Source: an uncultured Phycisphaerales bacterium
GTDB taxonomy: Bacteria; Planctomycetota; Phycisphaerae; Tepidisphaerales; Tepidisphaeraceae
Direction of reading: 5' to 3'
Length of the DNA stretch: 64,000 nucleotides
NCBI GenBank assembly: GCA_963758525.1
Contig: CAVWVQ010000003.1
Coordinates: 2,784,001-2,848,000, forward strand
The translations under genes and the position numbers were made by a program. The notes under the pieces are model-generated. The model was given only the letters and a program-made list of their open reading frames with translations, was not told the DNA's origin and ran no database searches. Positions 1 through 64,000 of this stretch are shown piece by piece (position 1 is the stretch's first letter; each line of letters begins with the position of its first letter).

Positions 1-1452
1 GGGGACAAGTTCCGCTTGGCGCAACTGATCGACCGGCACGTCCTTCATCTTCCGTCTTAACCACTTAGCAAGTTCATCTCCAAGTTTTGAACCTTTCCAT
101 GATACATCAGAATCGTCCCCAAGTACAGTGCGCTCGAACTGACTTACAACATCGGTTCGTTGAATTTCACCGTCCTTGAATAATGGAAGTTGCATAGCGT
201 CGCTGCGAAGCTCCCGAAGAAATATTTTCTCTAAATCAGATAGCTGGACCTCCGTCTCATTCTGCGTGCCGCCAAATTCGTCAAGCGAAAGGATCTTCGT
301 CTTCCATTCGGTAAAAAACACCGAAATGGTATCGGTCGCGATCGGCGATTTGTCGTCTACAGTCCGCGCCCAGCACGAACACCATTCATTGAGAGCTTGT
401 CTGAAGTACCTAGTTCGCTGAATGTCTACTCTATTCTGCAAAGCCGGATTTGCTCGGTAGTCGGAAAGAATGGCCTGCTCGTCTTCCGGAGATATTGTGC
501 CGCCAAACAACACCGGGGGTAGATGCGAGTTCGGACCCGCGCTCCTTGACGCAAGAGCCTTCAGTGCGAGCTTTACGCCTGTTTTGATCGGTCCCGGTTT
601 CAGGACAACGTGATCCGCGGGACTCGAATAGATCAGGTCGTCGGCAATGCCGACCAACTGGGATATCTCAGTTTCTGACGTAATTACAATAACTCCTTTT
701 TCAGTCATTCCGTCGACTATCACCTGATTGTAAGCTGCCAAGTCTGCGTCGGTCAGTTGTCGAGGAGTCTTGGTTGCGGCCATTAGATAAATCGAACCCC
801 AAAAGGCCGCCTTTGCATCTATACGATTGCCCACGAGTTCGTCAATGGCCTGACTGATCCGGTTTTGCACGTTTTTGTTGTGATCTAGCAGCATGTGAGT
901 CTGGCCGATCAAGGACTGCGTAGCTGGAGAAGCCGGGTGAGCGCGCAAGCCATTCGACTGGTTTATCACGTCCCCAAGAAGCGACTCGTCCGCGAACACC
1001 ACCACTGGCCGGAGGCTGAACTGCTCATGCAAGTCGCTACGGATTATTTCAGCATCATGATGGACCGTCTTTACAAATGGATCACGGTCCCTCATTAGAA
1101 TCTCCGGCGTCAGGGCCACCAAGTTCTTGCTGTAGATTCTAAGCAGTTCATCCGTCCACGATCGTAATTGCTTTTCAGACATTTGCGCGGTTTCGTCGGA
1201 AGTTGCGGTCGCCGCTTGTGCAACAGAATCGCAAACAACCTTTCGAACGATCTCCGAATCCGCATCCCCGACGTGGATGAGCAAAGCCTTCGTTCTGACA
1301 GCCAGATCTTCATAAATTCGGAGTTGAGCCTCGCTCACCTTATCCTTTAGGCGCGCATCCACTCCTTCGACCAATTGGTTCGTCGCTGAGTACGCTGTGA
1401 CCCCCGCAGCCAACACAATTGCGATGAAATGAAACGGTTTGTGCGCAGACAT
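1..1452 (-). CDS. Hypothetical exported protein, 3'-partial (runs off the left edge; absent from the ORF track)
   Basis: ATG at 1452 preceded by GGGAG. Hand translation MSAHKPFHFIAIVLAAGVTAYSATNQ... gives a signal-peptide-like start. The same frame reads ...DELAKWLRRKMKDVPVDQLRQAELVP at base 1. I read both ends but not every internal codon. Confidence 0.7.
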   Translation of the reverse strand, partial: MSAHKPFHFIAIVLAAGVTAYSATNQLVEGVDARLKDKVSEAQLRIYEDLAVRTKALLIHVGDADSEIVRKVVCDSVAQAATATSDETAQMSEKQLRSWTDELLRIYSKNLVALTPEILMRDRDPFVKTVHHDAEIIRSDLHEQFSLRPVVVFADESLLGDVINQSNGLRAHPASPATQSLIGQTHMLLDHNKNVQNRISQAIDELVGNRIDAKAAFWGSIYLMAATKTPRQLTDADLAAYNQVIVDGMTEKGVIVITSETEISQLVGIADDLIYSSPADHVVLKPGPIKTGVKLALKALASRSAGPNSHLPPVLFGGTISPEDEQAILSDYRANPALQNRVDIQRTRYFRQALNEWCSCWARTVDDKSPIATDTISVFFTEWKTKILSLDEFGGTQNETEVQLSDLEKIFLRELRSDAMQLPLFKDGEIQRTDVVSQFERTVLGDDSDVSWKGSKLGDELAKWLRRKMKDVPVDQLRQAELVP

Positions 1453-1500
1453 TCTCAACTCCCATCGATCTCACAGCCGTGAGCACTAAGAACGCAACGC

Positions 1501-3021
1501 TCACAGCTTAGCGGTAAAGACAATCTCTGAATCGTCAGGCATTTCCGCCTTCAATTCGGCATCCGAAGAGAATCCCCATTCGTCGTCCGTAACCTGGTTG
1601 ACATCGAAGGCTGAGTTTAATCGCAAATATTTGTGCATTGTAAATTGCTGGCCTGCCTGATGAGGCTGCATATCGACTTTCATTATGTACTGGCCGCCAA
1701 CAGGGCCTCCGCCGTCTATTTCTGCGGTCTGATTCCACGTCAAACGAACTGGCACGCTCACACCGCCGGTTGGGCCGCCGCCAGACCCGCCCTGATATCC
1801 CAGATTCAACGTGACGGTAGTTACCGTACCCTGGTATCCCGTGGCAACAGTGGGATTCGATAGATTAACATTGTCGTTGTCTACTTGCGCACTTACCCCG
1901 GCGGCTTGCGTGAAAGATGCTTGGTAGTCAAAATCGAAAGGATTGTATTGATCGTTATCCTCGTAATAGAACGCCTCTACGCCAATATTGCCGACGTAGG
2001 TTAGTTTATCGTCCACGGATGCAAAACCCTCACATTTGTCGCCCTGAGACTGATAAAAATACACAACTGATCCACTCTCGCTGGTCGGTTGTGTTGTGGA
2101 TGTTGCGGTATCAGACCAGTGCCCGACCGTCGCTCCGTGAGACGATCCATCGCCGTTAGTTGAAACTTCAGATGTGTGAAGTCCTACTGAGATTTGATGG
2201 AGGTCTTCACCCAAGCCATCATCTGTCGCGACAGCGCTGTATACAGTGCTTTGCGTTGGCAACGAAGTCTCCGGCAGCCATATATTTACAGGGTCATCAC
2301 CTGGGGAAGTAAAAGACTCTCGGCTGAACTTTACCAGCCTCACACCAATCTGATCGCTGCAGGCGGTGAGTTGGCTATCGGCAGCGGTAACCGTGATCGA
2401 AGATGGCCCTGTCCAATTTCGTGAAATCGGGATCTTTAGTTTCACAGTGCAGGTACCGCCGTTGGAAATGTACGTCACAAAGTCCGCGCCGGGCCCCGAT
2501 ATTGACCAATTGATTGACCGATCACTCGGCACAATTTGAGCGGATATATCGACGCTCACGGCACTGGGGTCTTGATCGATTTCGAGTGGCCCGCTGGTCG
2601 TAATTTTTACTTGAACAGCTGTGAATGCCACCGTGATTGCCCCTGTGTCCGACCACAATTGCTTACCGTTGTTATCAGTGATCGAGGCACTGACACTGGC
2701 AGTTCCGTTGATTGTGCCTGCTTGAAGGAAAGTACCTGAAAACGAAGTGCTTTGCGTGTTACTAGGTGAAGTTGCGAGCGGCGAAGGAGAACCGCTCCAT
2801 GACCAAGCTACGCCGTATTTGGCAGCCTCTTGCTGTACTACAGGGTCATTCGGCAAGCTCGCCTGAAGGCCGACGCCCAATGTCGAGTAAATTGGCCCAA
2901 CCATCGGATTTGTACCCTGGGTAATGAAAACAGGGAGTGTGGCCTTCACCGTTCCGGTAGAAACACCCAATACGACGATCGTTGCAATAATGATAACGAA
3001 GCTCCGAATAACGTTTTGCAT
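1501..3021 (-). CDS. Secreted Ser/Thr/Gly-rich beta-strand protein, probable Ig-like domains, function unknown
   Basis: 506-aa ORF with signal peptide (MQNVIRSFVIIIATIVVLGVSTGTVKA), AAGGA RBS, and Ig-like patterns (SINWSISG...ITVTAADS). Confidence 0.7.
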   Translation of the reverse strand: MQNVIRSFVIIIATIVVLGVSTGTVKATLPVFITQGTNPMVGPIYSTLGVGLQASLPNDPVVQQEAAKYGVAWSWSGSPSPLATSPSNTQSTSFSGTFLQAGTINGTASVSASITDNNGKQLWSDTGAITVAFTAVQVKITTSGPLEIDQDPSAVSVDISAQIVPSDRSINWSISGPGADFVTYISNGGTCTVKLKIPISRNWTGPSSITVTAADSQLTACSDQIGVRLVKFSRESFTSPGDDPVNIWLPETSLPTQSTVYSAVATDDGLGEDLHQISVGLHTSEVSTNGDGSSHGATVGHWSDTATSTTQPTSESGSVVYFYQSQGDKCEGFASVDDKLTYVGNIGVEAFYYEDNDQYNPFDFDYQASFTQAAGVSAQVDNDNVNLSNPTVATGYQGTVTTVTLNLGYQGGSGGGPTGGVSVPVRLTWNQTAEIDGGGPVGGQYIMKVDMQPHQAGQQFTMHKYLRLNSAFDVNQVTDDEWGFSSDAELKAEMPDDSEIVFTAKL

Positions 3022-3055
3022 AGCTTATTCCTTTTCAATTTGTCGAGGTATGTTG

Positions 3056-6000
3056 TCAGCGGTCATTTTTAGAAAAGACTTGCGGATTGTTGAGTTTGAA
3101 TTGGTTCCATGAGCGTGACATTTGATCTTCGAAATCACCCCGATCGCCGGTCGACCATAGATTCAGGCACCATCGTAGTGTCGCGGCCAAAGCGCCCCCA
3201 TCGTTGATCGTGACCCACCGGCACGTAAGAACTCCGAACCGCTGCCAGTCAGACCAGGCCGCTCCAGACCGTGGCGTTAGCTTAGACCAAGACTCCCACA
3301 TCCTGCGGATATCAAGTCCTACGTTACGTAGCAACTTTTGCCCGACCAGAGGCGGCATGTAGATGAGATTGCCGGAAAAAGCCAAACTCTCCCGCGGCCC
3401 ATTAAAATTCACTAGTCCGGGCATATCAAAAAACACGCCCGAAATGATTGTGTTGAAAGAATGCTGCTTTGCAATTGTAACTAGATATGTTCCCATATCC
3501 GGCAGGACGAATTGTTTGTAAACCCCACCGCAAAAATCCCGCACTCGCGAACGAGCAGCGATCGATGGAGCATCAGCTACTCCGGAATTTTGTCGGATAA
3601 CGGTAATAAGATAATCACGATAACGATTCCAGCCGGAGTGGCCATCTTTGTTCGTGAAATACAAGCTAACGCAGTGAGCGCCACTAGGAACCTGAACTTT
3701 TAACACGAGCCCTGGGCCAGCTTCGGACATCGATACCGACTCTCCATGGTCGTCCCACTCCGCTTGGCGACGCAGTCCAACGCAGGGGTCATAGAGTACA
3801 TTCCTCCGCTGGGAGCTAAGCCAAGTAAGGAAGTAGCGCACGCAGTCGCCGCGCTCATAGGCATGACCTAGAAAATCGTCGACGAAATACCCTGAACGCG
3901 AAGCAACCTCGTCATCGAAGGGAGATTCGGCCGCGCATAATCGTGCGTACTGGCGACCGTAACGGCCCACCCAATCCCCCTGTGTAGCCCAATCCTCGTG
4001 AGTGAACGCCACCACGTCAGGCTGGCTAGAAGTCATCGCTAATTGGGGCCGCAACGTTGCGCCTTTTGGCAATTGAACGGGAGAAGCCGGTGCAATTCTG
4101 GTATTGCTTGGTGTCCACAAACCGATTGCACTCACGCCGTTGCCGTACGATCCAACTTCAAGCCCGTTATCGGTAAGAATCGATTGTGTGAAGGTGCCGG
4201 TTCCGACGGATTGCGTCAGTAGCGTCTTAAAATTAATGCCCTCAATAGGGTGCCCTCTATGGCCAACGTAAATGTTGCCTGAAGCATCCTCTCCCAAACA
4301 CGTACAGTAGTCTTCCGCCAAAGTCTGATGATCGATCTGCTTCCAATCCTTAGGTGCCCCGCCGTTTAGCCCGCGAACTTTGTCGGCCCAATCCTTGCCC
4401 CGAAGAAATTGCCAAGTGATTCCGCGGTCGCCGCTCCAAGCCAAACCCGTGGTCGTGGCGACGTAAACGGTGCGGTCTTTCGCGACGATGACGTCATTGA
4501 TCAGATTGGTCGGCAAGCCGGCGCCGGCTGGAACCAACGGGTCCTTATCGGCGCCGGTGACCGTGCGCCAAATCTTGTAGCTGTCGGCGGCATTCCCCAT
4601 CGCGATTCCGTCGCACTGAGTGCCAAGATAAATGTTTCCGTCTTTGTCGAAGGCGATGGCGCTGGATTGGTCACTGGGCAGCCCGTCAGCCCTAGTGTAA
4701 TAACTCCAATCATCTCTCGACTGCGAATAGCGGGAAAGCCCGCAGTTGGTGCTGATCCACACGTCGCCGTCCGTGGGACAGACCTTAATGGCGAACACAC
4801 GCTCGCCTAAGGGGCCAGAGCGCGTGCCGGGATGCGAGAGGCCGCCCACAACTTCGTAATTTTGCCATCCCTGGCCGTTATATACGCTGACACCATGATT
4901 GAGATGACCCACCCAGACCCTCCCCTTCCGGTCGCAGGCCATCGCGTAGCCGTTGTTGTCACCAAGACCGTCCTTGGTCGTGAACCGGACCCATTGATGA
5001 AGCGGCGGAGCGGAGGGATCAAATCGCTGCACGCCGCCGGTGCCGGGGGCATCTTCCTCGCAGCCGACCCACAGGCAGCCCTCCTGGTCCTGGCAAAGGG
5101 ACATGACGAACTTGCGTGCCTCCTCCAGCCGCAGGTTTTCCGCGATCAGGGGTGCCTCGTCGGGCGGGCCGCCGCTGTTGGGCAACGGACTCGATTGGAT
5201 AAAAGCCGTTTCGGCCTTGCCGAGGATCGCTGATTGACTGTCCATGCCAAGCGAAACAACGGGAACCTTCGCGGCCGACTCGGATGGATGATCGTCTCGG
5301 GCCCGCCCCAGATAATTCACCGTATATTTCAGCGAGGGATGCAGGGCGATTTCCAGCGCTGTCGGCTGTGGCCGCAGCACTCCGCCGCCGATGGTCTCGG
5401 GCACCGCCGCATAATAGGTTGGCATGCTGGCGGTGGGCACGTCGGTCACGGCTGGCTCAACAATCTTGGCAGCCGGTAACGACGGCGCGGGGCTCGTACC
5501 AATCGCCGCGGGAGCCAACCGCACCGGGGGTTTCGGAGTCAGCGCCGCAGTGGTCGTAACCTTGGAGGCAGCCGTACCATTGTCGGCGGGAAGCACGCTG
5601 GCGGGACCCGGCATCGCCAATCTGCTGGCGGGAACCTGCGTGACTGCCGCCTCCGCGACCGGCACCGGTGGTGGCGTTCCGGTGAAAGTCACTGCTGTGG
5701 GCCCGATCCGCAGGGGAGATTTGGGCGTCGTCGCTCCGGCAGTTGTTATGTAAGCCGGTGCGGCCACAGCGGGGGCGCGCGGCAGCGCGACTGTTGCGAT
5801 GCCCGCAGGCGCGGGGGCGACCACGCCTATCTTAACAGGTGATACGGCCGTGGCGCGATCAGCCGGCACGACGGCGATCAGATTGGGCGTGGACGCGGCC
5901 GGCGCCGTCACCTGTGCGGGATCGATTTTTGCCGGCTTCAGCGCGTCAACTTGAATCAAATTTGGGAGGCCCGACGACGAAGCTTTCTCTTGCGAGTGAC

Positions 6001-6262
6001 GCGGCGGCGAGATAGACAGCCCTCGGTCGCTCGGAGAATCCCCCGATACAACGATGAGAGGGATTCGCCGAGCAGCGGTTGCGGTGCGGTTGGGAACGCG
6101 GATGGAGATCGTCTCTGCTTGATCATCCGTACGGGAGTAGTCAAGAAACGTGCGAAGGGAGATTACAGTGAGGATCGCCAGCAAGACGCCGACGATCGCG
6201 ACGGACGCGATTGCTCGAGCGTTGTATTGGCGATTGGGCATTGCGTCACTCTTCTCGCTCAA
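3056..6262 (-). CDS. Membrane-anchored beta-propeller protein (two-component-regulator propeller-like repeats) with Pro/Ala linker and unknown C-terminal domain
   Basis: 1068 aa: N-terminal TM helix, ~250-aa Pro/Ala/Thr linker, repeats DQEGCLWVG, DRKGRVWVG, DGDVWIST, GLPSDQSSAIAFDKDGNIYLGT. Confidence 0.75.
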   Translation of the reverse strand: MSEKSDAMPNRQYNARAIASVAIVGVLLAILTVISLRTFLDYSRTDDQAETISIRVPNRTATAARRIPLIVVSGDSPSDRGLSISPPRHSQEKASSSGLPNLIQVDALKPAKIDPAQVTAPAASTPNLIAVVPADRATAVSPVKIGVVAPAPAGIATVALPRAPAVAAPAYITTAGATTPKSPLRIGPTAVTFTGTPPPVPVAEAAVTQVPASRLAMPGPASVLPADNGTAASKVTTTAALTPKPPVRLAPAAIGTSPAPSLPAAKIVEPAVTDVPTASMPTYYAAVPETIGGGVLRPQPTALEIALHPSLKYTVNYLGRARDDHPSESAAKVPVVSLGMDSQSAILGKAETAFIQSSPLPNSGGPPDEAPLIAENLRLEEARKFVMSLCQDQEGCLWVGCEEDAPGTGGVQRFDPSAPPLHQWVRFTTKDGLGDNNGYAMACDRKGRVWVGHLNHGVSVYNGQGWQNYEVVGGLSHPGTRSGPLGERVFAIKVCPTDGDVWISTNCGLSRYSQSRDDWSYYTRADGLPSDQSSAIAFDKDGNIYLGTQCDGIAMGNAADSYKIWRTVTGADKDPLVPAGAGLPTNLINDVIVAKDRTVYVATTTGLAWSGDRGITWQFLRGKDWADKVRGLNGGAPKDWKQIDHQTLAEDYCTCLGEDASGNIYVGHRGHPIEGINFKTLLTQSVGTGTFTQSILTDNGLEVGSYGNGVSAIGLWTPSNTRIAPASPVQLPKGATLRPQLAMTSSQPDVVAFTHEDWATQGDWVGRYGRQYARLCAAESPFDDEVASRSGYFVDDFLGHAYERGDCVRYFLTWLSSQRRNVLYDPCVGLRRQAEWDDHGESVSMSEAGPGLVLKVQVPSGAHCVSLYFTNKDGHSGWNRYRDYLITVIRQNSGVADAPSIAARSRVRDFCGGVYKQFVLPDMGTYLVTIAKQHSFNTIISGVFFDMPGLVNFNGPRESLAFSGNLIYMPPLVGQKLLRNVGLDIRRMWESWSKLTPRSGAAWSDWQRFGVLTCRWVTINDGGALAATLRWCLNLWSTGDRGDFEDQMSRSWNQFKLNNPQVFSKNDR

Positions 6263-6288
6263 GCGTCAATTTCCCGCATTTCGCAAAC

Positions 6289-7101
6289 TCATGATGTAGG
6301 CGTTGGCCGGGCCGACGCAGCCCGATTCGCGCGCAGAGCCCGCGCGACGTTCTCCACGGCAGCCGCAAGGTCCTGCGGCGGCGCCAAGTCGTACGCTTGC
6401 TCGAACACCACGCGGGCTTGCTTGGCTTCGCCCGAGAGCAGCAGCAAATTGCCCTTCAGCACGTACTTTTTGTAATCGTCCATCACCATCCCGCTCAGGG
6501 CGGCCTGAAATGGCGTTGGATCGACATGAACACTGGCAAGAACCGGCGGTCCAAGGTCTACGGCGGGCTGGGTGGAAGGCGCGGTCGTCGCACCGGCCAT
6601 CTGCTGCAGCTTGAAGCGATGCACGATTCCCGGATCGTCCGGATGGGCCATCCCTAGCGCCAGGGCGGCGACGTTGATCGCGTCGGCGGTGTCCTTCAGC
6701 ATGGCCGTGTCGTAATACGTCCGCGCCGCCATCAACCCTTCGGCGGCTTTGCCCTGCTGGCGAAAGGCAACGGCACGTAGTCGTTCCAACGCCGCGTCGT
6801 TCTCCGCGTTGGCTGGATCACGAAGAATAAGCCTCATCGCGATTTCCTCGGCTTCGGCGTAGTGCTTTGTCTCGATAAGGACGTTGAGTGCCTGGTCGCG
6901 ATGCAGCCGGCTCCCTGCCGCCAGTGATTCGACCTTCCTGACAGCGGCGGACATCCGAGCGGCATCGCCGCTGTTCAGTTCAACTGCCAGCAGATCGTGC
7001 GGACTGGGGCCCCTGGAAGCGGGCCGAGTGGTGGCGCCTCCTGCGCAGACAGCACTGAAACAGACGATTTGCAATGCGACGAGGCGTGTCAATAATCTCA
7101 T
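6289..7101 (-). CDS. Exported TPR-like helical repeat protein
   Basis: Likely ATG at 7101 (MRLLTRLVALQIVCFSAVCAGG, signal peptide). TPR-like KGNLLLLSGEAKQARVVFEQAYDLAP. A 1-nt indel near 6330 would give an alternative end ...ESGCVGPANAYIMSLRNAGN*. Confidence 0.65.
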   Translation of the reverse strand: MRLLTRLVALQIVCFSAVCAGGATTRPASRGPSPHDLLAVELNSGDAARMSAAVRKVESLAAGSRLHRDQALNVLIETKHYAEAEEIAMRLILRDPANAENDAALERLRAVAFRQQGKAAEGLMAARTYYDTAMLKDTADAINVAALALGMAHPDDPGIVHRFKLQQMAGATTAPSTQPAVDLGPPVLASVHVDPTPFQAALSGMVMDDYKKYVLKGNLLLLSGEAKQARVVFEQAYDLAPPQDLAAAVENVARALRANRAASARPTPTS

Positions 7102-7475
7102 CAGAAACCCCACAGCATGACGGACACAGACGCCCAGCCACGCGTTAGAGCGCGGGCCCAAGACCCTGCATACCGACGATATCGCGAAAGCTCGCTGGCA
7201 GATTTCCACCCTAAACGAAAGGCCCCTGCCCCAGCGCGATCGGCGCAACATAGAATTTAGAGGCAACCCAGTCAACAGAAAAAGACGAATTCTTTCAAAA
7301 TTACATATATTTACCATGATTTATATGTTTTATGACAAAACAACACACAGCCGCACGCGACATGCCTCGGACGCGAACGAGTTTGCGTACATAGACATCG
7401 ACGCGGTATGTTCGATATTGATTCGCGGTCCCCTTACGGCGCGCCCTTCGCGATGGACCAGCATCTCAGGAAGCG

Positions 7476-9269
7476 ATGTCAAAAGCTAATACTATGGATG
7501 AGGCCGGACCGCTGGCAGAGCGAGAGTCGCTTGATTCCAAGCCTGTCGGGATTGGAGGCAACTTCGCTCCACCCCTGCCGGCAAACGAAAAAAAGCACCA
7601 CACCGCTTGGGGCCGCCGTGTTCTCGCCGCGCTTGCGATCCTCCTGGCTCTGTTGAGCGGCCTGAACCTTCGGCACTGGACTTGGCAGCACACGGGCACG
7701 ATCCGGTTCTCCGCTGATCTGGCAAACGCCTATAAGTGGGGGAGCAGAGCCTCAACCGAAGGGGTGGTTCACGTCTATGAACACGTCGAAGCGGAGAAGC
7801 GCGACAGCGCGGCGAGCGACGCTCCGCCGTCTTATGATTTGGATTACCCCCCGTTGCGGCTCGCCATCGCCGCGTGGTGGGTGAGGACCGTAACCACAGA
7901 CTCTCGATGGCCGGCGACCGCAGGCTGGCAGCGGTCGTATGCCTTTAATTCGCCGATGCTTGCGCTCAACACGATATCCGGACTTTTCGGAGCGATCGGG
8001 ACGTACGTGCTGATTCGGCTTTGGTATATCAGAGGTTTTCCGACGCAGAATAAAAGCGCGGCCGAAGTTCGAGCATTGACCGGCGCTCTGCTGTTTTGGT
8101 TCAACCCGGCGGTTATTTGCGATGGCTACGGCTGGCCTCAGTGGGACATCTGGCTTTGGCCATTCTTTCTGTTCGCGGCGCTGCTCGCGAGCGTTGATCG
8201 GTGGCTTGCCGCAGGAATCCTGATCGCGACCGGGGCGATGATCAAGGGCCAGATCTTGCTGGTCGCGCCGATCTTCGTGCTCTGGCCGTTGATCCGACTT
8301 AAGCTCCGCGCTGTCTTTCAATTTCTAGCAGGCTTCATATTTGGCGCTGCATTGATTACAGCCCCGTGGTCGATCCAAAATAAGAGTGCGGTACTCTGGA
8401 TTCTCAGGGCAGCGGTTGCATGCGGCCTGCCCTTGCTCGCGCGCATCACATTTCCCAAGAGGGCGAGACTCGCCACGGCTGTCGCAATCATATTTGGGGC
8501 GGTGCTGGTGGTGAGTCCACTTATTCGGGGCGGCGCATTGTGGTTTGCGTGCGGGATGTTGCTATTCGTGATGATCGGCATCCTAACGGCAGTTGTCCCC
8601 CGTCGCGATCTGCCTTCGATATTCTCGGCGCTTGCATCGATTGTCATCTTCCTCTGCGTGCCGTTCTATCACGGGACGGCAGCATGGCTTGCGATTGGCT
8701 TTGGTTATGGAGCGCGCAAATTCGAGAAGCTGATCGGGGGCACCACCGGAGTCGTAAACCTCGGCAGCCTGCTGCAGCACCAGTGGGGTTGGACTTACAA
8801 AAGTACAGTGCCGCTTCACTTCTCCGCATTCGGAGTCAGTGCGATTTCCATCTCGGGCCTGATGATCGGGATGTATTTGGTGGCACTGGCGCTCGCTTCG
8901 CTGGCGCTGGCAATCCAGGATCGGCGCGGGGACGTGCGTTTTCTGGTCGCCTTATGCGTCCCCTGGCTGGCGATGTATGCGTTATTGCCGCAGATGCACT
9001 CCCGCTATCTGCTCTGGGCGGCGGCTGCGACCGCGACCATGACCGCTGTCAGCCTTGGCCTCACGCTCCTGCACCTTCTCATTACGCTCACAGCGACATC
9101 CACCATTCTGGCAGCGATGGCGGCGGTGAGACAAAATTCCCCGCCGCAATGGCTGCTGACAGCAATCGCGGGAAATGACGGCCTCGCGTGGGTGGTCCTG
9201 TTGTGCGCGGCGATGTTTCTTTATCTGGCTTTTCTGCCTTCGCCGCCGCTGCTCCAGCATCGCGGGTGA
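7476..9269 (+). CDS. Polytopic GT-C fold glycosyltransferase-like membrane protein (GT87/mannosyltransferase-like)
   Basis: 597 aa with many TM helices; motifs DYPPL, FNPAVI-D---WPQWD, IKGQ, QMHSRYL are typical of GT-C enzymes. Confidence 0.7.
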   Translation: MSKANTMDEAGPLAERESLDSKPVGIGGNFAPPLPANEKKHHTAWGRRVLAALAILLALLSGLNLRHWTWQHTGTIRFSADLANAYKWGSRASTEGVVHVYEHVEAEKRDSAASDAPPSYDLDYPPLRLAIAAWWVRTVTTDSRWPATAGWQRSYAFNSPMLALNTISGLFGAIGTYVLIRLWYIRGFPTQNKSAAEVRALTGALLFWFNPAVICDGYGWPQWDIWLWPFFLFAALLASVDRWLAAGILIATGAMIKGQILLVAPIFVLWPLIRLKLRAVFQFLAGFIFGAALITAPWSIQNKSAVLWILRAAVACGLPLLARITFPKRARLATAVAIIFGAVLVVSPLIRGGALWFACGMLLFVMIGILTAVVPRRDLPSIFSALASIVIFLCVPFYHGTAAWLAIGFGYGARKFEKLIGGTTGVVNLGSLLQHQWGWTYKSTVPLHFSAFGVSAISISGLMIGMYLVALALASLALAIQDRRGDVRFLVALCVPWLAMYALLPQMHSRYLLWAAAATATMTAVSLGLTLLHLLITLTATSTILAAMAAVRQNSPPQWLLTAIAGNDGLAWVVLLCAAMFLYLAFLPSPPLLQHRG

Positions 9270-9387
9270 GACAAGGGGTCCTAAATGACCTTGCGCGATT
9301 ACCCGCTTCCCAAACACTTTCAGCCGCTGCCCAGGGGCAGCATGATCTCTGCACGTGGGGCGTGCTCGCGCACGTTCATTTAGCCAG

Positions 9388-10698
9388 CTACGCCGGCACG
9401 ATATGATCGCGGCGGCCGCGCACTTTAGCCATGGCGTTGCGGGTGTCGACGATGAGCATTGCGTGATCCGCGATCAATTGCCAGTCGTATGCGGAATGAT
9501 GCGTTGCGATCAGCACGCAGTCATAGCCCGCCAGCGCCTCGGGCGTGAGCAGAATGCTGCGGCGAGGCACGTTGTGGCGGCGCATCGGATGGGTGGCAGG
9601 AACGTGCGGATCGTGATAATCGACCGACGCCCCCAAACCTTCCAGCAGTTCGATCAGCTCGAAACTTGGACTCTCGCGCACGTCGTCCACGTCCGGCTTG
9701 TACGCAAGCCCAAGCACAAGAACGCGGCTTCCCTTCGCGGCTTTGCCGGCGTTGTTGAGCGCGAGAACGGTTCGATCCACCACGTAGTGCGGCATGCGAT
9801 GATTGACCTCGCCCGCCAGCTCGATGAATCGGGTCGACATGCCAAACTCGCGGGCCTTCCAGGTGAGGTAATAGGGATCGATCGGAATACAGTGGCCGCC
9901 GAGCCCTGGACCCGGATAAAAGGTTTGAAATCCGAACGGCTTGGTGCCGGCCGCGGCGATCACTTCCCAGACGTCAATCCCCATCGCCTGGAGAACAACC
10001 TTCATTTCGTTCACCAGGGCAATGTTGACGGCACGATAGATGTTCTCCAGCAGCTTGGCGGACTCCGCGACTTCCGCGGTGGAAACGAGAATCACCTTGT
10101 CCAACGCCGTCCGATAGAGCGCGGCGGCGAGTTCGCCCGAAATCGCATCAATTCCGCCGACCAGTTTGGGAATCGTCGTCGTGTTGAAGTCCTTGCGACC
10201 GGGATCTTCCCGCTCGGGGGAATAAGCGACAAAGAAATCCTTCCCGAGCAACAGCCCCCGCGCTTGCAGGCGGGGCAGGACCACCTGCCGAGTCGTACCC
10301 GGATAGGTGGTCGACTCGAGCACGACCAGTTGTCCCGGCCGCAGCGCCGCGGCAATGTCATCGGCAGTCCTCTCGACATAACTCAGATCGGGCTCCAGAT
10401 GCGGCCCCAGGGGCGTTGGAACACAACTGATAATCGCGTCCGCTTCCGCAAGCCGTTTGGGATCGCTCGTGGCGTCGAACGTGGCGCCTTGAAGAAGGTC
10501 CCTGGCAAGCGATTCGCCGAGGTGTTTGAGGTAGCTTTCCCCTCGTTTGAGCGACTCAATCTTGCGGGGGTCGACGTCGTAGCCAAGGGTGGGAAGCCCC
10601 GCGCGATGAAACGCCGCGAGAAGGGGCAGCCCGACGTATCCGAGCCCGCAGACCGCCACGACCGCCGACTTCGATTGGATCTTCGATGCAAGGTCCAC
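9388..10698 (-). CDS. Nucleotide-sugar dehydrogenase (UDP-glucose/GDP-mannose dehydrogenase family, WbpA-like)
   Basis: GLGYVGLP Rossmann motif, CVPTP, LESTTYPGTT, AYSPEREDPG, GGHCIPIDP, LAYKPDVDDVRESP. Confidence 0.95.
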   Translation of the reverse strand: MDLASKIQSKSAVVAVCGLGYVGLPLLAAFHRAGLPTLGYDVDPRKIESLKRGESYLKHLGESLARDLLQGATFDATSDPKRLAEADAIISCVPTPLGPHLEPDLSYVERTADDIAAALRPGQLVVLESTTYPGTTRQVVLPRLQARGLLLGKDFFVAYSPEREDPGRKDFNTTTIPKLVGGIDAISGELAAALYRTALDKVILVSTAEVAESAKLLENIYRAVNIALVNEMKVVLQAMGIDVWEVIAAAGTKPFGFQTFYPGPGLGGHCIPIDPYYLTWKAREFGMSTRFIELAGEVNHRMPHYVVDRTVLALNNAGKAAKGSRVLVLGLAYKPDVDDVRESPSFELIELLEGLGASVDYHDPHVPATHPMRRHNVPRRSILLTPEALAGYDCVLIATHHSAYDWQLIADHAMLIVDTRNAMAKVRGRRDHIVPA

Positions 10699-10736
10699 CC
10701 CAGCCTCCTAAAACGCCTGAGAAGTGCGTTGTGTGA

Positions 10737-11513
10737 TTATTTCCCGATCTTTTTGACAAGATAGTTCGGATTGTGCTCGACAATCTCATATTTTCCCGAC
10801 GCACGGACTTCCTGAATCACCCGGCCCACGCCCTCAAACGCGTACCCGTCGCTCGAGTCATCGAAGAGGATGTAGCCGTTCTCGACCAGCAGGCGGTCGC
10901 AATTGATGAAGTCGCGTTTCGCGAAGTCATAGGTATGGTTGCCGTCGATGTAGGCGAACGCCAGCGGACCGCCTAGCTGGACGTTGCGGCCAAAGACGTC
11001 CGTGCAGATCTTCGCATCGCGCCAGAGACTGAAGAACTCGTCGGAGAACACCTCAATGGTGTGAGGCAGCCGCAAATGGGAGAACGTCTGCACGTTTCGC
11101 AGGAAGCTTCCCCGGACGAACTCGCGATAATCGTCATGCGTGACTGAAGAGCCCGCGAGAGGTTGGCCGGGTTGAGCGCCCTCGAATTCCCACTTGTCGC
11201 AGGTGAACAACGGGCGGTCTATCGCGTGTCTTCCCATCAGGTATGTCAGAATGTTGGTCGAGAGCCCGCAGAACGAGCCGATTTCGAGAAGCGATCCGGT
11301 CGGCGGCAGATTGCTGATGGCGCGCGACATCGCCGTGACATTTCCGTCCAGCAGCATTCCCGCATTTGCGAAGCGGAGCCAGCGCGTAAACTGCTGCTCC
11401 TGCGACGGAATCGCTGCCTGCCCGTTTTGGGCTCCATTTTTCCCCAGCAGCAATCGAGCCGCCCGAATCGTAATCGGCGGCAATACCTGCTTCAGAGCTT
11501 CTTTCGCCGTCAT
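10737..11513 (-). CDS. Class I SAM-dependent methyltransferase (Methyltransf_24-like)
   Basis: LLEIGSFCGLST motif I; AYIDGNHTY; GYILFDD. Confidence 0.85.
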   Translation of the reverse strand: MTAKEALKQVLPPITIRAARLLLGKNGAQNGQAAIPSQEQQFTRWLRFANAGMLLDGNVTAMSRAISNLPPTGSLLEIGSFCGLSTNILTYLMGRHAIDRPLFTCDKWEFEGAQPGQPLAGSSVTHDDYREFVRGSFLRNVQTFSHLRLPHTIEVFSDEFFSLWRDAKICTDVFGRNVQLGGPLAFAYIDGNHTYDFAKRDFINCDRLLVENGYILFDDSSDGYAFEGVGRVIQEVRASGKYEIVEHNPNYLVKKIGK

Positions 11514-11633
11514 CCTCCCGCTCCTGTCACATTAGATACAGCGTATCTTAACGATCGCCGACGAGAAAATGCGAATGCCGAGACGGGAAGAGTCGTGCCG
11601 GGTGTGGCGCTCGAAAGTGGCGATCGGCTCCGA

Positions 11634-11701
11634 GTAGGGCGGGATTCATCCCGCCGATTTGTTGGCCGGCTGAGAAAACGGCGGGATGAATCCCGCCCTA
11701 C
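11634..11701. repeat. GTAG-type REP doublet (REPIN-like), family A
   Basis: GTAGGGCGGGATTCATCCCGCCG (11634-11656) and its exact reverse complement (11679-11701). Each arm is itself palindromic. Confidence 0.9.
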
Positions 11702-11777
11702 GATCGCAAAATCTGCAATCGCCACAAATAAAAGTTACACCCGTCGTGCCGGGTCAGGGCGATTGCATGTGACAGTT

Positions 11778-11835
11778 TTGTGGTGCAGGCTTCCAGCCTG
11801 CTGCTTGGGAAGCAGGCTGGAAGCCTGCACCACAA
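11778..11835. repeat. REP doublet, family B
   Basis: TTGTGGTGCAGGCTTCCAGCCTGCT ... AGCAGGCTGGAAGCCTGCACCACAA, a perfect 25-bp inverted repeat. Confidence 0.9.
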
Positions 11836-11942
11836 TGGGAAATCGTCCTTCCGGAAGTCACATGCGATTGCCCTGGGTGCCGGGTATGCCCAGTTTTTCG
11901 GGAATTTCCGGGAGCGTGGAACTTTGGGTGCTGCAATTATTT

Positions 11943-12066
11943 CCCCCTCCCCTGGTACTCCGGGGGAGGGCCGGGGTGGGGGCTTGCCAGGGGTCGCGCG
12001 GTGTGGGTAGCGAATCAGCGCTTCGCTTCCCGTCCGCACCTCAATCCCCCGTACAAGGGGAGCAGG
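11943..12066. repeat. Degenerate CCCCTCCC...GGGGAGGG palindromic intergenic repeat
   Basis: CCCCTCCCCTGGTACTCCGGGGGAGGGCCGGGGTGGGGG followed by a decayed partner arm ...TCCCCCGTACAAGGGGAG. Confidence 0.5.
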
Positions 12067-12220
12067 TGACGGGACGCTCCAAGGACGCTCCCGTGAAATT
12101 CACGCACGTTTTGTTATCAAGTTTGCGCGGCTGCTCACACCGTCGCGGGCGGGAAGTTTTTCCCGACCGCGTTATACTCCCGATACGCTTCGGCAACTTG
12201 AGGCGCGAAGAGTCGAGACA

Positions 12221-13372
12221 ATGCGCACAAAACGACTGATCCGACCGCTTGTGCAACTGCTCGTGATACTGTTCGCCTTGGGGCTGCTTTATCACTTCTG
12301 GCATGCAAATCCGCCGCCGCCAGCCCCCGTGGGCGGGGGGGACAATGACGAGGACGACGTCAAATACAGCCCCATTGTGCCTGTGAGCGTCGCTCCAATC
12401 ACGGTTGCGACGATGCACTCGTCTATCTTGGCGTACGGGACGGTCGAAGCAGCGCCGGCCACCGCAAGCGAAGGGGCCGCAGGAGCTTCGATTCGCGTGC
12501 CGGTCCCTTCACTGGTAGCCGAGGTGAACTGCATCGAAGGACAGCACGTCGAGAAAGGGCAAACGCTTTTCAAACTGGACGCACGGGCCGTCTCCGCGAA
12601 CGTCGGGCGTGCGCGACGAGAACTTGCGGCTGCAAATGACAACCTGGCCCGCCTTGAAAAGGCGACCGACGTTCCCCGGCAGTATCAGTTGCGCGGTCAG
12701 CTTGACCGGGATCAAGCTCAAGCCGCGATGGACGCTGCGATCGCCCAGGAGGCGATGCTGAATTTCGCCTCGCCGATTGCGGGATCGGTTGTCCAGTTGA
12801 ACATCCGGCCCGGCGAGCTGGCCGATCCGTCAACGCCGGCGGTGCAGGTTGTCGATCTCAGCCGCCTTGTGATTGCGTTAGAGGTCCCCGGCTGGGAGCT
12901 CAGCGAAATACAACTCGGAGCGGAAGCTGAAATCACCCGGCATGGAGGAAAGGTCCCCGCCGCCGGCGACACAACCGCTCCCGCGACTGGGCCCGTATCG
13001 TTTGCGGGGAAAGTGGTCTTCGTCGATCCGCAGGTCGATGCGAGCACCGGCATGGGCTCGGTGGATGTCTCCGCGCCGCCCGAAATGCATCTGCGGCTCG
13101 GCGACTTCCTCAGCGTGCGGATCGTCAGCCGTGAACACAAGGATTGCCTGACGGTCCCCGCCACGAGCCTTGTAAGAGACGCGAATGACAACTGGGGAAT
13201 CAGCATCGCGGTTCGTGACTTTCACTCCGCGTTTCGCCATCGCGTGCAGGTTGGAATCATCGAAGGGGATCGCGCCGAGGTCGCCGGAGAAGGAGTCTGG
13301 GCCGGCGAATACGTGGTGACCACGGGTGCGCATGCGCTGCCGGACCAATCCAAAATCGAAGTTGCCCGGTAA
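12221..13372 (+). CDS. RND efflux membrane fusion protein (periplasmic adaptor)
   Basis: N-terminal TM, lipoyl-like EGQHVEKGQTLF, coiled coil, SPIAGSV, GKVVFVDPQVD, VPATSLV. Confidence 0.9.
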   Translation: MRTKRLIRPLVQLLVILFALGLLYHFWHANPPPPAPVGGGDNDEDDVKYSPIVPVSVAPITVATMHSSILAYGTVEAAPATASEGAAGASIRVPVPSLVAEVNCIEGQHVEKGQTLFKLDARAVSANVGRARRELAAANDNLARLEKATDVPRQYQLRGQLDRDQAQAAMDAAIAQEAMLNFASPIAGSVVQLNIRPGELADPSTPAVQVVDLSRLVIALEVPGWELSEIQLGAEAEITRHGGKVPAAGDTTAPATGPVSFAGKVVFVDPQVDASTGMGSVDVSAPPEMHLRLGDFLSVRIVSREHKDCLTVPATSLVRDANDNWGISIAVRDFHSAFRHRVQVGIIEGDRAEVAGEGVWAGEYVVTTGAHALPDQSKIEVAR

Positions 13373-13379
13373 TGGGGAC

Positions 13380-16300
13380 ATGGCGAGCCACACGATCGCC
13401 GGCGGGACACATCTGATGAATTCAGCGATCGGAAATTTCGCCGTCCGTCACGCCGTCTCCATCACCTTCCTCGTCGTCGCAGGCTGCATCGGCGGCGGAT
13501 ATGCCGCCCTGAACATGCCCTCGTCGGTATTTCCCGAGGTCAATTTTCCGCGCGTCATCATCCTGGTCGACAACGGCACGATGAAGGCCGACGAGATGAT
13601 GGCGTCGATCACGCGCCCGATCGAAGAAGCGATGAAAGACATCCCCGGCTGCAGGACGATTCGCTCCTCGACGGGCCGCGGCTCGGCCGAGATCGACGTC
13701 TTCTTCACCTGGGACGTCGATATAAAGCAGTCCGAGCTCTATATCAACAGCCGCCTGTCGCAGCTTCGCGGCGCGCTTCCCGCAAGTGCCAATGCCACCG
13801 CATACCGAATGACCTTCTCGGCGTTTCCGATTATCGGCGTGAGTCTCACCAGCCCGTCTCGTGACACCGGCGCGATCTGGGAGACGGCGCGTTATGAACT
13901 CAAGCCGCGATTGCTCCGCATCCCTGGTGTCGCGCGCGTGGAAATCGTGGGAGGTCGACCGCCCGAGTATCAGGTGACTGTCGATCCGGCCCGGCTTGCG
14001 GCGGCGCATCTCACGCTGGCGCAGGTTGCGGACGCTTTCAAACGCAACAATCTCATCGCGCCGTCAGGGCTGCATGAGGAAGACGCGCGGCTGTATTTGA
14101 CCGTCGTCGACGGACGACTGCGATCGCTGGCGGACATCGAAAATCTCACGGTGCCCGCGGGCAACGGAACTCCCGTCCAAATCAAGGAAATCGCCACCGT
14201 CGATCGCGGTCACGAGCCGGCGTTCAGCCGGGTCACCGCCGACGGCGCCAACGCGGTGCTGCTGAACATCTTTTCGCAGCCGGACGCGAGCACCGTGGAA
14301 ATCGCCGATCGGGTCCAGGAACAGCTTCGTGCCATGCGGCAGGAGCTTCCCGCCGACATCCGGTCGCGGTTGTTCTACGATCAGTCGCTGCTCGTGCGCG
14401 CTTCGCTGAAAGGGGTATGGGAATCGATCGGCTTTGGCCTGATCCTTTCGGCCGCGATCTTGTATCTGTTCCTGAAAAACTGGAGCAGCACGCTGATCGC
14501 CGCGGCGGTCATCCCCATCGCGGTGCTGTTCACCATTCTGGCAATGAAACTGTTCGGCATGAGCTTCAATCTCATGACGCTGGGCGGAATTGCTGCCGCG
14601 ATCGGTCTGGTGATCGACGACGCGATTGTGGTGGTCGAAGCAATCTACACGAAGCTCGCCACGGGTCTGGGCCGCGTGGAAGCGGTGCAGGTGACCGTCA
14701 GTGAAATCCTCTCTCCGTTGCTGGGTTCCACGCTCACACCGGTGGTGGTCTTTATTCCCCTGGCGTTTCTCGACGGCATCACCGGCGTCTTCTTCCGCGC
14801 ACTGGCGCTCACCATGACGGTCTCCCTTCTCACATCGCTGATCCTCGCGCTCACGCTGACGCCGTCGCTCGCTTCCTGGCTCATGCGCGCGCCCTCGCAA
14901 CGGGCGGTTCCTGAACTGCAGCAAGCCGAGGAAAGCGGCCTGCTCCTGCGGCTGGTCATCCGTCTCTATGAGATCAGCGTCGTTCAAGCGCTGCGGCATC
15001 GCTGGTTCACGCTCGCAATCTGCGGGCTGGTCCTCGTATTTGCCGCGATGCTCTATTCAACGCTCGACAGCAATTTTCTTCCCGCCATCGACGAAGGCGG
15101 CTTCGTGATCGACTACATCGCGCCGCCGGGCACGAGTCTCACCGAAATCAATCGGCAGATGTTCCAGGCGGAAGCGATGCTCAGGAGCATTCCCGAGGTC
15201 GAAAGCTATTCCCGCCGAACCGGCGAGGGGCTTGGCGTGCAACTCGTTGAGCCCAACACCGGTGATTTTCTCGTCAAGCTCAAGCCCGATCGCAAGCGGA
15301 CCACGCAGCAGGTCATTGCCGACGTGCGGGAAAAATTCAACGTCGCGCTTCCGCTGACCAAATGGGATTTCCCCGGCATTCTCAGTGATCTGATCGGGGA
15401 TATGACGCTGGCGGATCAGCCGATCGAGGTGAAGATCATCTCGAACGATATCGAGTTCCTCAAGGACAGGGACGTGAAAGTCGTAGCCGCGCTGAAAAGA
15501 GTCCCCGGCGTCGTCGACGTGCTGAACGGCATGATCTACACCGGGCCGACGATCGACATCCACGTGCGGACCGGCGACGCCCAGCATTTCGGCCTGAGCA
15601 CCGAGGAGATCGGCAACGCCATCAATCTCGCGATGCTCGGTCAGACAGTGTCGGCTGTCCCCGAGGCCGATCGGCTCGTCAACATCAGAGTGAAGGGGAA
15701 TAACGATTCCGTCGACAGGATCGAGAAACTGCACAGCCTGCCGCTGCGGGCCGGGAGCGGCGCGCTGATCACGCTCGCCCAGGTCGCGGACATTCGCCAG
15801 ACGCCGGGGGATCTCGAATTGCATCGCGACGACCTCCGCCAGGACCTTTCTGTCGACGCGGAACTGGAAGGCCGCGACCTCGGCAGCACCATGGCCCAGA
15901 TCCGCTCGATTCTCGACAAAGACAAAAGCTTTCCCCCCGGCAGCATCGAATACGGCGGAACCTATGAAGAACAACAGGAATCCTTCAGAAAGCTCATCGT
16001 TGTGCTGGTGCTCGCCGTGGTCCTCGTCTTCACCGTCGCGCTGCTGGAATTCCGCTCGTTCTCCGCGCCGCTTGCCATTGTCTTCGGCGCGCTCCTCTCG
16101 TTCTTCGGCATCGTCGCGGCACTGAAAATGACTGGAACATCCCTCAGCGTCGTCGCATTTCTCGGCGCCATCATCGGCATGGGCATCGTCCACAAGAACG
16201 GCATCCTCCTGCTCGACTACGTCGAGCATCTGCGCGCCCAGGGAATGACTCTCGAAAATGCCCTTCTCTACTCCGGCCGTCGTCGGCTGCGTCCCGTTTT

Positions 16301-16508
16301 AATGACATCGCTTGCCGCCGCGATGGGAATGCTCCCCCTCGCATACGGCATCGGCTCCGGCACCGACATGCTGCGCCCGCTCGCGATCGCCGTCATGGGC
16401 GCGGTCTGCATTTCCGTGCTTCTGTCTCTGATCGCAACGCCGACGATGTATTACCTGCTGCTGCGGCTCGGCGACGGCTCCCGTCACCATAGAGTTGCCA
16501 AGCCATGA
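13380..16508 (+). CDS. RND efflux permease (AcrB/CusA/CzcA family)
   Basis: ~1040 aa; NLMTLGGIAAAIGLVIDDAIVVVE, KNGILL, RRLRPVLMTSLA, LRPLAIAVMG. Alternative start at 13416. Confidence 0.95.
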   Translation: MASHTIAGGTHLMNSAIGNFAVRHAVSITFLVVAGCIGGGYAALNMPSSVFPEVNFPRVIILVDNGTMKADEMMASITRPIEEAMKDIPGCRTIRSSTGRGSAEIDVFFTWDVDIKQSELYINSRLSQLRGALPASANATAYRMTFSAFPIIGVSLTSPSRDTGAIWETARYELKPRLLRIPGVARVEIVGGRPPEYQVTVDPARLAAAHLTLAQVADAFKRNNLIAPSGLHEEDARLYLTVVDGRLRSLADIENLTVPAGNGTPVQIKEIATVDRGHEPAFSRVTADGANAVLLNIFSQPDASTVEIADRVQEQLRAMRQELPADIRSRLFYDQSLLVRASLKGVWESIGFGLILSAAILYLFLKNWSSTLIAAAVIPIAVLFTILAMKLFGMSFNLMTLGGIAAAIGLVIDDAIVVVEAIYTKLATGLGRVEAVQVTVSEILSPLLGSTLTPVVVFIPLAFLDGITGVFFRALALTMTVSLLTSLILALTLTPSLASWLMRAPSQRAVPELQQAEESGLLLRLVIRLYEISVVQALRHRWFTLAICGLVLVFAAMLYSTLDSNFLPAIDEGGFVIDYIAPPGTSLTEINRQMFQAEAMLRSIPEVESYSRRTGEGLGVQLVEPNTGDFLVKLKPDRKRTTQQVIADVREKFNVALPLTKWDFPGILSDLIGDMTLADQPIEVKIISNDIEFLKDRDVKVVAALKRVPGVVDVLNGMIYTGPTIDIHVRTGDAQHFGLSTEEIGNAINLAMLGQTVSAVPEADRLVNIRVKGNNDSVDRIEKLHSLPLRAGSGALITLAQVADIRQTPGDLELHRDDLRQDLSVDAELEGRDLGSTMAQIRSILDKDKSFPPGSIEYGGTYEEQQESFRKLIVVLVLAVVLVFTVALLEFRSFSAPLAIVFGALLSFFGIVAALKMTGTSLSVVAFLGAIIGMGIVHKNGILLLDYVEHLRAQGMTLENALLYSGRRRLRPVLMTSLAAAMGMLPLAYGIGSGTDMLRPLAIAVMGAVCISVLLSLIATPTMYYLLLRLGDGSRHHRVAKP

Positions 16509-16519
16509 GTTACGCGAGG

Positions 16520-19500
16520 CTATCGAGCACCGGCGAGGTTTGCCGTCAGATGTTCCAGAACTACCCAAAGCCCAAATCCGCTGGAAGGAAGCAGAATCGC
16601 CGCGAGCCACGGGTACTGCGACAAGATCGAAAATGCTCCCCGGCGTTCCTCCTGCACCTCATTTGCCAATAGTTCAAATGTCTGCGCCAGAAGGATCACT
16701 ATCCTGTACGCAACTCAGCTTTCGCTCCTGCAGCTTTCTCAATGCCGTCTCCCGCGCCCTCTCCGCGCTCTGCGCAAAAGAATCGCGGCCAATAGCGCCA
16801 GCGCTACGTTACTTGCGAGAATGATCAGTAATCCCACCGGCCAGTCCCAGTTATCAAATAAGCTGATCCTCGAAATAATAATCAGGAAATAAATGATAAA
16901 AGGAAGGTAAATGACGTTGCCTACAACTTCGGTCCGCATTGCGATGAAGCGGATATCGAGATACTCCGCAAGCTCGGCCGGCGCGATGAGCTTCGTTTGA
17001 AGTTGGTCGTATGCACACGCGGGCCAATGAGTATCGCGTTTCAACAGAAGGTGGATGATCTTCGAGTTGAGATAACTGGCATCAACGACATAGAACGTGA
17101 AGGCAATTGATGAAAAGACGCTTAGCATGGTAATCCCCCGATCCCAGGCGGCAACGTCGTGGCCCCTGGCGGGAATTTGAGGGTCGCCGAACAGTTGAAT
17201 GAGTTGCCAGGCGGCATAGAAATAGAGCGCCGCTCCGAGAAGCACGCGAAGCAATCGAACTCGGTTGTCCGCGCACAGCCGTATTCCTTCCACACGTCCC
17301 ACGCATACACCTTCGCGGCATCGGAATGTGTGCCGAGCTCGGCCGGTGAACCGACTCGCTGACGAGCACAGTCGATTCCATAGACCTTCCACCTTTTGAA
17401 GTTCCTGTGCAGCGCCGCCAGAAAGGGCGCAGGGGATAGGCGCTTGCTGAGCCCGAACTTCTTGCAGATTTCGTCGTTGCTTTTTTTCAAATCGTAATTT
17501 GCCTTATAGATGAAGTGGAAACAGAGCATCGCTGCGAGCAACCGGAGCGCCTCCGTCGGCCAGATGCTAAGCCCCTCGATCCAGGCAAACGGCTCCTGAT
17601 AAAATTCGTATTTCACGATGAGAAAATGGACGGTGAGATAAACGACCGCCGTCGCGAAAACGAGGAAGACTGTCGTATAGCTCAGGAACCGCGGCACGTT
17701 GAGCTTCGCCGGCCGGACTCCGAAACAGACGGGTACAATAAACAACAGCGCCAGAGCAATGGATAGATTGCGAAACAAATTGCGGCGCCTTCCCCCTGGT
17801 CCCACCATGACTTTAAGTCTTGCCGCGGCGGTTGAATCTGTGATGGCCTGTCCTTCTCGCCGGAATACGGTCTAACCTCTCCTCCCTCCTCCGATTGGCT
17901 CGCGCGATCGACGCTCATATCGAACGCTTCGGTTCGCCCGATTTCATAAACCCGCGGCAGCCCGAGCTGCTGCCTCCATCCTCCTTTCTCCATTTGCGCC
18001 GGGTCCACCGCCGCGACGGTCGCCGCGAATCCAGCAGTTTGAAGCGAATCGCGAAATGGCGGAATATTCCCCTGATAATATCGATGCAACCGCAAGCCAA
18101 AGCCGGAGGCGACAAGCAGGTTGTGCGTTGTCCTCCATTCGGAAGGAAGGTTGTACCGGGCGTCCAGGTCGGTAGTGAAGTAGACGACGCCGCTGGAAAG
18201 CCGGTCGCGAACCGCGCAACACCAGCAGCTTGTCATACAGGTCAGTACCGAGGATTCCGACAGCGGCAAGATGATTCCCATCGCGCCGCAGATCGGCATC
18301 CCATTCCGCCAGTTGATCCGCCAAGCGGCGCAAATAGTCCGATTGAGCCAGCCCTTCCGGCGGCTCCGCGGCACCGCCCAATTTGAGGCTGGCTCGCTCC
18401 GTCTCTCGGGATTTTGCGGCATCAGAGGCTTTGCCGCTGTTACCGGTTCCTGCAATCTTCCCATCGATGCCGCGCAGATAAACAAATGCCCTGATCCAGC
18501 CGGAAAATTCTTTGCCTCCCCAGTCAGCGCCGCCACTCGCCGTCCTGTGGCGGCGGCAACGAAATTGAAAGAAAGTGCACGTCCGAAAACCGTATCCCAC
18601 TCCCCGATCAACGCAATATAACCGTGCGATTCTGCATCAATGGGAGGGATCTCGCCAGCTTGAGAAGCCGCGGGTTGCCCAATGCTCTCGTCGCAATACG
18701 AAAGGAACTTCCCGGCTGGAAGATCTACGTTGCGTCGGTACAATTCGGCTGCGAGTTCGTCGCAAATGTTCGAGTCGGTGAGGGTCGTCCGCACGAACCG
18801 GAATGGTTCGATGCGGTTGCCTCGAAAACCGCGGGATAGATAGGCGCTGACACTTTCGCGCGCCCTTCGCGGATTAAACGAGCACTTCTCGTCCAGAAAC
18901 AGGGCCTCATCCGAGGCGGTGGCCCACGGAGACATGATCTCGATACTGCCGCGTCGACCGAACGAATCGAACGGACCCGGACGCGACGAATCGGGATAGT
19001 CCTGAGCCTCAGCCTCCTCGACCATCGCGCGCAATGTCGTTGACACGCACGGACCGATGATCCTCACGTTTGCGTTGACCCCCCTGGGGATGACTGACTG
19101 AAGAAGCCATCCCAATCGCGTCATTGGAAAATCATAAAACACATTTTCGTTAACCCAGAGAACCAGGACCTTCTTGTACGCTGTATCGCCCTTGGTTTGT
19201 CGGGCAATTGGAACTCCGGCCATCGGCACGCCGGGCGCTTCGCACCACTCGTAAGGAATCACCAGATTTAGGATCAGATCGCCCGCCCAAGTGTGGTCGG
19301 GAAGCTGGGGGCGCGGCAACTCGGTCATGCGGGTTGAAGGCCATCCCATGGTGAAATAGCCCAGATGAACGGTATCGTCGGGTTTATACCCGCGAATTCC
19401 CAACGCCTCCAAGACCGCTACGCGGGTGCGAATTCTCCGCTCGGCTATTTCGGGGTATGCGTCCCCCTGCACCATCACGGGAAGTATCAGGGTCGACTCG

Positions 19501-19979
19501 CCCCTGACCTGTGCGGTGTCGATGATCTGATCCTGTATCTCCCGAAGCGAATGACGCGGAGGCGGAATCAGCTTGGCCAGCGGTATGCTGCCGGGCTCCC
19601 GAGGGCTTTTCGTCAAACCGTCGGCTGCTGATTGGGTCCCCATATGCGGACACGCCGATTCGGTGGAAAGCGCGTCTCCCTGGTAATGGCCAAGTTGCAC
19701 CTTGCCATTGAACAGCGATTTGCTGCCGGTGCTGATGTCGATGGATGTGGTCTCGGTCCACGACGTCGGCGGGTGGTATTCGCTGGAGACGGCCTCAAGT
19801 GGATCTTGCCAAAGCCTCGCGTCCACGTCCTCGTCACCAATTGTCTGACTATTCGTTGCGGTAAAATCGGGGCGATCCGTCGTGAGCGGATGGTAATACA
19901 GAGATGCGCTTCCCACCGCCAGAAACAGCGCCATTAACGTTGGCCACGGAATAGAGCTGGCCCCTTTTTGTTCAGCCAT
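16520..19979 (-). CDS. Large uncharacterised membrane protein (periplasmic domain plus C-terminal multi-TM region), split by several frameshifts
   Basis: Pieces 17682-19979, 17944-18600, 17122-17808 and 16739-17392 interleave into one gene. The last frame ends ...AAILLPSSGFGLWVVLEHLTANLAGAR* at 16520. Confidence 0.65.
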
Positions 19980-20100
19980 TGCGCACCCTAAGGGGTGTCT
20001 CTACCCGATCGATCTTCCGCCTGTAAAGAAATCCGTGCGCCCGCGACAATTATTTGCCATCGCCATAATTGGCGTGTCAAGCCTTATTCGCTGCTGCGGC

Positions 20101-20580
20101 TCAAATGGTGGAACCCCGCGGCTTGATCAGCCTCGGATCGAACTGATGCCGAAATTCTTTTCCAATTGGATGTTGCCAAAGTCCGGATGCAACACGTTCA
20201 GGAGGAAATTGCTCTCGCCTTGAATGATCGCACTCGGCACCTCAAGAACGGCTGACACACCCGACGCCACCCAATCCGTCCCGATCTTCTGCACGGCAGC
20301 GGGGATTGGATTGGCACGCCAGTTTCGAGGCAGGTCTGTCAAGCGAACTCCCTGACCAATCCGTCGTCAAAAGTGACCGACCGCACCGCGTAAGCGCCCA
20401 TGATCTCCGACGACTGGAGATGAACGAGCATCTCAAGCGACGCAAGCGAGACGGTTGCCGATGTGTAAACTACGGCGACGCCCTTGCTGTTGAATCTGCC
20501 GCCGTGGAGCCGCGCTCCTTCGCCCGAAAAGGCAGTGGACGAATGCTTGCGCTATAGATGCGCCAAGCAGTGATCGTCAC
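20101..20580 (-). CDS. RES-domain toxin (MbcT/ParT-like NAD+-consuming enzyme), three apparent 1-nt frameshifts (error or pseudogene)
   Basis: GTG overlaps the upstream stop (GTGA). Piecewise reading: VTITAWRIY / AFSGEGARLHGGRFNSKGVAVVYTSATVSLASLEMLVH / LPRNW...VLEVPSAIIQGESNFLLNVLHPDF / FDPRL. The R, E and S signature residues are present. Confidence 0.85.
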
Positions 20581-21338
20581 GTAAAGATTCCATGTTCGAG
20601 ACGGCCGATCAGGTCCTCAACCTCGCGTGCACCGATGTCGGTTTGAGCGAAATCGAGAGGTTTCTGCCCAGCAAGCGCGGGCTGCGGCGTCTGCAGCCAT
20701 TCGATCGCGGCCCTTCGGTCACCCTCAAAGAGCCCCACCGCCTTGTCAACGACTCTTGCGGCCCGAATCAGGCGGTCGCGATCGTCCCGCTGCAGAACTT
20801 CGATATATTCCGGCGGCACGTGCTCGGTCAGCCAGACGCCATTGGCGCTGACGAAAAAGGGGACGCCGTCGCGATGCATCTGGCCGGACGACACTTTCAG
20901 CAGGATCGGATCTCCCCGCCGTTCACCAACCTTCATTGCCGTCGGCACGTCAACGCTCAAATGCACGTGATGCCGCTTGCCCTTGATTAGTCCAGCCTTG
21001 CGGATCGAATTGAGGAATCGATCGACCGTCCCGTGATAGAGCGTCTCCGGTGGAACCGCCGGCTCGTACCCGAGTTCCACGGCAACGCTGTGTCCCTGGC
21101 TGGCGCGAATCTTCTGGCGATCCTCGCTGAACGCGAAGCGTTTCTTGTCGCAGGTGTCGACAACTTCGTTGAGCTCTGCTTCCGACACGGGAAACTTCGA
21201 TCTCCCCATCGCGTCGAGCAATTCACGGACGCTCACCCAGCCGGCTTCATCGAGCGTGATGCCAATTTCCTGCGGCTTGTGCCGGAGCACCAGGCTCAAA
21301 AACTTGCTGATTCTTGTGATTCGCTGCGTTTGCATCAT
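20577..21338 (-). CDS. kptA: RNA 2'-phosphotransferase Tpt1/KptA fused to an MbcA/ParS/Xre antitoxin C-terminal domain
   Basis: SKFLSLVLRH, DKKRF, IRASQGHS, LYHGT, RHHVHLS, NGVWLT, then in frame DRLIRAARVVDKAVGLFEGD...WLQTPQPALAGQKPLDFAQTDIGAREVEDLIGRLEHGIFT*. Likely ATG at 21338 or 21335. Confidence 0.9.
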   Translation of the reverse strand: MMQTQRITRISKFLSLVLRHKPQEIGITLDEAGWVSVRELLDAMGRSKFPVSEAELNEVVDTCDKKRFAFSEDRQKIRASQGHSVAVELGYEPAVPPETLYHGTVDRFLNSIRKAGLIKGKRHHVHLSVDVPTAMKVGERRGDPILLKVSSGQMHRDGVPFFVSANGVWLTEHVPPEYIEVLQRDDRDRLIRAARVVDKAVGLFEGDRRAAIEWLQTPQPALAGQKPLDFAQTDIGAREVEDLIGRLEHGIFT

Positions 21339-21389
21339 CGCACCATTCAACTGTCCATGTGGCCATTCCCTTGGAAATGGGGTCGACGA

Positions 21390-21461
21390 TGTAGGGCGGG
21401 ATTCATCCCGCCGTGCCTTCTGCAGAATCACCGGCTACGGCGGGATGAATCCCGCCCTACA
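21390..21461. repeat. GTAG-type REP doublet, family A (second copy), between pncA and kptA
   Basis: TGTAGGGCGGGATTCATCCCGCCGT ... ACGGCGGGATGAATCCCGCCCTACA; arms match 11634-11701, spacer differs. Confidence 0.9.
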
Positions 21462-21479
21462 GGAAGCCGGCCCGCGCGT

Positions 21480-22088
21480 TCAGATGGAATGCACCACCAG
21501 CGTCACTCCCGCCGACTTCATTTCGTCCAACGCGGCGTTCACGTCGCCCGGCTTCAACTCGACGCCCCTGCATCCGTCCGCGATCAGCCAAACCCGGAAC
21601 CCGGCCGAGACCGAGTCCAGTGCGGTAAACTTCACGCAATAGTCCGTCGCCAGGCCCATCACGTACACGTCCGACACGTTCCTCGCCTTGAGAAATTCGC
21701 CAAGTCCGGTCGACCTGCGGTGACCGTTGTCAAACAGGCCGCTGTAGCTGTCGATGCGCGAATCAGTTCCTTTGCGAAACACGCGATCGATACGGGCCAC
21801 ATTCAGATCGGCACTGAACGCCGCGCCGCGAGTGTCCTGAACGCAATGCACCGGCCAGAGCACTTGGGGAATGCCGTCGAGATCGATCACTTGTCCGATG
21901 TGCGTTCCGGGATGATTGGCCGCGAAGCTTGCGTGGTCGGGCGGATGCCAATCCTGCGTGGCGACCACCAGATCAAATCGATCCATCACTAAATTCGCAA
22001 TGGGGACGACCTCATCTCCGCCGGGAACCGCCAGAGCGCCGCCGGGGAGAAAATCATTCTGAAGATCGACAAGAATAAGTGCCTTCAT
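21480..22088 (-). CDS. pncA: Nicotinamidase/pyrazinamidase
   Basis: VDLQNDFLPGGALAV, TQDWHP, WPVHCVQ, KG....DSYS, GLATDYCVK. Confidence 0.95.
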   Translation of the reverse strand: MKALILVDLQNDFLPGGALAVPGGDEVVPIANLVMDRFDLVVATQDWHPPDHASFAANHPGTHIGQVIDLDGIPQVLWPVHCVQDTRGAAFSADLNVARIDRVFRKGTDSRIDSYSGLFDNGHRRSTGLGEFLKARNVSDVYVMGLATDYCVKFTALDSVSAGFRVWLIADGCRGVELKPGDVNAALDEMKSAGVTLVVHSI

Positions 22089-22132
22089 TCAAAGGTCTCA
22101 TATTTCGAAGCTGATCTTTTCTTGCTCGCTTT

Positions 22133-22188
22133 ATTGTGGTGCAGGCTTTCAGCCTTCTCAGATAGCAGGCTGAAGTTTGCACCACAAT
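22133..22188. repeat. REP doublet, family B (degenerate copy), between pncB and pncA
   Basis: ATTGTGGTGCAGGCTTTCAGCCT ... AGGCTGAAGTTTGCACCACAAT. Confidence 0.75.
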
Positions 22189-22196
22189 GAGATTCC

Positions 22197-23678
22197 TCAG
22201 TGTTCGTCACCCTGATGCCGGGCGGCGACCAGCATCTCATTTCGCAGACGATTGAGCGATGCCTCCAGTCCGGCGGGATATCCGTGCGGATTGAGCAAGC
22301 GCGTCACCGTCGGATGCAGCGCGTTGATCTGCTCCCTGGCCCGTTGCCGCACCGCGTGAATCGACGGAATGTCATAAACGCACTTTCCGTTCCGCATCAC
22401 TGGTACGAGAAGGTCCTCCCACTGCGCATCGGCGCCGATGGTTTTCCAACGCGTCTCGTCGTTCGGATCGACCAGTTTTGGCGCCGCGCCGATGCCCTGC
22501 GGTTCGTCGTAGATCATGTCGGCCACGAATTGGCCGCCGTTGCTGTACCGGCGCACCTGCAGAATCCCAGGGTAGGAAGCCTTGGCGCGCTGTTCCGACG
22601 CCTTGATCTTGTACTGCCAAGGCGCGTCGGCCGAATCGCGGATGGCCGAAAGCTTGTAGACCCCGCCCAGCGCCGGCTGATCGAACGCCGTCGCCAGACG
22701 TGTTCCCACGCCCCACACGGAAATCTTCGCCCCCTGCTGTTTGAGCGACTCGATCAGATACTCATCCAGATCGTTGCTGGCGACGATCGCGGCGTCGTGC
22801 AGACCGGCATCGTCGAGAATCTTGCGCGCCTCGATACTCAGATAAGCAAGGTCGCCGCTGTCGAGCCGGATACCCGCCATGCGATGCCCGGCGGCCGCAA
22901 GCCGGCGCCCAACCTCGGCGGCGTGACGCACGCCCTGGAGCGTGTCATACGTGTCCACCAGGAAAACGCAGTTGTTCGGCATGACCCTGGCGTAAGCCGC
23001 GAATGATTCCAGCTCGTGATCGAAGCTCATCACCCAGCTATGGGCGTGAGTGCCGCGCACGGGAATGCCAAACAGTTTCCCCGCCAGCACGTTGCTCGTC
23101 GCTGCGCAGCCGCCGACGTACGCCGCCCGGCAGGCGGTGAGACTTCCGTCGATTCCCTGCGATCGGCGCAGGCCAAACTCGATCACTGGATCATCGCCCG
23201 CCGCCCTGCAGATTCGCGCCGATTTGCTCGCGACCAGGGTCGCAAAGTTGATGAGATTCAGCAGCGGCGTTTCCAGAAGCTGACACTGAAGGATCGGCCC
23301 GCGCACGCGGATCAGCGGCTCGCCCGGGAACACAGCCGTTCCTTCCGGGATCGCGTCGATGTCGCAGCTCCAGCGAAGCTCGCGCAGCGCGTCGAGAAAC
23401 CCATCTTCAAACAATCCCCGCTCGTCGTTTCCCTTCAGACTGGCGAGATAATGAAGGTCATCCTCCGCGAAGCGAAACGCCTCGAGAAACTCCACGACCG
23501 ATTCCAGGCCGCAGGCGACCGTGTACCCGCCCTTGAACGGATTGCTGCGGAAGTACAGATGAAACACCGCCTCCTGCGCGGTTTTGCCGAGCTTCCAATA
23601 CCCATGCGCCATCGTAAGCTGATACAGATCGGTCAGCAGGGCCAGCGAATTTTTGCAGGTGCTGCCTAGGGCGTTCAT
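22197..23678 (-). CDS. pncB: Nicotinate phosphoribosyltransferase
   Basis: [60 protein letters not shown]. Confidence 0.95.
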
Positions 23679-23929
23679 GAAATACCCACGGCGCTGGCGG
23701 GTCTGGCTGCATCCGGCGGATGCTCGCCGGCAACGCGCAGGACCCTCCGCAAGTTAACCACGCCAACACGATTCAGTTGCAGTTTATCGACTGCGCTTTT
23801 TGGAATAATGTGCTCGACCGAGAATGGGTCGGGGGAGAAACGGGCTTGACTGACACAGTACTCGCAACAGGCGTGCGCGCGCTCGGTCAGCCATTGCCGT
23901 TGGGCTGTCGTGAGCTTTGGCTCAGGCAT
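23675..23929 (-). pseudogene. HNH endonuclease-like gene, apparently internally deleted in frame
   Basis: 84 aa: ERAHACCEYC...FSVEHIIPKS joins directly to the C-terminal LQLNR...NLRR...GEHPP. The NL...CxxCN half of the HNH core is missing. Confidence 0.7.
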
Positions 23930-24308
23930 CAGACCCGGGGCTAATTCCCAGTTGCTGCATCAGTGCATTCAGAGGAACCCGGCAAAGCCGGGCCAATTCG
24001 GCGACGTACCCCATGCGTCGAGCATTAGCTTGTTCGATCTCATTTGAAAGCTCGATCAGCGATCGATGCTCCTCGGGCGACAACGTCTCCGCGCGTCGCT
24101 TCTCCACGAGAGCGTGATATTGCTGCCAAGTCGCCGATGAAATACCAAGATTGATCTGCTGCAACAACTCGACTTCAGTGCCCGGGGGATCACCCAGCAC
24201 ACGCTTCAGTGCTTCGGCAATGTACGTGGCGGCATCGACGCCCTGTTTGGCTGCTTGATGCCGCAATCCGGCCTCGAGGACCGGATCTAATTCGATCGTT
24301 ACACTCAT
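23922..24308 (-). CDS. Antitoxin-like protein (RHH-like N-terminus) paired with the HNH gene
   Basis: MSVTIELDPVLEAGLRHQAAKQGVD...; ELLQQINLGIS...LVEKRRAETLSPEEH; overlaps the HNH start. Confidence 0.6.
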   Translation of the reverse strand: MSVTIELDPVLEAGLRHQAAKQGVDAATYIAEALKRVLGDPPGTEVELLQQINLGISSATWQQYHALVEKRRAETLSPEEHRSLIELSNEIEQANARRMGYVAELARLCRVPLNALMQQLGISPGSDA

Positions 24309-24416
24309 GCGTTGCCTGCATCATATCCTACACATCGCTGGCACACGCTTCCAGAGGGTTCATTCGTGGATTCGTGAAGCTGCGTCCCGTTTTCACTTCC
24401 CAAGGAAATCCGCCTG

Positions 24417-24653
24417 TTGCCTGCCTTGACCAGGCGGCAGGGTCCATGGGCATTACCCAATCCGTGTTGTCACGGCTCGAAGCGCAGCACGACATGTACG
24501 TCGGCACGCTTCAACGCATCGTCAAATCGCTGCGAGGCCGGCTGCAAATCATCGCCGACATGCCAAATGGCCAACGTGTCTCCGTCGGCCAGTCCCCCGA
24601 ACCGCATGCTTGCCAAACGGATTCAGGCTGCACCAAGCGGTGGCGAGCGATGA
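24417..24653 (+). pseudogene. XRE-family HTH (HigA-like antitoxin) remnant
   Basis: MGITQSVLSRLEAQHDMYVGTLQRIVKSLRGRLQIIADMP resembles the C-terminal half of XRE antitoxins. The N-terminus is missing. Confidence 0.6.
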
Positions 24654-25015
24654 ACGCGCCACCGTGTCCCTGCGACTTCAATACCCTACGGATCGCAATC
24701 CGTAGGCTTGTGCATCAAAGAGTGGGATGGGCTCAGTCGCGTTCCCATTGACGTTACCCCTCTGTTCCAGGAAAGCCAACGGATTGCCATCCGTTGGTCT
24801 CACCCGCTTCGAGAATATCGCTGAGGAGCATCAGCTCTGCCCGCCCCTGGTGTGGTACAAGGGGAGGCAGGCAATCAACCCCGGTTCTTTGGGCATGTCC
24901 CGAATTGGACAAGGACCGCGGCTCGGCCTTGTGTTCAGTTCCCGCACTCTTGATAATTTCTGCTCGCGGCGGCGGCTGCGTTTTGACTTTGTCACTTCCG
25001 GAGGAGGAAACGATC

Positions 25016-26968
25016 GTGCCATTCACATCGCGTCACGACGCGGCGGAAGACGAACTGACGCTCCTCCGCACGCTCGCCGGGCAGTTTCCCAACGTCGACT
25101 GGGCGATGGCCGAGATCGCGCGACTCTCGGCGGTTCTCACGCTCCCCAAGGGAACGATTCACGTCATCAGTGACATTCACGGCGAAGACAAAAAACTCCG
25201 CCATGTCATTAACAACGCCTCGGGCACGTTGCGCCCGTTGGTGGAACGGCTCTTTGCCGATCGGATGAGCCCGAAGGAATTTCAGGAGTTTCTCACGCTC
25301 ACGTTTTACCCGGCGGAGATTGCCGAAAGGATGGAGCAGACGGCGATGGACCCGCGCGAGCTGCGGGAATTTGCGATTCGCACCATGCGGCATCAGTTCG
25401 AGCTGGTGCGGGTTCTCTCGACGCGATACAGCCTGCGCCGCGCGATGGCGGTGTTTCCCGCCGAGTATCAGGAGCTGCTCGCCGAGATGCTGCACGAGCC
25501 GACCACGGAACGCGACAAGGAATTCATCGAGGCGGTCGTCGACGAGCTGCAGCAACGCGGGCGAGTCCTCCACCTCATTCACATCGCCGGGCGATTGGTC
25601 CGGAATCTGGCGATTTACGAACTCATCATCGGCGGCGACTGCTGGGACCGCGGCCCGCGCGGCGATCGCGTCGTCGATTACCTTCGCCAGCAGCCCAACG
25701 TCTCGTTCATCTGGGGCAATCACGACATGGCCTGGCTTGGCGCGGCGCTCGGCCACGAGGCGCTGATCTGCTGCGTCCTGCGCGTCTCGCTGCGCTATCG
25801 CCGGATCGGGCAGCTTGATGAGGGATACAGCATCCCGCTCACGCCGCTGGAGTATCTCGCCAACACCGTATACGCAGACGATCCCGCCATTCACTTCAAG
25901 CCTAAGTCATCCGGCATGCGGCCCGACGTTCTGGTCGCCCGCATGCAAAAGGCCGCGGCGATCATGCAGGCGAAGTTCGAGGGGCAGATGATCGGCCGCA
26001 ATCCCCATTGGGAGATGGACCACCGCCGTCTCCTGCACCGCATCAATCACCTTGCCGGCACGATCGAGGTGGACGGCGCTGCGTATGCGTTGCGCGACAC
26101 GCATCTGCCGACGGTCGATCCCAAAAACCCATACGAGTTGTCCTCCGAGGAGAAAACGTGCATTCGCCGGCTGCGCGACTCCTTCACCGCCAGCCAGAAG
26201 CTCGGCGAGCACATGCAGTTCATGGTCAACCGCGGCTCGATGTTCCTCCGCCGCGACCAGAATCTCATCTTTCACGGCTGCGTCCCCTGCGACGAAAAAG
26301 GGGAGTTTCTTCCGATGCATATCGACGGCCAGCCACTCGCCGGTCGCGCGATGTTCGACACGATCGAGAAAGTGGTGCTCCGCGCGATCGAGCGCCGGGC
26401 CGAGGGCGACCTCGATCTGCTCTGGTATCTCTGGAGCGGCCCGCGGTCGCCGCTGTTCGGCAAAGACCGCATCGCCACCCTCGAGCGCGATTTCATCGCC
26501 GACAAGAAGCCGCATCACGAAACGAAGGACCCATACTTCACGCTGATTCACGAGCGCTGGTTCTGCGAGAAGGTGCTGACGGAATTTGGCGTTGATCCGC
26601 AGGAAGGCCTCATCGTCAATGGCCACGTCCCGGTGAAGATCGAAGCCGGGGAGAGCCCGCTGAAGCGCAGCGGCAAGGCCATCACCATCGACGGCGCGTT
26701 TTCCGAAGCCTACGGAGACATCGGCTACACGCTCGTTCTGGAAGCCGACCGCACGCTGCTCGCCACGCATCATCACTTCGAATCCGTCGAAGCCGCTCTT
26801 CGCGACGGGGTCGACATCGTGCCCAGCGTTTCCATCATCCGCATGTGGCCCAGCCCGCGCCGCATGGCCGACACCGAGCGCGGCAAGGAATTCCGCAGCC
26901 GGATCGCGATGCTCCAACGGCTCATCGAAGCCTACAGGAACAACGATATCCGCCAGCAGAAAGCCTGA
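25016..26968 (+). CDS. fbp: Fructose-1,6-bisphosphatase class 3 (Firmicute-type metallophosphoesterase)
   Basis: GTG at 25016 after GGAGGAGG. Motifs LTLPKGTIHVISDIHGE, GDCWDRGP, WGNHD, FHGCVP, SPLFGKD, NGHVPVK..GESP, IDGAFSEAY. Confidence 0.9.
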   Translation: MPFTSRHDAAEDELTLLRTLAGQFPNVDWAMAEIARLSAVLTLPKGTIHVISDIHGEDKKLRHVINNASGTLRPLVERLFADRMSPKEFQEFLTLTFYPAEIAERMEQTAMDPRELREFAIRTMRHQFELVRVLSTRYSLRRAMAVFPAEYQELLAEMLHEPTTERDKEFIEAVVDELQQRGRVLHLIHIAGRLVRNLAIYELIIGGDCWDRGPRGDRVVDYLRQQPNVSFIWGNHDMAWLGAALGHEALICCVLRVSLRYRRIGQLDEGYSIPLTPLEYLANTVYADDPAIHFKPKSSGMRPDVLVARMQKAAAIMQAKFEGQMIGRNPHWEMDHRRLLHRINHLAGTIEVDGAAYALRDTHLPTVDPKNPYELSSEEKTCIRRLRDSFTASQKLGEHMQFMVNRGSMFLRRDQNLIFHGCVPCDEKGEFLPMHIDGQPLAGRAMFDTIEKVVLRAIERRAEGDLDLLWYLWSGPRSPLFGKDRIATLERDFIADKKPHHETKDPYFTLIHERWFCEKVLTEFGVDPQEGLIVNGHVPVKIEAGESPLKRSGKAITIDGAFSEAYGDIGYTLVLEADRTLLATHHHFESVEAALRDGVDIVPSVSIIRMWPSPRRMADTERGKEFRSRIAMLQRLIEAYRNNDIRQQKA

Positions 26969-27071
26969 AGCTGGCTGCTCGCGCGGCTTGCTTCCCCTGG
27001 AAAAACGCGCAGGTTCGTCGGCTGAACGGGAATTGTTGCGAGGCTGTTTGGACGTTCGATTATTGCCGCAG

Positions 27072-27947
27072 ATGAAATTAGTGGCGGCGATGTTGATCAG
27101 TGCGCTCGGACTAGTCGCAGTCATCGCCGGAGTGCTGGGCGCGAAGATGGCCCGCGTGCATCCGCCGCAGGCGGTTTTGCAGAATGCTGCCGCGGATGAC
27201 GGCACCGGGCAGGCGACGCATCCGGCAACCTCGCCGATCACGATGCAAGCGACCACGATAGCGCATCGCGAAGAATCGAAAGCTGCCGCCAAGCGGCGCG
27301 CTCGTCCTCTCCGCCAGCGCCGCCCGCATCCATGCCACAACCCATTGAGATCTTCGCGCGCTGCGCAAATTTTCCCGGGCAGGCGATCAGCCAAAAGATC
27401 AAGAGCCGCGAAGACGCGAAGCCGCGAAGACAAACGCGAAGGAAGACAATTCAATTGCACCTGAAACCCCAAGGCGCAATTCCTTGGGCTTCGATCCCGC
27501 ATTTTTGATTTTCTTACCTTCGCGTCTCTCTTCGCGTCTTCGCGTCTTCGCGGCTCTTCGTTTTGGTTGCGGCCGAGCGAAGCGAGGCAGCGCTGGGGCT
27601 ATCAGCTTCATCTCGACGGGCGCGGCGATGGGCAGATCGTTTATTGGGTCGATCTGCACGAGTACATCGAATGGCCCGCGGGATGCCCGCGGAGCGGCAA
27701 GTTTACGATCGAACTGACATACTCTTGCGCGAAGGAGGCGGGCGGTCTGTTTCAGATCAACGCCGGCCCGTTTGTGCTGCACGGCCATGCGAGGCCGACG
27801 GGGGACTGGAAGACATACCGAACGATCAGTGTCGGCACGATCACGCTCGATCAGGATCGCACCACGATCCTGCTGCAGTGCGAAGGAGCCTTGCACGGCG
27901 CGCTGATGAACGTGAAGCAGCTTCGGCTGATTCCCGAGCCGCGGTAA
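27072..27947 (+). pseudogene. Membrane-anchored protein with CBM6/CBM35-like C-terminal domain, interrupted by a repeat insertion
   Basis: N-terminal TM (MKLVAAMLISALGLVAVIAG); ...GALVLSASAARIH | ~263-bp insert | GYQLHL...YIEW...GKFTIELTYSC...TGDWKTY..ISVGTITL...LMNVKQLRL. Confidence 0.6.
27403..27558. repeat. Inverted repeat element built of CGCGAAG/CTTCGCG units
   Basis: GAGCCGCGAAGACGCGAAGCCGCGAAG... versus ...CTTCGCGTCTTCGCGTCTTCGCGGCTC. Confidence 0.8.
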
Positions 27948-27970
27948 AACGCGCTGGCACGCGCCTCACC

Positions 27971-28888
27971 TCAACCTGATTCCGAAATCACCGCCGACAT
28001 CACGTGCTCTTCCCCCGGCGCGAGCGCGACTGCATGCTCGGCCGCATTGGCGGTTTCGATGCAGAGCATGGAGGGCCATTCCTCGTCGCCGAAATCGGCC
28101 ATCGCTTTGGCTTTGGCAATCCAGGGATTCCAGACGACTGTCGCGGCCGAGCCGGTCTTGGCGACGGTGATCTGACGGCCGGTGGATTCTTCGACGATCA
28201 CTGTGTCTGGAGTTCCCAGATAGACGCGGTCGGTCTCGCCCGCGATGGCAATCGGCTCGGGCCCCTGTCGCATGCGTTTGCCGGCCAGCATTTTGTCCAG
28301 ATAGTCGCGGCCGGAGAGACCCTCGATCTTGAGAAGCCGAACGTCGCTCACGGCCAGATACGTGTGGAACGCTTCTTCATACGTGAACGGCGAATCGCCG
28401 GTGTTGCGGACGGCAAGCCGCATCTCCAGTTGCGGACCGATATGGGCCACGAAGCGCAGCTCGAATTCATGCGGCCAGAGCTTTCGCGTGGCAGCTGAGG
28501 CGGCGAGTGTCAGCGCGACGCTCACGCCGCCGCGTTCCTGGCGGATGGATCGAAGCTCCCACTCGCTGGTTCGGGCAAACCCGTGCGCGGGTAGCTTCGA
28601 GTCTCCTGGATGCGGGCCGAACCAGGGGAAGATCAATGGCACTCCGCCGCGGATCGGCTTGTCCGGCGCGAACAGACTTGCCCTGCTCCGGAAAAGAAGT
28701 GGTTTGCCTTTGGGCGGTCTGACCTGTGTAACGTGCGCGCCGTGCAGATAGATCTCGCCATAGGCGCCGGCGACATCGACCACAACCCGGCGCAATCCTC
28801 CTTCGCCCGGCTCGATGCGGGCGACGCCTGGGATCTGGAACTGGTCGTATTCCGAAACGCTTTGGGAGGAGTTGGTCGGATCAGTCAT
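27971..28888 (-). CDS. D-hexose-6-phosphate mutarotase (aldose 1-epimerase family, YeaD-like)
   Basis: LHGAHV, IRGGVPLIFPWFG, HGFAR, FHTY, ETDRVY, VVWNPW, MLCIE. Likely ATG at 28888. Confidence 0.9.
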   Translation of the reverse strand: MTDPTNSSQSVSEYDQFQIPGVARIEPGEGGLRRVVVDVAGAYGEIYLHGAHVTQVRPPKGKPLLFRSRASLFAPDKPIRGGVPLIFPWFGPHPGDSKLPAHGFARTSEWELRSIRQERGGVSVALTLAASAATRKLWPHEFELRFVAHIGPQLEMRLAVRNTGDSPFTYEEAFHTYLAVSDVRLLKIEGLSGRDYLDKMLAGKRMRQGPEPIAIAGETDRVYLGTPDTVIVEESTGRQITVAKTGSAATVVWNPWIAKAKAMADFGDEEWPSMLCIETANAAEHAVALAPGEEHVMSAVISESG

Positions 28889-29729
28889 GTGTTTCGAGAA
28901 GGCGCTTCGTTGCCACGGCGGCGCGAGCTTTGCGTCGTCCGGGGAAGAGCGCCTCTCGGAGAAACAGCATAACATAGGTCGAGTTCATGACCAGATAGCG
29001 TTTCCAGAGTCGGCCCGGCTCCTGCGTCAGGCGGAACAGCCATTCGAGCCCGCGCTTCTGCATCCACGCGGGAGCGATCTTTTTGGTGCCGGCGTGAAAA
29101 TCGAACGCCGCGCCGACGCAGAGTTGAACGGCTTGGATCGAGTCGCGATGTTCGAACGCGAACACTTCCTGCCGAGGAGAACCGGTGCCCAGGAACAACA
29201 GCCCTGCCCCGCTGCCATTGATACGTTCGACGGCAGCGCGATCTTCTTCGGGCGTCAAGGGACGAAAGGGCGGCGATTCTGCGCCGGCGATGTGCAGATC
29301 GGGAAATTCGGTTAACAGACGTTCCTGAAGCTTTTCCAGGACGTCGGGAGTGCTGCCGAACAGGTAGATGCCGACGCCAGCCTCGGCCGCGGCGCGGCAA
29401 AGCCGCCAGGTGAGCTCGGGGCCGTAGACGCGGTCGGTCAGCCCGGTCTTATAGAAGTAATTGAGTGCCCACCGAACGGGCTGGCCATCGGGAGCGACGA
29501 TGTCAAACTGATTGAGACGGGCCAGATGCTTCGGATCCTGCACGGCTGGGATCAGCCCGTGGACCGGCATGAAGTCGATAAGGGCCGCCTGCCTGTTCTG
29601 CGCGGCAGCGATCACCTTTTCAACGACCTCGTCGTAGCAAGTGGCACTCACCTGCACTCCAAAAATGTCGTGCTTTGCGGGCCAGACGATGAGGGCGGGG
29701 ATATCCATGAGGTTGCAGGTTGTGGTCAC
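28881..29729 (-). CDS. WecB/TagA/CpsF family glycosyltransferase (GT26)
   Basis: PDGQPV, RVYGPEL, SPPFRPL, GSPRQE, VGAAFDF, APAWMQKRGLEWLFRL.QEP.RLWKRY. Confidence 0.95.
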   Translation of the reverse strand: MTTTCNLMDIPALIVWPAKHDIFGVQVSATCYDEVVEKVIAAAQNRQAALIDFMPVHGLIPAVQDPKHLARLNQFDIVAPDGQPVRWALNYFYKTGLTDRVYGPELTWRLCRAAAEAGVGIYLFGSTPDVLEKLQERLLTEFPDLHIAGAESPPFRPLTPEEDRAAVERINGSGAGLLFLGTGSPRQEVFAFEHRDSIQAVQLCVGAAFDFHAGTKKIAPAWMQKRGLEWLFRLTQEPGRLWKRYLVMNSTYVMLFLREALFPGRRKARAAVATKRLLETHD

Positions 29730-29777
29730 CGTGATATATCGGCCCGGAACCGGCAGCAGGCAAGTCCCTGGAGCGGA

Positions 29778-29808
29778 AAAGCCCAGGGAGCAATGCTCCC
29801 TGGGCTTT
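29778..29808. terminator. Perfect GC-rich hairpin, probable intrinsic terminator or REP-like palindrome
   Basis: AAAGCCCAGGGAGCA-A-TGCTCCCTGGGCTTT between the sugar transferase and WecB genes. Confidence 0.5.
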
Positions 29809-29832
29809 CTTCTAAAGGTTGCCGAATTTGAG

Positions 29833-31170
29833 TTATCGGGCGCCGCGTCGCAGGAGCACTGCCGGTACGGTCATCACCAAGAGCGAGAGATCGTGCAGAA
29901 TCGTGCGGCGGCGGATGTATTCGACGTCCATCCGGATCCACTCGGCGAAGCTCACCGTCGAGCGGCCTTTGACCTGCCAGATGCAGGTGAGGCCCGGGGT
30001 TACGTCGAGCCGGCGCCGCTGCCATTGAAGGCAACGTTCGGCTTCCTCAATCGGCAGCGGCCGGGGACCGACCAGGGACATCTCGCCCTTGATCACGTTC
30101 CACAACTGCGGAAGCTCATCGAGGCTGGTCTTGCGAAGCAGCCGACCCAGAGGGGTAATTCGGGGATCGTTCTTCAGTTTGAAGGCCGGACCGTCCTGTT
30201 CACTGAGTTGGCGAAGTGCCTTGAGCTTTGCCTCGGCGCCGACGACCATCGTGCGAAACTTGTGAATCTTGAACGGCTTTCCGCCCAGACCAGCCCGGTC
30301 CTGGCTGAAGAAGACCGGATCACGCGGGCTGCTCAGTTTCATAATCACCGCGATCAGTGCCATGACCGGGAGGAAACAGGCAAATATCACCAAGCCGCAG
30401 GCAAGATCGAGAACGCGTTTCCACTTGGGCATCGGGTGCACAAGGAACTCGTGGATCGACTCAGCCGGCAAGCCCTCGGATGCGTGCTCATCGGCTAAAC
30501 CGCGCGCCAGCGCCGGCATCAGGTCGGATCGCTTGAGATCCGCGATGGCGATGCTGGTGGCAGCGCCGCCATCGCCGACCGTGCGAAACACCGCGCCAGC
30601 ACGATGCGACGTCCCATTGACGCGGTCATGCCCCACGTGCAGTCGGCCGTTGCCGCCGCCGGTGTGATGATCGTTGTCGTCGAACCGGTCCACCCGCGAA
30701 TGATTCGCGGTGGCGGAGAAAGCCGAATCCTCCGCCGTCAGCAGGTTGCCCGGATAGCTGTAGACGACAGCAAGCGGGCGCGTTCCCTTGCGTTCAACGA
30801 GGTCACAGACACTGTTCATGAAAATCTGGGCGCCCTGCACCGAGGTGTCGGGCAGCAGGCCGCAGATGTAATGATTGCTGAACCAGCCGACCTCGTCGGT
30901 CAGCCGAGCCCGCGAGAGAATGGTACGAGCCAGACGGTGCGTCGAGACCGACGTTCGCTTCTGGTTCTTCACGCGGAACAGGACCAGCGAGAATTCCCGG
31001 CCGTTGCGGTCCGCACGGGCACACTCCCGGCGAATCAACAGGTCCAGAACTTCCCGCGGCACCAGTTCTTCAGTACTACGGTTCACACTCGAACGGAGAA
31101 TCCGTTCGTTTGTTGGCGATGACGGTTGCATTGCATTAACCTTCCCTCTATCAGCGTTATGAGCTACCAC
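29833..31170 (-). CDS. Priming sugar transferase (Bac_transf family) with N-terminal degenerate GGDEF-like domain
   Basis: C-terminal KRVLDL, FKIHKFRTM, DPRITPLGRLLRKTSLDELPQLWNVIKGEMSLVGPRP, PGLTCIWQV. N-terminal RECARADRNGREFSLVLF...RLTDEVGW...LLPDTSVQGA. Alternative start at 31131. Confidence 0.9.
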   Translation of the reverse strand: MVAHNADRGKVNAMQPSSPTNERILRSSVNRSTEELVPREVLDLLIRRECARADRNGREFSLVLFRVKNQKRTSVSTHRLARTILSRARLTDEVGWFSNHYICGLLPDTSVQGAQIFMNSVCDLVERKGTRPLAVVYSYPGNLLTAEDSAFSATANHSRVDRFDDNDHHTGGGNGRLHVGHDRVNGTSHRAGAVFRTVGDGGAATSIAIADLKRSDLMPALARGLADEHASEGLPAESIHEFLVHPMPKWKRVLDLACGLVIFACFLPVMALIAVIMKLSSPRDPVFFSQDRAGLGGKPFKIHKFRTMVVGAEAKLKALRQLSEQDGPAFKLKNDPRITPLGRLLRKTSLDELPQLWNVIKGEMSLVGPRPLPIEEAERCLQWQRRRLDVTPGLTCIWQVKGRSTVSFAEWIRMDVEYIRRRTILHDLSLLVMTVPAVLLRRGAR

Positions 31171-31898
31171 ACGGCACCTTTGGCTACCGGCCTGATCGTC
31201 GCCTCGTGCGATTAACCCAGCCGGAACAGAACCTCGGAACCACGTCGCGTTTCACCGAAGCGAATCAAACCCACTCGATTCGTTCCAGAGCGCAAAAAAA
31301 ACAACTCTTTGCCGCGACGCACACTACCCACACGCAAGTAATCAAATATCCCTGATCGTTTGTCAAAACCCACAAAAAATCTTTTTCGCCCAGAGCGGAT
31401 CATACCCGAGTCGGGCGAAGCCATAGGAAATGTCTGCTCGTTCACCACAAATAGCTCTTAATCCGGTTCAAAACAAGTGGGAAAATGCCGGATGGTTGCA
31501 CCTGCGGTGTTACCCATCCTGCGCAGCTTACCCGTCTGCATCTACTTACCAGATAAGGACTACAGTTTACCTAGACTCGCAGTCCAATAACGAATTAGCG
31601 TAATGCGAAAGCGGTGCCAAGGTGCATGGCCCATCCAACTGCCGTGGCGTGCTGCTGGACGAGGTGCGCGACGAAAATGGCAATTTCCGCCGCCTCGTTT
31701 CTAGGCGAACACCGTCCCACGCGTTGAACAAAGGCATATTCGACCACCTGATGAGCATGTATCGAAGTTGTTCGCAAGCAAAATATCAGTTTCGCAAAAA
31801 ATTCCTTATTTGCGGATTTCGGGCACTCTCTGCAGAGCTAACGGTGTCAAAACTACGCCCCACAATTCCCTATTATCGTTAAAGGCGTATTAAAAGAT

Positions 31899-33095
31899 TC
31901 AGTTGAACTCAAAGGCGTCCCTTGCCATCACCATCGGACGGTTTTGCCCGATGTTCAACAGGAAGCCCGCTGCCATGAAACTGGCGACAAGGCTGCTGCC
32001 GCCATAACTCACAAACGGAAGGGTGATCCCGGTGACTGGCATCAAGCCGGTGGCGACCAGGAGGTTGAAGAAGGATTGTGCTGCCAATACCGCGACAACG
32101 CCGACCGCAACCAATCTACCGAACGGCTCGCGGGTCGCGGCGGCGATCTCGATCCCGGCCGCAAAGAGCACCAGGTACGCCACCAGCAGCGCCAGCACTC
32201 CCCAAAACCCGAATTGTTCGCCGATCAGCGCCAGAATCATGTCATTGTGCGCCTCCGGAACCGATTGGCCGATGGGTATCTCGCCAAATCCCTTCCCGCT
32301 CAGGCCGCCTGAGGCAATCGCGATCATGGCACGGTGCGTCTGGTAGGCTTTTGCCTGCCGCTCGGACTGGCTGTCGCTTTCGAGGAACGCATAAACACGC
32401 TGCTTTTGATATTTCTTGATGAGCTGAGGGAAATGCGACAACACGGGGACGTGCTCCTCACCACTGAACCAGGCGATCGGCGCCAGCGCCAGCCCCAGCG
32501 CGGCGATCGTGAGCAGATGCCGCACCTTGGCGCCGGCCGCGAAGAGCATCGCGAACAGCACCGGAAGAAAGAGCATGACCATCCCCAGGTCCGGCTGCTT
32601 CAGGATCAGCGCCATCGGCACCAGGGCCAATGCGAACGGAGCGAACAGTCCGCTGAGCGTTCGGTAGTTTGAGCGAAAACGAAGGTATCGTCCGAGAACC
32701 AGGACGAACGCAAATTTGCACAACTCCGCCGGCTCGATGCTTACCGGGCCCAGGGTGATCCACGCATACGCCCCCTTCACGCTGTGCACGCCTGGCAGCG
32801 GCTGGGCGCCAGGAGGCGGATTGGGACCGCCCTTGATTGCCGCCGCCACCGTGTACAACACCAGCAGCAAACTCAAAACGTAGAAGATCCACGCATATCG
32901 CCCGATTTTCAGATAATTCACGGCCTGAAAGAGCGTCATGCAGCCGATGGCCACGCCGAGGAAAATGAGCTGTTTCATCCCCTCTTCCGGCTTGTCTGCC
33001 CAGATGCTGATGATTCCCAGAGACGAGAGGACCGCAACGGCAACGAGCACCGGCCAGTTGGTCGCGATCGCGAGCTGTTGCCACAGTCTGTTCAC
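31899..33095 (-). CDS. rodA: SEDS peptidoglycan polymerase RodA
   Basis: IEPAELCK, ILKQPDLG, PEAHNDMI, EQFG, PVTGITLPFVSYGGSS; last gene of the mre-mrdA operon. Confidence 0.9.
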   Translation of the reverse strand: MNRLWQQLAIATNWPVLVAVAVLSSLGIISIWADKPEEGMKQLIFLGVAIGCMTLFQAVNYLKIGRYAWIFYVLSLLLVLYTVAAAIKGGPNPPPGAQPLPGVHSVKGAYAWITLGPVSIEPAELCKFAFVLVLGRYLRFRSNYRTLSGLFAPFALALVPMALILKQPDLGMVMLFLPVLFAMLFAAGAKVRHLLTIAALGLALAPIAWFSGEEHVPVLSHFPQLIKKYQKQRVYAFLESDSQSERQAKAYQTHRAMIAIASGGLSGKGFGEIPIGQSVPEAHNDMILALIGEQFGFWGVLALLVAYLVLFAAGIEIAAATREPFGRLVAVGVVAVLAAQSFFNLLVATGLMPVTGITLPFVSYGGSSLVASFMAAGFLLNIGQNRPMVMARDAFEFN

Positions 33096-33851
33096 GCGAA
33101 GAACTCCGCGGAGACGGCCAATGACGCGGGTCTGGCTCTCGCAAGCACATCGATCGCCTCGCCCGCATCGCGATGAGCTCGGCCGGTCGCGAGGTAGATG
33201 GTGAAGACCCGCGCGTCGCCCTCCTCGGACGGGGTGCAGCGCACCACCTGTCCGCGCGGCGCCAGCGCACTGATTGAACTGCTCACCACCAAAGAAGGAG
33301 TCACCCGTCCTGATTTCCAGAGATTCAGGATCCGCGCGCGCGCCCGATGGCCGCCAGGAGCGTCAGGAGAATCGCCGGGAGGGTCAACATCGCATCCATC
33401 ATTCGGTCGCGCAGCGGAATGGCCTGCGACACCGCCGTCCAATTCTCGGGGTTCACGGGGTCAACCTTCACGCGCACCGTATCTCCCACCGTCACAAAAC
33501 GTCCATATCCTTCGAGAGGCTTCTCATGCCGCGTCGTATACAGTCCTCCCCGCCATGGAAACTGCAGACTTGCCGGATTGCTCGGATCGAATGAGACGCC
33601 CGTGCGCGCCTGGTAATTGACCGCGTAAACGCGCGCATCGACCGATATGCCGTCGCGTACCAGCCTCAGCTCGTGTTGCCAGGCGCGAAAGCCGACGGCG
33701 GCGAATCCGATTGCGATCGAGCAAAGCACCAGGCAGCTCAACCACCAGAAGCGCGCTCGCGGATCGCCCCAGCGCGCCGGCGGGTGCGAGCCGTCAGGAC
33801 GCGCGGCGGAGGCGGAATCGGCGGGTTCTGCTCGATGGCGCTGGCGTTCAT
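33092..33851 (-). CDS. DUF3592-like membrane protein between mrdA and rodA, two apparent frameshifts
   Basis: ATG at 33851 (MNASAIEQNPPIPPPPRVL...), TM helix, OB-like VGDTVRVKVDPVNPE, second TM. The stop overlaps the rodA start. Confidence 0.55.
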
Positions 33852-34098
33852 CGATTAGCCCGATCCTTGGTATTGCTCCCAGCAGAGATGCCAAAGAAAT
33901 GGCAAATGCCCAATGGCCAACACAATCCCAAGCCGCAATGACCGGTGAGAGAACTAACCTTCGGCCTTGCGGTTTGTTCGCCCGCGGTTTGCATCGTTCA
34001 ATCGTGTCCGACTGACATCCGCCAAGCAAGCTCCCGTTGCCGCTCGATTAATCGGTCACGCCGCACCGGGCGGGGTCGCGTGAGCCATTGAGCGAAGG

Positions 34099-36452
34099 TC
34101 ACGGACGTGTCGCGGGCGCAACTGCCGGCGCCGTGACGTTGAGGTAGTGCAGATTGATGCAATCATGCAGCGCTGCCCGCGCGACCGATGCGGCGGCGAT
34201 TCCGCCGCTGCCTCCGTACTCGACCAGCACCGCAAAGGCGATCCGCGGATGCTCGCGCGGGGCAAAGCCAATGTACCAGGCGTGCGAGATGTCCTTCCCT
34301 TCATTGCCGCTGCCGCGATACCAGGGAGCCAGTGCGTTGGGATTTTCCAGAGTCGAAGGAGCCAGAAGCTGCATCCGCGGTTTGCCCGCGTCGTCAAGCA
34401 TGACCTTCCCGGACGCATCGAGCATCGGCATCGCCAGCGGCGAGGTTTGGGCCGTTCCGGTCTTTCCGCAAAGCATTGCCCATGCCAACTCTTCGTCCCC
34501 GGCAATCAGCGCCTTCCCCGTTCCGGCTTTTGAGTTCACCACGCGGAACATCCCTTCCTGCGCTTCTTTGACCGCGTCGGGCGACAGATGCATATCGACC
34601 CGATCCGGTGAGTCGGGAATGGCGTCGGGCCGGGTGGCGGGCTGTTCGCCATTGCTGGGCGCCAGAAGCGTCGGGCGCATCCAGATGCCGCCGCGCGCGA
34701 TGGTGGCCGCGACGTTTGCCATCTGGATCGGCGTCGCCGCTATGAATCCTTCTCCGATCCCCGAGAACCAGCCGGCCGAGCGACGTCTCCAGGCCGGCAG
34801 CGGGTAGAAGATTGGAAGTTTTCCTTTCACTTCCGAGATCCCCACGCCGGTCACGCGCCCCAGCCCAAAGCGGCCATACCAGTCGGACAGACGATCGATT
34901 CCGAGCTTGTCGGCGGTCGTCTCGAAAAAGACGTTGCAGCTTCGTTCCAGTCCATCAGAGAAAGTCAGGAACCCGGTCGGATGCGGGTCGTCGAACGGTA
35001 TCGGATGGTGGGCGACACTTTTCAGGATGGTCGAGTATTTTGAAGCGACCCAGCAGCGCCCCATCCCGTATTTCACGCCATTGAGAACGAGGTAGCCGGT
35101 GCATTCGATGGTGTCGTCGACTTTTTGCACACCCGACGTGATCGCGGCAATTCCGACCATCGGCTTGACCGTCGACCCCGGTTCCACCTGTGCCATCGTC
35201 GCGCGATTCATCAACGGGTGATTCAGATTATCGCCGGCGAGCGTCGCGTACTGTTCGTCGAGAAGGTTGAGATCGTAAGTCGGATACGAAACCATTGCCC
35301 GCACTTGCCCCGTCGGCACGTCGATCACCACCGCCGCTCCATGCAGCACTGCATCGGATTCGATGACCTGGCCGTCGGCATCCCGGATCTGAGCGTGGGC
35401 GAAGGCGTTTTGAATCAGCTTCTGCAGCTCGATGTCGATCGACAGCCGCACGTCCTGACCCGGCATCGGAGAAAGCGTCGAGAAAATCCGCTCGTCGCCG
35501 ACGACCTTCTCGATCCTCCCGCGCGTCCCGCGCAATGCAGGCTCACAAAGCGATTCGATGCCGCTTTTGCCCATCAGATCGTTCGGCAGATACTCCCTTA
35601 GCAAATCGTCCTTGTCGGCTTTGTCGTCGTCCTCGAGATCCCGCCGATCCACGCGACCCAGATGGCCGAGCAAATGGGCCGCAACTTCACGATACGGGTA
35701 ATACCGGTGGGTGCCGGGACGAAGAATCAGACCGGGATACGAGTCGATGTTTTTTCCAAGTTCGTTCTGCGCCTCGTTGTCAACGGCTGGGAGCACGACG
35801 TGCGGCTCGAACTGCTCGGCGACTTTCACGGCAAACTTGTCCATGTCAGCGTCGGCGTTGCTCCCGCCGCCGTCGATGAGCCACTTCTTCCACGCGGAGC
35901 TTTCTTCGCGGGAGAGGGTCTGCTTTACCTGCGCCCTGTCGAAATTGCGCACCCACGTATATCGGCGCCGCCACTCCACTTTGCGGGTGATGGACGAGCG
36001 CACGTCGTCAATGTCGTCCAGCGACCGTCCGGAAATTTCCGCCAGCTTCACCCACATCTTCTCGATGTCGCTGCGTACTTTGAGCATCTCCGTCTGCCGC
36101 ATCTCAGCGCGTTCGGCGCGGGACGTGCCCGGGGAATCGTAGGGATCGCCAAGCTGCGCCTGCAGACGCTGGATTGCCTGCTCCTTGACCCAGCCGTCGT
36201 CCGGATCGCTCGGCACCGCGCGATAGTCGACGCAGGCGTCGATGCACGGCTGGTCTTCCGCGAGCACGCGCCCCTGCACGTCCAGGATTCTCCCCCGCGA
36301 GGTCTCCACGAGATGCGTTCGCTTCATCGCATCCACGGCCTCCTGCTTCCAATATTCCCTGTGCAGCAGTTGCACGTCGGCTGGCGCAGCGCCAGTGCCA
36401 CCACGACGACGCCCAGAAGCGAGAGGATGATCTTCAGCCTGCGTGCGAACAT
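34099..36452 (-). CDS. mrdA: Class B penicillin-binding protein PBP2, frameshift near 5' end
   Basis: ATG at 36452 (MFARRLKIILSLLGVVVVALAL), RGRILD, RYYP, G.SGIE, PGSTVK (SxxK), SCN (SxN), GKTGTAQ. Confidence 0.9.
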
Positions 36453-36472
36453 GATGCTTCAGCATTCTCCGA

Positions 36473-37024
36473 TCAATTGGAATATCGCGCCCGCATGGAT
36501 CGCCGCGAAGGTTGAAAGCCGAATTTCCTCCGGAGGCTCTGCAGGATTCCCAGGACAATCGGCGCCAACGCCGCGGTATAGATCACGCGCATGAATTCCA
36601 GCCCCGGCGAAATGCGGATGGCTTTGAGTGATACGCCATTTTCCACCAGACGCGGCGCCGGCGGATGCAGCCAACCGTGCGCAAGCAGGACGGCCGCAGT
36701 CATAAATCCGCCGACCAGCGCCAGCGAGAGATGCGTCAGGAAATGCTCGCGGTAGACCACATCGTGCGTGCTGACGATGAACATTCCCACCAACCCGTAT
36801 GAAACCCCGTACAGTCCCGGCGGCTGCTGTGTCAGAAAATCCTGCATCAGCCCCAGACAGACCGCACCCAGCAGCGCCGCATCGCGGCGCGCGTTCAACG
36901 TGATGAAGATCACTGCCAGCAAGACCAGATTCGGCGCCACGCCCTGAAACCGAATGTAAGGCCCAGCGCCCAACTGCAATCCGAGTGTGACGTAGGCGAG
37001 GATGAAGTAGGTGAGCCAGCGCAT
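36473..37024 (-). CDS. mreD: Rod shape-determining protein MreD
   Basis: Small hydrophobic ORF with PNLVLL and GLMQDFL; lies between mreC and mrdA. Confidence 0.85.
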   Translation of the reverse strand: MRWLTYFILAYVTLGLQLGAGPYIRFQGVAPNLVLLAVIFITLNARRDAALLGAVCLGLMQDFLTQQPPGLYGVSYGLVGMFIVSTHDVVYREHFLTHLSLALVGGFMTAAVLLAHGWLHPPAPRLVENGVSLKAIRISPGLEFMRVIYTAALAPIVLGILQSLRRKFGFQPSRRSMRARYSN

Positions 37025-37034
37025 CACGAATACA

Positions 37035-37250
37035 GGCACGGACGCACGGAGGCACGGAGGCACAAAGGGAAAGGCGAAAGGGGAAGGCACGAAGCGAAAG
37101 GCGAGGCAATGCCGGCGCCGCCGTAATTACCAAGCCGTCTAAGCCGTCTTGCGAAACCCATTGTAAATGAGTCGAGCATCATCTTCCCACTACCTCTCAC
37201 ATTTCCTCACCCTTCGTGCCTCCGTCCCTCCGTGCCTTCGTGCCTTCCCC
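37035..37250. repeat. Inverted repeat element of GGCACGGA/GGCACGAA octamer units between mreC and mreD
   Basis: GGCACGGACGCACGGAGGCACGGAGGCACAAAGGG ... CCCTTCGTGCCTCCGTCCCTCCGTGCCTTCGTGCC. Confidence 0.7.
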
Positions 37251-37252
37251 CA

Positions 37253-38103
37253 CTACCTCTCCTTCGTCACCACCATCACTTCCCTCAGCCGCGATAGATT
37301 TTCCTGCGGCTCGATCACGATCTGGGCGAACAGCGGCGCATCGGGGCGCGGGGAAATCTTCACGACTTTGCCAAGCGGCTGTCCCTGAAGATTGAGCGGC
37401 CAATCGGGTTCGGAGAGAATGACCCAGTCGTTGGGTTCGATCTGTGCCTTGCGGGCGTCCTCCATCGTGAGGCTGCGCACGATCATCGCACCCTGGCCGG
37501 CTCCCTCAACCAGTGCGGTTGGTGCGTTGAGTTTGCTGAATTCGATCTGGTTGTCCGGCCGGCGTTGAAACTTTCCGAAGCTTCCGCGGACCCGAAATCC
37601 CGGATCGGTGACGAGCCGCACCTGCGCGCCTGCGATGCCTGCCCGTTCGACCTCCCCGACCACGCCCCCTGGATAGAGGACAAACAACCCATCCGTGATG
37701 CCTTCCAGCGTGGAGGATCGAAGGGAGAGCGATTCACGCGCTCCCGAATCCGGACCCACGACTGCGACCGGCGTGCAGAGGTCCCTCACCAGTCCGAGTT
37801 TTTCGCGCTCGGCGTTGCGCTGCACAACTCGGAAAGTTGTTCGGTGAGTGTTACAACCTGGCTCTTCAAATCCTGGTTCTCCGTCCGAATCGTCTGCAGA
37901 TCGCGGGAATCCTCCGATCGGTCGCCCCCCAGCCGATGAAAGAAATAGCCCGCGATCGCGCCGGCGGGCCGAGCAACGGGGGCGAAAAGCATGGATACCT
38001 GCGGAAAAGAACGGCCGGTTAATTTCGCGGGGAGCGCGAATGCGGACAGCGCGCTGAGCGCCATGAGGGCAACGAAAACATGCTGGAAGCGCGATTGAGA
38101 CAT
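37253..38103 (-). CDS. mreC: Rod shape-determining protein MreC, one frameshift near 37830
   Basis: N-terminal TM and coiled coil (IRTENQDLKSQV) in 37786-38103; C-terminal GVVGEV, VRLVTDP, GQPLGKV...IEP..NLSRLREVMV. Confidence 0.8.
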
Positions 38104-38135
38104 CCGTGTCGTGGAGCGTTGAAGGTGACCCTGTC

Positions 38136-39286
<1,151 letters not shown>

Positions 39287-39588
39287 CTAAAGTCGTGACC
39301 CGATCCGATGCATCGGGCCTCAATGGACGCGTAACGTACATGGGAGGCCGCCAGCCAGCAAATCGCCGGAGGCCGAATATTGGCGCGGTGATCGAACTCT
39401 CGCGAGCTTTGAGTTGCTGGTCTCAGCTCGCCTTTGAGTTCGCGAATTATTCTTGGTTCGTAGCTTCTCCCCACCTCACGGCTCCTTTCATCGGTGAAAC
39501 TTCCGCTACGTTGAGTTCCTGCGCTGTTATCCAGCGGCCGTACGGTGCGCAACGAGAAACCAGCAACGAGTTGTGGTAAAATCCCAAC

Positions 39589-39879
39589 ATGCGAGTAATC
39601 GAGACGACAGCGCACGTCGGTGCAGACGGAATGCTCCGGCTGGAAGTGCCGCTAGAGCAGCGCAATCAGGATGTGCGCGTGGCGCTGGTTGTGGAGTCGA
39701 CGCCCGCGCAAAAGAGAATACCGGACCAGATCGATGATCGATGGGCTTCTGTGCGTCATCGACTGGAGGGCACAGGCATACACGTCCCGGCCCCCGGCGC
39801 TATCAATTGCGGCCCCGTTGAGCCGGTGGTTTTGTCCGGACCATCTGCGTCCGAGATGCTCATAAACGACCGCCGATGA
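39589..39879 (+). CDS. Putative antitoxin (VapB-like), coupled to the PIN gene
   Basis: 96 aa ending ...SGPSASEMLINDRR; ATGA overlap with the PIN ORF. Confidence 0.6.
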   Translation: MRVIETTAHVGADGMLRLEVPLEQRNQDVRVALVVESTPAQKRIPDQIDDRWASVRHRLEGTGIHVPAPGAINCGPVEPVVLSGPSASEMLINDRR

Positions 39880-40334
39880 AGATATTTTACCTCGATTCCA
39901 GCGCATGGGTGAAGCGCCATCAGAGCGAAGCCGGCTCTGATTGGATGCGGCGATTCTGGCAGCCCGGCGTGCGGTTCGGCTGTGCAACCTTGGGCCTTGT
40001 TGAAGTACTTTGCACGGTAACCCGCCGACATGCCAACCGGGTTGACGCTGCCACGACGCGCAATGTTCTCCTCGCGGTTCGGAATGATTTTGGTGCATTT
40101 CTACAGGTTGAATTTGACGACGCGGTTGTGCGCCTGGCAGAATCATTGGGGCCGCAATGGAAGTTGCGAGGTGCCGACAGCGTCCATCTTGCCTCGGCGG
40201 TGCGGTTGCGGGATTCCCTCAATGCGACCGTCATTCTCATCGCTTCGGACGTAGAACTGCTCACGGCAGCCACAGCCGAGGGATTCGCTGTGGTGGACCC
40301 AAGCCAGGATCCGGCGCTACCAGCCGTGGACTAA
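39876..40334 (+). CDS. vapC: VapC-family PIN domain toxin
   Basis: FYLDSSAWVK, LVEV, LRGADSVHLASA, IASDVEL. Confidence 0.9.
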   Translation: MKIFYLDSSAWVKRHQSEAGSDWMRRFWQPGVRFGCATLGLVEVLCTVTRRHANRVDAATTRNVLLAVRNDFGAFLQVEFDDAVVRLAESLGPQWKLRGADSVHLASAVRLRDSLNATVILIASDVELLTAATAEGFAVVDPSQDPALPAVD

Positions 40335-40608
40335 GGGGACGGAGCGCTGGGATTTCCGGGCACTTCTAAAGACGAGGCGACTCAGCGGTCGGGGCTTCTG
40401 AGCCGTTTGCTCTATAAAGGCGCTTTGGTCGCCCAACTCCGAATTTTGCGTCCTTTGCAACTTTTATTCTTTGACAAGGATATCCATTTGGGCGCGTAAT
40501 ATCTGACGGTCGCCAGATTGGCGGAGCTGGCAGCCCGGCGAAGGGATTTCAGACCATGCGATTGACGCGATTGACCCGGAGGCGCTTGTCTAACCCTAAG
40601 AGCGCTCG

Positions 40609-41205
40609 ATGTCTCAACTGCCTCTTTGGCTGACGGGGGCAATTATCATTTCGCCCAGCATCCTTTCGGCCGACACTGTTGCATATAAGTCACCGAGCGC
40701 GACAGAAGCGCTGATGTACGAAAATGTGAAGATCGAACGAATTGACGACGAGAATCTGGTTTTCCTTTCGGCAAGCGGGAATGAAACCCGCAAGGGGCTC
40801 GCGGAAATCTCGCGTATCTCGGCGGACGACGAGCCCGACTTCACCGTTGCGGAGCAGGCGTTCGACACAGGTAACGCCGCTGACTCGATCGAGGGCTACC
40901 GAAAGGCTGTCCGCGGCAGCTCACATGACTGGGTGCGGAAGCGCGCTGCCCTTCGGCTCATTGCCGCGGGAAACCAGGCATCGGACTTCGGCGCGGCGGT
41001 CGCAGGGTTTGCCTATCTGGCGGTGACGGATCCCGATGCCGCGCTGCAGGCGAAGCCGGACGAGTTTGTTGGCCATCTGACATCGGAAGTCAGGAAGAAA
41101 AAGATCGACTACATCATCGCTGTTGAAAAAAGTAAGGGCAAAATTTCGGACCGACCGGCTTCCTATTCGAAAGCGACGGTCGCGTTTACGTCGAAGATCC
41201 GCTAG
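40609..41205 (+). CDS. Hypothetical exported helical protein, possibly truncated or chimeric at the C-terminus
   Basis: 198 aa with a signal-like N-terminus and TPR-like AEQAFDTGNAADSIEGYRKA. Composition changes abruptly after KPDEF. Confidence 0.5.
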   Translation: MSQLPLWLTGAIIISPSILSADTVAYKSPSATEALMYENVKIERIDDENLVFLSASGNETRKGLAEISRISADDEPDFTVAEQAFDTGNAADSIEGYRKAVRGSSHDWVRKRAALRLIAAGNQASDFGAAVAGFAYLAVTDPDAALQAKPDEFVGHLTSEVRKKKIDYIIAVEKSKGKISDRPASYSKATVAFTSKIR

Positions 41206-41408
41206 GGCACGCGCGTCAATGTCGGAGCGTCCCCCTCATCGCTGTTCGCGGGACGGCGACCCACATTCATCTACGAAAACGGCGGCAGATGCAGGCTATT
41301 ACACTCCCAGCCTCAAGACCCCATGCGCATCACCACCGGCTGAGACGTGTGCGCTGCAGCGGTTCTGCGGTTTCTCCCCCTTCCCGCCTTTCCCAGTAGA
41401 ATCCCCTC

Positions 41409-41783
41409 ATGGCCAATCCCGAGCACATCCCACCACGTCAGATGGCCCCGAAATTCGGCATCGGAAAACTGACGCGCCATCTGTTCATCTGCCTCGGACC
41501 CGATTGCGTCGATCCGCAGGCGGGCGAACGCACATGGGACTATCTCAAGAAGAGGATGCAAGCTCTCAGCCTGGCCGGCCCCCAGGGAACCTGCTACCGC
41601 AGCAAAAGCGGCTGCCTGCGGATTTGCGACAGCGGGCCGATTTGTGTCGTCTACCCCGAAGGCGCCTGGTACTCCAACGTCACGCCCGAAAACGCCGAAA
41701 GAATCATCCAGGAACACCTGATCGGCGGAAAGATCGTCGAAGACCTTTGCTTTGCCACCAATCCCCTGCCGGCGAGTTCGTAG
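41409..41783 (+). CDS. Thioredoxin-like [2Fe-2S] ferredoxin
   Basis: [11 protein letters not shown]...[21 protein letters not shown]...[10 protein letters not shown]. Confidence 0.9.
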
Positions 41784-41905
41784 TAAACCCGCCGGCGCGG
41801 GAGAGTAGATAGATGGAGAGGATTCAGGCGTTGCTGTAGCCGCGCGTTAACGCCGGCAGATAAATCGCGACAAAGCGATGGTATATTTTGGAGAGTTTCC
41901 TTTCG

Positions 41906-44900
41906 ATGCGCCGTTCGCGTTTTCATCTTGTTGGATGCATTTTGCTATGGGCCGGGCTGATGGCCGGGTCGCAGGCAAAGGGGGCCTCTGCGGCGTCGAC
42001 TGCGCCTCTGTCGGAGATTCGCTTCAATCGGGATATCCGGCCGATTCTGTCGGATAACTGCCTGTTTTGTCACGGCCCGGACAAGGCGCAGCGGAAGGGG
42101 AAATTCCGGTTGGATGATCGGGACTCGACGATGCAGAAAGGGGCGATCGTTCCCGGCAAGCCGGAGAAGAGCCCGTTGGTCGAGCGGATTTTTTCAACAG
42201 ATCCCGACGAGCTGATGCCGCCGGCGAGTTCGCATAAAAAGCTGTCGCCGGAGCAGAAGGATCTGCTGAAACGCTGGATTGCCGAGGGGGCGGCGTATGA
42301 GCCGTTCTGGGCGTATGTCACGCCGCAGCGCCCCGCCGTGCCGGTGGTGAAGAACGAGGCGTGGACGCGCAATCCGATCGATGCCTTTGTGCTGCACGGC
42401 CTGGAGAGCAAGAAGCTGACACCGGTGGCGGAAGCCGATCGACGAACGCTGCTTCGGCGGCTGAGCCTGGATCTGATTGGTCTGCCGCCAAGTCCGGATG
42501 AAGAGGATGCTTTTGTCGCTGACAGGAGCGCGGGGGCGTACGAAAGGCAGGTCGATCGGCTGCTCGCTTCGCCGCACTATGGCGAAAGAATGGCCGTGCC
42601 ATGGCTTGACGCGGTGCGTTTCGCGGACACGGTCGGGTTTCACGGCGATCAGAATCAGAACGTCTTTCCCTACCGCGATTACGTGATCAACGCATTCAAC
42701 AGCGACAAGCCTTTCGATCGATTCACGATCGAGCAGTTCGCCGGCGATCTGCTGCCGCACCCGACGACCGAGCAGCTCATCGCGACCGGTTTCGATCGAC
42801 TGAACATGATCACGCGCGAGGGGGCGCGCAGCCAAAGGAGTATCTGGCGAAATACGCGGCGGATCGTGTCCGGACGCTCGGCTCGGCGTTCCTCGGCTCG
42901 ACGCTGGGCTGCTGCGAGTGCCACGATCACAAGTTCGATCCGTTTCTGACGAAGGATTTCTACTCGCTCGAATCGTTCTGGGCGGACGTGCGCGAGTGGG
43001 GCGTCTACACGGATTACGGGTATACGCCCAACCCGGATCTCAAGGGCTTCACCAACGACCATCCGTTTCCGCCGGAAATCGTGGTGGACAGCCCATATCT
43101 GCAGAAGCGAGAGCAGCGGCTGCTGGATCGAATTGATCAGTTGGCCGCCGACGCATTTCGGCCCGAGTCGCGGGCGGCGGAGGTTGCCGCCTGGACAAAA
43201 GCGACGCGGGCGTTTCTCGCGGAACATCCTGATGGCTGGGTTACGCTGCATGCGCATTCTGCGGCCGAGCCGGCAGAATCGGACGACGGCGTCGTGCGCG
43301 TTGCGGGAAAGGGCGGCAAGACTCAACGGCTTGAGTTCGCGCTTCCGTCCGGAACGATCGCCGCCATTCGCCTGCAAGCGATGCCTCGTGACACGCAGGG
43401 AGGAAGCATCCTGATCGCAGGGGGGCCGAAGCGCGCGCGTGTCGAGTTGGCGGCTGGGATCAAGCCCAAGGGCGGGAAGGAAGCCCGGCTTGGGTTCGGA
43501 TTTGCCGACGCGGAGAAGAAGGAGCCGCAGTATTCCAACGGGTACGAAGTCGAAGGGATTCTGCAGGGATGGAATATCTCCGCCGCGGCCGCGAAATCGC
43601 CGCAGGCCGCGGTATACATTCTCGATCGGCCCGTTCAGTCCAAGGCAGGTGATCTGCTGGCGGTCTCGCTGGAGCACAATGTACTGGCCGCGGTGCGAAT
43701 TTCCGTTTCTCCGCTGGCGCCGCTCCATCCGATCGATCCCTCGTTCGCAGCGTCGCTGAAGACAGCGCTGGCGACGCAAAATCCGCTCGTCGCGCGGACG
43801 ATGCTGCTGAGCACTTCGGACGCCGTTGACGATGCCGCGCGGACCGAAGCGCGCCGGTTGATTCAAGAGGTGATCGATTGCCGAAACGGAAAGTCACCAA
43901 CGGTGGTCGTTGTTTCGCAGACGCCTCGCGTGATGCGGGTTTTGCACCGCGGCAACTGGCAGGACGAGACGGGGGAGATCGTCACGCCGATGGTTCCACA
44001 CTTTCTGCCGCAACCCGCGGCGGCCTCGCAGCGCCGGCTGACGCGGTTGGATCTGGCGGAGTGGCTTGTATCCGATCAGAATCCGTTGACTGCCCGGACC
44101 ATTGTGAACCGTCTGTGGAAACAATTCATGGGCGTCGGAATCTGCAACAGCGTGGAGGATCTGGGATCGCAGGGCGATCCGCCGTCGAACCCCGAGCTGC
44201 TCGACTGGCTTGCCGTGGAATTCCGCGAGAGCGGCTGGGACGTGAAGCACATGGTGAAGCTGATGGTGATGTCGTCGGCGTATCGCGAGAGTTCGGATCC
44301 GACGATCGCGCTGCGCGACGCGGACCCGTTCGATCGGCTGTCCGGATCACAGCTTCCACGCCGGCTCGAGGCGGAGTTCGTGCGTGACAACGCGCTGCAG
44401 GCGGCGGGGCTGCTGAACCTCGCCGACATCGGCGGGCCCAGCGTCTTTCCTTATCAGCCGGCCGGCTATTACGCGAATATTCAGTTCCCCAGCAGATCGT
44501 ATGATCCCGACACCGACGACCGCCAATACCGTCGTGGCGTTTATATGCATTGGCAGCGCACGTTCCTGCATCCGATGCTCGCCAACTTCGACGCGCCGTC
44601 GCGGGAGGACACCACCTGCACGCGCAACGTTTCCAACACGCCGCAGCAGGCGCTGACATTGCTGAACGATCCGGAGTTTGTCGAAGCCGCCCGCGTGCTG
44701 GCCGAGCACGCAATCGCCGCCGGCGGCGATGATTCGCGCCGGCTCACTTTCGTGTGCCAGCGCGTGCTCTGCCGCGACCCCAGCGACGCTGAGCGCGACT
44801 CGTTGACCGGGTTCCTTGGCGATCAGCGCGCCCATTACCGCGCCAACGCCAGCGATGCCGCGGCGCTCTGTGCGGTCGGCATCGCGCCACTCCCGGCCGG

Positions 44901-44982
44901 GACGGACTACGCGGAACTGGCAGCGTGGACCACGGTTTGCCGGGTGGTGTTGAATCTGCATGAGAGCATTACGAGATATTGA
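41906..44982 (+). CDS. Planctomycete cytochrome c / DUF1549 / DUF1553 protein, one frameshift near 42825
   Basis: FNRDIRPILSDNCLFCHGPD (CxxCH), NPIDAF, LRRLSLDLIGLPP, CCECHDHKFDP in the shifted frame, NPLTART.VNRLW, PELLDWLA, RRLEAEFVRD, NTPQQALTLLN. Confidence 0.9.
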
Positions 44983-45165
44983 GAAAAGATGGCGCCTCGC
45001 GCCAGCGGCGCAGCAGTGATTCTATTGCAGTCGATGGGCCCACAAGGAGATCAGTTCGGCTCGTTGTCGTGCTTCGAGCCGTACCCCCGGCAGATGGCCG
45101 AGGCGTTAGTCCCAATGGAAGAAGGCGGCGTGCCAAGTTATCTGCGGTGACGTAAAGATGCCACC

Positions 45166-45453
45166 ATGCTGACCCAGCTCATTCGAGAACGACGCGACGC
45201 GATCCTGGAGATCGCCCGCCGATATGGCGCTTCCGAAATACGCGTCTTCGGGTCGGTCGCGCGCGGCGATGCGACCGACTCTTCCGATCTCGATTTGATC
45301 GTACGCTTCGAGCCGGGTCGTTCCTTGTTGGATCATGGCGGCTTGGTCATGGACCTTCGAGAGCTTCTTGGCACGCGGGTCGATGTCATCGACGAAGAAG
45401 CTATGCGACCGCGATTTCGACAGCACGTTATGAAAGAAGCCATCCCATTGTGA
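45166..45453 (+). CDS. Minimal nucleotidyltransferase (MntA-like antitoxin)
   Basis: IRVFGSVARGDATDSSDLDLIV motif. Confidence 0.9.
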   Translation: MLTQLIRERRDAILEIARRYGASEIRVFGSVARGDATDSSDLDLIVRFEPGRSLLDHGGLVMDLRELLGTRVDVIDEEAMRPRFRQHVMKEAIPL

Positions 45454-45805
45454 GACCCGACAGGCTGCTCTTGCAGGACATCCTCGAATCGATCGCCGAA
45501 GTGCTCGACACACCACGCCTCAGACGCAAGCCGAGTTCGATGCGAACAAGCTGATCGGCACCTATCTCTTGCGGCACATCCAGATTATCGGCGAAGCAAG
45601 TTGGCGTCTTTCCCGAGCGACGAAGGAGCAGCATCCCCAAGTGCCGTGGAAGCAAATTGCCGGCATGAGGCACGTGCTTGTGCACGATTACTTCGAGGTC
45701 AATTGGAAACGCGTCTACGATACCGCCCGTGACCATGTGCCTGTCCTTAAACCGCAGATCGAAGCCATTCCCGCCTCGCTCCCACCGGATTCACAAGCTA
45801 TTTAA
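45450..45805 (+). CDS. HEPN/DUF86 ribonuclease (HepT-like toxin), one frameshift near 45515
   Basis: GTGA overlap; LLQDILESI, IIGEA, PQVPWKQIAGMRHVLVHDYF (RxxxxH). Confidence 0.85.
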
Positions 45806-45892
45806 ATTGCCGATTCACCTATCGCAGCATGGAACGTTTGCGATGGTTCTCGTCACAAGCCAAAGCGGGTAAAGTAATGATCGGAGTTTTTC

Positions 45893-47353
45893 ATGGACCG
45901 ATTGTTGGATCCAATTGAATTTCAGCAGCGTGTCAGCCGGCGTAGCTTTCTAGGCCGGGCGGGGCTCGGCTTGGGCGGTATCGCGCTGGCAAGTCTGCTC
46001 CGGCCCGCGCGGGCGATGGACCTGGCGCCTTCCGCGCCGGCCGCGGGCGGGCGCTGGATGGGCGCCGCGCGTCCGACCAATTTTCCGATCCGCGCCAAAC
46101 GCGTGATTCATCTCTGCATGGCCGGCGGTCCGAGCCAGTTTGAGAGCCTCGACAACAAGCCTCAGCTCGCGGCGATGCATGGCAAGCCGTTCCCGGAAAG
46201 CTTCACGCGCGGCCAGCAGCTTGCGCAATTGCAGGGGACGCCGCTGATCGCCCGCGGCTCATTCACCCGCTTCAACAGATATGGCTCCAGCGGCCAGGAG
46301 ATCTCCGACCTTTTTCCCCATATCTCGAAGATTGCCGACGACATTTGCATCATCCGCTCGATGACGACGGAGCAGATCAATCACGATCCCGCGCAGGCGT
46401 TCATGAACAGCGGCTCGATTCGCAAGGGTTATCCGAGCATGGGTTCGTGGCTGTTGTACGGGCTGGGCGCCGATACCGAGAGCCTGCCGGGGTTTGTGGT
46501 GTTCGTCTCGCAGGGAGGCGCCGGCGGCGCACAGCCGGTGTCGGCCCGGCAGTGGTCCAGCGGCTTTCTTCCGAGCCGGTTTCAGGGTGTGCAGTTTCAG
46601 TCCAAGGGGGACGCGGTGCATTACGTCGGCAGCCCGCCGGGCGTGTCGCCGGGAACGCAAAAGCAGGTGGTCGACGAGGTGAAGCGTCTGGATGGCATGC
46701 TGGATGCCGGGCGGTATGACCCGGAAATTCAGGCGCGGATCGCGCAGTATGAAATGGCGTTTCGCATGCAGACGAGCGTGCCGGAGCTGACCGATTTCGC
46801 GAGCGAGCCGGCAAATATGCTGGAGATGTACGGCGTGAAGCATCCCGGCGACGGGAGCTTCGCGTCCAATTGCCTGCTGGCGCGCCGGCTGGCCGAGCGC
46901 GGGGTGCGGTTCATTCAGCTCTATCATCGCGCCTGGGATCATCATGGCGACATCGAGAAGAACATGCCGATCGCAGCGCGGGAAACCGACCAGGCCAGTG
47001 CCGCGCTGGTGCAGGATCTCAAGCAGCGCGGCATGCTCGACGACACGCTGATCATCTGGGGCGGCGAGTTTGGACGAACTCCGATGGGCCAGGGGACCGG
47101 GCGCGATCATCACATTAATGCCTTCTCCCTCTGGATGGCCGGCGGCGGGGTGCGCGGCGGAATGACCTACGGCGGCACCGACGAGCTTGGCTACCGTGCC
47201 GTGGAAAATGTCGTCACCACACATGATTTTCACGCGACGCTTTTGCACCTTTGCGGGATTGATGCCGATCGGTTCAGCCGAAAGTTTCAGGGTTTGGATG
47301 CGCGGTTGATCGGCGTTGAACCGGCCAGCGTAGTGCGGGCGATTCTGGCGTGA
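45893..47353 (+). CDS. DUF1501 family Tat-exported protein
   Basis: SRRSFL Tat motif, AKRVIHLCMAGGPSQ, CLLARRLAERGVRF, WDHH, GGEFGRTP, GRDH. Confidence 0.95.
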   Translation: MDRLLDPIEFQQRVSRRSFLGRAGLGLGGIALASLLRPARAMDLAPSAPAAGGRWMGAARPTNFPIRAKRVIHLCMAGGPSQFESLDNKPQLAAMHGKPFPESFTRGQQLAQLQGTPLIARGSFTRFNRYGSSGQEISDLFPHISKIADDICIIRSMTTEQINHDPAQAFMNSGSIRKGYPSMGSWLLYGLGADTESLPGFVVFVSQGGAGGAQPVSARQWSSGFLPSRFQGVQFQSKGDAVHYVGSPPGVSPGTQKQVVDEVKRLDGMLDAGRYDPEIQARIAQYEMAFRMQTSVPELTDFASEPANMLEMYGVKHPGDGSFASNCLLARRLAERGVRFIQLYHRAWDHHGDIEKNMPIAARETDQASAALVQDLKQRGMLDDTLIIWGGEFGRTPMGQGTGRDHHINAFSLWMAGGGVRGGMTYGGTDELGYRAVENVVTTHDFHATLLHLCGIDADRFSRKFQGLDARLIGVEPASVVRAILA

Positions 47354-47355
47354 AA

Positions 47356-48321
47356 TCAAGGCAACGTGAACCCAGCCTGCTTCACGAAATCGGGATCGAG
47401 CTTGTAGGGAATCGTGTTGGTGAGCGGGAGCACTTCGACGGGGGCGCGAATGCAGAACAATTGTGCGGCGGCGGGAGGGCCGACGATTAAATCGACCCAG
47501 TCGCTGCTGTCGGGAAGCAGGGCGAGACATGAGACGCTTTGCGAAAGCTGGAGTCGCATGAAGCGAATCCAGAGATCGGCTGATTGAGCCTGCGATGCCG
47601 GGCCGCGGGGGACGCGAATGGCCTGGGGGCGCAGCGAGATGCTCCTGGTGGTCGACGATGGCTTGGCGTCGCGATAGGCGCCCATCTCGCGCTCCATGTG
47701 GTAGAGGATGCGGAGGATGCCCTCGTGGCCGGGGCCGAGCTCGGGCACGCGGTTGAATACCGCGCGTGCATCCGCCTCGGCGACGGTTTCGTTTCCGTCG
47801 GGCGCCGGGTCGGGCGCGAGGATGCGCTGCCGAAGCTGGGTGCGCGCCTTGTCCATGGCTGTCTGAACATCTTCGGGGGAATCAATCGCGGCAAGCTGGG
47901 TCTGCAATTCCCGCGCTTCGGCGAAGCAAGTTTCTGCAACGCGCAGGCCGCCCAACCCGCTGCACTCGGCGGCCACGATCATCGGGTAGGCGTCGCGACC
48001 CTTCCCATCGCTGGACTGCCATAATCTCCCGGCAATCAGCACCGTCGGCGTTCGCCAGAGGAATGCATGGCCGAATGGGATGGGCGGATGTTCTTCCTTC
48101 CTGAGCTTGTCCCAGGCTCCGTTTTCGATATTTCCGCGAATGCCGCCGTAGAGAAGCTGCTTGAATTCGATGAGAGCGTTAGTCTCGAGCCCGAGATGAT
48201 CGGGCATGTGATCGTCCCATGCCGGGTGCTTGCCAAACGCCGCGAGAAAAACCTGCGGCGGTTGAACGGGCGCGGGAGCCGCCAGTTTGGAGACGAAGCG
48301 GCGCAGGAACGATTCGGCCAT
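47356..48321 (-). CDS. T6SS-associated TagF/ImpM-like protein
   Basis: AAFGKHPAWDD and GRLWQSSDGKGRDAYP resemble the TagF FGK.P..GDF and S.D..GR.YP motifs; directly downstream of tssM. Confidence 0.65.
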   Translation of the reverse strand: MAESFLRRFVSKLAAPAPVQPPQVFLAAFGKHPAWDDHMPDHLGLETNALIEFKQLLYGGIRGNIENGAWDKLRKEEHPPIPFGHAFLWRTPTVLIAGRLWQSSDGKGRDAYPMIVAAECSGLGGLRVAETCFAEARELQTQLAAIDSPEDVQTAMDKARTQLRQRILAPDPAPDGNETVAEADARAVFNRVPELGPGHEGILRILYHMEREMGAYRDAKPSSTTRSISLRPQAIRVPRGPASQAQSADLWIRFMRLQLSQSVSCLALLPDSSDWVDLIVGPPAAAQLFCIRAPVEVLPLTNTIPYKLDPDFVKQAGFTLP

Positions 48322-48333
48322 GACAACTCCGCG

Positions 48334-51300
48334 TCAGTTCGAACTCAGGTCACCCAGGGCGTGCCACGCGGCGATGGGGGGCAGCCCACGATCGAACTCC
48401 AACTGAAACCAGGTTGAAAAGACGTGCTGCTGCTTGGAAATCTGCAGCTCGATGCACCATCGCTTGCCGTCCTCGCTGACCCGCCGCCCATTTTTGGTGA
48501 CGAGCAGTTGCAGAAGCTGCCAGTTTTTCATCGGCGTTTCCTGCACGCCATCGGGAACCACGACGTCGGGATTGTTGGCCGAAGGGATCACGAAGAAACT
48601 GAACGTGACCTTGTTGCCCGGGAACAGCACCTGGCCCATCTCGCGGGCGGTCAGCTCGGCGGGGTCGTTGCGGCTTTTGTCCTGCTGAATGGTGATTCGG
48701 CTGGAAATTCCGCCTTCCTGGTCCAACTGCACGTCGCTCCATTGCGATGAGGCGTCGAGCACGCCGGCGCTGGGGAAATGCGTGCGCAGCCATTGCTGGC
48801 AGAACCCGCCCCACTGGCGGGAATCGATGGGGGAGAACGGGATGGAAATCTTGCACGAGTATGGCTGGTTTTCGCTGGGAGGCAGCGCATCGACGAACTG
48901 CTTGAGATCGCTCAGGCGGGCCAGTTGCGGGGCGGTGAGGGCGCCGCTGGAGATGCGATCGAGATCGGCATTGATCGCGTCCAGGTTGTTCAACCGGCCC
49001 CCGCTGCCGATATCGACATCTTCCCCGGCCCCTTTGCCGGCAACGGGAGTGGGGATCGAGGCGAGCACGGCGCGCAGTTGATTCAGCTCATTGAAGGTGA
49101 GCAGCCCGACGTTGGGATCGTACGTGGCGAGCGGGAATTTCTTGTATTTCGCAAGCCCGCGGCGCATCTCGCGCCCCGCCGACTCGGCGGAATCCGCCAG
49201 CAGATGCAGCATGCCGGTCGAGAGATCGTTCCAGTATGCCGTCACGAAATCGACGTCGGAGGCGGCGGCGTTCTGCGGAGGGAGAACCAGGTAAAATACA
49301 AATTTGGTCGGCTTGAGCGCCAGCAGCTTGGTGCGGGCCAGTGCCGGGTCCGCGCCCAACGAGCGCCAGCTTGCCAAAGCGACGTCAAACTCGTTCTCCG
49401 GCGGGGCGTTGTGCTGCAGCGCGGTGCGTGCCCCCGCAATCTGCGTCCGGATCTGCTTGATATCCGGATTCTCATCGGGGTGCGCGATGAACGGCACGAT
49501 TTTGTTGGACGCCTGCTCGATCTTGTCGGCGAATTCGCCCAGCGGCTTATTAATCTGCGAGGCCCGCGCGGGCAGGCCCCCTTTGCCCTGCGCGTCGGCC
49601 CACGTATTGATGCCGGCATGCGCCAGATCGAGCTTGGGCATCTCCACCTTGGACCAGTAGCCCAGATAAAGATGCGCGTAGGCATCCAGCGCCGACTGAA
49701 GCCTGGCGCGGCGATCGGAGAGGTCGTCGGTGTCGAGCACTAATTCGGTCTTCGATCCGACGTCGACGTGCTGAATCTGCCGTTGCGCCGCCTGCAGGAT
49801 ATCGGAAGCGGCGACGGGATTGAATCCTGGCTCGGTGGGCATGGGATTGCTGTTTGAAGTGAGGGGAAGGGGAGGCAGGGTGTACGGCTCGGCGGCGCGC
49901 TGGGCAACCAGATCGCGAACTTCCTCGCCCGAGCCGGGCGTTCCCTGCAGAAGCAGCATCGCCGATTGATAGCGCTCGACAGGGTCGGCCATTCGATTCA
50001 TGAGGATGGCGCTGTTTGTCCGCAAATCATTGCAAATAGGCTGGGGGGGCATGAGCCGTTCGGCATCCTCCACTTCAGCATGCGCTGATTGAAGACGCTG
50101 CGCCTCATCGACGGGAACGGCGTCGATCCATGCCGCGGCTGAAGGCTGCGTTTGCGCATTGGCCGCCGTCGCGTCCAAAAGCCGAGCGTTCAGTTTCGCG
50201 TAGACATCCGCCACGCCTTTGTAGATCGGCACGGGCGTGCCGTCGGCGGAGGTGTAGGAACTGAGAATGCCGCTGTCCATGTCCTTCAACTCATTCTGCA
50301 GCGGGACGTTGACGGCCACGCCGGATGCAACGGATGCAGCGCCGTCTTCGAGCATTTTGCGCTGACGGTAGATGGTCTCGCATTTGGGATCCTGCTCCGC
50401 CTCGGGCTTGAGCTTGGGGAGTTCTGCCAGCAGCGCGGCAAAAGCGCTCGACCCATCCGACTGGACGCGGGCAAGTTCCGCGGCGTAGGTATCCGCCAGG
50501 GGCGTCGTCCCGTCCCATCCCATCGCGGCGAGCTGCGCTTCCATGGCGCGCTCGGCGTTGGCGTGCCGCGCCCATGCGGATTGCCACATGGCGCGATCAT
50601 CGTTGTAGTCTTTCGTCGCCGTCGGCGGCTTGTGCTCGATCGCCTGGCAGACCTGCTTGAGCTCATCGAACGATCGCTTGAGATTGGCAACGGAGTTGCG
50701 GGTTTTGATCAGCGAAGTCAGACGGGGATTGCTGCCGTTGATCTGCGCGGTCCAGTAGTCGACAAACCTGGAAATGCCAGCGTCAGGAGTAACCGTGGTG
50801 ATGTCCGACTGCGGCGGCCACATGCTCTTTTGTTTTTGCAGCCAGGTCAGACTTTGCTGCAACGGAAGCAGCGCCTTTTCCTTCCGCAGCTTCTCGTAAT
50901 CCGAGGGGAGCACGTATTGCACAATCGGCAAAAGATCCAGTTCCTGGGGCGCCGACGACTTGCTCAAGAGCGATGCTCCGGCGGCCAGCGCGCTGCTCGC
51001 GGAGGGCTGGGAAGCCGAGAGCGCACCGTCGATGGCGCCGGTGAGCGACAGCCCATCGGACAGGAACGGTGCGACCGCGTTTTTGTTGGCGGCGGCTTCA
51101 AACCGCAGCGACTGCGTGAGCGCGTGGGCCGCGGCGGGGGGCCATTCCCCCGACTTTTCGGCGCCCAGCTTGGTGTTGGCGGCATCCAGAATCGGCCGCA
51201 ACACCTGCGAGATGTAGAGAATTCCCCAATCCTCCTCCCGTCGATCGGCCAGCGTATGACTGCGATCCACGAGCCACGAGGCGGGCCGCAGCGCCCAGGG

Positions 51301-52912
51301 AACGCTGATCGGTTCCTGCACGTGTTGCCAGGCCACGTTGTAAAACTGGCCGATCGTTGAAGGATCGTCCCCGACGATCAACGGGTCATCGAATCTGCTG
51401 CGAAACCGCGCCTTGGGATCCGGGATTGGAGCGATAAGGCTGAGATTCACATCCGGGCGCGACACGACCTCGCTGACGGCTTGCCAATAGTCGTTTTGCC
51501 CGCGGATGCCGCGATTCAGATCCTGCGCACGAACCAGGTGACGGCGCACAGCGCGATCGCCGCGGCAAACCCGGCGCCCAGCAGCGCCATCGTGCGCCGG
51601 CGCTGCGCCTTTTTGGTATCCGACGAGCGGGTTACCAGTCCGCGCTCCGGGAATACCTTCTTGAGAAAGATGTCCCTCAGAAAAAACGAACGATCCTGCT
51701 CCCAGCTTCGCCCCTCGGGAAGAGAATCCACCGGCACGTGCAGCAGCGAAGCCAACTGCGCATCGAGCGCGCCGTCCTTGGTCATCGAGCTGGTGAAATA
51801 GATGCCGCGAAGAAACAGCGGCTGCGCCCATCCGCTCTGCACAAAGACGGTTTCGAGATACCGGCGCAAGCGGGGCCCGATCTGCAGCAGGCTGTCGGGA
51901 AGGGCGAAGAGGTCGTCCACTTCATCAATCCGCCGGCCGTCGGCACTCTCCACCGGCACCGGATCAAGCAGCAGCCCGAAGCGCCGTTCGAGCAGACGTT
52001 TGCGAACGTCGCGCAGATGCTGGTCAACCAGCTCAGGATTGAACGGCGTGTCGAGCGGGGTGGGGTTGGACCAGCCGAGAACCTGGTGCTGCGCCTGCGG
52101 ATCGCGCAATCCATCGAAGAACGGGCGAAAGCCGTTAATCTTGTCGCACTTGGTGATGACGATGTAAACCGGAAAGCGGACGTTGAGCGTGACCTGGATG
52201 CGATTGAGTTGCTGGGCGATGACGCTGGCCTTTTTCTCGATCTCGTCGGAGGTGTCCTTGATCAGGCTGTCCGCGGGAATCACCAGCAGCAGCCCGTTGA
52301 TCGGACAGTCGTAGCGCTGCTTGACGAGCAGTTCGAGAAATTCCACCCATTCACTGGATGCGCCAGCCTGCACCTCGTCAAACAAATAGCGGCCGGCGGT
52401 GTCGAGGATCACGGCCTCGTTGGAGAACCACCAGTTCATGTTGACCGTGCCGCCGGTTCCCTGAAACATGTCCTGCAAGCCGGGAGGAAACGGCAGGCTG
52501 GATCGGCGGATTGCCTCGGTTTTTCCCGAACCGGCTTCGCCGATCAGCAGATACCAGGGAAGGGTGTAGAGATCTTTCCCGGCGGCGCGAAGCTTGGTGA
52601 TTCCGGATTCAAAATTCTTGCGGAGGTCATCGAGTTGGGCGCGGCGAGCCGCCTCGGTGATCGATTGGGGAGTGGTGCCTGCCGCTCCGGCAATGGTCTG
52701 GGTGAAGGGGCTGGCCTTGGCGCCGCAAGCCACTTGAGGATCAGGCTGAAAATGAGCAGCAGAACAAAGAGAACGACGATGCCGGCCAGGATGATGAGAA
52801 TGACTTCTTTCTTGAAGCCGAAGATCGACGCCGCGCCGACGACTCCGCCGCCGCCCACGACGGCAGCGCCCATCTTCACCGTCCCTGAGCCATCCGATCC
52901 CGCCGTTGCCAT
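48334..52912 (-). CDS. tssM: T6SS membrane complex protein TssM/IcmF, frameshifts near 52730 and 51520
   Basis: N-terminal TMs (52544-52912); [15 protein letters not shown]alker [40 protein letters not shown]; long divergent periplasmic region. Confidence 0.85.
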
Positions 52913-52938
52913 AACCCTTCCTTTGCAATCGAAACGTT

Positions 52939-53691
52939 CTACTGCGCCGCCGCCGGCGGTGCGTCCGCCGGGGCCGGCACATCACTGGCAGTCAGACGAG
53001 AATGGATATCATTCAGCGGCTTGGCCAACTGCGTTGAGGAATCGACATAGAGATAGACGTTTGCCACCAGCAGGGCAATGACCAGCACCGCCAGCGCAAT
53101 GCCAATGCCCACCAGGCTCGAGCCGATCCGCTTGAAGAGAATCCGCGTGTCGGCAATGTACGCTTCGGGGCAGATGCGCGACGTTTCGTCCGCCTTGATC
53201 ATGCCCCGAAGCCGGGCGGCGCACTCGAGCATCTTCTTCCGGAGAATCTCCGGCTGCCCGGTATACAGCCCGGTGAAACCAAGCCCGATGCACGTGTAAA
53301 AAACTGCGATCCGCTCGGTGGCGGCTTCGCTTCGATCCTTGAGCGTTACGTCCAGCACCTCAAAAAACTTTTCGTCGCCCGCCCGCTCGCGCTCTTCCTC
53401 TTCGGCCAGATCCATCCACGCATGAGCAAATGAAAGGCTGCTGCTGCGCACCATAAAATCGACGAAACAGAGGAGGATCAGATAGATCTGCCCTCGATCG
53501 GAAGAGAGATGCGCCGTCAGTTGCGGATCGTTCTGGCTCTTGGCCTTGATCTCGCCGAGCAGCGATTTGATCTCGGAACGAACGTGCGATTCGTCGAGAT
53601 CGCCCCCTTTGCGAGCCGAGCGATTCAACTGGCACACGTACTGGAAGAGCGGCTCACAAACGTCCAGCAGATCCGATTGCTGCAACTTCAT
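52939..53691 (-). CDS. tssL: T6SS TssL/DotU
   Basis: CFVDF...W...AGDEKFFE.L...[14 protein letters not shown]-terminal TM, no OmpA domain. Confidence 0.85.
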
Positions 53692-55057
53692 CGCGTCGCC
53701 TCCTCAATGGTGGGAAGCGTCATGTAGAGCGCGATCTGATAGTCCGATGTGTCCATCCCGCTCCAATGAATGTGCAGCTCCTTGTCCGCCTTGGCGAAAT
53801 CCCACATCACTTTACTCTCCGGCCGCAGCACGCGGAAATAGAGAACGCCGCGCTCCAGCACCTGCGGCGGCTGGCGCTCTTCCCGGAGCAGAATCCCGCG
53901 GACGCGCATATGGCTGCGCAACTTGGGCATGAACTTGAACTTGTCTGGATTCTCCACGAGCGGCACCACGGCGCGGCCGTCTTCGCTGGTTTTGATGCCA
54001 ATGAAATAGTCGCTGGGCCGCGTGATGTGATCGGCTGAGAGCGCCGCGGTCAGCACCGCGCCGCGCGCGTAAACGGAACCTTCGCAAACGTCTCATGCTC
54101 GACGTCACGCAGGTACGGGCGGATGCGGTCGTTGAGCTCATTGAACGCGATGGCTGGATTGTCGTGGTCGTAGTTGGCGACTTCAAACTCATCGCGTTCG
54201 GGCTGCAGTGCCGCCAGCTCGCCCAGCAGCTCGCGAAGTTCGAGATACACCTCGAACGGGGTGATCGCGGGCGCCTCGGCCAGGTGCGGAAGCCGGGCCG
54301 CGAAGCGATTGAGCGTGCGCAGCCGCAGCACCTGCCCGAATTGCGGCGCGCGCAGCGCGTCGAGCTTGAATCCGCCGCGCACGATTTCGGCGGCGAGCTT
54401 CTTACGGCTCGCCGACACCTGATTGGCGAGGTTGCGAACGATGTCGATCATCGCCACCGACCCCTGCAGAACCAGGCAGGGAGGAATGAACAAGCTGTCG
54501 GGCGAGGGAAGCCCCGCGTCCTGTCCGGTGGCATGGACGATGCGAATCAATGGGAGCACTTCCATGTCGCCGCGATCGTCCTCATCGAGGAGCAGGCGGG
54601 CGTTGAGCCGTCGCACCGAAATCGGCTGGGGGTTCTCGCCGGTGTTTTCATCCGCCTGGTTGATTTCCTTGACCTGATACAGGCGCTTGGCTCGAGAGCC
54701 GTCGGTGCTGCTGTTTTGAATCGTGTTGCCGCGCGTGGGGTACCAGATGGGGACCGCCAGCGAGATGGTGAACGGCTGCCCCGCGACAAACGCCTGTTTG
54801 ATGTCGAGGGGCGGGAGGTCCGCATTTTCGGGGAAGTTCAGGGCCAGCCCGCTGGGCAGGATGGCTCGGAGACGATCGAACTTGATCGTGTGATTCTGCA
54901 GCGCGTCCTGGGAGAGCTTGGCCTCGATCAATCCATAGGGGAATGACCAGCCGAGCCGCCGGGATTCGACAACGCCGTCCAGCAGGCTGCGCTGCATCAC
55001 CTGCAGATGATGCGGCTGCAAAAACAGCCCTTCCGACCAATGAACCTGCTCACCCAT
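53688..55057 (-). CDS. tssK: T6SS baseplate protein TssK, one frameshift near 54060
   Basis: VHWSEGLFLQPHHLQ, DENTGEN, FIPPCL, YDHDN; C-terminal part in 53688-54056. Confidence 0.9.
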
Positions 55058-55112
55058 TGCGACCTCTGATGCTCTGTGACTAAAGAGCGATTCGTACAAC
55101 TCCGGCAGTCCG

Positions 55113-56015
55113 CTACCGGCGGATCAATTCCTCTACAAATGTCGCGATCGCGCGCTGGATTTCGTCGTTGACCGTCGCCGTGTCCCGGGCACTGGCCAAT
55201 TCCACGTACTTTCGCCAGCACTTCACTTCTGTCCCGAAGACTCCGCCGCCGACGAGCAGCTTGATCTCATCCGGCGAACACGAATTGAAAAACTGCGTCG
55301 CGAAGCGTCCCGCCTGCGGGATGGCCGTCACCAGGGCGGCGATCAACGCGCGATCCTTGGCAATGTCCTGCGACACCTGCCCCAGCGACATCTCCTCGTC
55401 GCCGGCCAGGAATCGGCGAATGTCCTTCTGCGTGTTCATCGGCCGCTTGATTGGCGTATTCGGCGCGGCGACGCTCCTCCAGGCCGTCCAGACGGCGCTT
55501 TCGATGCTGAGCAAAAACTCCGTCAGCATCGCGATCAAATGCAGCGCCCGGCGCGGGTCGATCGACTCCTGCGGAGTCATCTGCAGCTTCTTGCACAGCT
55601 CGGCCAGCGGTTCGGCCGGCCATTGCATCGCGTTCTGGTCCACCGCGATTCCCGACTCCTGCTGAAATTTCGCGACCACCGCCCGCTTGGAACTCTCCGG
55701 CAGCGTCTTGCACACCTGAATCAGCCGGGTGAGCAGATAGGCCGGATCGTTCATCTCCCGCTTGGAAAATTGCTCCTTCGGCTCCCCCTGCGCCGGAGGC
55801 GCGGCGGCATCCCACGTCGGGAACCGGCCTTGCAGGTCTTCCAGGAACTGCGATCGCTCGCTGGGAACGATGTCCGCCAGCGCGCGGCGAACCTCCTCGG
55901 AAAGATAATCGCGCCGGACGTCTTCTTTTTCGTCGGCAAAGTCGATCTGAGCCAGCCGCAGCCGGTTGGCGACCGCCGCCACCCGATCTGCCCTCGCCGC
56001 GTCGTTGCCTGCCAT
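55113..56015 (-). CDS. T6SS-associated protein resembling the TagH/Fha C-terminal domain, with no FHA domain
   Basis: ATG at 56015 with AAGGAG RBS. C-terminal SPDEI...KCWRKYVEL recalls the TagH F.P..I...K.W..Y motif. First gene of the tssKLM operon. Confidence 0.5.
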   Translation of the reverse strand: MAGNDAARADRVAAVANRLRLAQIDFADEKEDVRRDYLSEEVRRALADIVPSERSQFLEDLQGRFPTWDAAAPPAQGEPKEQFSKREMNDPAYLLTRLIQVCKTLPESSKRAVVAKFQQESGIAVDQNAMQWPAEPLAELCKKLQMTPQESIDPRRALHLIAMLTEFLLSIESAVWTAWRSVAAPNTPIKRPMNTQKDIRRFLAGDEEMSLGQVSQDIAKDRALIAALVTAIPQAGRFATQFFNSCSPDEIKLLVGGGVFGTEVKCWRKYVELASARDTATVNDEIQRAIATFVEELIRR

Positions 56016-56743
56016 CTCAAACTCCTTGAACCGCACGCGGTTACGCACTGTTTCACAGCGCCGGCAGATGGTACCAAGCTTCTTGGATCATTCGCAAGAA
56101 ATTCCTGAGCCAGGACTTGCCGTCATTGCCGTCACCCTGGCCCAAGAGACCCGCGCGCCACGCTGCGGAAGCGAGAAAAGGGGTTGCGCGCCGCCATCCG
56201 CGGGAGGTCCATCAATTCGGCCCAACATTCAATCCGCCGCTTCGGGCGCGATTTCCCGGAGCGTCAGTTTATCAATCTTTACATAATTTGACGTTCCCCG
56301 GGGAGGGGTGACAAGATGCTGCAAGACACTTATCCCTTCCGCTCCGCCCGACGACCGCCACGCGTGCGAATCTCCCAAAGCCGGCGGACCCTCCGTCGGA
56401 ATTGATCTGCACATGGCGCCGCCCGATGCTTCTGGCTCCTGACTTCTTGCTTCTGACTCCTTTCCCAGTCCACAGCTTGATATGTTTTAAGCGAGCAAGG
56501 AACAGTTCCCTTCGTGCGGCAGTTTACCCGCCGCGGCGGGTGCCTCTCCCCACCCGTCCCTCGCTCATGCGACATCGCGCGACAGATTTTGCAGCGCCGC
56601 ATGTCGCATCGGGCACGCAACTCATTGCCATGCCTTGGGATGCTCTCCAGCCTGGCGCGACACCGCGCGCAACAGTTGCGCGCCGTTTGCTAAAAACGCG
56701 GCATCCGGCACGCTCGCCGTGTACGACGCGCCTCCTTCGCCGC

Positions 56744-57471
56744 TCTCCAGCCGCGCCAGCCCGAAAGAGTGATTGCCACGAAACAACACAAACGACACAA
56801 AAAAAATAGCCTGGGGACCAGAGCAGCTTCCGGTTCACTTTCTGCTATTGCGCGTCGCCGCTCTATTTCCTTTTTGTGTTTTTGTGTTTTTGTGGCCATT
56901 CGCTCTTTGATTCCAACGCGCTCGGCCATGGTCTGCGTGCGTCGTCAATGGAGTGCGCCTTGGTGCTGAACCTGCGGCTGTCCCCGCCGATCTGTTGCGA
57001 TTGCGTCACGGTATCCTTTTCGCTCGCCCCCGTACGACATTGGTTGGCTCCTGTTTCTCCTGCGCCGACGATTCCGTCTGTTCGAGGCGTAGGGTCCGCT
57101 CGGCGGCTCCTAAGGTACGCCTCGAATGGCCGAAAGCGTAGAGCCGCCGTGCGGACCATTCCTCGACTTCCGCGAGAATCCTCGACGGCGCTCTCCGCTT
57201 TCCATGATGAGCTATCCATCCAAACCGTCTCTAACAGATTTCGCAGACGGCAATCCACCTTGATTGCGTGTGTCCTACGAAATCGCCCCTTCGCAATGCG
57301 ACGATTCCTGCCGCCCGAATTGCGATCAGTAAGTCTCGACCTCAGCTCTATCCCGTATGATGGCACGAAATGGCACGATTTGGCACATTATTTTTCTCAA
57401 CCGACAAGAGCCGTAGCTCCAAACCTGATGGTTATACCGGCGCCATAATGGTTAATTCTCTGCGCCGTTTG
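56744..57471 (+). repeat. ~730-bp direct repeat, copy 1
   Basis: TCTCCAGCCGCGCCAGCCC...ATAATGGTTAATTCTCTGCGCCGTTTG aligns by eye with 58411-59141. Confidence 0.9.
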
Positions 57472-57563
57472 GTATTTGTCCTATCGGCTCTGATGGGCGT
57501 CAGCCTTCTTGGGCTGTGGATACAAAGCCATCGGGTGTGCATTGTTGCAACTGTTCCCATTCG
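57448..57563 (+). pseudogene. 5' stub of a membrane-anchored protein gene cut by the HUH element ends
   Basis: MVNSLRRLVFVLSALMGVSLLGLWIQSHRV..., interrupted at 57564 by GGAGGCTGTTAAGGTG. Confidence 0.55.
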
Positions 57564-57629
57564 GGAGGCTGTTAAGGTGACATCCATCTTTCTTGACGAT
57601 GCACATCCGCTGGGAGGCTGTTAAGGTGA

Positions 57630-58405
57630 GGAGGCTGTTAAGGTGACATCCATCTTTCTTGACGATGCACATCCGCTGGATATATCACGCCACCATGCCC
57701 CGCACTTCCCGAGCAGCCGTCGGCGGTCTGGTTTATCACGTTCTCAACCGCGGCAACGGCCGGCCGGAGATCTTCCGCAAGCCGGGAGACTTCCTGGCGT
57801 TTCTCGATCTAAGGGGCGACGCGAAGGGAGAGGCGGAGATCGAAGTCTTCGGCTTCTGCCTGATGTCCAACCACTGGTCCCGGCCCGCCGGGAGTAGTGC
57901 GGCCGCGGCGGGATCAGGACCTGGCCAGGTACTTCTCCTGGCTGACCAACACCCACGTCAAGCGGTACCGCGCTCACTACCGCCGCACCAGCGGCCATCT
58001 CTATCAGGGCCGGTACAAGAGCTTCGTGGTTCAGGAGGACGCGCATCTTCTGACGCTGCTGCGTTATGTTGAAGCCAATTCATTACGGGCGAAGATGGTG
58101 GAGCGAGCACAGGATTGGCAATGGTCGAGCCTCGGTTGCAACAAGGAGCTGTCAAAGAAGCTGCTCGACGATTGGCCGACCGATCGGCCGCGCAACTGGA
58201 CGGCGCTGGTGAACGAGCCGATCGATCCAACCGCTCAGAAACGCGTGGCGATGAGCTTCGAGCGCGGTCGACCGTTGGGCAGCGATCCCTGGACACTGAA
58301 AATGGCTGGCCAGATGGGCCTGCAGTACACTCTGAATCCGCGAGGCAGGCCGAAATTGCCGAACGGCGATAAATAACAACGATGGATGCCACCTTAACAG
58401 CTTCC
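57630..58405 (+). mobile_element. RAYT-like HUH (Y1) transposase element with 25-bp inverted ends
   Basis: Left end GGAGGCTGTTAAGGTGACATCCATC, right end GATGGATGCCACCTTAACAGCTTCC (2 mismatches). Extra left-end copies at 57564 and 57613. Confidence 0.8.
57695..58376 (+). pseudogene. RAYT-like HUH tyrosine transposase, disrupted at the HUH motif
   Basis: MPRTSR...YHVLNRGNGR...FCLMSNHW | frameshift | VRPRRDQDLARYF...GHLYQGRYKSF...RYVEANS.RA...WQWSS...RGRP. Confidence 0.85.
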
Positions 58406-58410
58406 GCCCG

Positions 58411-59141
58411 TCTCCAGCCGCGCCAGCCCAAAAGAGGGATTGCCACGAAACAACACAAACGACACAAAAAAAAGAGAGCCTGGGGACCAGAGCAGCTTCC
58501 GGTTCACTTTCTGCTATTGCGCGTCGCCGCTCTATTTCCTTTTTGTGTTTTTGTGTTTTTGTGGCCATTCGCTCTTTGATTCCAACGCGCTCGGCCATGG
58601 TCTGCGTGCGTCGTCAATCAGAGTGCGACTTGGTGCTAAGCCTGCGGCTGTCCCAGTGGATCTGTTGCCATTGCGTCACGGTATCATTTTCGCTCGACCC
58701 CGTGCGACATTGATTGGCCTCCGGCTTCTCCTCTGGCAACGATTCGGTCTGTTCGAGGCGTAGGGCCCGCTCGGCGGCTCCTGATTACGCCTCGAATGGC
58801 CGAAAGTGTAGAGCCGCCGTGCGGACCATTCCTCGACTTCCGCGAGAATCCTCGACGGCGCTCTCCGCTTTCCATGATGAGCTATCAATTCAAACCGTCT
58901 CTAACAGATTTCGCAGACGGCAATCCACCTTGATTGCGTGTGTCCTACGAAATCGCCCCTTCGCAATGCGACGATTCCTGCCGCCCGAATTGCGATCAGT
59001 AAGTCTCGACCTCAGCTCTATCCCGTATGATGGCACGAAATGGCACGATTTGGCACATTATTTTTCTCAACCGACAAGAGCCGTAGCTCCAAACCTGATG
59101 GTTATACCGGGGCCATAATGGTTAATTCTCTCCGCCGTTTG
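58411..59141 (+). repeat. ~730-bp direct repeat, copy 2
   Basis: Near-identical to 56744-57471, with substitutions clustered at about 58620-58790. Confidence 0.9.
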
Positions 59142-59142
59142 C

Positions 59143-59604
59143 ATGCAGTGGCTCACCATGACGCATGCCGCCCGCTGGCATGCCCATCGCCACAGCGTGG
59201 GGCGCGGACATCTGTACCAGGGGCGCTTCCGGAGCTTTCCGATTCAGCAGGACGGGCATTTCCTGAGTGTCTGCCGGTATGTGGAGCGTAATGCGCTGCG
59301 GGCCAATCTGGTGGCCAAGGCGGAGGACTGGCGATGGGGTTCGCTCTGGGCGAGGGATGACCGCAGCAGCGCGATCGCCCGGTTTCTGGCTCCCTGGCCG
59401 GTGGAGATGCCAGGGAGATGGGGGACTCTGGTCAATCGGGCGGAAAGCGAGGAAGAGCTAGCCGCGTTACGCCGCGCGGTTGCTCGCGGCCGTCCCTACG
59501 GCGATGATCGCTGGTCGCAGCGGACGGCCAAGGCGCTGGGTGCTGAGAGCTCGTTGCGCCCGATCGGCCGGCCGAAGAAATCGAAGCCGCCGAGGAAAGA
59601 TTGA
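59143..59604 (+). pseudogene. C-terminal half of a second RAYT-like transposase
   Basis: MQWLTMTHAARWH...GHLYQGRFRSF...RYVERNALRANLV...WRWGS...GRPYG...RPIGRP. The N-terminal HUH half is absent. Confidence 0.85.
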
Positions 59605-59775
59605 CGGATAATGTAACTGTTTACCGTCAGCAGCGCACAGATAGCAACTTTGCTGGGATTTTGAGATGCCCAATGTGCGCCATTACGTCTCGCGGCCCGT
59701 TTCTATGCTGTGATTCTCGGTCATTTTGCCACGGTAAACAGTTACCGGATAATAGGCAAAGATAGGCTGATGACC

Positions 59776-59968
59776 GGCTCTGTAGAAAACCCATAGTAAC
59801 GCGAGAGCGATGTTGTGCGTCAATACTCTCAAGAACAGGTCACGGCAGCGGCCCCAATGGCTGCGGGCACGTAACGCTGAGCCCAGATTCCGCTTCAACA
59901 TTGAAAAGACGGTCTCGACCTGCGCCCGGTTCCGATACGCATTGCGGTTGAACCGTGTTTTCAGAGCC
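59776..59968 (-). mobile_element. Internally deleted 193-bp derivative (MITE-like) of the adjacent IS
   Basis: Starts GGCTCTGTAGAAAA, matches the IS 3' end, finishes CAGAGCC; flanked by CTGATGACC on both sides. Confidence 0.85.
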
Positions 59969-60907
59969 CTGATGACCGGCTCTGTAGAAAACCCATAGTA
60001 ACGCGAGAGCGATGTTGTGCGTCAATACTCTCAAGAACAGGTCACGGCAGCGGCCCCAATGGCTCCGGGCACGTAACGCTGAGCCCAGATTCCGCTTCAG
60101 CATTGAAAAGACCGTCTCGACCTGCGCCCGGTTCCGATACGCCTTGCGGTTGAACCGTGTTTTCATTTGTCTGCGATATTTGTCGTGCGGCAGGCCGCCG
60201 GGAGTTTGGATCGGGCGTCCAGTGTTGGGTGGGATTGTTGAGCGGATGCCGTGGTCCTCGCGCAGCAGGCGGTGATTGTGGGCCGAGTCGAAACCCGCAT
60301 CGCCGACCATGTGCCTGACCTTCTGAGACAGAGGCAATTCAAGCAGCACCCGATCCAGCTCCGCGACGTCCGGCGTGGGCCCGACACTGGCGACAGCCGC
60401 CAGAATCGCATGCGTGGCGCAGTCGATGATGACCATCAGCTTGCCGTAATGCTTGTAAGTATGCCGCTTTTGCGGCCGTTTTCCCTTGTCCTTTTGATTG
60501 TCGCGACGCCAGATGAAATAGCGGCTGGCGTGGTGTGCGTCGAACCCGCTGGAGTCGACGGCGGCATAGGGCACCCGCCTTTTTCTCTGGCGAATCTTTT
60601 TCACCGTGTGATCGATCAGCCGTCGCACAAGCCTCTGGCTCAGCAGTCGGCGGCTGGCCTTCTGCAACGTAGTGAAGTGTGGCACCACCTTCAGGCCAAC
60701 GGTCTGACAAAGCTCGGGGCAGTCCCGCAGCAACTGGCAGATCCCACGATAGTCCTTCTTCTCGAACTCCTTGAGGACCAGACAGGCAAAGAGCTGCGGC
60801 TGCGTGAACTTATGGGGGCTATAGAGGTGTGAGTAGTCGCTAAAAGCGTCCTTGCCGGCAGCCAGCGCGACCATCGCCACCATCCTTGGCGACTTGCTGG
60901 TTAACAT
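59840..60907 (-). CDS. DDE transposase (IS5/IS4-like); the frame reads through the IS end
   Basis: PHFTTL, VDSSG, GDAGFDS, YRNRAQVETVFSMLK (Y-2-R-3-E-6-K signature). No stop inside the IS. Confidence 0.9.
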   Translation of the reverse strand: MLTSKSPRMVAMVALAAGKDAFSDYSHLYSPHKFTQPQLFACLVLKEFEKKDYRGICQLLRDCPELCQTVGLKVVPHFTTLQKASRRLLSQRLVRRLIDHTVKKIRQRKRRVPYAAVDSSGFDAHHASRYFIWRRDNQKDKGKRPQKRHTYKHYGKLMVIIDCATHAILAAVASVGPTPDVAELDRVLLELPLSQKVRHMVGDAGFDSAHNHRLLREDHGIRSTIPPNTGRPIQTPGGLPHDKYRRQMKTRFNRKAYRNRAQVETVFSMLKRNLGSALRARSHWGRCRDLFLRVLTHNIALALLWVFYRAGHQGSENTVQPQCVSEPGAGRDRLFNVEAESGLSVTCPQPLGPLP

Positions 60908-60953
60908 ATTTATCGCATTATAGGATGGGGAAATGGTGGTTTTCTACAGAGCC
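59978..60953 (-). mobile_element. IS5-family (IS903-like) insertion sequence, 976 bp
   Basis: TIR GGCTCTGTAGAAAA / TTTTCTACAGAGCC; 9-bp target duplication CTGATGACC (59969-59977, 60954-60962). Confidence 0.85.
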
Positions 60954-60970
60954 CTGATGACCCCCTTTCT

Positions 60971-61147
60971 TCACCCGGCGGTCGGGTCTTTCATGTGCTC
61001 AATCGCGGCAATTGCCGCAGGAACATTTTTTCCAAGCCCGGCGACTATGCCGCGTCCATCAAGATTCTGGAGGAGGGCCGGCGTCAAACCGATATGCGCG
61101 TGCTGGCATATTGCCTGATGAGCAATCACTGGCAAGCGGAGAACTAA
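60971..61147 (+). pseudogene. N-terminal fragment of a RAYT-like transposase (not in the ORF track)
   Basis: Hand translation SPGGRVFHVLNRGNCRRNIFSKPGDY...VLAYCLMSNHWQAEN*. Confidence 0.8.
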
Positions 61148-61195
61148 TCGGGGCTACCGGGAGTTTGGATCGGGCGGCACTTGCTGCTTCGATAT

Positions 61196-62398
61196 TCAGG
61201 TTCTCGCGGCGGCAAGTTTGAATCGATGCGCCCATCGGATCGCGGGAAGCTCCACCAGCCGGTACATGACGTATGCGCCCCCAACACTGGCAACGACAGA
61301 CATCGCTATCCACGCCAGGATCAGCGGCGGCGACCCGCGGCAGGCGCGCACTCCCAGGCTGTTGAGCGTGGAGCCGACGCTCCCATGCACCAGGTAAAGG
61401 CTGTAGGAGATGGCGCCCAGAAATTGAATCCACGCGCCCGACAGCCAGCGGCCCATCGTTCCCAGCGAGGCTGCCGTGTAGAGCGCAATGGCCGTCATCA
61501 CCACTACCAGGTTCCACAGAGTCGCGTCGGGTTGGCTGAACAGATGCGGCATGGTGAACAGCGTTGCGCACAGGAGAGCGATATAGGCCCAAAGCCATCG
61601 CACGGAAATCGATCGCTCGATCACGCCCCATACCACGACGCCTGGAAAAAACGAGTACCATCGCGCCAGGAAAAGTCCCTCAGGACACCGCAGCCATCCC
61701 ACGGAGACAGCGAGTGAAACCAGCGCGAGCGGCACAAAGATGAAGCAGCGCGACCCCTGCGCGAAGCCCGCAACCGCCCGATCGCGAAACGGCAATCGTT
61801 GGGCGACGCCGGTGAGGATCGTCAGCACCAGATAGAACTGCACCTCCAGGCACAGCGTCCAGAAGACGCCGTTGATCTCGCGAAGGTGGAGCAAATCCTG
61901 CAGGTAAAACAGATGCGCCAGCACAACTTTCCATCCCGGAAAGGGGACTTCCCGGCCGGGCCGCATGCGGTTGAGCAGCAGATTCATCATGAGAACCAGA
62001 ACAATGGTCGCCCAGTATGGCGGATCGAGCCGTAGCGATCGTCTCAGGGCAAAGCGGCCGAGATAGCGCGGCGTGACGTGGATTCCCCGCTGGCTGTAGG
62101 CAATGACGAAACCGCTGAGGACAAAGAAGACCGGCACGCCAAGAAAGCCGCATTTCCACACACTCATCAGCGGCGTGGGAACAAACTGCGCCAGCGGCTT
62201 GCTGAAGTGACCCACCGGTCCCAGATGAAAGAGAACGACTCCCATCGCCGCGATTCCGCGCAAGCCGTCGACGAAGGTGAAGCGACCGGAGGGTCGGGGA
62301 ATGCTCGAGTCAACAGCGCGCGGCGGGCTTGACTGAAGTGTCGCGGTCTCGGCCCCGGGCGGAGAGCCGGCCAGATTGATGGTGGACGGCATATTCAT
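61196..62398 (-). CDS. Acyltransferase 3 family (OafA-like) membrane O-acyltransferase
   Basis: DGLRGIAAMGVVLFH, GVPVFFVLSGFVI, RRSLRL.PPY, WTLCLEVQFY, LGAISYSLYLVH, VELP. Confidence 0.95.
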   Translation of the reverse strand: MNMPSTINLAGSPPGAETATLQSSPPRAVDSSIPRPSGRFTFVDGLRGIAAMGVVLFHLGPVGHFSKPLAQFVPTPLMSVWKCGFLGVPVFFVLSGFVIAYSQRGIHVTPRYLGRFALRRSLRLDPPYWATIVLVLMMNLLLNRMRPGREVPFPGWKVVLAHLFYLQDLLHLREINGVFWTLCLEVQFYLVLTILTGVAQRLPFRDRAVAGFAQGSRCFIFVPLALVSLAVSVGWLRCPEGLFLARWYSFFPGVVVWGVIERSISVRWLWAYIALLCATLFTMPHLFSQPDATLWNLVVVMTAIALYTAASLGTMGRWLSGAWIQFLGAISYSLYLVHGSVGSTLNSLGVRACRGSPPLILAWIAMSVVASVGGAYVMYRLVELPAIRWAHRFKLAAART

Positions 62399-62486
62399 GC
62401 GGCAAAGCCATCGTGAACGAGAGCCGCTTTCCTGCCTGTACCCATGGGCGGCGCGGAGAAACCGAAGCGTGCTCGCGCAAGTTCAT

Positions 62487-64000
62487 CTAGCCCTTCGGCA
62501 AAACATTCGCTCTGTCCTGTTCGCGGGCGATTTTAGCGAACTCCTCGAGAAAGTGATAATTCTGCGACCAGGTGGTGTATAGATACCCCACAACATTGGG
62601 GACAGAGCCGTGCTCTGGAGCCACTGCTTCCAATCCGACATCGGTCCGTCGTAATAGCCGGCGAGAATCTGCCTTTGCCCGCGGTCGGCAAAAAACTTCA
62701 GAGACTGATCGCGGTGCTCGAAGTTCCAGTTGACGATCACGACTGACTTGTCGAGCCCCTCCCACGAGCCGGTCAACGGCCCGTTGACAAGGTAGTAGGG
62801 GCCGGCCACTCCGTTGTGATACGGATCAAACATGTCGCTCCAGAGATAAGGCGTCTTCGGCCGCAGCAAGGCCGTGCATTGCCGGACGTTGTCCGCCAGT
62901 AACTCCCCCGGGGTGCGATGGCGGGATGTGCACGACTCGTCCCAGTTCATGACACGAAACTCGTCGTGCGACATCATGTAGCCGTCCGCTTCCCAGAGCG
63001 CCTTCATGCGCTTGGCCTGATCGGCAAGCAGCGTCATCATTTTCGGATCGGAAATGCAGCCGCAAACCTGCTCGTCATAAATGACCGCAGGGTGATACCA
63101 GGAAACCCGCAGACGCGTGCCGTCGGGCAGATGCGTGTGAATCAATGGTGGCTCATGCCAGACCTGATACTCGCCGGGCCACGGATCGTTTCCCATGCGC
63201 GGGTCAACGATCCGATCGTAGTCCCGGTTCTCAACGCATTGGCGTCCGTGATCGATACTCACCGTGCATGGCGTGCCGTCACGGCGCAGGACATTGAGCA
63301 GGCCGACCTCCTCGATCTTCCAGTTTCGCCAATAGAGCGTGCCGTCAGCGCGATCCCAGACGCCGAAGTAGAGCATCACGTCATGGTTGTCGAGCGTGTT
63401 AAAGATGATGTCCTGGCGCGTCCAGTCCTGTGTCGAATTCACCTTCAAGTTGGTAAACGTCAGCCCGCGCGACCCGGCCAGAGCCTGGATCTGCGGATGC
63501 GCGGTGTAGCGGTCAGTTTTCACATCCACCGAAACGTGATAGCAGCGAAAGCGCGGGAGTTCGAGTTTGAAGGCAAAGCGGTGATGAATCGCGTTGCCGT
63601 GCACGGTCGCAACATTGCCGGCGATCTTCACCGTGTCATCGACAAACGCCGGCGTGGTGAGCGCCACCGGCGGATCAGCGACACAAGAGGCAATCCCGTC
63701 GTGAACGACAAATAACGTGTCCGTCACTGGCAGCCCCTCGGCCAAATTCGGATCGTTGAACAGGATGTCGTTCGAATACCCGATCGGGAAAACTGCCGGC
63801 ACGATCTGGAGCTTCAATTCTTCAGCGATCCGCCTCACCTTCCGGCAATTGTCAAAATAATGCTCCGGCAGCGTTGCGAGCCTGGCGAACTTGCTGTCGC
63901 TGAGCAAGACGGTCGAATAGCCTGCCGCGGCGGCCCGCTTCCAAATGCTCTCCAGTTTCGGAATATTCTCGTCCGGAAGAAGATTCGTCGGGTAATAGAA
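62487..64000 (-). CDS. Putative glycoside hydrolase-like/carbohydrate-binding protein, 5'-partial, frameshift near 62610
   Basis: The frame continues to the right edge. MMSHDE, WSDMFDPYHN and, in the shifted frame, YLYTTW...NY..LE.F resemble GH20-like barrels. Confidence 0.55.

Follow-up and report, generated by a model that had tools for sequence, protein, structure and literature searches.

An in-frame kptA–xre join beside a frameshifted res gene in a bacterial NAD-salvage locus, most likely a strain-level deletion scar

Does a reading frame that joins an RNA 2'-phosphotransferase (Tpt1/KptA) to part of a RES-Xre antitoxin, directly before a RES toxin gene, represent a new defence or sensing system, or the accident of a deletion? 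The question is raised by a stretch of 64,000 nucleotides (the window) from an uncultured Phycisphaerales bacterium (assembly GCA_963758525.1, here G000). A sequence-only reading of the window had described a complete Tpt1 with all its named motifs that continues without a stop into the C-terminal domain of an antitoxin lacking its HTH, with a stop that overlaps the GTG of the RES gene, and each of these statements is borne out. The minus-strand ORF 21338..20577 begins ATG ATG and has no internal stop. Counted from the second ATG, residues 1–179 (20799..21338) form the Tpt1/KptA part, codon V180 (20796..20798), placed by alignments of both halves, is the junction and probable deletion scar, and the last 72 residues (20577..20795), ending in GRLEHGIFT, are the C-terminal part of a RES-Xre antitoxin (TIGR02293/DUF2384). 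The Pfam profiles PF01885 (residues 5–171, 168 bits against a cut-off of 26) and PF09722 (residues 202–249, 66 bits against 24.5) are both present, as are NCBIfam NF002014 on residues 1–180 (265 against a cut-off of 239) and TIGR02293 on residues 181–251. PF20432, the Xre HTH, was found neither in the ORF nor elsewhere in the 90.9% complete assembly. The stop of the fusion (20577–20579) overlaps the res GTG at 20580, and the antitoxin part lies directly upstream of res.

The likeness to Tpt1 stops at YIE (E179), and homologues finish a few residues past YIE(F). Likeness to the antitoxin begins at L181 (codon at 20795), the equivalent of a linker in full-length antitoxins; the fusion reads V-LQRDDRDRL where these have GRL.PDES.RL. 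Because the two likenesses meet there, we place the join at codon 180 (about 20796–20798), with no linker beyond one codon. The natural tail of Tpt1, about 3–10 residues, is replaced by the 72 antitoxin residues.

The fusion is real DNA and the join of the two domains is itself confirmed. A 151-nt contig from one soil-metagenome run (X2) spans the junction (20740–20890) with no other letters and no gaps, so the read check that the sequence-only reading had suggested for ~20790–20810 shows no differences, and a 2225-bp Logan contig encodes an identical fused protein. The three short-read runs that were used, all from one study, cover the stretch in patches, and the three breaks in res and those in the large gene downstream of it, both described below, lie outside these patches. 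A junction created by the assembly, with the 5' half of xre dropped, might be expected of a long-read-type assembly with many indels and 6% contamination. The HTH half is not found elsewhere in the assembly, however, no joint or loose end at the junction points to an unfused form of the strain, and the X2 bridging contig, together with the Logan protein, leaves such a chimera a negligible chance; we reject it on the evidence of the bridging contig.

The Tpt1 half is likely to be catalytically active, as judged from its residues. Both the R-H-R-R residues and the H-H-h motif are there: an alignment of 11 sequences shows no variation at R18, H19, R66, R121, H101-G102-T103 or H125. HVHLS is present too, and the half departs from the consensus at none of 81 columns in which at least 90% of 119 homologues agree. 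The catalytic R-H-R-R of Clostridium thermocellum Tpt1 consists of R18, H19, R68 and R121 (PMC8120803). The fusion matches PDB entry 7kw8 with an E value of 6e-54 and the fold of its Tpt1 half matches 6e3a and 6ede; it contains the full two-lobe enzyme of bacterial Tpt1/KptA (PF01885, NF002014; 7kw8, 6e3a, 6ede). Known members of the family end in a short natural tail, whereas the antitoxin residues stand in its place here. Tpt1 moves ADP-ribose from NAD+ onto phosphate ends with release of nicotinamide, and some bacterial Tpt1 genes sit in NAD/ADP-ribose operons (PMC8120803); kptA in the window does likewise. Other Tpt1 fusions met during the searches carry a Nudix domain (P0194, 343 aa) or unrelated tails, and Tpt1-like domains with long C-terminal extensions (L254 and L256) occur in other families of the phylum.

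The antitoxin tail shares 76% with its closest matches, P0124 and P0125, and its best PDB matches are 8gug_B (E 1e-10), 6gw6_B (E 1e-4) and 6d0h_B, a 72-aa ParS fragment (E 0.011). Of 30 conserved columns, two differ in the tail (E to D and S to R); both lie right after the junction, and such a level is reached by 4% of 71 homologues. In an AlphaFold model of the fusion (pTM 0.59) the tail is predicted to be helical at low confidence, with pLDDT falling from ~80 to 40; the 11-sequence alignment behind the model has no depth over the tail. The antitoxin C-terminus plugs the toxin's active site in MbcA (PMC6436930) and ParS (PMC7758455), and the tail keeps this free conserved end, here GRLEHGIFT. 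The retained piece of 72 aa has the same chain size as the crystallised ParS fragment (6d0h_B), a comparison of chain size alone, which fits selection for kept neutralisation.

As in the RES-Xre family (NF049844/NF049845, TIGR02293; Pseudomonas putida Xre-RES 6gw6, ParST 6d0h, MbcTA 6fkg, NatRT), the antitoxin C-terminal domain overlaps res and the conserved end GRLEHG is present. The fusion differs from these systems in lacking the HTH (PF20432) and a complete xre promoter and in having its antitoxin joined to Tpt1; in addition, res is frameshifted here, unlike in the family, and tail and res fall below the whole-protein cut-offs of NF049845 and NF049844. The Xre HTH represses the xre-res operon of Pseudomonas putida (PMC12204516). 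In relatives, 9 loci have a parsed xre, and 7 of them carry a palindrome GCCA-N2/3-TGGC about 480–560 nt ahead of the stop of this gene. There is no exact copy of it upstream of the fusion. One 9/10 match to GCCA-N2-TGGC, which may be chance, lies at 21353–21365, just before the kptA start; noticed after the fact, it was compared with 7 xre promoters in shuffling tests, and for 4 of them p is below 0.05. A palindrome 3' of res was considered as an xre-type operator and dropped, since it resembles only 1 of 7 xre promoters. No sigma-70-like promoter was found in 19900–24900. At 20050–20082 on the minus strand, just past res, a palindrome with TTGACA is possibly the promoter of the downstream gene.

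The res gene (20101..20580, minus strand) starts with GTG and carries PF08808 and NF049844 on both of its pieces. The sequence-only reading had spoken of a "corrected RES"; that hint of an interruption stands and can now be made specific, since the res of the assembly contains three –1 frameshifts, near 20549, at 20340–20349 and at 20164–20167 (frame-aware alignment). All three are seen against 8 homologues and the last two against the N-terminally short P0411. The aligned path has no stop in 153 codons; res shares 76% identity with P0411, a level of conservation equal to that of the tail, and deviates at few conserved columns. No near-identical RES of at least 124 aa was found, the best match being 76%. 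P0411 itself, the RES of a relative on a 6487-bp Logan contig, is 129 aa long and lacks the first ~24 residues including a conserved arginine, by a wrong start or a break.

Whether these frameshifts are real depends on how the assembly errs. Against a same-genus genome (G001), 131 conserved genes covering 159 kb contain 26 frameshifts, or 0.164 per kb, and none of the 131 has more than one that passes the filter; a tblastn count gives 21 in 179 kb. A coding model with a recall of 19/21 marks 798 frameshift sites genome-wide, a map that cannot rank the res tract because res is not called as coding. The genes affected include some which, from their Pfam domains, we take to be EF-G-, GlmS-, AspRS- and PNPase-like. 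The errors have a signature: 22 of the 26 control frameshifts lie within 6 nt of a GCGC, against 13% at random, and the remaining 4 are more than 6 nt away. The assembly holds a C5 DNA methyltransferase gene at C3:1632895, and we infer that methylation may cause the GCGC-linked errors; indels of this kind are not documented in the available part of PMC11649196. The signature sorts frameshifts in assembly G000 and should be useful for judging other "frameshifted" findings there. GCGC is absent at the fusion junction.

Measured by this signature, the three res breaks differ. The first has a GCGC 1 nt away and is therefore probably an assembly error. The second and third lie 46 nt and about 228 nt from the nearest GCGC, and because they are far from the error signature those near 20345 and 20165 are probably real. 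Two off-GCGC breaks within 0.47 kb have a Poisson P of about 7e-5, a figure that assumes independent errors, and errors may cluster beyond that assumption, because 4 of the 26 control frameshifts are off GCGC and one control gene (L140) has further low-identity frame changes that the filter dropped. The fragment between breaks 2 and 3 recurs on the 2225-bp Logan contig, whose source may share reads with the assembly and shows a separate frameshift in pncB; in a control of Logan copies, the collection contained 5 of 10 truncated products, and none had a Logan member, truncated or intact. On balance res is probably broken in the organism.

Were all three breaks sequencing errors, the locus would encode a working toxin–antitoxin pair in which the tail neutralises RES and Tpt1 is a passenger. 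Expression of the pair would come from the NAD-salvage operon and would be free of both HTH autoregulation and NrtR. The error-rich assembly and the GCGC at break 1 fit this account, as do the uniform –1 direction of the breaks, the lack of nonsense codons, the 76% identity of res and the preserved stop/GTG overlap; moreover, the C-terminus with which MbcA and ParS close the active site is still present in the tail, and NAD salvage buffers a RES toxin in Pseudomonas aeruginosa (PMC11535050). Against it stand the distance of breaks 2 and 3 from GCGC with the P of about 7e-5, the count of 0/131 control genes with more than one frameshift that passes the filter, the same res fragment in a second assembly, which is weak support, and the decay of the neighbouring genes. 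We consider the working pair unlikely. If res were intact, the locus would show in nature whether an antitoxin can do with its C-terminal 72 residues when these are attached to a foreign carrier, and it would give access to the role of bacterial Tpt1.

The fusion is a singleton in every search. A search with the whole protein scored 8000 candidates and gave 7996 hits, and among the 120 listed PF01885 and PF09722 occur together only in the query. The same holds for the 120 listed of 394 hits (650 candidates) to residues 120–252, a segment picked so that any fusion would outscore either half. With HMMER, none of the best 150 among 1.84 billion representatives spans both halves, in a library that can hide fusions because the window's own is missing from its best 150; the search of the 5.8-billion set covered fusions up to 443 aa. 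Samples of 61, 401, 141 and 401 genomes (overlapping sets) contain no second full-length match, and a query coverage of 80% is reached by 0 of 1339 matching plasmid records and 0 of 98 phage records. Xre or res accompanies kptA at none of 180 foreign kptA loci, made up of 80 from metagenomes, 80 from genomes (the best 80 of at least 599 in a genome-contig scan with the Tpt1 alignment) and 20 from the class or family, with medians of 3.2, 8.5 and 3.5 kb of DNA, respectively. Conversely, kptA is present at none of 14 xre loci, and a genome-contig scan with P0125 gave no match. Profiles resolved seven borderline genome loci into six plain or otherwise extended Tpt1 and one frameshifted full-length xre, and a reading of nine proteins chosen among the 150 and the 120 listed (P0289, P0297, P0369, P0325, P0349, P0262, P0268, P0290 and P0194) showed no Tpt1-Xre fusion. 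The titles and abstract openings that were searched contain no description of a Tpt1–antitoxin (DUF2384) fusion, and the fusion and the RES pieces match no PADLOC defence profile. The join is thus an undescribed domain combination. A recurring architecture is not what the searches show; the sequence-only reading had itself named a singleton that does not neutralise RES as contrary to its proposal, and the singleton half of this is what was found.

That reading had also proposed that Tpt1 could act as a sensor or repair partner that gates RES. In such an evolved system, the binding of damaged RNA or DNA ends by Tpt1, or competition for NAD+, would free RES and lead to destruction of NAD+. Both enzymes use NAD+ (PMC8120803 and PMC9503650), kptA and xre-res probably occur together in at least one other lineage (the 6487-bp contig), and the 9/10 near-match upstream of kptA could be taken for an operator, although it is a single site and was noticed after the fact. 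Set against these points are the absence of a second fusion from the protein, genome, plasmid and phage searches, the lack of a linker beyond one codon, the probably broken res, the 180 kptA loci without xre or res and the absence of a PADLOC match. Nothing supports gating, and we judge an evolved system highly improbable. A newborn three-part NAD+ module that works, with the breaks as errors, Tpt1 in place of the HTH and damaged ends that could release RES, is very unlikely. If true, its setting would be an NAD-salvage operon no longer under its repressor, and a relative in which kptA, xre and res are separate genes on one contig would represent its precursor.

The surroundings of the fusion argue for decay. 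On the minus strand the order is putative antitoxin, HNH gene, pncB, pncA, fusion, res and a large gene. The putative antitoxin (23922–24308) has no Pfam match. The HNH-nuclease gene (23675..23929), the stop of which overlaps the start of pncB, has an in-frame internal deletion: 68 codons including the CxxCN core are missing at about 23792 in comparison with 5 of 6 homologues aligned (7 loci fetched), and PF01844 covers only its positions 1–26 of 47. PADLOC gives the HNH fragment weak HNH matches (E 3.6e-4 or worse). The putative antitoxin–HNH pair (23675–24308) lies directly before pncB, with a GCGC at the HNH deletion junction. The nicotinate phosphoribosyltransferase gene pncB (22197..23678; PF17767, PF04095, PF17956) is intact. 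So is a nicotinamidase gene of the isochorismatase family (21480..22088; PF00857), which we take to be pncA from its family and its context. Between the two, a 3' remnant of nrtR (22098..22125, minus strand) with the frame end SFEI and a stop lies 9 nt before pncA; 15 of 17 nt equal the nrtR end of the same-genus genome G002, a match that 0 of 20,000 shuffles reach. Searches of the 90.9% complete assembly gave neither PF21906 (NrtR) nor NADAR. The remnant lies beside a 16-nt inverted repeat (22133–22188) with short matches at other places in the genome, and the gap between pncA and kptA holds a 25-nt perfect inverted repeat (21390..21461), presumably REP-like, with several hundred short genome matches. 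Downstream of res, the large gene (16739..19979, minus strand) belongs to no known family and is broken by at least four frameshifts, the better-supported of which lie at least 19 nt from GCGC; it has 35% identity to a 1097-aa open frame in G034 and is matched in 1 of 60 relatives.

Related genomes show what this operon would have looked like. G002 has pncB-nrtR-NADAR-pncA-kptA, with a normal stop in kptA; nrtR is kept just before pncA in G002, G021, G303 and G421; and kptA adjoins pncA in 10 of the 20 class or family kptA loci. Blastopirellula marina has an NrtR-controlled operon pncB-nrtR-pncA (Rodionov et al. 2008, PMC2330246). The window shares with it the order and orientation of pncB and pncA, with the nrtR remnant between them, and relatives of the window's operon add kptA behind pncA. 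Unlike in the NrtR-controlled operon, nrtR is cut to its last codons here and the operon continues into the antitoxin tail and res. Through the losses of nrtR, the HNH core, the HTH and res, the assembly shows both regulators disabled along with both putative toxins; pncB, pncA and Tpt1 have stayed intact. Among the deletions of the locus the kptA junction is the one verified by reads; the HNH and nrtR junctions are assembly sequence.

Taken together, the evidence makes it probable that kptA and xre were joined in frame by one deletion in a decaying NAD-salvage locus, leaving a Tpt1 that is likely active, a tail that is idle and a res that is likely dead. Given that the fusion is a singleton, that res is probably not intact and that deletions have also hit two genes nearby, the join is likely an accidental scar and not a new defence or sensing system; most likely it is a deletion scar at the level of the strain. 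The fallback of the sequence-only reading, in which two genes were fused in frame by the chance outcome of a recent deletion, thus gains support from the singleton status and the decay of the locus. The ancestor would have carried (antitoxin-HNH)-pncB-nrtR-pncA-kptA with a normal xre-res pair behind it, and a single deletion from the tail of kptA to the linker of xre would have taken the xre promoter and the DNA-binding half. The join was perhaps survivable, since it preserved the frame and, as long as res was alive, the C-terminus that neutralises; res may have decayed before or after the deletion. In the present strain, Tpt1 would act with NAD+ on nucleic-acid ends that carry 2'- or 5'-phosphates and release nicotinamide, which PncA and PncB could recycle without repression by NrtR. 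The tail would still fold and its C-terminus could plug a RES active site, with its cognate toxin probably not made. As a likely scar the fusion matters little, beyond offering a snapshot of the dismantling of a toxin–antitoxin pair and a new domain combination that arose from one deletion.

The unfused state probably survives in a relative. The best Tpt1 match, P0002 (183 aa, 80%), the second-best antitoxin match, P0125 (195 aa with PF20432, 76%), and the RES P0411 (129 aa, 76%) are each listed on a Logan contig of 6487 bp, so that kptA, a full-length xre and res are probably separate genes on one contig, a link that rests on equal size. The sequence-only reading had named separate kptA and full-length xre genes in related genomes as evidence against its proposal; the nearest relatives indeed have both, and probably in one case with res on the same contig. 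For connecting NAD salvage with RES toxins, this probable relative is a better lead than the fusion.

Two features lie on the plus strand beyond the HNH pair. The fragment at 24446–24604 has no Pfam match at E 0.01 and resembles the C-terminal half of an HTH regulator. At 24794–26968 a fructose-1,6-bisphosphatase of the Firmicute type (class III, PF06874) is divergent from the NAD-salvage operon. Elsewhere, the assembly contains two more RES genes (C3:1741248–1742395 and C4:155963–156921), both distant from the res of the window. Both are arranged toxin-first: the protein encoded next in line matches Xre_MbcA_ParS_C weakly in each case, and in one of them HTH_3 weakly as well.
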